A stretch of DNA of 20,000 nt from contig JBNGIO010006317.1 in assembly GCA_049999805.1 (NCBI GenBank), forward strand, positions 189,182 to 209,181, written 5' to 3'. How positions within the stretch are numbered: position 1 is the first letter of the stretch; every line of letters begins with the position of its first letter. Of the stretch, positions 1-20,000 are shown piece after piece. The DNA is from Folioceros fuciformis. Lineage: Eukaryota. Position numbers and translations under genes: made by a program. Below the pieces are notes generated by a model, which was not told where the DNA came from, made no database searches, and saw nothing but the letters and a program-made list of their open reading frames with translations.

Positions 1-16
1 TTGGACGGCCAAATAC

Positions 17-581
17 CTGAATTACAGGATCCTTGTCAGGCTCAAGGAAGTGCACTTTCCGGCCTGCACAGTCAATGTCAAAACTCAAAATGCGAAACGT
101 TGTCATCTTGGACCACTGTCCAGCTGGATGGCCTGTCAAGTCACTGTACCTGTGCGATGTGGAGGAGAAAGTAGTACACAAGACAAACCGTAATGTAATG
201 ACCAAAGCATTTCCAGTGAAGACAACAAATTGATTGGATACATCTCTTTGACTTCAATCCGGCAGTACAGAATGGATGTTTCTGTGTAGTGGTGGTATCT
301 TCGACCTGGAAGTTCAACCCAGATTTCACCGGGAACATGACAATGAATCATAAACCGTAAAGCAAAAATCACGTTGCTTACATAAGTCAAGAAACTCTTG
401 TGCCCGAGACCATCAACTTGTATGCCCTTTTCAAAAATTCCTGCAGAATCCGCAGATATTTGAAGCTACCTTCTCTGAGGCATGCGAACCCCACAAGATG
501 CACGCACCTGTGCGTATCTCAACGTCATGAGAGAATGTGAGGACGAGACAGCCCATGATAAGAGGGCTCAGATCTCTGAAA
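17..581 (-). other. Putative chain of small exons of an unidentified spliced transcript (candidate exons 581-508, 440-382, 305-150, 63-17) running off the left edge
   Basis: Regularly spaced minus-strand splice signals: ttgcag| before 581, CAG|gtgcgt at 507, ctgcag| before 440, TAT|gtaagc at 381, ttccag| before 305, CAG|gtacag at 149, gtgcag| before 63, CAG|gtattt at 16. Implied introns are 67, 76 and 86 nt. One frame stays open across the first three exons (FRDLSPLIMGCLVLTFSHDVEIRTGIFEKGIQVDGLGHKSFLTYVEDTTT...), but I do not recognise the protein. Confidence 0.3.
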
Positions 582-1589
582 CTGCAACCATGGTACGAAA
601 TGCAACAAATGTTTTCAGAAAAAGCCTGCTGTTCTGCTGCTGAAAGGAAAAGCGACTTCTGGCCTGTACAATGTCAATCCTTGGTGTATCATGCTTTAAG
701 CCAGTCTCCAGGTCGGCGTCCACCATGCGACTGCTTGCCTAACTCGAGACTCGTAAACAGACAATCAACATCCAGAGTTAACAAAAATTTTGAAGCAGAC
801 GTCCACTCTAAGGCATCTGAACATGTCCCGGAACCGACTGGAGGGACCATAGACAAGAGCTGAGACAGGCAAACACATAATATTTTCCCCCAGTGTGCAG
901 CCTTCCGTTCAGAATTTCAGTCTGCCGCAACTCAGCAATAGCGATGTCAGCCACACAGAAACAACGTTGACAGACAGGAAAAGCTCTTACAACAAAAGAA
1001 GTGCTTTGGGACCGATCAGCATGTCAAATAGAGATGCCTGTTAATCACATCACAGCTTGCACATGTTTGACAAGCGTAAAATCCGAGGGACATGAATACA
1101 ACAAACTCAGACGATGACATCATCGATTTGAATCACATCTTTTTCCAGAATGATCAAAGAACAAACATATACAAAAAAAAAACCGTGTAGCACGAAATGG
1201 TTTCCCTCAAACTCTAAGCTCTTGGACTAGTCAAAGAAGAAGCTTGTGGACTGTTTGCCGGATCTTCTGCTCTCTGGATATTGGATGTGTTTCCTGAACA
1301 ACGATTTCGCCAGAATGGACTGCTTGAACTCTCCTTGAACAATGCCCTTCAAACAGCAAATCTTCGTCATAGCCCAAAATTCAACCCATACTACACGATT
1401 GAATCATGGCCCCACATATCACACGAGTGGCTCCTAAGCTGGTGCCCATGCCATCGGCACACCCGGGGCATAAGTCTAGTGCCCGCAAGTCATGGTGACG
1501 AGTCTGCGCCGATGAACCCCGCAGATGAAACAGATGTGCACTGCTCTTGCAGTCTTGAAACAATAAGCTTGTCACCTCCTCATCTGGTG

Positions 1590-1738
1590 TCGGAGGTACT
1601 TAAGATTCCCGGACTCGCTAGACAAGGGAGGTCACGGTGCCACACAAGCTACACTTCAATGATATCGGAGGCACTTGCGATCTCAGGACTCGCAAGGGGA
1701 AAAGGAGGCTACGGTGCCACACAAAATACACTCCAATG
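1590..1738. repeat. Imperfect 2-copy tandem repeat, 75-bp period
   Basis: tcggaggtacttaagattcccggactcgctagacaagggaggtcacggtgccacacaagctacacttcaatg (from 1590) vs tcggaggcacttgcgatctcaggactcgcaaggggaaaaggaggctacggtgccacacaaaatacactccaatg (from 1665). Confidence 0.85.
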
Positions 1739-1799
1739 CTCGCACATGACAAAAAACATGCTCTCTGCTTCATCTGAATGGCATGCACGCACACGCGTC

Positions 1800-3250
1800 T
1801 AGCAAACATAGTGCTCAAGGGTAGGTTTTGATGCCATGGCGTTCAGCCCTAGCATTCAAGTCCTTGCGACCCTCTATTCAAGAGTCCGTCATGACTGCAT
1901 GCTACTAAAAGGGGAACAAAAGTAACATCAGGCTGGATACTGGCGACCAGCATCTGCTCAAAAGAAGCGTCATCACAGGCACCACACTCAGCTATCAGGG
2001 CATTCCATGTCAACAAATCCTTCACAGGCAAAATGTCGAAAACCCAGCTGAATCTTCCAATGCACCATATTATGAGTACATTTCCACCAAACAGTTTGCC
2101 TACCAGAATGTAATCCCCCTAGCCTCTTCCGACAATCTGTGGGTGCAGATGCCTGCCAATCTTCAAGGCACCAACGCTTGCACAGGCCTTAAGAACCCGA
2201 GCCCTTCCTGGGAATGAGCAGCAATCAGCGACATCCACGTCACAACATCTCTTGAGGCCAAGCATTCAAACACCTGACGTACACCTTCCAGTTCAATGCG
2301 TTTGCATGCATGTCTACTGGGCAGTTGCCCAACACACTGAATATAATCTTCCAGTTCAATACACTTGCATGCATGTGTACCAGGCAGTTGCCCAACACAC
2401 TGTTATTCCGCTGTTCCTTTTGGACAACCTGAGAATGCAGCTGCTTGCCCTTTTGCATGGCACCAGTGCTTGCACAGCCTTCAGCAGGCAAGCAACCTTG
2501 GATACGAACGAAGAGTCCCTTTTGCTCCATTGCCCGTACGGAACAAGCGCATCCTGGCCAAGCCCATGCTGAGTACACCCACGAATCAGGGCCGCCCATA
2601 TCACCACATCCTAGTTGACCAAGCTATCAAGGGCCTAGCGTGCATCTTCCAGTTCACCGCACTTGACATTTATGTCCACCAGGCAGGTTCAGATAAACAA
2701 CTTGGGAGGACTGCCAGTGTGCAACACATCCGAGCGCACCTTTCTGCCAGATTCCAAGTCGGCGGCCAACGGACAGGCTTGGAAGGCAGCTACAAAGATG
2801 TGAACATCCGCCATCATACCAGACCTCTCATGTCACGGTAAAGATGTACGGCCCTTTTCGATTCCCATGTTTAGCATGTGCAGAGACTATGGACCCCGTA
2901 CATGGGCATTTGGTTTACCCACCCTGGTGAACACATCCATGGCCCCCCTCTCGCCAACCTCCACCTGCGTACAAGCTCAAGATATGATTCCCCAGATATG
3001 CATCCGACTCGTACCCACATTTGACAGTGAGTTCATGGACTTGTTGCCCCGCAACCAGATTCTTCTTAGCTGCACATAGTTGAAGAACATGGTAGAAAAG
3101 AGAGGGAGATAGCAGAGTTTATCTGCGCCAGAGATTCCACATCTCCAACGGCCTCACAGAGCTTCCCCTGCTGACATAAAGTGCTCACGATCACAGCCGT
3201 CACGACGTCCATTTCCGGCGTAAGGAGATTGGCAAGGTCCTGTGATCAAC
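1800..3250 (-). pseudogene. PLS-class pentatricopeptide repeat (PPR) pseudogene, truncated in the S2 motif (no E/DYW domain visible)
   Basis: Manual minus-strand translation gives consecutive PPR fragments in shifting frames: MDVVTAVIVSTLCQQGKLCEAV (ATG 3212), HVLQLCAAKKNLVAGQQVHELTVKCGYESDAYLGNHILSLY, VKCGELEDAR*ALDSLVN*DVVIWAALIRGCTQHGLGQDAL, CASTGAMQKGKQLHSQV, DLLTWNALIAEC...VTFVPLLVACSHDGLL, HGIK/PTLEHYVC*. There are multiple in-frame stops (e.g. ~2637, ~2612) and frameshifts. Boundaries are approximate. Confidence 0.9.
2285..2402. repeat. Internal 63-bp-period tandem duplication within the PPR pseudogene (duplicated S-motif start)
   Basis: cttccagttcaatgcgtttgcatgcatgtctactgggcagttgcccaacacactg at 2285 and cttccagttcaatacacttgcatgcatgtgtaccaggcagttgcccaacacactg at 2348; translated as SVLGNCLVHMHA and SVLGNCPVDMHA on the minus strand. 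Confidence 0.85.
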
Positions 3251-4346
3251 AGGATGTTCCAACCTGGGTGGTTGAGTAGTTCGATTCTTTGAAGATCCAG
3301 ATGGATCTCTGTTACTCGAGCTCTCCGGAAAAGCCTGAGCCTGGCAGACGTGCTGCACAACTTGTCCCACCACATGGTATGGTCGAAACTACATTGTTGA
3401 TACAACAGCTCCTGCTCCTGACGACAATCATTGCTGAGAAATTTCCCCCAAGCCACACACTTCCTAGAAAGGAGAACTGCGGGGTTCCATACACTGATGC
3501 AACTGGAGGGTAATTGATTCTTTCGCACCGGTCAGGTGGTACATTGGGGAATCCGAGAACACCTACTAGTGTGCTGGGTGCAAAACGGATACCATTGCTA
3601 CACTGTCGCCACCTTACGGTCACAGGTCTTGGAAGTTGAGGCGCAAAGAGCCTCTACAAAACTAGGCCACTCTCAGCATCAGGATTCGACATTTCCTGTG
3701 TACGAAGGTAATTGGGTAGGCGTGTCAAATCTCGGGAACGGACAATCGCATCACAGGGGCTGACAAGATTATGTTGGGAAAGAGACCGATCACGTTCGAA
3801 ATTGTAATCAACAGTGGAATGGACACAGGCATTCACATAGTTACCCAGAAGATCAATACTGCCTCGGGCGATCCGAAAGCCATTTCATTAACCCAGGCAA
3901 AGGAATCGGACGGGACGGGACCGAAGCAGCGCTCAAGTCAGATGAAAAAACACAGTTCCCTACACCACACAGTAAAACTACATCCCGAACATATGGACAA
4001 CTACGTAGAGAATTGCAGACGCGCCAATTGCAACCCATGTCCTAGATAGGGCCATGAACCCGAAGTTCACAGATCCATTTACTGCAGCGAGAAAGTGGTG
4101 GAGGTCATGTACGGCAATCCTCCGCAGCCTCTTGCAATCCAGATCCTGGTACGAAGAACAAGGCCTTGCCCAAGGCTGTAAGCAAATAATAACCGGAATT
4201 CGGGAAACTTTACTACCAAGTGACGCTGGCACCAGCCTCGTCCACCGCATGTCGGCAACCTCAGGGCCGCGGCACGACACATGCTATCTTAACACAGAGA
4301 GAAGCTTAGAGGCCACACAAGGTGCACAATCCAACAGCATCCAGAC

Positions 4347-4784
4347 CTAGATCCGGTCGATATCCTCATCCTCGAATTCGATATAATCATCCCCACCGCC
4401 ATCTTCTTCTTCATCCATGCCACCCGCAATACCCTCGTTGAGACGCAGGTTATCAGGAAGCTCGCTATAAGCCTTGAGCAGCCGAGCTTCATCAGGCTGG
4501 TACTTGAGAATGACGTCCGCTTTGTCATCCTGATAGTCTCGAAGACCTACCAGAATTATGTCACCTGAAGCAATCCACACCTTCTTGTGCATCTTCCCTC
4601 GGATGTGACACAGCCTCTTGGTGCCATCAATACAAAGGGCCTCGCAGCGGCCATTCCCTAGCATCCTCATCACCTGCGCATACTCCTGCCCATCCTCTTT
4701 GAACACCAGTTCTCTCTTGTCATCGTCGGCCTCGTTCTTTCCCCTCTTGCGATTCTTCCCTCCCTTTCCCTTGTTCTTCGGCAT
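4347..4784 (-). CDS. eIF1A: Eukaryotic translation initiation factor 1A (145 aa, intronless CDS)
   Basis: [49 protein letters not shown]...[34 protein letters not shown]...acidic tail EDEDIDRI: typical plant eIF1A sequence with basic N-tail, OB fold and acidic C-tail. Confidence 0.98.
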
Positions 4785-5357
4785 GATGAGACTACAAGCA
4801 GACGCCGCCTCCTGTCTGCCCGCTCGCTCCTGGCAGGAAAGGATACCACACTCGCGATCTCACACCACGTACGATCACACTGCTCGTGCCCTAAAGCATC
4901 CGCACGATCGGCCCCGGATACAGGTACATAAAGATAAATCCTCCAATGCGCCTTTTAGGTCTGCTGTGTCCACGTCCTGCACCTACAAACGCACATATAG
5001 AGGTTATCCGCAGCGTGCTACGTTTAGGTCTCGCTCCCTTTCTAGGTCTATCGTGGCCTTTGTGAGCTCGGTACACGAGGGGTTTGGTGACCAAGTGTAG
5101 ATAACTCACAGTAAAATCGATTACATGAGTAGCTACGCTAAATATATCGTAAAGTAAGATCACGTTCATTTCCATGAACAACAGCTTTATTTTTGAGCTA
5201 AATAAACCGTAGAAAACGGCATTCGATTTCTTGATGTCGGAAACCCGTTACCCGTTCCCCGCGTGCACTGACGTGGAGGGAGGTCTATGATGTCTGACGC
5301 CCGAGGACAGACACAGTGGACTCGAGCATCAAATATGGAGGCAAGCTGCTCGCTCTG

Positions 5358-8300
5358 TCAGTGCACATCCCCACAGGAACAAACACCGTTCACAAAACGG
5401 TGAACACGGTGCGCGTCTCTGACTACGATCTCTCGGTTCTCAATCTTTGACATGACCTTGGTGCCACTGTGACAGTCACCGCACATACGAAGATTCTTGG
5501 TGACTAGTAAGGGTGTGCCATCGCTCGTGTTCAACAGGCCATATGCCAATGCTAGCTTCTCAGCATGCCCGCACAAGGCATCTTCCTTGCCGCCGGCTTC
5601 AGACTTCGTCACCATCTCTAGGTGTCCTCGGCTGTCCTCTAGCAGCGTATTGACACTCCTTAGTTTGGATGAAACATCGTCCCCCTCTTCTCCCACAGTG
5701 AATGTCCGCACCTGGCTGTTGACCTCAATCCAGGCCCTCGCGGGCTTTTTGCAAGCACCGGCAGACCTTCTCGAGTATTCTATCCTCTTTGCATCCCCCC
5801 ACCTACCAGCATTTGCACAAATACCTGCAAAAAGCACGTAAGGGGCGGCATCTTGGGGTTGCAGTCGCACAAGATGGTCAAAGCATCGCCTTCCACGTGC
5901 TAGGTCACCATGGCTCTTGCAGGCACTCAGCAGAGCTCTCCAACCTACAGCGTCGCTCTCAAAGGGCATGCTTTGCAACATGTTTTCTGCCGTCTCTAGG
6001 TGGCCTGATCGGCCGAGTAGGTCCACCATGACATTACGATGATATTCAGAGGGTTTGATGCCATGTTTTTCTAGCATCGTCTGGAAGTAATGCAGGCCCT
6101 CCTCCACTAGGCCCTGGTGACTGCATGCAACAAGGAGACACAGGAACGTAGTGTCATCAGGCACCACCCCATTCTGCTCCATCTCCTGGAAGCACTTCAA
6201 TGCCATCTTGCCCTCGTTACCTTGGGCGTACCCATTCAGCAGGGCATTCCATGTCACTACATCTTTGGTTGGCATTCTGTCGAACAGTTGCCGTGCATCC
6301 TCCATCCTACCACATTTGGAATACATGTCTACAAGGCTACCACCTACAGCCACATTGGCTTCTAGTCCACTGTCCTTGATCTCAGACTGAAGCTGCATTC
6401 CCTGCTGTAAAGCTCCAACACTTGCACATGCTTTCAAAAGGCACGAGTACAAAACAGGGTCAGCTGAAGTGATGCCCTCTAGCTTCATGGTGGCATAAAG
6501 CGCAAGGGCTTCCTGACCAAGGCCATGCTGGGCATACGCTGCAATCATGGCAGTCCATGCCACCAAATCTTTGGCCTGCAAACGGTCAAACACTGAACGA
6601 GCATCCACAAGGCTCCCCTGCTTGGCATACCCCGTGATCATGGAGGTTGCTGACACAGGATGATCCTCAGCCTGTAACTTGTCAAGAATTCTGCGAGCAT
6701 CCTCAAGGCTGTTGCATTTGACATACATGTCCAGAAGGCACTTTTGGATATGGACATCAGTCTCCAGTCCTGCTTCCTGAATCTGGCGGTGAAGCTCCTG
6801 ACCTTCAGGTAATGCACTCACAGCAGCACATGCTTTCAGCAGACATGCGAACGTGGCACAATCAACTGGAGACATACCGTCTTGTTGCATACTTGTATAC
6901 AGCGTAAGGGCTTCCATACCAAGTCCATGCTGAGCATACCCTGTGATCATCGTAGTCCATGACACCACATCTTTGGCCTGCAAATTGTCAAAAACCCTGC
7001 GGGCATCCTTCAGACTTCCACATTTTGCATACATCTCTACCAGGCTGTTGCCAAGGATAAGATTGGATTCCATCCCCCTTTCCTGAATCTCAAAATGAAC
7101 GTGTTTGCCCTGATGTAACGCCCCTGTGTTGCTACATGCCTTCAGCAGGCAAACATAGGTAACATGGTCAGCTGGAGTCGCTCCTTCCTTTTGCATGTCT
7201 GCATACAGAGAGAAGACGTCTCCGAAAAGCATGTGCTGTACACATCCTGTAAGCATTGCATTCCAGGTGATCACATTTCTACTTGGTAGACTGTCAAACA
7301 GTCTGCGAGCAGTTTGCAAGCTCCCACATTTGGAATACATATCTATCAAGCTGCTACCAACTACAACATCAGTCTCCAACCCCCTTTCCTCAATCTGGCG
7401 GTGGACAAGCTCACCAGTGCATAATGCCCCAGCACTAGCACATGCCTTCAAGACGCACAAGAATGTGACGCGATCAGATCGAACACGTCTATCCAACTGC
7501 ATACTTTCATACAGAAAGAGAGCTTCCTTACCAAGCTCCTGGTTGGCATACCCACTGAGCATGGTATTCCATGTCACCACATCTTTTGCGGACAATCTAT
7601 CAAACACTTTCCGAGCATCCCCTAGGTTCCCACATTTTGCGTACATGTCCACCAGACTGTTACCAATAATGGCATCGGATTCCAGTCCCCTTCCCTTAAT
7701 CTGCGCGTGAAGCTCCTTGCCCTCTTGTAAAGCTCCCGTGCTACCGCATACTTTCAGGAGGCACACGAATGTGATACGATCGGCTGGAATAATGCCCTCT
7801 TGCTGCATACTTGCATAAAGTGCCAGCGCTTGGTGACAAAGGCCGTGCTGAGCATACCCTGCAATCATAGCATTCCATGTCACCACATCCCTCCCAGGTA
7901 CACTGTCAAACACTTTGCGAGCATCTTCCACGCTCCCACACTTGGCATACATGTCAATCAAACTACTGCCAACAAATACATTCAACTCAGCTTTGCTCCG
8001 AACAATGTCAGCATGCACCTGCTCTCCAAATTCCAAATCTCCTACAGAGGCACTCGCTCTCAAAACTGCCACATGTATGTAAGTGCTGGGCTTTAAACCT
8101 AACTCTTGCATCCGTTTGTAGAGTGCTATGACCTGTGTGGCATTACCACGTTCGGCATTTGCCAGGATAATGAAATTCCATACAGACGTGTCTGCTACAG
8201 CCCATGTTTTCAAGGAATGTGTTGCTTCCTCCAATCTTCCATGCGAGATATACATGCGAATGATGTGGCTGGCCAGGAATGTGCTGGACTCATACCCAAT

Positions 8301-8525
8301 CTCAATTGTGAGACCGTGAAACTCACTGCCAGCAACTGCATCCTTCTCAGCAACACACCGCCTGAGGGCACGGTATAGGGAGTATGTTGGAACATACGAT
8401 CCCCGGTGCACCAGGAGATCCAAGGCTTCCAAAGCTTCACTGAGCTGTCCTTCCTCACAGAGCTTGTTCCAGATTCCGACCTCCAACGCTGCCACTCTGC
8501 AAGATCGACCAGTCTGTAAATACAA
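5358..8525 (-). CDS. PLS-class PPR protein with E1-E2 and a KP-type DYW deaminase-like domain (DYW:KP, 'DRH'-like terminus); candidate organellar U-to-C RNA editing factor. True start lies upstream and is unresolved.
   Basis: About 24 P/L/S motifs (e.g. VVTWNAMIAGYAQHG, TFVCLLKVC, SLIDMYAKCGS) ending P2-L2-S2 (LLVACSHQGLVEEG, MVDLLGRSG), then E1 (GWRALLSACKSHG) and E2 (APYVLFAGICANAGRW). The terminal domain reads KKPARAWIEV...LCGHAEKLALAYGLLNT...KNLRMCGDCH...RDAHRVHRFVNGVCSCGDVH*. The ORF-track start at 8525 is TTG, not ATG, so an upstream exon is probably needed. Confidence 0.95.
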   Translation of the reverse strand: MYLQTGRSCRVAALEVGIWNKLCEEGQLSEALEALDLLVHRGSYVPTYSLYRALRRCVAEKDAVAGSEFHGLTIEIGYESSTFLASHIIRMYISHGRLEEATHSLKTWAVADTSVWNFIILANAERGNATQVIALYKRMQELGLKPSTYIHVAVLRASASVGDLEFGEQVHADIVRSKAELNVFVGSSLIDMYAKCGSVEDARKVFDSVPGRDVVTWNAMIAGYAQHGLCHQALALYASMQQEGIIPADRITFVCLLKVCGSTGALQEGKELHAQIKGRGLESDAIIGNSLVDMYAKCGNLGDARKVFDRLSAKDVVTWNTMLSGYANQELGKEALFLYESMQLDRRVRSDRVTFLCVLKACASAGALCTGELVHRQIEERGLETDVVVGSSLIDMYSKCGSLQTARRLFDSLPSRNVITWNAMLTGCVQHMLFGDVFSLYADMQKEGATPADHVTYVCLLKACSNTGALHQGKHVHFEIQERGMESNLILGNSLVEMYAKCGSLKDARRVFDNLQAKDVVSWTTMITGYAQHGLGMEALTLYTSMQQDGMSPVDCATFACLLKACAAVSALPEGQELHRQIQEAGLETDVHIQKCLLDMYVKCNSLEDARRILDKLQAEDHPVSATSMITGYAKQGSLVDARSVFDRLQAKDLVAWTAMIAAYAQHGLGQEALALYATMKLEGITSADPVLYSCLLKACASVGALQQGMQLQSEIKDSGLEANVAVGGSLVDMYSKCGRMEDARQLFDRMPTKDVVTWNALLNGYAQGNEGKMALKCFQEMEQNGVVPDDTTFLCLLVACSHQGLVEEGLHYFQTMLEKHGIKPSEYHRNVMVDLLGRSGHLETAENMLQSMPFESDAVGWRALLSACKSHGDLARGRRCFDHLVRLQPQDAAPYVLFAGICANAGRWGDAKRIEYSRRSAGACKKPARAWIEVNSQVRTFTVGEEGDDVSSKLRSVNTLLEDSRGHLEMVTKSEAGGKEDALCGHAEKLALAYGLLNTSDGTPLLVTKNLRMCGDCHSGTKVMSKIENREIVVRDAHRVHRFVNGVCSCGDVH

Positions 8526-9024
8526 GAACGCAGAGAACCTCTATGAACTTACAATCAGCCGTTCAGCGACAACGAAGTCCCATACAACCCAGCACGCGAC
8601 AACTGATGCTGCGGACCTAGAATTGTCGGGGCCCTCTCTGAGCTGGAATCGAGGCAAATCCTGCGTGGTTCTGCGCAGCGAATCTGTAAACTGTTGACCA
8701 TTCTGCTCATTCCCGAAGCGCAACAACAAGTGCCCTGGTCCATCGACTGCCAATTCCATGCAGAATGTCAGTCCCCACAACCGAGAACGACATTGGTAAG
8801 CTCTGTATGAACAAGAACGTGCATGTAACACCTGGCAAGGTAGCAACCGGTGCAGCCCGGCGTCGAACCACTGCTCCACCCAACGTCGACACATATCTGC
8901 ACCATACTTCCACAGGGCTGCGAGCCCCTGCTTTCCCTTCAATCAGGCTCCTGCAACCACAGCATCTCATGTTTGTGTTCACCACCACTCCCCACAGCCA
9001 CGACCTTTCTCAACGAAGCTTCCA

Positions 9025-9211
9025 GCTATCCGACTTGTACCCCTTCCTCACGCTGAGAGCAGGAGCATGGCCATCCTGAGGCAGATCCTTCTTACCCTTC
9101 ACATTTTTTCATAACCGTGTGAAATGCAAGATGGGGAATGTGACAGTCCCTGTGCACCAAAACTCCCAAAGCCTAAACAGCCTCAGCGAGCTGCCCTTGA
9201 TCCCCATAAAG
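9025..9211 (-). pseudogene. Relic 5' fragment of a PLS-PPR paralog (N-terminal degenerate P + first L motif)
   Basis: Minus strand reads LYGDQGQLAEAV*ALGVLVHRDCHIPHLAFHTVMKKCE/GKKDLPQDGHAPALSVRKGYKSDS. This aligns with LCEQGQIAEAVEALGILVETGCRISQPLFYTVAKGCVGKKDLILGRRVHAVIVKGGCEGDT of the + gene (~10001-10185). Shared nucleotide blocks: tcgctgaggctgt, aggctttggg, acacggtt, gggtaagaaggat. One stop and one frameshift. Confidence 0.8.
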
Positions 9212-9769
9212 ATTCCACATGGAACATCTTCGACATGCCAGCAGAACATACACCACCCAGCAACCTTCTCCCTGATTCATCTCAAATACAGTATTGGATC
9301 CAGCTCTTGCTGGTCACCTTCATCAGGCTCGTTGCTAGCCTATTACGCAGACCCTAAGGCTGATTTAGTATGGAATATGACGCATGTCGTCTTCTAGTCC
9401 AGTTGCCTGTATCGGACGCAGCTGAGATCTTCCGGTCGCTAGAGCTCCGATGGGCTACTGGGTTGTGAATGCTGGTATCCGAAGTCTTCGAAGCAGCGTT
9501 GGAGCGCAGTATGCGAGCAGATTTGGGTCCACCAAGCCTGCTCGCATTGTCCGCTTTAACGGAGCTCGCATACTTCCTGCATACAAGACGTTGCGTGTTC
9601 AGGAGAATGTAGAGTGGCAGGCACGGTTCGGATTGGAAGAGGTGGGGCGACAGGAGCTCTTGCGAGTCTTCCCACAAGCGTTGGAGCTGCCTTAGCGGCT
9701 CGGCCCCCGAAATCCCCACGTGTATGGACACCGCAGTCAGTTGTGTCGTCACGTTGGGCCTCTGCTACC

Positions 9770-12619
9770 ATGGCTGCGTGGTGTGCCACACAAAGGGTGG
9801 CGCAGCCTCCTGCAGCACCAGATTTTGCGCACCTGTCAAAGGAAAGGTGGTGGGATGGCAGGAGGAAGAGCACGAACCTGAGGATGGGGCCCAACGAGCA
9901 GGCTTGCGGGATCCTTGCGCTCAAGCCAGCACCTCCCGGCCAAATTCTTGCTACGCCTTCGGAATGCGAGAAGGTCTTAACGTCCGCGACTGTGAGGCAG
10001 CTCTGTGAGCAGGGGCAGATCGCTGAGGCTGTCGAGGCTTTGGGTATTCTGGTGGAGACTGGCTGTCGGATTTCTCAGCCTCTCTTTTACACGGTTGCGA
10101 AAGGCTGTGTGGGTAAGAAGGATTTGATTCTGGGTCGCCGTGTGCATGCTGTCATAGTGAAAGGGGGATGTGAGGGGGACACGTTCTTGTGCAACCACGT
10201 GTTGCGGATGTATGCGGCCCACGCCAGGTTGGGTGAAGCCATGGATGTATTTGAATTGGTTGCCAGACCAGATGCCTTCACGTGGTCTGCCATAATTTCT
10301 GCTCATGTCAAACACGGGCAAGATAAGCGGGCCATACAGCTGTATCGCCAGATGCGCAGGTCGGGCTTGCATCCGGATGGTCATGTGTTCGTAGCTGCTC
10401 TTCAGGCTTGTGCAAGGGGAGCAGATTTGGAAACTGGTCAACAGGTGCATGCCGACGTATTGGCAGCTGGGGCTGAGGCTGATTTGTTCGTCTGTAATGG
10501 CTTGGTGGACATGTATGCGAAGTGTGGCAGCTTGGATGAGGCGCGCAGAGTGTTTGACGGAATGAGCCAAAAGGATGTGGTTACCTGGACAGCTCTGATT
10601 GCAGGTTATTCTCAGCAGGGCATGGGTGAGGAAGCCCTTTTTCATTACAGCGCCATGCAAGAAGAAGGCATTGCTGTAGCCGATTCTGTGACATTTGTCT
10701 GCCTGCTGCAGGCATGTGCAAGCGTGGGTATCTCAGTTTTAGAGAAAGGGATAGAGCTTCATGCGCAGATTGGAAAACGAGGTCTTCTCATGGATGCTGT
10801 TCTTGGTTGTAGCCTGGTGAATATGTACGTAAAGTGTGGCAGCCTGAAGGAGGCCAGGAGTGTGTTCGACGATCTTCGTGAAAAGAATGTGGTGACATGG
10901 ACTGCTCTGATAGCGGGATATTCCGAGCAGGGAAAGGGTGAGGAGGCCCTTAATCTTTACGCTGCTATGCAAGATACAGGCATGGCTGCACCCAACTCTG
11001 TGACATTTGTCTGCCTTCTGCAAGCCTGTGCAAGTGTGGGCACCCTGGCTCTGGAGAAGGGGAAGCAACTTCATGCCCACATTGGAGAGCAAGGTCTCCA
11101 GGCCGATGTGTTCGTCGCCAACAGTTTGGTGAACATGTATGCAAAGTGTGGCAGCTTAGAGGATGCACAGGGTGTGTTCGACGCACTTGGTCACGGTCAA
11201 AAGAATGTAGTAACATGGAATGCCATGATAGCAGGGTATTCCCAGCAGGGAATGGGTCAAGAGGCTCTTGGTCTCTACAGGGCCATGCAAGAAGAGGGGA
11301 TGATTGCCCCTGATTCTGTGACTTTTGTTTGCCTCCTGCAGGCATGTGCTAGTTTGGGCACCCCGGCTTTGGACATGGGGATGCAACTTCATACTCAAAT
11401 CAGAGAATGTGGACTTCAACGTGAGGTGATCGTAGCCAACAGTCTGGTGAACATGTATGCAAAGTGTGGGAGCTTGGAAGAGGCAAAAGTGGTATTTGAC
11501 GGGCTGTGCCAAAAGAATGTTGTTTCGTGGACCACTCTGATAGCAGGGTATTCTCAGCAGGGCATGGGCCAGGAAGCTCTTCGTCTGTACAAAGCAATGC
11601 AAGAAGAAGGGACTGTGGCCCCCAACTCTGTTACTTTCGTATGCCTCTTGCAAGCTTGTGCACATGTGGCAGCTTTGGATCTGGGAAGGGATCTTCATCT
11701 TCAGATCGAAAAGCAAGGCCTTCAATCTGATGCACTTGTAGCTGTGAGTTTGGTAGACATGTATGCCAAGTCAGGGAGCATGGTTGATGCGCAGCTGGTG
11801 TTTGACGCATTGCCCAAAAGAGATGTTGTCGCATGGAATGCTTTGATTTCAGGCTACACCCGACAAGGCAACAGCGATATGGTTTTTGACCTGTTCCATA
11901 GAATGAGAGAGGATGTCATACAGCCAGCCGGCGCCACCCTCTTGAGTGTTTTAACAGTATGCAGTCATGTGGGTCTAGTGAATGAGGGACAGGAGTACTT
12001 TAAAGCTATGACCGGACACTACGGTGTGACCCCCACAGTGGAACACTACACATGCATGGTGGATCTCCTTGGTCGCGCAGGCCAAGTGGAGGAGGCACTG
12101 GGAATGATACAAACAATGCCTATGCTGCCTGATGCTGCAGTTTGGCACACTCTCTTGGGTGCTTGTCAAAAGTGGAGCAATGTGGAAGTGGGACTCCTTG
12201 CTTTTGATGAAGCAGTGAAGCTAGACAAGACAGACGCGGCTGCGTATGTGTTGATGTCGAACATATACACCAGTGCGCAAATGTGGGAGCAGGCACAGGA
12301 TATGCAGGTGAGTAGAAAAGGGACCGGGGCCTTGAAGCAGCCAGGCCAAAGCTTCTGGACAGACCTGGACGGGCAAGTGCATAGTTTCTTGGTTGAAGAT
12401 CTGAAGCCCACTGAAAGTGCAGGTCATCACACAGACCCCAAACACCAGTTCTTTGGAACGCATGTGGCTGGATCACTCGTACGTGTGGATCATCCCTCAT
12501 TATTACTCATCGTGAAATGTCTGCGAGTTTTCGTTCATGGTCAAAATGACACGGCCTACATATCCAAAGTGGACAGGCGAATTGTTACATACGGACAAAA
12601 CATATTACACAAGGACTGA
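9770..12619 (+). CDS. PLS-class PPR protein (about 20 motifs, including 37-aa long-L motifs) with E1-E2 and a degenerate WW-type DYW domain; probable organellar RNA-binding/editing specificity factor lacking its own catalytic site
   Basis: First ATG at 9770 in good context (ctaccATGG); the ORF-track start 9614 is GTG. An N-terminal ~70 aa extension is compatible with a transit peptide. Repeated S-P-L triplets follow (SLVNMYAKCGSL / VVTWTALIAGYSQQG / SVTFVCLLQACASVG), then P2-L2-S2 (VCSHVGLVNEG, HYTCMVDLLGRAG), E1 (WHTLLGACQKWSNVEVG), E2 (AYVLMSNIY) and KQPGQSFWTDLDGQVHSFLVED. No HxE or CxxC follows. Confidence 0.93.
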   Translation: MAAWCATQRVAQPPAAPDFAHLSKERWWDGRRKSTNLRMGPNEQACGILALKPAPPGQILATPSECEKVLTSATVRQLCEQGQIAEAVEALGILVETGCRISQPLFYTVAKGCVGKKDLILGRRVHAVIVKGGCEGDTFLCNHVLRMYAAHARLGEAMDVFELVARPDAFTWSAIISAHVKHGQDKRAIQLYRQMRRSGLHPDGHVFVAALQACARGADLETGQQVHADVLAAGAEADLFVCNGLVDMYAKCGSLDEARRVFDGMSQKDVVTWTALIAGYSQQGMGEEALFHYSAMQEEGIAVADSVTFVCLLQACASVGISVLEKGIELHAQIGKRGLLMDAVLGCSLVNMYVKCGSLKEARSVFDDLREKNVVTWTALIAGYSEQGKGEEALNLYAAMQDTGMAAPNSVTFVCLLQACASVGTLALEKGKQLHAHIGEQGLQADVFVANSLVNMYAKCGSLEDAQGVFDALGHGQKNVVTWNAMIAGYSQQGMGQEALGLYRAMQEEGMIAPDSVTFVCLLQACASLGTPALDMGMQLHTQIRECGLQREVIVANSLVNMYAKCGSLEEAKVVFDGLCQKNVVSWTTLIAGYSQQGMGQEALRLYKAMQEEGTVAPNSVTFVCLLQACAHVAALDLGRDLHLQIEKQGLQSDALVAVSLVDMYAKSGSMVDAQLVFDALPKRDVVAWNALISGYTRQGNSDMVFDLFHRMREDVIQPAGATLLSVLTVCSHVGLVNEGQEYFKAMTGHYGVTPTVEHYTCMVDLLGRAGQVEEALGMIQTMPMLPDAAVWHTLLGACQKWSNVEVGLLAFDEAVKLDKTDAAAYVLMSNIYTSAQMWEQAQDMQVSRKGTGALKQPGQSFWTDLDGQVHSFLVEDLKPTESAGHHTDPKHQFFGTHVAGSLVRVDHPSLLLIVKCLRVFVHGQNDTAYISKVDRRIVTYGQNILHKD
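10505..11780 (+). repeat. Coding tandem repeat: S-P-L triplet units with ~312-bp period
   Basis: The motif gtg(g/a)a(c/t)atgta...aagtgtgg recurs at 10505, 10817, 11129 and 11447, with a more diverged copy at 11753 (spacings 312, 312, 318, 306). Units are very similar in protein sequence. Confidence 0.85.
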
Positions 12620-14292
12620 TTGGTCTCAGAAATATATAATCCACAATCTACCATACTACAAGCTGAAAGTGTGGTAATGGGTTGTCTGTTGCGTCTAGCA
12701 GAGGTAGGAATTGGAGGAGTATGGCCAACGAATTATGTTCAGGCTTGTCAGAACTTGCCAGATCAATGCTCATGACTAGATCTCACAGTGTCGATGACCC
12801 GTGGAATGCCTGTACATCCAGATTCTGAGCTACCACTCCGCAGTCTCCAGGTGAAAGTCTACTATCAGACGATCTCCCGAGCTCGTCACTGGCCAACCTG
12901 CGAAGGAGCACGACATATACATGTGTTGGTACCCATCTCCTCATGGTATGGCCATGATGCTCATGCTAACTTCTGGCCCTTTGCTGCAGATGCTGATTGA
13001 AGGTGTGAGCTACTTGTAACTCTCTTTGCAGGATTCTACTCGGGGTGTGCACACCCACTCAAGCACGTGGTAAGCGGTGTGAAGTGAACTTGCTGGGTTT
13101 CTTGTTGGTTTGTGGGTTCCAGTGTGGCGTGTGTGCCTCATCGTGAAGATGTGGTGTTATTCATTCAGGAAAAGCATGGTCACCAACCGCAGGAGAGAGG
13201 GCTGCTGCCGTGCACTCTGCACCAGTATGAATGTCGGTACCACGAGTCCGACTGACGGTTCTTTATTTTTTTGGATCTTCTGAATATCCTCCGGTTGCAA
13301 GGGTGTATGCAGTGCCCCACTCGTAGAAGAGACGAAACACTTGATTCTATCTCCAAAAAGGACGGACCTAGAGTAAGTCCACAAACTCGAGCTAGTGGTT
13401 CGCTTGAGAGACTGAACGCACCAGGGCAGTGATGCATCAAGACAAGTGCGTTTTCTATGACCAAAAACCGACCTCCAAATCGAAAGGGACGCGTACAAGA
13501 ATTTTCAAGCCGGATGAGACAAACAAACTGTAATGTGTGAACACAAAGCCATTCCTGCCTTCGTACTGAGGAGAAGAAGTTACTCGCTTCCCTGGCTGTG
13601 CCTCGCTGGGCATGAACAGGTTGTGTTTCGGTTTTATTATGTCTATATTTCTTTTCACTCTAAGTATGCTTTAGTTCCATGTCTGAAATGGTACGTGCAT
13701 ACTTCGGACAGTTTCCATCGTGCTACGCAGCAGGGATATAGAAGAGAAGGCAAATTGAAGAGGTTGAAGACTTTGCCAATAATAAGAACCCAAAACATTC
13801 TAACTAATCACAGTAACACGATCACAACGGGATTCGAATCCATAACCTTTTGACGTCAAGTGCATTGGACAAATCCATCCATCGCTCAATTCAATCCAAG
13901 CATAATTTGCGATTTGTTGAATACAGTGACGACAAACCCATCTCTCATGAGGATGAGGAGAAAAAATTGGAAGAGGGCCCAACTTATCCTAGGAAGAGAT
14001 GGGCAAGCCCATTTCATCTACCCGAGGAATGAGGAGGGGAATGCCCTATTGTTTACATGGCATGCTAGAAGAGAAGTTGCTAAATATTAATGAATGTAAT
14101 TAATGGACAGGTTGTGGCCGGCTGTGAATGGAGAATGGGTTGAGAGGAAGGAGTGAATTCGGGAACAATGATGAGTCGATGATGAAGGAGCCGTGGGCAG
14201 CCAGCTGGGCGGTCCATAACTCCGCCCACAAGGAGCGGGAGGGATTACAGACGCGGCCCGCGGCCCCGAAAGTGGATGATAGCTAAGCTAGC

Positions 14293-14307
14293 TAGGGTTT
14301 TTTAAAT
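14293..14307 (-). promoter_or_regulatory. Telo-box (AAACCCTA) overlapping a TATA-like element (TATTTAAA)
   Basis: The + strand tagggttttttaaata is tatttaaaaaacccta on the minus strand; a pyrimidine-flanked A (ctATCA) lies ~25-30 nt downstream near 14280. Confidence 0.45.
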
Positions 14308-14512
14308 AATGGGAATGGGAACGGGAACGGAACGGGACGGGACCTGGTACCGGCTGCAGCGTACAGTACTTGACCGGGAAAAGGTTATGCCACGCCCCTG
14401 TACTTGGCAAGCTGTAAAGCGCTGACGTCGTAGGTCCGATTGACCCGCTTGGCCCTGCCCTTTGACTCAAGGGAACCAGGAACCGGGCCCCGGCCGCCCG
14501 TCCCACCGGCCC

Positions 14513-14560
14513 GGCCCAGGCCCAGGCCCAAGCCCAGGCCCAGGCCCAGGCCCCGGCCCG
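14513..14560. promoter_or_regulatory. Tandem array of site II (TGGGCY/RGCCCA, TCP-type) motifs, hexamer repeat
   Basis: ggccca ggccca ggccca agccca ggccca ggccca ggcccc ggcccg: six consecutive perfect RGCCCA in a CpG-rich island, with CACGTG at 14591 and TGACGT at 14423. The repeat is directly visible; its function is inferred. Confidence 0.55.
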
Positions 14561-17500
14561 AGGCTCGCGACACACGCCGGCGGGTGGCGGCACGTGTGGC
14601 CAGCGCATGCGTGCCTGGCGGCTGCCTCTACCTTCACACTTCGCACTGTAATATACCTTTCTCCCCCATTCCGTTGTCGCCTCGTCCGCCTTTGACGGAG
14701 GCCCTGGATTCCGTTCCGTCTGGCCCTGTCCCATTGGCGCGGCACTGGACTGCAGAGCTCCCCTTTTCACTCCGCGCTCGATGCCGCCGCAATCTTCCTT
14801 TTCACGCTTCCGGTTTCCCCTTCCCCCGCTTCCGCGCTGCTTGCCCTAATCGGAGCTGCATGCCCAGGGTCCCGGGGGTAAGGGGAGGAGGCCCCCCTTT
14901 CCCCCCCCCCGGCTCATCAACGGCTTTCTTCATGCAGCTGGCCAAGCCGTGGTGGAGGGAAGGGAAGGGAAGGGAAGCCAGGTGGGAGTGGCGTGACGGG
15001 GGGGAGTGAGGTCACCTGCGGATTCACTTGCGACTGAAACCTCCCGCTTCTCTTTCTTTTTTTGTTGCATGCTCGAGGTCGAGGCCGAAGCCGGGGTCAG
15101 CAGCCAGTTGCAATGATATGCTATGGTGTACTTGGACGACATCATCGCATATTGGTGTTGCCGACACCAGGCTTACAATCTCTGTTGGTGGAAGCGACGA
15201 GGGGAGAAAGCCTCATGGGACGAGGGTATCCTCGTCGGTGTCAGAGCCCGGGGGTCCCAGCCACTGCCTTCATTAGGGTTTGCATGTCTAATCACCTGCT
15301 CCAGTTGCATGGTAATACGGAATGAGATTGTAGCCCTCATGACCGGTGCCACAGGGGAGAATACGATGCTGTGAACCTTCCCACCGTCCTTGCAACATAG
15401 CACACACACGGCATGCTGCTTTCGTCACATGACCGATGCCAGCCACCTATCGACATATGTACCTCTCGTTGCGTCCAGTGATTCGGAACTTGGCCCGGGA
15501 GGTCTAGTTTGCAGCATGTCCCCGGCCCTCGCCGAGGTTCTCCGGGATCTGAACTTGGATCTTGCTTAGCTAACCTTGTGGCCAGCTCCAGACCAAATTG
15601 TCCTGAAGGAAACCAAATCTTGAGGCTGGATCTGAGCCGTGTTGTCTGTGCGATGAGCCTGGCTGTGAGGAGCAGAGTAGGCCAGGCCAGTCTGGGAACA
15701 CCTGATTCTGCCCTCTTGTGCCACCGCTCTGATGAAGCGGACGCAGTGGCGCCTGCGAGAAAGCTGCGGCGCGGCAGAGACGGTTAGGGCTTTCTGGTAG
15801 ATGGATACACAGATATGTTACAACAAGAGGCAGGCAGGCACTGCTCTGGAGGCATGATGATGGATTGAGAGAACGTGAATTCATCTCCCATCTCATGGTA
15901 TGAACATGAACAAGGGCGTTCTACATTCCGCCCTGCACCACCTTGTGCATGCGTCCAATTGAGTGTGTGAGCGAGTGAGTGAGTGGGAGTCTTGGCCGAG
16001 GAAGTCCAAGCGTAGTCTAGGTCAATCCTCGCAGCAGGCATTGTCACATACTGCAGACTGCCTGCCCCTGCCTAGTGTATATATACAAACTGTGGCGCAG
16101 AGGGCAGTGTAAGCACGTGGCGAAGATTAGAGGTGTGTAAGACACCATGCCCCTGCTGCTTGGTGCGTGATCCCATGAGGTGGCCTGACGATGGAACTGG
16201 CTTACTGATCCATGCTGCTGGACGTCATGCGTACCGCAGCATCTGCATGAACCACGGCGTTCCACGCCGGCTGGCAGGGCTGGGCTGGCTGTATGATGCA
16301 TACATCATGCGCCGGCACCCTTTCTAGGGAGGGAAATGGCGGTGTTGAGATCTGTGCGACCCCACCAGGTCCAGTAACCGCAGCACTGGAAAGGGCCAAC
16401 AACAGAAGTGAACCGTCGATGCTAGCCAGGCGCTGGGCCAAGGAAGAGAGCTTGGAAGACACCCTTCGAACCCACGACCGGACCATAGTAAACAAATTTC
16501 TCGACTAGGTATGTAGAGGTATAAAGGTCCGAGAAGTTTCAGTTGTTCCACCATCTTAGTGCGGCCGGACTCCCACTATACTGTGCTACCACCTATGAGA
16601 CTCGTTATTGTTATATAAAATCTCACGAATCCTGGGAACAAGTCCTTCCAAATTTCGGTGAATCTTCAAATGACGGCAGGAGCGACAATATTCCCTCGAG
16701 CTTTATGCTGCAGCCAAGCTTAGACTACTCCTGGACTAGAACAACAGGCTGCAGACAAACCACGAAAGATGGCAAAAACGTTGCTTCACAAATGTTGTCT
16801 CTGAATCACCGACTTGCAACATGTCCACAGGCAGAAGCAGAACCTCCATCCATATCATCTGATCTACGCTGTTTCCTGCAAATTCATCTACCAAGTGCAG
16901 TTTCCACCCTTTTCGCGGCCACTATGTGCGTGATAGAAGAAAAACTCCTCTACTAGTAGAAGCCTCCAGGCACTCCAGCTCCCGCAGGATCCACAAAGCT
17001 AAAGAGCAGTTCCTCTTCGCTCACCACAGCCACAGGCCAGAACTGTCTGTCTGTCACAAAAGCCTTTCGAAAAACCGACAGCTAGCTTAGCTACTTCTTG
17101 AGATTTGCTAGTATAAGATGCATATACAAAGGGGTGAGTGACAACGGGCAGACATAAAGAACCAAGTTTGAGCTTGCTCCCTCGGATTTCCCTGCAGCTC
17201 CTTCCTATCTATCCTGCAAAACTCTTGGTTAATATATACCAGCAGTTACAACTGTCCCTAACAGCTGGAGAGGCCTATTATGCCGCCACCACAACCGCCA
17301 CCGCCTCTTCCTGCTGCTCCTCCTCCTCCCTTCCGTCAGTCATCACTGAGAAGAACTGTCTTCTTCGACCGCACACACAGAAGCCTTGCCATTGCATCAT
17401 CCATCTTTCTCCAAGGCTCCACCCCTCAGCATTCCGGCAGGATTGGCTGAGGGAAGAAAGGAGAGACACCGACCCACACACACCGTGCCTCCTCGAGCAC

Positions 17501-17941
17501 ATCCGCTGTACAATGAGATCAACAAACCACCAAAGGTCTTTAAAGCACTACCTCAAAACCTCCCTCTCCCTTCCATTTCACTTCATATAACATGCCTTGC
17601 CTCCGAGAGACAACACTATGAAGCACGCATGGCATGGACAGGACATGTCGTCATCACTCAGTTTCCCATAGACCCGAGACTCTGGCACCACACACTCAGA
17701 TAAGATGACCACAAAGTAGTCAAGATGACATACACGTGTGTCAGCCTCCCTGGGTCATTGGGAACAAGAAACCTGGGACTCCACAACACAGCAACACACA
17801 CAAGCTGAGAGCAAGACATGAGCTGAGGTAACAAAAAAAAGACGGAAGACTGATGACTTCACTTGCACTGCATCGTTGGTTCCGACTGGCAACTAGATAG
17901 ACAATGGCTCCAGGCATGAACGCACGACAGTCCTTCCAACC

Positions 17942-18028
17942 CTGCTGCTACTACTAGCGGTATTAGTGGCTACTACAGCTACTACTACTAGGACTACCCC
18001 ACAACTACTCCCGGTTGCTGCTGCTACT
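17942..18028. repeat. Degenerate (CTA/CTG)n low-complexity tract just downstream of the F-box/Kelch stop codon (3' UTR)
   Basis: ctgctgctactactagcgg...gctactacagctactactactaggactac...gctgctgctact. Confidence 0.6.
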
Positions 18029-18030
18029 GG

Positions 18031-19422
18031 TCAGGACTTCATTACAGCAACGTTGGAGATGAAATGGGTCTCGGTGTTAGCCACCCGCCTCCAAGCCAAA
18101 GGCCCGCCGGATGGGTCGGGCTTGCAGGCATCGATGTGGGGCACAGGGCCGTCGAGGCTCTGGCCCCCGATGACCCACAACTCCCCACCCAGGGAACGGA
18201 AACCCAGCCCCCATCCATGGTTGGTAATGCCCCGGGAGGGCACCTTGCCCAGGCTGGACCACTCCTTCGTCTGCTTGTCATAGCTTTTGAGCTCGAGGCA
18301 GGATGCGTCCAGCGCATAAAGCTGGTCGTCCACCACGGCCACCAGAGGAGGCGCATACTGACCTAGATTGGCATGCGGCATCTGGTCCGGCCACATACCC
18401 TCCACGAGCGTCCACCTGCGGGTCTCAGGGTCGTAGAACTCCCCGCTGCTGAGCTGCACCAGCTGCCCCGCCTCGTTCATGGTCATCCCGCCCAACACGT
18501 AGAAATGCTTGTCCATGAAGAAGCCGGAGCACTCACGGCGGGGGAAATGCATGTCCTCCAACAGCTCCCACTCGCGCGTCTCTGAGCTGAATCGTTCCGC
18601 GCTCTTCCGGATAGCCATAGGACCCCCGGCCGCAAACACACCCCCGGCAACCCACGCGTACTTCCCGTAGCTGGCGGATGCGAACAACGAGCGCTGCTCC
18701 TTCATGGACTGCGCCACCGACCAGCCATTTACATCGGAATCGTACATGTAGATGATGGCCTTGGTGCAGCCAAAGGTGCTGTCCATCGTCTGACCCACAA
18801 CCAGCAGCTGCCGCCCAGCCACCGTGCACTCCCGATCGCAGGTCTGGAACATGACATCCCTTGGCAGGTTCGGCAGCACCAGCCATTGCAGTGTCGTGGT
18901 GTCCAGCGCCTTCCAGAGCAAGTCCTGGCCCCTGGTGTGCCCGGACGTGCCCATGTAGACCCACTCCTCCAACACGCAAAGTTCCTGCCGGATTCTATAG
19001 ATGAGGCTGGGTCCAAGGATCTCGCGCCACGCCTTGGACACCTGCCGGAACCTGCCGTAGAAGCTGCGCGGAATTCTGGCCAGGATCCACAGGCTTATCT
19101 CCTGCGGCAGACCCGGGATCACGTCATGCACGTTGGACGTGGATGTCCCGTCCTCGGAATTCGGACTCGTCTCCACGTTCTGGTTTTGGTTGTGATTCTC
19201 CTTGTCCCTCTTGCGGCAGTTGCCGATATCCTTGCTGTTGTTGCTGGTGGTGGAGATGGAGAGGGACGAGTAAGGGTCCGGGTGGTTCCCTTCTCCGGAA
19301 GCCGACGCCGAAGCCCCCGTCGATACCACCTCGTCTGCCTCCCGGGGGTCCGCCAAAATGCACCCTTCCACACGAAGTCGCTTCGCCATCATCCCCGGGC
19401 GCCGCCGGCTGATCCTGCTCAT
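18031..19422 (-). CDS. F-box/Kelch-repeat protein (SKIP11-like clade), 463 aa, intronless as seen; N-terminus could extend into the adjacent gap
   Basis: F-box IPGLPQEISLWILARIPRSFYGRFRQVSKAWREIL followed by EEWVY. Kelch repeats: LLVVG...YMYDSDVNGWS..QSMKEQRSLFASASYGKYAWVAGG...SAERFSSETREWELLEDMHFPRRECSGFFMDKHFYVLGG...SGEFYDPETRRW. Also APPLVAVVDDQLYA and HGWGLGFRSLGGELWVIGG, which are typical of this plant clade. Confidence 0.93.
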   Translation of the reverse strand: MSRISRRRPGMMAKRLRVEGCILADPREADEVVSTGASASASGEGNHPDPYSSLSISTTSNNSKDIGNCRKRDKENHNQNQNVETSPNSEDGTSTSNVHDVIPGLPQEISLWILARIPRSFYGRFRQVSKAWREILGPSLIYRIRQELCVLEEWVYMGTSGHTRGQDLLWKALDTTTLQWLVLPNLPRDVMFQTCDRECTVAGRQLLVVGQTMDSTFGCTKAIIYMYDSDVNGWSVAQSMKEQRSLFASASYGKYAWVAGGVFAAGGPMAIRKSAERFSSETREWELLEDMHFPRRECSGFFMDKHFYVLGGMTMNEAGQLVQLSSGEFYDPETRRWTLVEGMWPDQMPHANLGQYAPPLVAVVDDQLYALDASCLELKSYDKQTKEWSSLGKVPSRGITNHGWGLGFRSLGGELWVIGGQSLDGPVPHIDACKPDPSGGPLAWRRVANTETHFISNVAVMKS

Positions 19423-19431
19423 GAAACCGAC

Positions 19432-19531
19432 NNNNNNNNNNNNNNNNNNNNNNNNNNNNNNNNNNNNNNNNNNNNNNNNNNNNNNNNNNNNNNNNNNNNN
19501 NNNNNNNNNNNNNNNNNNNNNNNNNNNNNNN
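19432..19531. other. Assembly gap (100 N, probably a placeholder of unknown true size)
   Basis: Run of exactly 100 n. Confidence 0.99.
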
Positions 19532-20000
19532 CCACCCCGAAAACGCTCACTGGCACCAGAGCATCGCCGCCATCACCACAGCCCCCGTCTTCCCCATTCT
19601 CATCATCCCGGCCCAGCTAAAGCCCCAGCTGCAGCAAACAAGCAAGCAGCACACGACCCACCACAGCGGCACGCAAGGCAAACGAAAAGGGCAAGGGCAA
19701 GGGTAGAAAAAGGCAAGGCAGAGCTCAAATCCCAGCCCTACCAGATCCACTTTCGCAATACACAGCCCCAACCCTACCAAGGTCCACCGCACCCACGCAG
19801 AGAGCCCACCAATCCAGCCAGCAGGTCAGCTGGCCGGGAGCAGAAGAGCGGGCCAGGCAGGAAGAAGGGGGCCGGCGCTGGAGGAGGCGAGCGGGATTGC
19901 AGAAGCAGGAAGGACGCGGCGAACGAGGAGGAGAGCGCGGAGGGATGGAAGGAAGGAGGAAAGGAAGGAAGGGAGGAGGGAGGCGCAGCGAAGTGGGGGA

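Follow-up and report, generated by a model that had tools for sequence, protein, structure and literature searches.

An intact, transcribed hornwort PPR gene with a DYW:KP domain and a shortened gating finger, a candidate U-to-C editing factor

The minus strand of the DNA analyzed here (a stretch of 20,000 nucleotides of Folioceros fuciformis, hereafter the window) carries an intact, spliced and transcribed gene for a PLS-type PPR protein that ends in a DYW:KP deaminase-like domain. The explanation that we favor, and consider reasonably probable, is that the product is an intact organelle-directed protein that performs U-to-C RNA editing. The segment of the domain that corresponds to the gating finger of structurally known C-to-U deaminases is shorter by three residues than in the closest relatives. 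All features of the gene described below lie on the minus strand and are numbered by position in the window.

Gene structure and transcription

The open reading frame listed at 5358-8525 has the translated end quoted in the original prediction, though it is not a complete gene. It begins with TTG, its first in-frame ATG lies approximately 90 codons in, and the true start is found in upstream exons. Two small 5′ exons, added from the spliced contigs of two organisms, give a gene of three exons with a coding sequence of 1135 codons starting at 8970. The spliced coding sequence of 3408 nt contains a single stop codon, the terminal one, by frame check. Exon 3 (5358-8496) encodes the PPR array, the E1 and E2 motifs and the DYW domain, with the stop codon. 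It is preceded by intron 2 (8497..8616, 120 nt), exon 2 (8617..8746, 130 nt), intron 1 (8747..8831, 85 nt) and the coding part of exon 1 (8832..8970), whose ATG at 8970-8968 has an in-frame stop codon upstream.

Both introns have GT..AG borders. The joints at 8496 and 8832 are present in record 21 of the contigs of X2 (organism A) and in record 29 of those of X4 (organism B), in which the interval 8497-8831 is skipped at GT..AG sites. In both spliced contigs 130 letters stand between the two joints, a middle piece that has no listed alignment of its own, and we infer the placement of exon 2 from enumeration of splice sites and a frame check. Among 20 candidates of 126-134 nt it is the sole AG/GT-flanked one of exactly 130 nt, and the frame stays open through it. 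A contig of X2 also matches the window over 5336-7661 with 0 differences. A contig of X1, listed as DNA by a guess, is unspliced through 7912-8831. The labeling of X2 and X4 as RNA is likewise only a guess, and transcription is established by the splice joints, not by the sample label.

The coding sequence is followed at about 91-95% identity by contigs of organisms B and D, which cease to align 2 nt beyond the stop codon. Differences between these contigs and the window are listed only in part; the indels that are listed in the coding-sequence-length alignment cancel to multiples of three. Exon 1 encodes the start of an arginine-rich leader (Arg accounts for 13 of the initial 95 residues) that has no similarity to relatives; similarity starts at about residue 94. 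This leader is probably an organelle-targeting presequence, judging from its composition, and the protein, the product of a nuclear gene, would be imported into an organelle.

The 5′ leader of the transcript (8971..9435) is covered by record 21 of X2, which reaches 9435. It contains several ATGs, all out of frame or stopped, and, at 9101-9241, a PPR first-motif copy that has decayed. The long leader with its upstream ATGs and decayed motif, a second decayed PPR copy at 1864-3112 of the window, and the identity of only 48.6% to the closest full-length relative among the collected proteins would be in keeping with a decaying, non-functional paralogue in a very large family. We regard decay as very improbable, given the 3408-nt spliced frame free of internal stops, the splicing in two organisms, the mutually compensating indels and the retention of all catalytic residues (below). 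The description of the gene as apparently intact is thus upheld.

Protein architecture and predicted RNA target

The PLS-type PPR array (5952..8496) comprises approximately eight P-L-S triplets, with a single additional S-type motif among them, followed by P2-L2-S2. It is matched by the Pfam families PPR, PPR_1, PPR_2 and PPR_3 with E-values from 1e-47 to 1e-105, and the motif anchors repeat at spacings of 31, 35 and 36 residues. The PPR-like motifs E1 (5850-5951) and E2 (5751-5849) were segmented from the motif anchors, and Pfam E_motif (PF20431) is found within 5751..5951 with an E-value of 1.4e-10. The order of the Pfam matches, PPR families, E_motif and then DYW_deaminase, is the architecture of a PLS-class editing factor.

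The array would read approximately 23 nucleotides of one organellar transcript. From a PPR code derived by hand from the motif anchors, the motif predicted for positions -26 to -4 reads G C n G U n U U n A U n U G n ? G G n (G) U n U. Through E1 and E2, the DYW:KP domain would then be placed on a pyrimidine lying 4 nt 3′ of the S2 contact.

Motifs, catalytic residues and fold of the DYW domain

The DYW:KP deaminase-like domain (5358..5750) consists of 130 residues and the stop codon. In the open reading frame, residues 976-1054 align to Pfam DYW_deaminase (PF14432) with an E-value of 3.3e-31 and 107.4 bits (cut-off 24). Given this score, and with an E motif and numerous PPR repeats preceding it, the match is not due to chance. 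The translation contains each of the motifs that the original prediction had named: the KP box KKPARAWIEV (5750-5721), the zinc-ligand His/Glu motif HAE (5567-5559) in HAEKLA, the zinc-ligand CxxC (5483-5472) in RMCGDCH, and the C-terminal triplet DVH (5369-5361) in CSCGDVH, directly before the stop codon.

In a 59-row alignment (A1), the His and Glu of HxE, the active-site Lys, CxxC-H and H..CxC are invariant, and the query retains all of them; H162, E164, K185, C190 and C193, in the numbering of a 230-residue query, are such columns. The Lys (5498-5496) is residue 85 of the 130-residue domain and corresponds to residue 88 of relatives with 133 residues (Lys88), relative to which the query domain is three residues shorter. 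The middle residue of HxE separates the two subclasses. Among 54 KP-box rows, 43 have HAE (as does the query), six HCE, four HVE and one HSE, compared to HSE in 140 of 141 PG rows under a looser rule for labeling the box, which mixes in P-G-x-T proteins. The query has Met in KNLRMC in place of PG Val95, and it lacks the xHP residues, with a gap relative to the PG structures after V-G-E-E-G; absence of xHP is typical of the KP class, whose domains number 132-133 residues as opposed to 136. No other KP-box row ends in DVH, although DAH, DNH and DHH do occur among the 54. The terminus, described earlier as a variant, is a one-off form of the hornwort DRH end.

The AlphaFold2 model of the query has a mean pLDDT of 88.5 and a pTM of 0.79. 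A Foldseek search with this model returned 9kfx_A (E-value 4e-21, query TM-score 0.84) and the DYW domain of OTP86 (target TM-score 0.73-0.81). The fold and zinc ligands are the same as those of the DYW:PG structures of OTP86 (7o4e/7o4f), DYW1 (7w86) and a synthetic PPR-DYW protein with RNA (9kfx), to which the sequence is related with E-values of 1.7e-33 to 7.8e-26; the query Lys corresponds to K915 of OTP86. These structures differ from the query in their PG box, HSE, Val in KNLRVC, xHP residues, DYW end and full-length finger, and in the C-to-U direction of their reaction.

Assignment to the DYW:KP subclass

The subclass names KPAxA and PG/WW are also used, and the papers of Gutmann et al. 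(2020) and Gerke et al. (2020) are said to be the founding ones. The DYW:KP class is defined by a Lys-Pro pair that replaces Pro-Gly in the N-terminal box, according to the available portions of two reports (PMC11845758, PMC11332814). The further differences from PG given in the accessible parts of the literature are the box as a whole, HAE, the Met in KNLRMC, the missing xHP and an end other than DYW (PMC9478123, PMC11845758), and the DRH and GRP ends are hornwort variants (PMC9478123, in part).

The original prediction had proposed scoring against KP and PG profiles and a DYW phylogeny, and both place the query with KP. With split-sample profiles the query scored 203.1 bits on KP and 141.3 bits on PG, a margin of +61.8 bits. 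In held-out controls the KP profile gave the higher score for 27/27 KP-box rows and for 0/91 PG-box rows. A quick tree proved unreliable for the AU test. The tree constrained to group the query with PG was 21.8 lnL better than the free tree, which is a search artefact, and a careful search was therefore used instead. The careful IQ-TREE analysis comprised 77 rows and 122 columns, after removal of the box, the middle residue of HxE, the Met/Val column and the end. The query fell in a clade of 31 rows (30 KP-box and one with a variant box) with 99/91 support. All 22 PG rows lay behind a 100/98 branch, which was present in 100% of 200 bootstrap trees. Clustering with PG domains, which had been named as one of the outcomes that would speak against the prediction, was not seen in the careful tree, although the AU test did not reject the grouping of the query with PG (delta lnL 28.3, p 0.105).

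A canonical DYW:PG (C-to-U) domain was also considered as a candidate and rejected, as the PG box, HSE and DYW end all differ and the query falls 61.8 bits short of its KP score on the PG profile. The DYW:KP assignment, as judged from motifs, profile score and tree placement, is well supported and agrees with the original prediction.

Direction of the editing reaction

By analogy with designed members of the class, the DYW:KP domain would convert U to C. The published activity assays used consensus designer proteins, of which three of seven (KP2, KP3 and KP6) were active in the available text of that report; KP1, which is mainly DRH-based and of the designs stands closest to the subclass of the query, is not among these three (PMC9478123). 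KP2 and KP3 performed U-to-C editing in Escherichia coli and C-to-U editing was not detected, as described in the same part of the source (PMC9478123). KP6, in the portion of its report at hand, performs C-to-U editing as well, and single substitutions reverse the balance between the two (PMC11845758). The U-to-C activity of the designers requires HAE, CxxC and Lys88, according to the same partial sources (PMC9478123, PMC11845758). The original statement that designer KP proteins perform U-to-C editing thus stands for KP2, KP3 and KP6, as far as the available text extends. The accompanying statement that the chemistry is unresolved is partly outdated, for a mechanism with a Lys88 crosslink or Schiff base has since been proposed with support from mutagenesis, in the parts of the two papers available (PMC11332814, PMC11845758). 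If the query works as proposed for the designer KP proteins, its conserved Lys (domain residue 85) would attack C4 of the uridine beside the zinc that HAE and CxxC coordinate.

The designers KP2 and KP3, which are of the GRP type of hornworts, and KP6, which is of the fern type, belong to the same class as the query, with HAE, CxxC, Lys88 and, by numbering, Met92 in common. They are consensus domains on a designer PLS array, whereas the query is encoded by a native gene and has an array of its own. The group of KP6, that of the tracheophyte KP domains, is nearer to PG in the tree. Five positions tune the direction of KP6, and we mapped them to the query by numbering alone. At two, Ala (D116A) and Val (I119V), the query leans to U-to-C. 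At the other three, the Gly before HAE (E64G), Val (L113V) and the final His (F133H), it leans to C-to-U, and it was these three substitutions that rendered KP6 specific for C-to-U. The active GRP-type relatives have the same residues as the query at the four internal positions of this set.

These residues bear on the possibility that the protein is an active editing factor with C-to-U or bidirectional activity, as for KP6. The dual activity of KP6, with its balance so readily tipped, lends this some weight, as do the Trp of the query box, which is as in PG (S-W-I-E) and stands where DRH relatives commonly have Cys, and a placement beside PG that the AU test tolerates. Yet the query has HAE and not HSE, the KP box, the Met in KNLRMC, the profile margin of +61.8 bits and the equivalent of Lys88; moreover, the Gly and Val are common to the GRP-type relatives, from which the U-to-C-active KP2 and KP3 were built. 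We judge C-to-U or bidirectional activity to be unlikely and retain U-to-C editing as the favored reading.

The shortened gating finger

The original prediction had noted a linker a few residues short before the active site, and the shortening is real. The affected segment (5574..5624, domain residues 43-59) was identified as the gating β-finger by sequence alignment to the OTP86 structure 7o4e. In OTP86 the gating domain spans H837-G891 and the finger 870-891 (PMC7611903). Three residues, V-P-H in the closest relatives, are absent directly after G-H, at approximately 5622/5621. Measured from the start of the box, the His of HxE lies at a distance of 61 residues in the query, compared to 64-65 in 31/54 KP-box relatives and 68 in 147/182 PG-box proteins. 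The deletion is in frame and common to the contigs of three organisms, those of B and D aligning without a gap at this site. In the AlphaFold2 model the finger has pLDDT values below 50, whereas in the control relative P0004, modeled from the same 59-row alignment, they never fall below 70. The low values may, however, reflect that few homologues share the segment, and perhaps nothing else.

A box-to-His distance of at most 62 residues is found in 11/54 KP-box rows and in 1/182 PG-box rows, which suggests relaxed constraint. Deletion of the finger of OTP86 markedly reduced editing (PMC7611903). This precedent, with the poor order of the finger in the model and the recurrence of equally short or shorter segments in KP-box proteins, raises the possibility of a conserved RNA-binding specificity factor whose DYW:KP catalysis is weakened by the short finger, the protein either relying on a partner enzyme or acting by binding only. 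Weakened catalysis seems to us improbable, if a little less so than a C-to-U reaction. The zinc ligands, Glu and Lys are all kept, the in-frame deletion recurs in the three organisms, the low pLDDT may stem from the scarcity of homologues with this segment, and the authors of the OTP86 structure stated that strong autoinhibition may be dispensable for U-to-C editing (PMC7611903).

In a bolder reading, the short, poorly ordered finger is a conserved functional feature. The "gated zinc shutter" by which PG deaminases are autoinhibited would have become looser in KP domains as a group, and the gene would encode a natural minimal-finger U-to-C enzyme, which as a native protein might complete the reaction that the designer proteins leave stuck at the crosslink. 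Supported by the length statistics, the deletion common to contigs of three organisms and the contrast in AlphaFold2 confidence between query and control relative, this is a tentative idea that we hold to be doubtful, albeit somewhat more plausible than weakened catalysis.

Relatives, lineage and neighboring genes

The nearest named sequences are four EukProt proteins of the hornwort Nothoceros aenigmaticus (P0122, P0123, P0134 and P0188), with 64-67% identity over E2-DYW. They are paralogues and not orthologues, end in DRH or DNH, and have the full G-H-V-P start of the finger. The protein search did not find an orthologue; its best match was P0188, a fragment of 101 residues ending in DRH, with 84% identity over 39% of the query. 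The query resembles the hornwort DRH subgroup of DYW:KP proteins in the KKPA.A box, HAE, KNLRMC, the missing xHP and membership of the 99/91 clade. Both keep the Asp of the end triplet and its paired Lys in C-H-x-x-T-K, whereas the GRP types have lost these two residues by replacement. The query differs from this subgroup in ending D-V-H and not D-R-H, in the box Trp where many DRH proteins have Cys, and in the finger that lacks V-P-H.

More than 1400 PPR proteins are reported for one hornwort (PMC10030945), and a published catalogue of DYW:KP genes covers 22 genomes of hornworts (PMC13386178). A low editing frequency has been reported for the hornwort Leiosporoceros, in the available part of that study (PMC6082510). 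Besides the decayed PPR copy mentioned above, the window contains an adjoining PPR gene of E+ type, which fits a subgroup reported to be enriched only in hornworts (PMC13386178); no further DYW remnant was found downstream of this neighboring gene or elsewhere in the window. A kelch gene has its best named matches in mosses and lycophytes, at 41-45% identity, none of them close. The Nothoceros relatives, the E+ gene and these matches are compatible with a hornwort source.

Significance

Within its extensive known family the gene is an ordinary representative that does not depart from the known class, and its value is therefore practical and not conceptual. Native DYW:KP editing is not reported in the published assays that we found, within the available portions of those sources. 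The complete native gene model is a concrete construct for such an assay, offering a start codon, a probable presequence, a PLS array native to the protein and a target motif that can be derived. Designer KP proteins stall in bacteria as RNA-protein crosslinks, according to the accessible part of that report (PMC11332814). The shortened finger of the native protein is a naturally occurring variant of the regulatory element of the PG deaminases.

Gene structure and transcription

The deaminase-like domain is encoded at the end of one open frame of 1055 codons on the minus strand (5358-8525), whose last 130 residues, from K-K-P-A-R-A-W-I-E-V to C-S-C-G-D-V-H, occupy exactly 5358-5750 when the stop codon is included. 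The Pfam DYW_deaminase profile matched this frame (E 3.3e-31; 107.4 bits, cut-off 24), downstream of numerous PPR repeats and an E motif; tblastn found no second complete DYW domain elsewhere in the window. The motifs quoted in the original prediction (the KKPARAWIEV box, HAE, CxxC and the DVH end) were all present in the translation. The frame opens at a TTG right after a stop, with its first in-frame ATG about 90 codons inside, and the true 5' structure beyond it was resolved by aligning public contigs to 2000-13500. A contig from organism A (X2 record 21, 1370 nt, no differences) aligned to 9435-8832 and 8496-7861 with 130 letters between; one from organism B (X4 record 29), about 8-9% different, had identical joints and likewise 130 letters between. 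A contig of run X1, labelled DNA by a guess, was continuous and unspliced across 7912-8831. All run labels ("RNA?" or "DNA?") are guesses, and the evidence for transcription and splicing is the joints at GT..AG sites, which also give the strand. By these joints, the KP gene (the PPR gene that carries the domain) is transcribed and spliced on the minus strand.

Between the joints there are 20 possible exons of 126-134 nt with AG/GT flanks; only one, 8746-8617, measures exactly 130 nt, and from this match to the spacer we infer that it is exon 2. The coding model, all on the minus strand, thus runs from exon 1 (8970-8832, ATG at 8970, joint at 8832) through intron 1 (85 nt), the putative exon 2 (130 nt) and intron 2 (120 nt) to exon 3 (8496-5358, joint at 8496). 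The coding sequence has 3408 nt and 1135 codons; its only stop is terminal, and a further stop lies in frame before the ATG. The first 95 residues of the protein contain 13 arginines and resemble no relative, likeness to relatives beginning near residue 94; this segment of about 95 residues looks like a putative organelle presequence. Within the 5' leader, at 9101-9241 of the minus strand, lies a decayed copy of a PPR first motif with stop codons, which by eye is closer to the N-terminal motif of the neighbouring plus-strand PPR gene than to that of the KP gene, and which possibly arose by inverted duplication.

Assignment to the DYW:KP class

Excerpts of PMC9478123, PMC11845758 and PMC11332814 define DYW:KP domains by a Lys-Pro pair replacing Pro-Gly in the N-terminal box, Ala or Cys in place of Ser in HxE, a variable C-terminal end that is not DYW, loss of the xHP residues (132-133 amino acids against 136), and Met92 in place of Val95; Lys88 is described there as kept in the KP and PG classes alike. 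All five features are present in the window's domain (Lys-Pro box, HAE, non-DYW end, no xHP, Met). The DYW:KP class proposed for 5358-5750 is borne out by each of these features, and by profile and tree placement. Two protein searches gave 241 relatives, 239 of them with recognisable HxE and CxxCH anchors, which were labelled by the box alone (54 KP-box, 182 PG-box, two without a box and one other). Profiles were built from half of each box group and tested on the remainder. Held-out KP-box rows favoured the KP profile in 27 of 27 cases (median +57.9 bits) and held-out PG-box rows in 0 of 91 (median -61.7 bits); the query scored 203.1 bits on KP versus 141.3 on PG, in agreement with the prediction.

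The alignment for the trees was stripped of the box, the residue between H and E in HxE, the Met/Val column and all positions from the end triplet onward. A quick tree covered 102 rows, made up of all 57 non-PG rows plus a random draw of 45 from the 182 PG rows. In it, every PG row lay behind a branch with SH-aLRT 98, and the query fell inside a clade of 33 rows (support 97). The careful tree (77 rows, 122 columns) comprised 55 non-PG rows, two gappy ones being left out, and 22 PG rows; these last split off with 100/98 support, and did so in 100% of the 200 bootstrap trees. The query's clade of 31 rows (30 with a KP box, one with a variant box) had 99/91 support; the bootstrap of this tree had not fully settled. 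A tree forcing the query to group with the PG rows was 28.3 lnL worse and was not rejected by the AU test (p 0.105), a test of low power with 122 columns. By every sequence feature tested, the KP protein belongs to the hornwort DRH-like branch of DYW:KP.

The ends of the 54 KP-box rows include DRH (13) and GRP (4), the two variants described in hornworts in excerpts of PMC9478123. DVH occurs in one of the 54, and DAH, DNH and DHH are present too. The same excerpts state that the end-triplet Asp bonds with the Lys of C-H-x-x-T-K; the KP protein keeps both residues, whereas GRP proteins do not. We interpret the DVH end as DRH altered at its middle position, which is under loose constraint.

The shortened gating finger

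The linker is indeed shorter than in relatives, as had been noticed: V-P-H is absent directly after G-H. In the alignment to OTP86 (7o4e), a solved PG-type structure, the gap lies where the beta-finger (residues 870-891) begins within the gating domain (H837-G891) (PMC7611903). The box-to-His distance is 61 in the KP protein, and distances of at most 62 occur in 11 of 54 KP-box versus 1 of 182 PG-box rows, some short rows possibly being assembly fragments; the length of the box-HxE segment is therefore far more variable in KP than in PG proteins. The alignment of contigs from organisms B and D runs through this place unbroken (X4 record 27, 0 gaps), and the deletion is thus shared with them; the gaps listed for run X16 (6197-6201 and 6658-6661) lie elsewhere.

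An AlphaFold2 model of the last 230 residues, built with 58 relatives, had a mean pLDDT of 88.5 and a pTM of 0.79, with pLDDT below 50 at residues 143-151 and 153-159 (domain residues 43-59, the shortened finger segment). The identical alignment headed by a control relative with a full finger (P0004) gave 95.5 and no residue below 50. In the model, the low-confidence finger may reflect real disorder, or merely few homologues sharing the segment. The remainder of the model matches 9kfx_A, a synthetic PPR-DYW-RNA complex (E 4e-21, TMq 0.84), and OTP86 (TMt 0.73-0.81).

Relatives and neighboring genes

Behind 22 better matches, the top-ranking full-length match with a name is a lycophyte protein (52% identity), and four close shorter matches are EukProt accessions of the hornwort Nothoceros aenigmaticus. 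A search of the protein collection found no full-length orthologue, the best match being 48.6% identical. The KP protein departs from its nearest relatives in the end triplet (Val), the box (Trp) and the gating finger (three residues shorter); all three differences are inside the family's variation. Since hornworts reportedly have more than 1400 PPR proteins (PMC10030945) and KP genes are catalogued across 22 hornwort genomes (PMC13386178), the KP gene is a further member of an established family.

Its divergent neighbor (9770-12619, plus strand) is a PLS-class PPR gene of E+ type, with PPR repeats, an E motif and a PG-type box (K-Q-P-G-Q-S-F-W), its ATG about 800 nt from the KP gene start codon. 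It ends about 15 residues into the DYW domain, after the PG box, and its predicted product is an E+ type protein without deaminase; no DYW remnant was found downstream of its 3' end. An X2 contig crosses this end unspliced (12201-12703). The E+ type PPR subgroup is reportedly enriched in hornworts only (PMC13386178). With the Nothoceros matches and the DRH and GRP ends, this neighbor makes a hornwort the likely source of the window.

An intronless eIF1A gene (4347-4784, minus strand; Pfam eIF-1a, E 1.8e-23) lies 574 nt downstream of the KP gene stop codon and has high-depth contigs in RNA-like runs of three organisms. A decayed PPR pseudogene occupies 1864-3112 (minus strand; overlapping tblastn matches of 24-49% identity, spread over several frames and containing stops). 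Contig depth added up across 2000-3535 is high in the three runs labelled RNA and elevated in X1, and this sequence is probably multi-copy. An F-box/kelch-repeat gene (18031-19572, minus strand; Kelch_1, E 3.1e-15) is broken in its 5' part by an assembly gap (run of N) at about 19430-19530; among named proteins its top matches, from mosses and lycophytes, reach only 41-45% identity, none being close. The GC-rich segment at about 14430-14700 (61.5% GC over 14001-15000), which translates as Pro-Arg or Ala-Trp repeats depending on frame, is probably a short tandem repeat.

Predicted target and direction of editing

In the PPR code, residue 5 and the last residue of P and S motifs reportedly specify nucleotides. 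Derived by hand from the motif anchors with these two residues per P and S motif, the predicted RNA target from -26 to -4 is G C n G U n U U n A U n U G n ? G G n (G) U n U, where n is an L motif, ? an S motif with Lys at position 5, and (G) a Gly/Asp pair. From class membership only, we infer that the KP protein would act in the U-to-C direction. In the best-supported model, proposed for designer proteins, the active-site Lys would attack uridine C4 to give a Schiff-base crosslink; edited fern RNA is not crosslinked, according to excerpts of PMC11332814, and native enzymes must therefore resolve this crosslink. Excerpts of PMC11845758 describe Lys88 as essential, its replacement giving a C-to-U deaminase, and the designer protein KP6 as working in both directions. 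At the five direction-tuning positions of KP6, mapped by numbering anchored on Lys88 and Met92, the KP protein has two U-to-C-leaning and three C-to-U-leaning residues. The three designs reported as active in excerpts of PMC9478123 do not include KP1, the designer based on DRH proteins. The KP gene could serve as a complete native construct with which to address U-to-C catalysis by a native protein.
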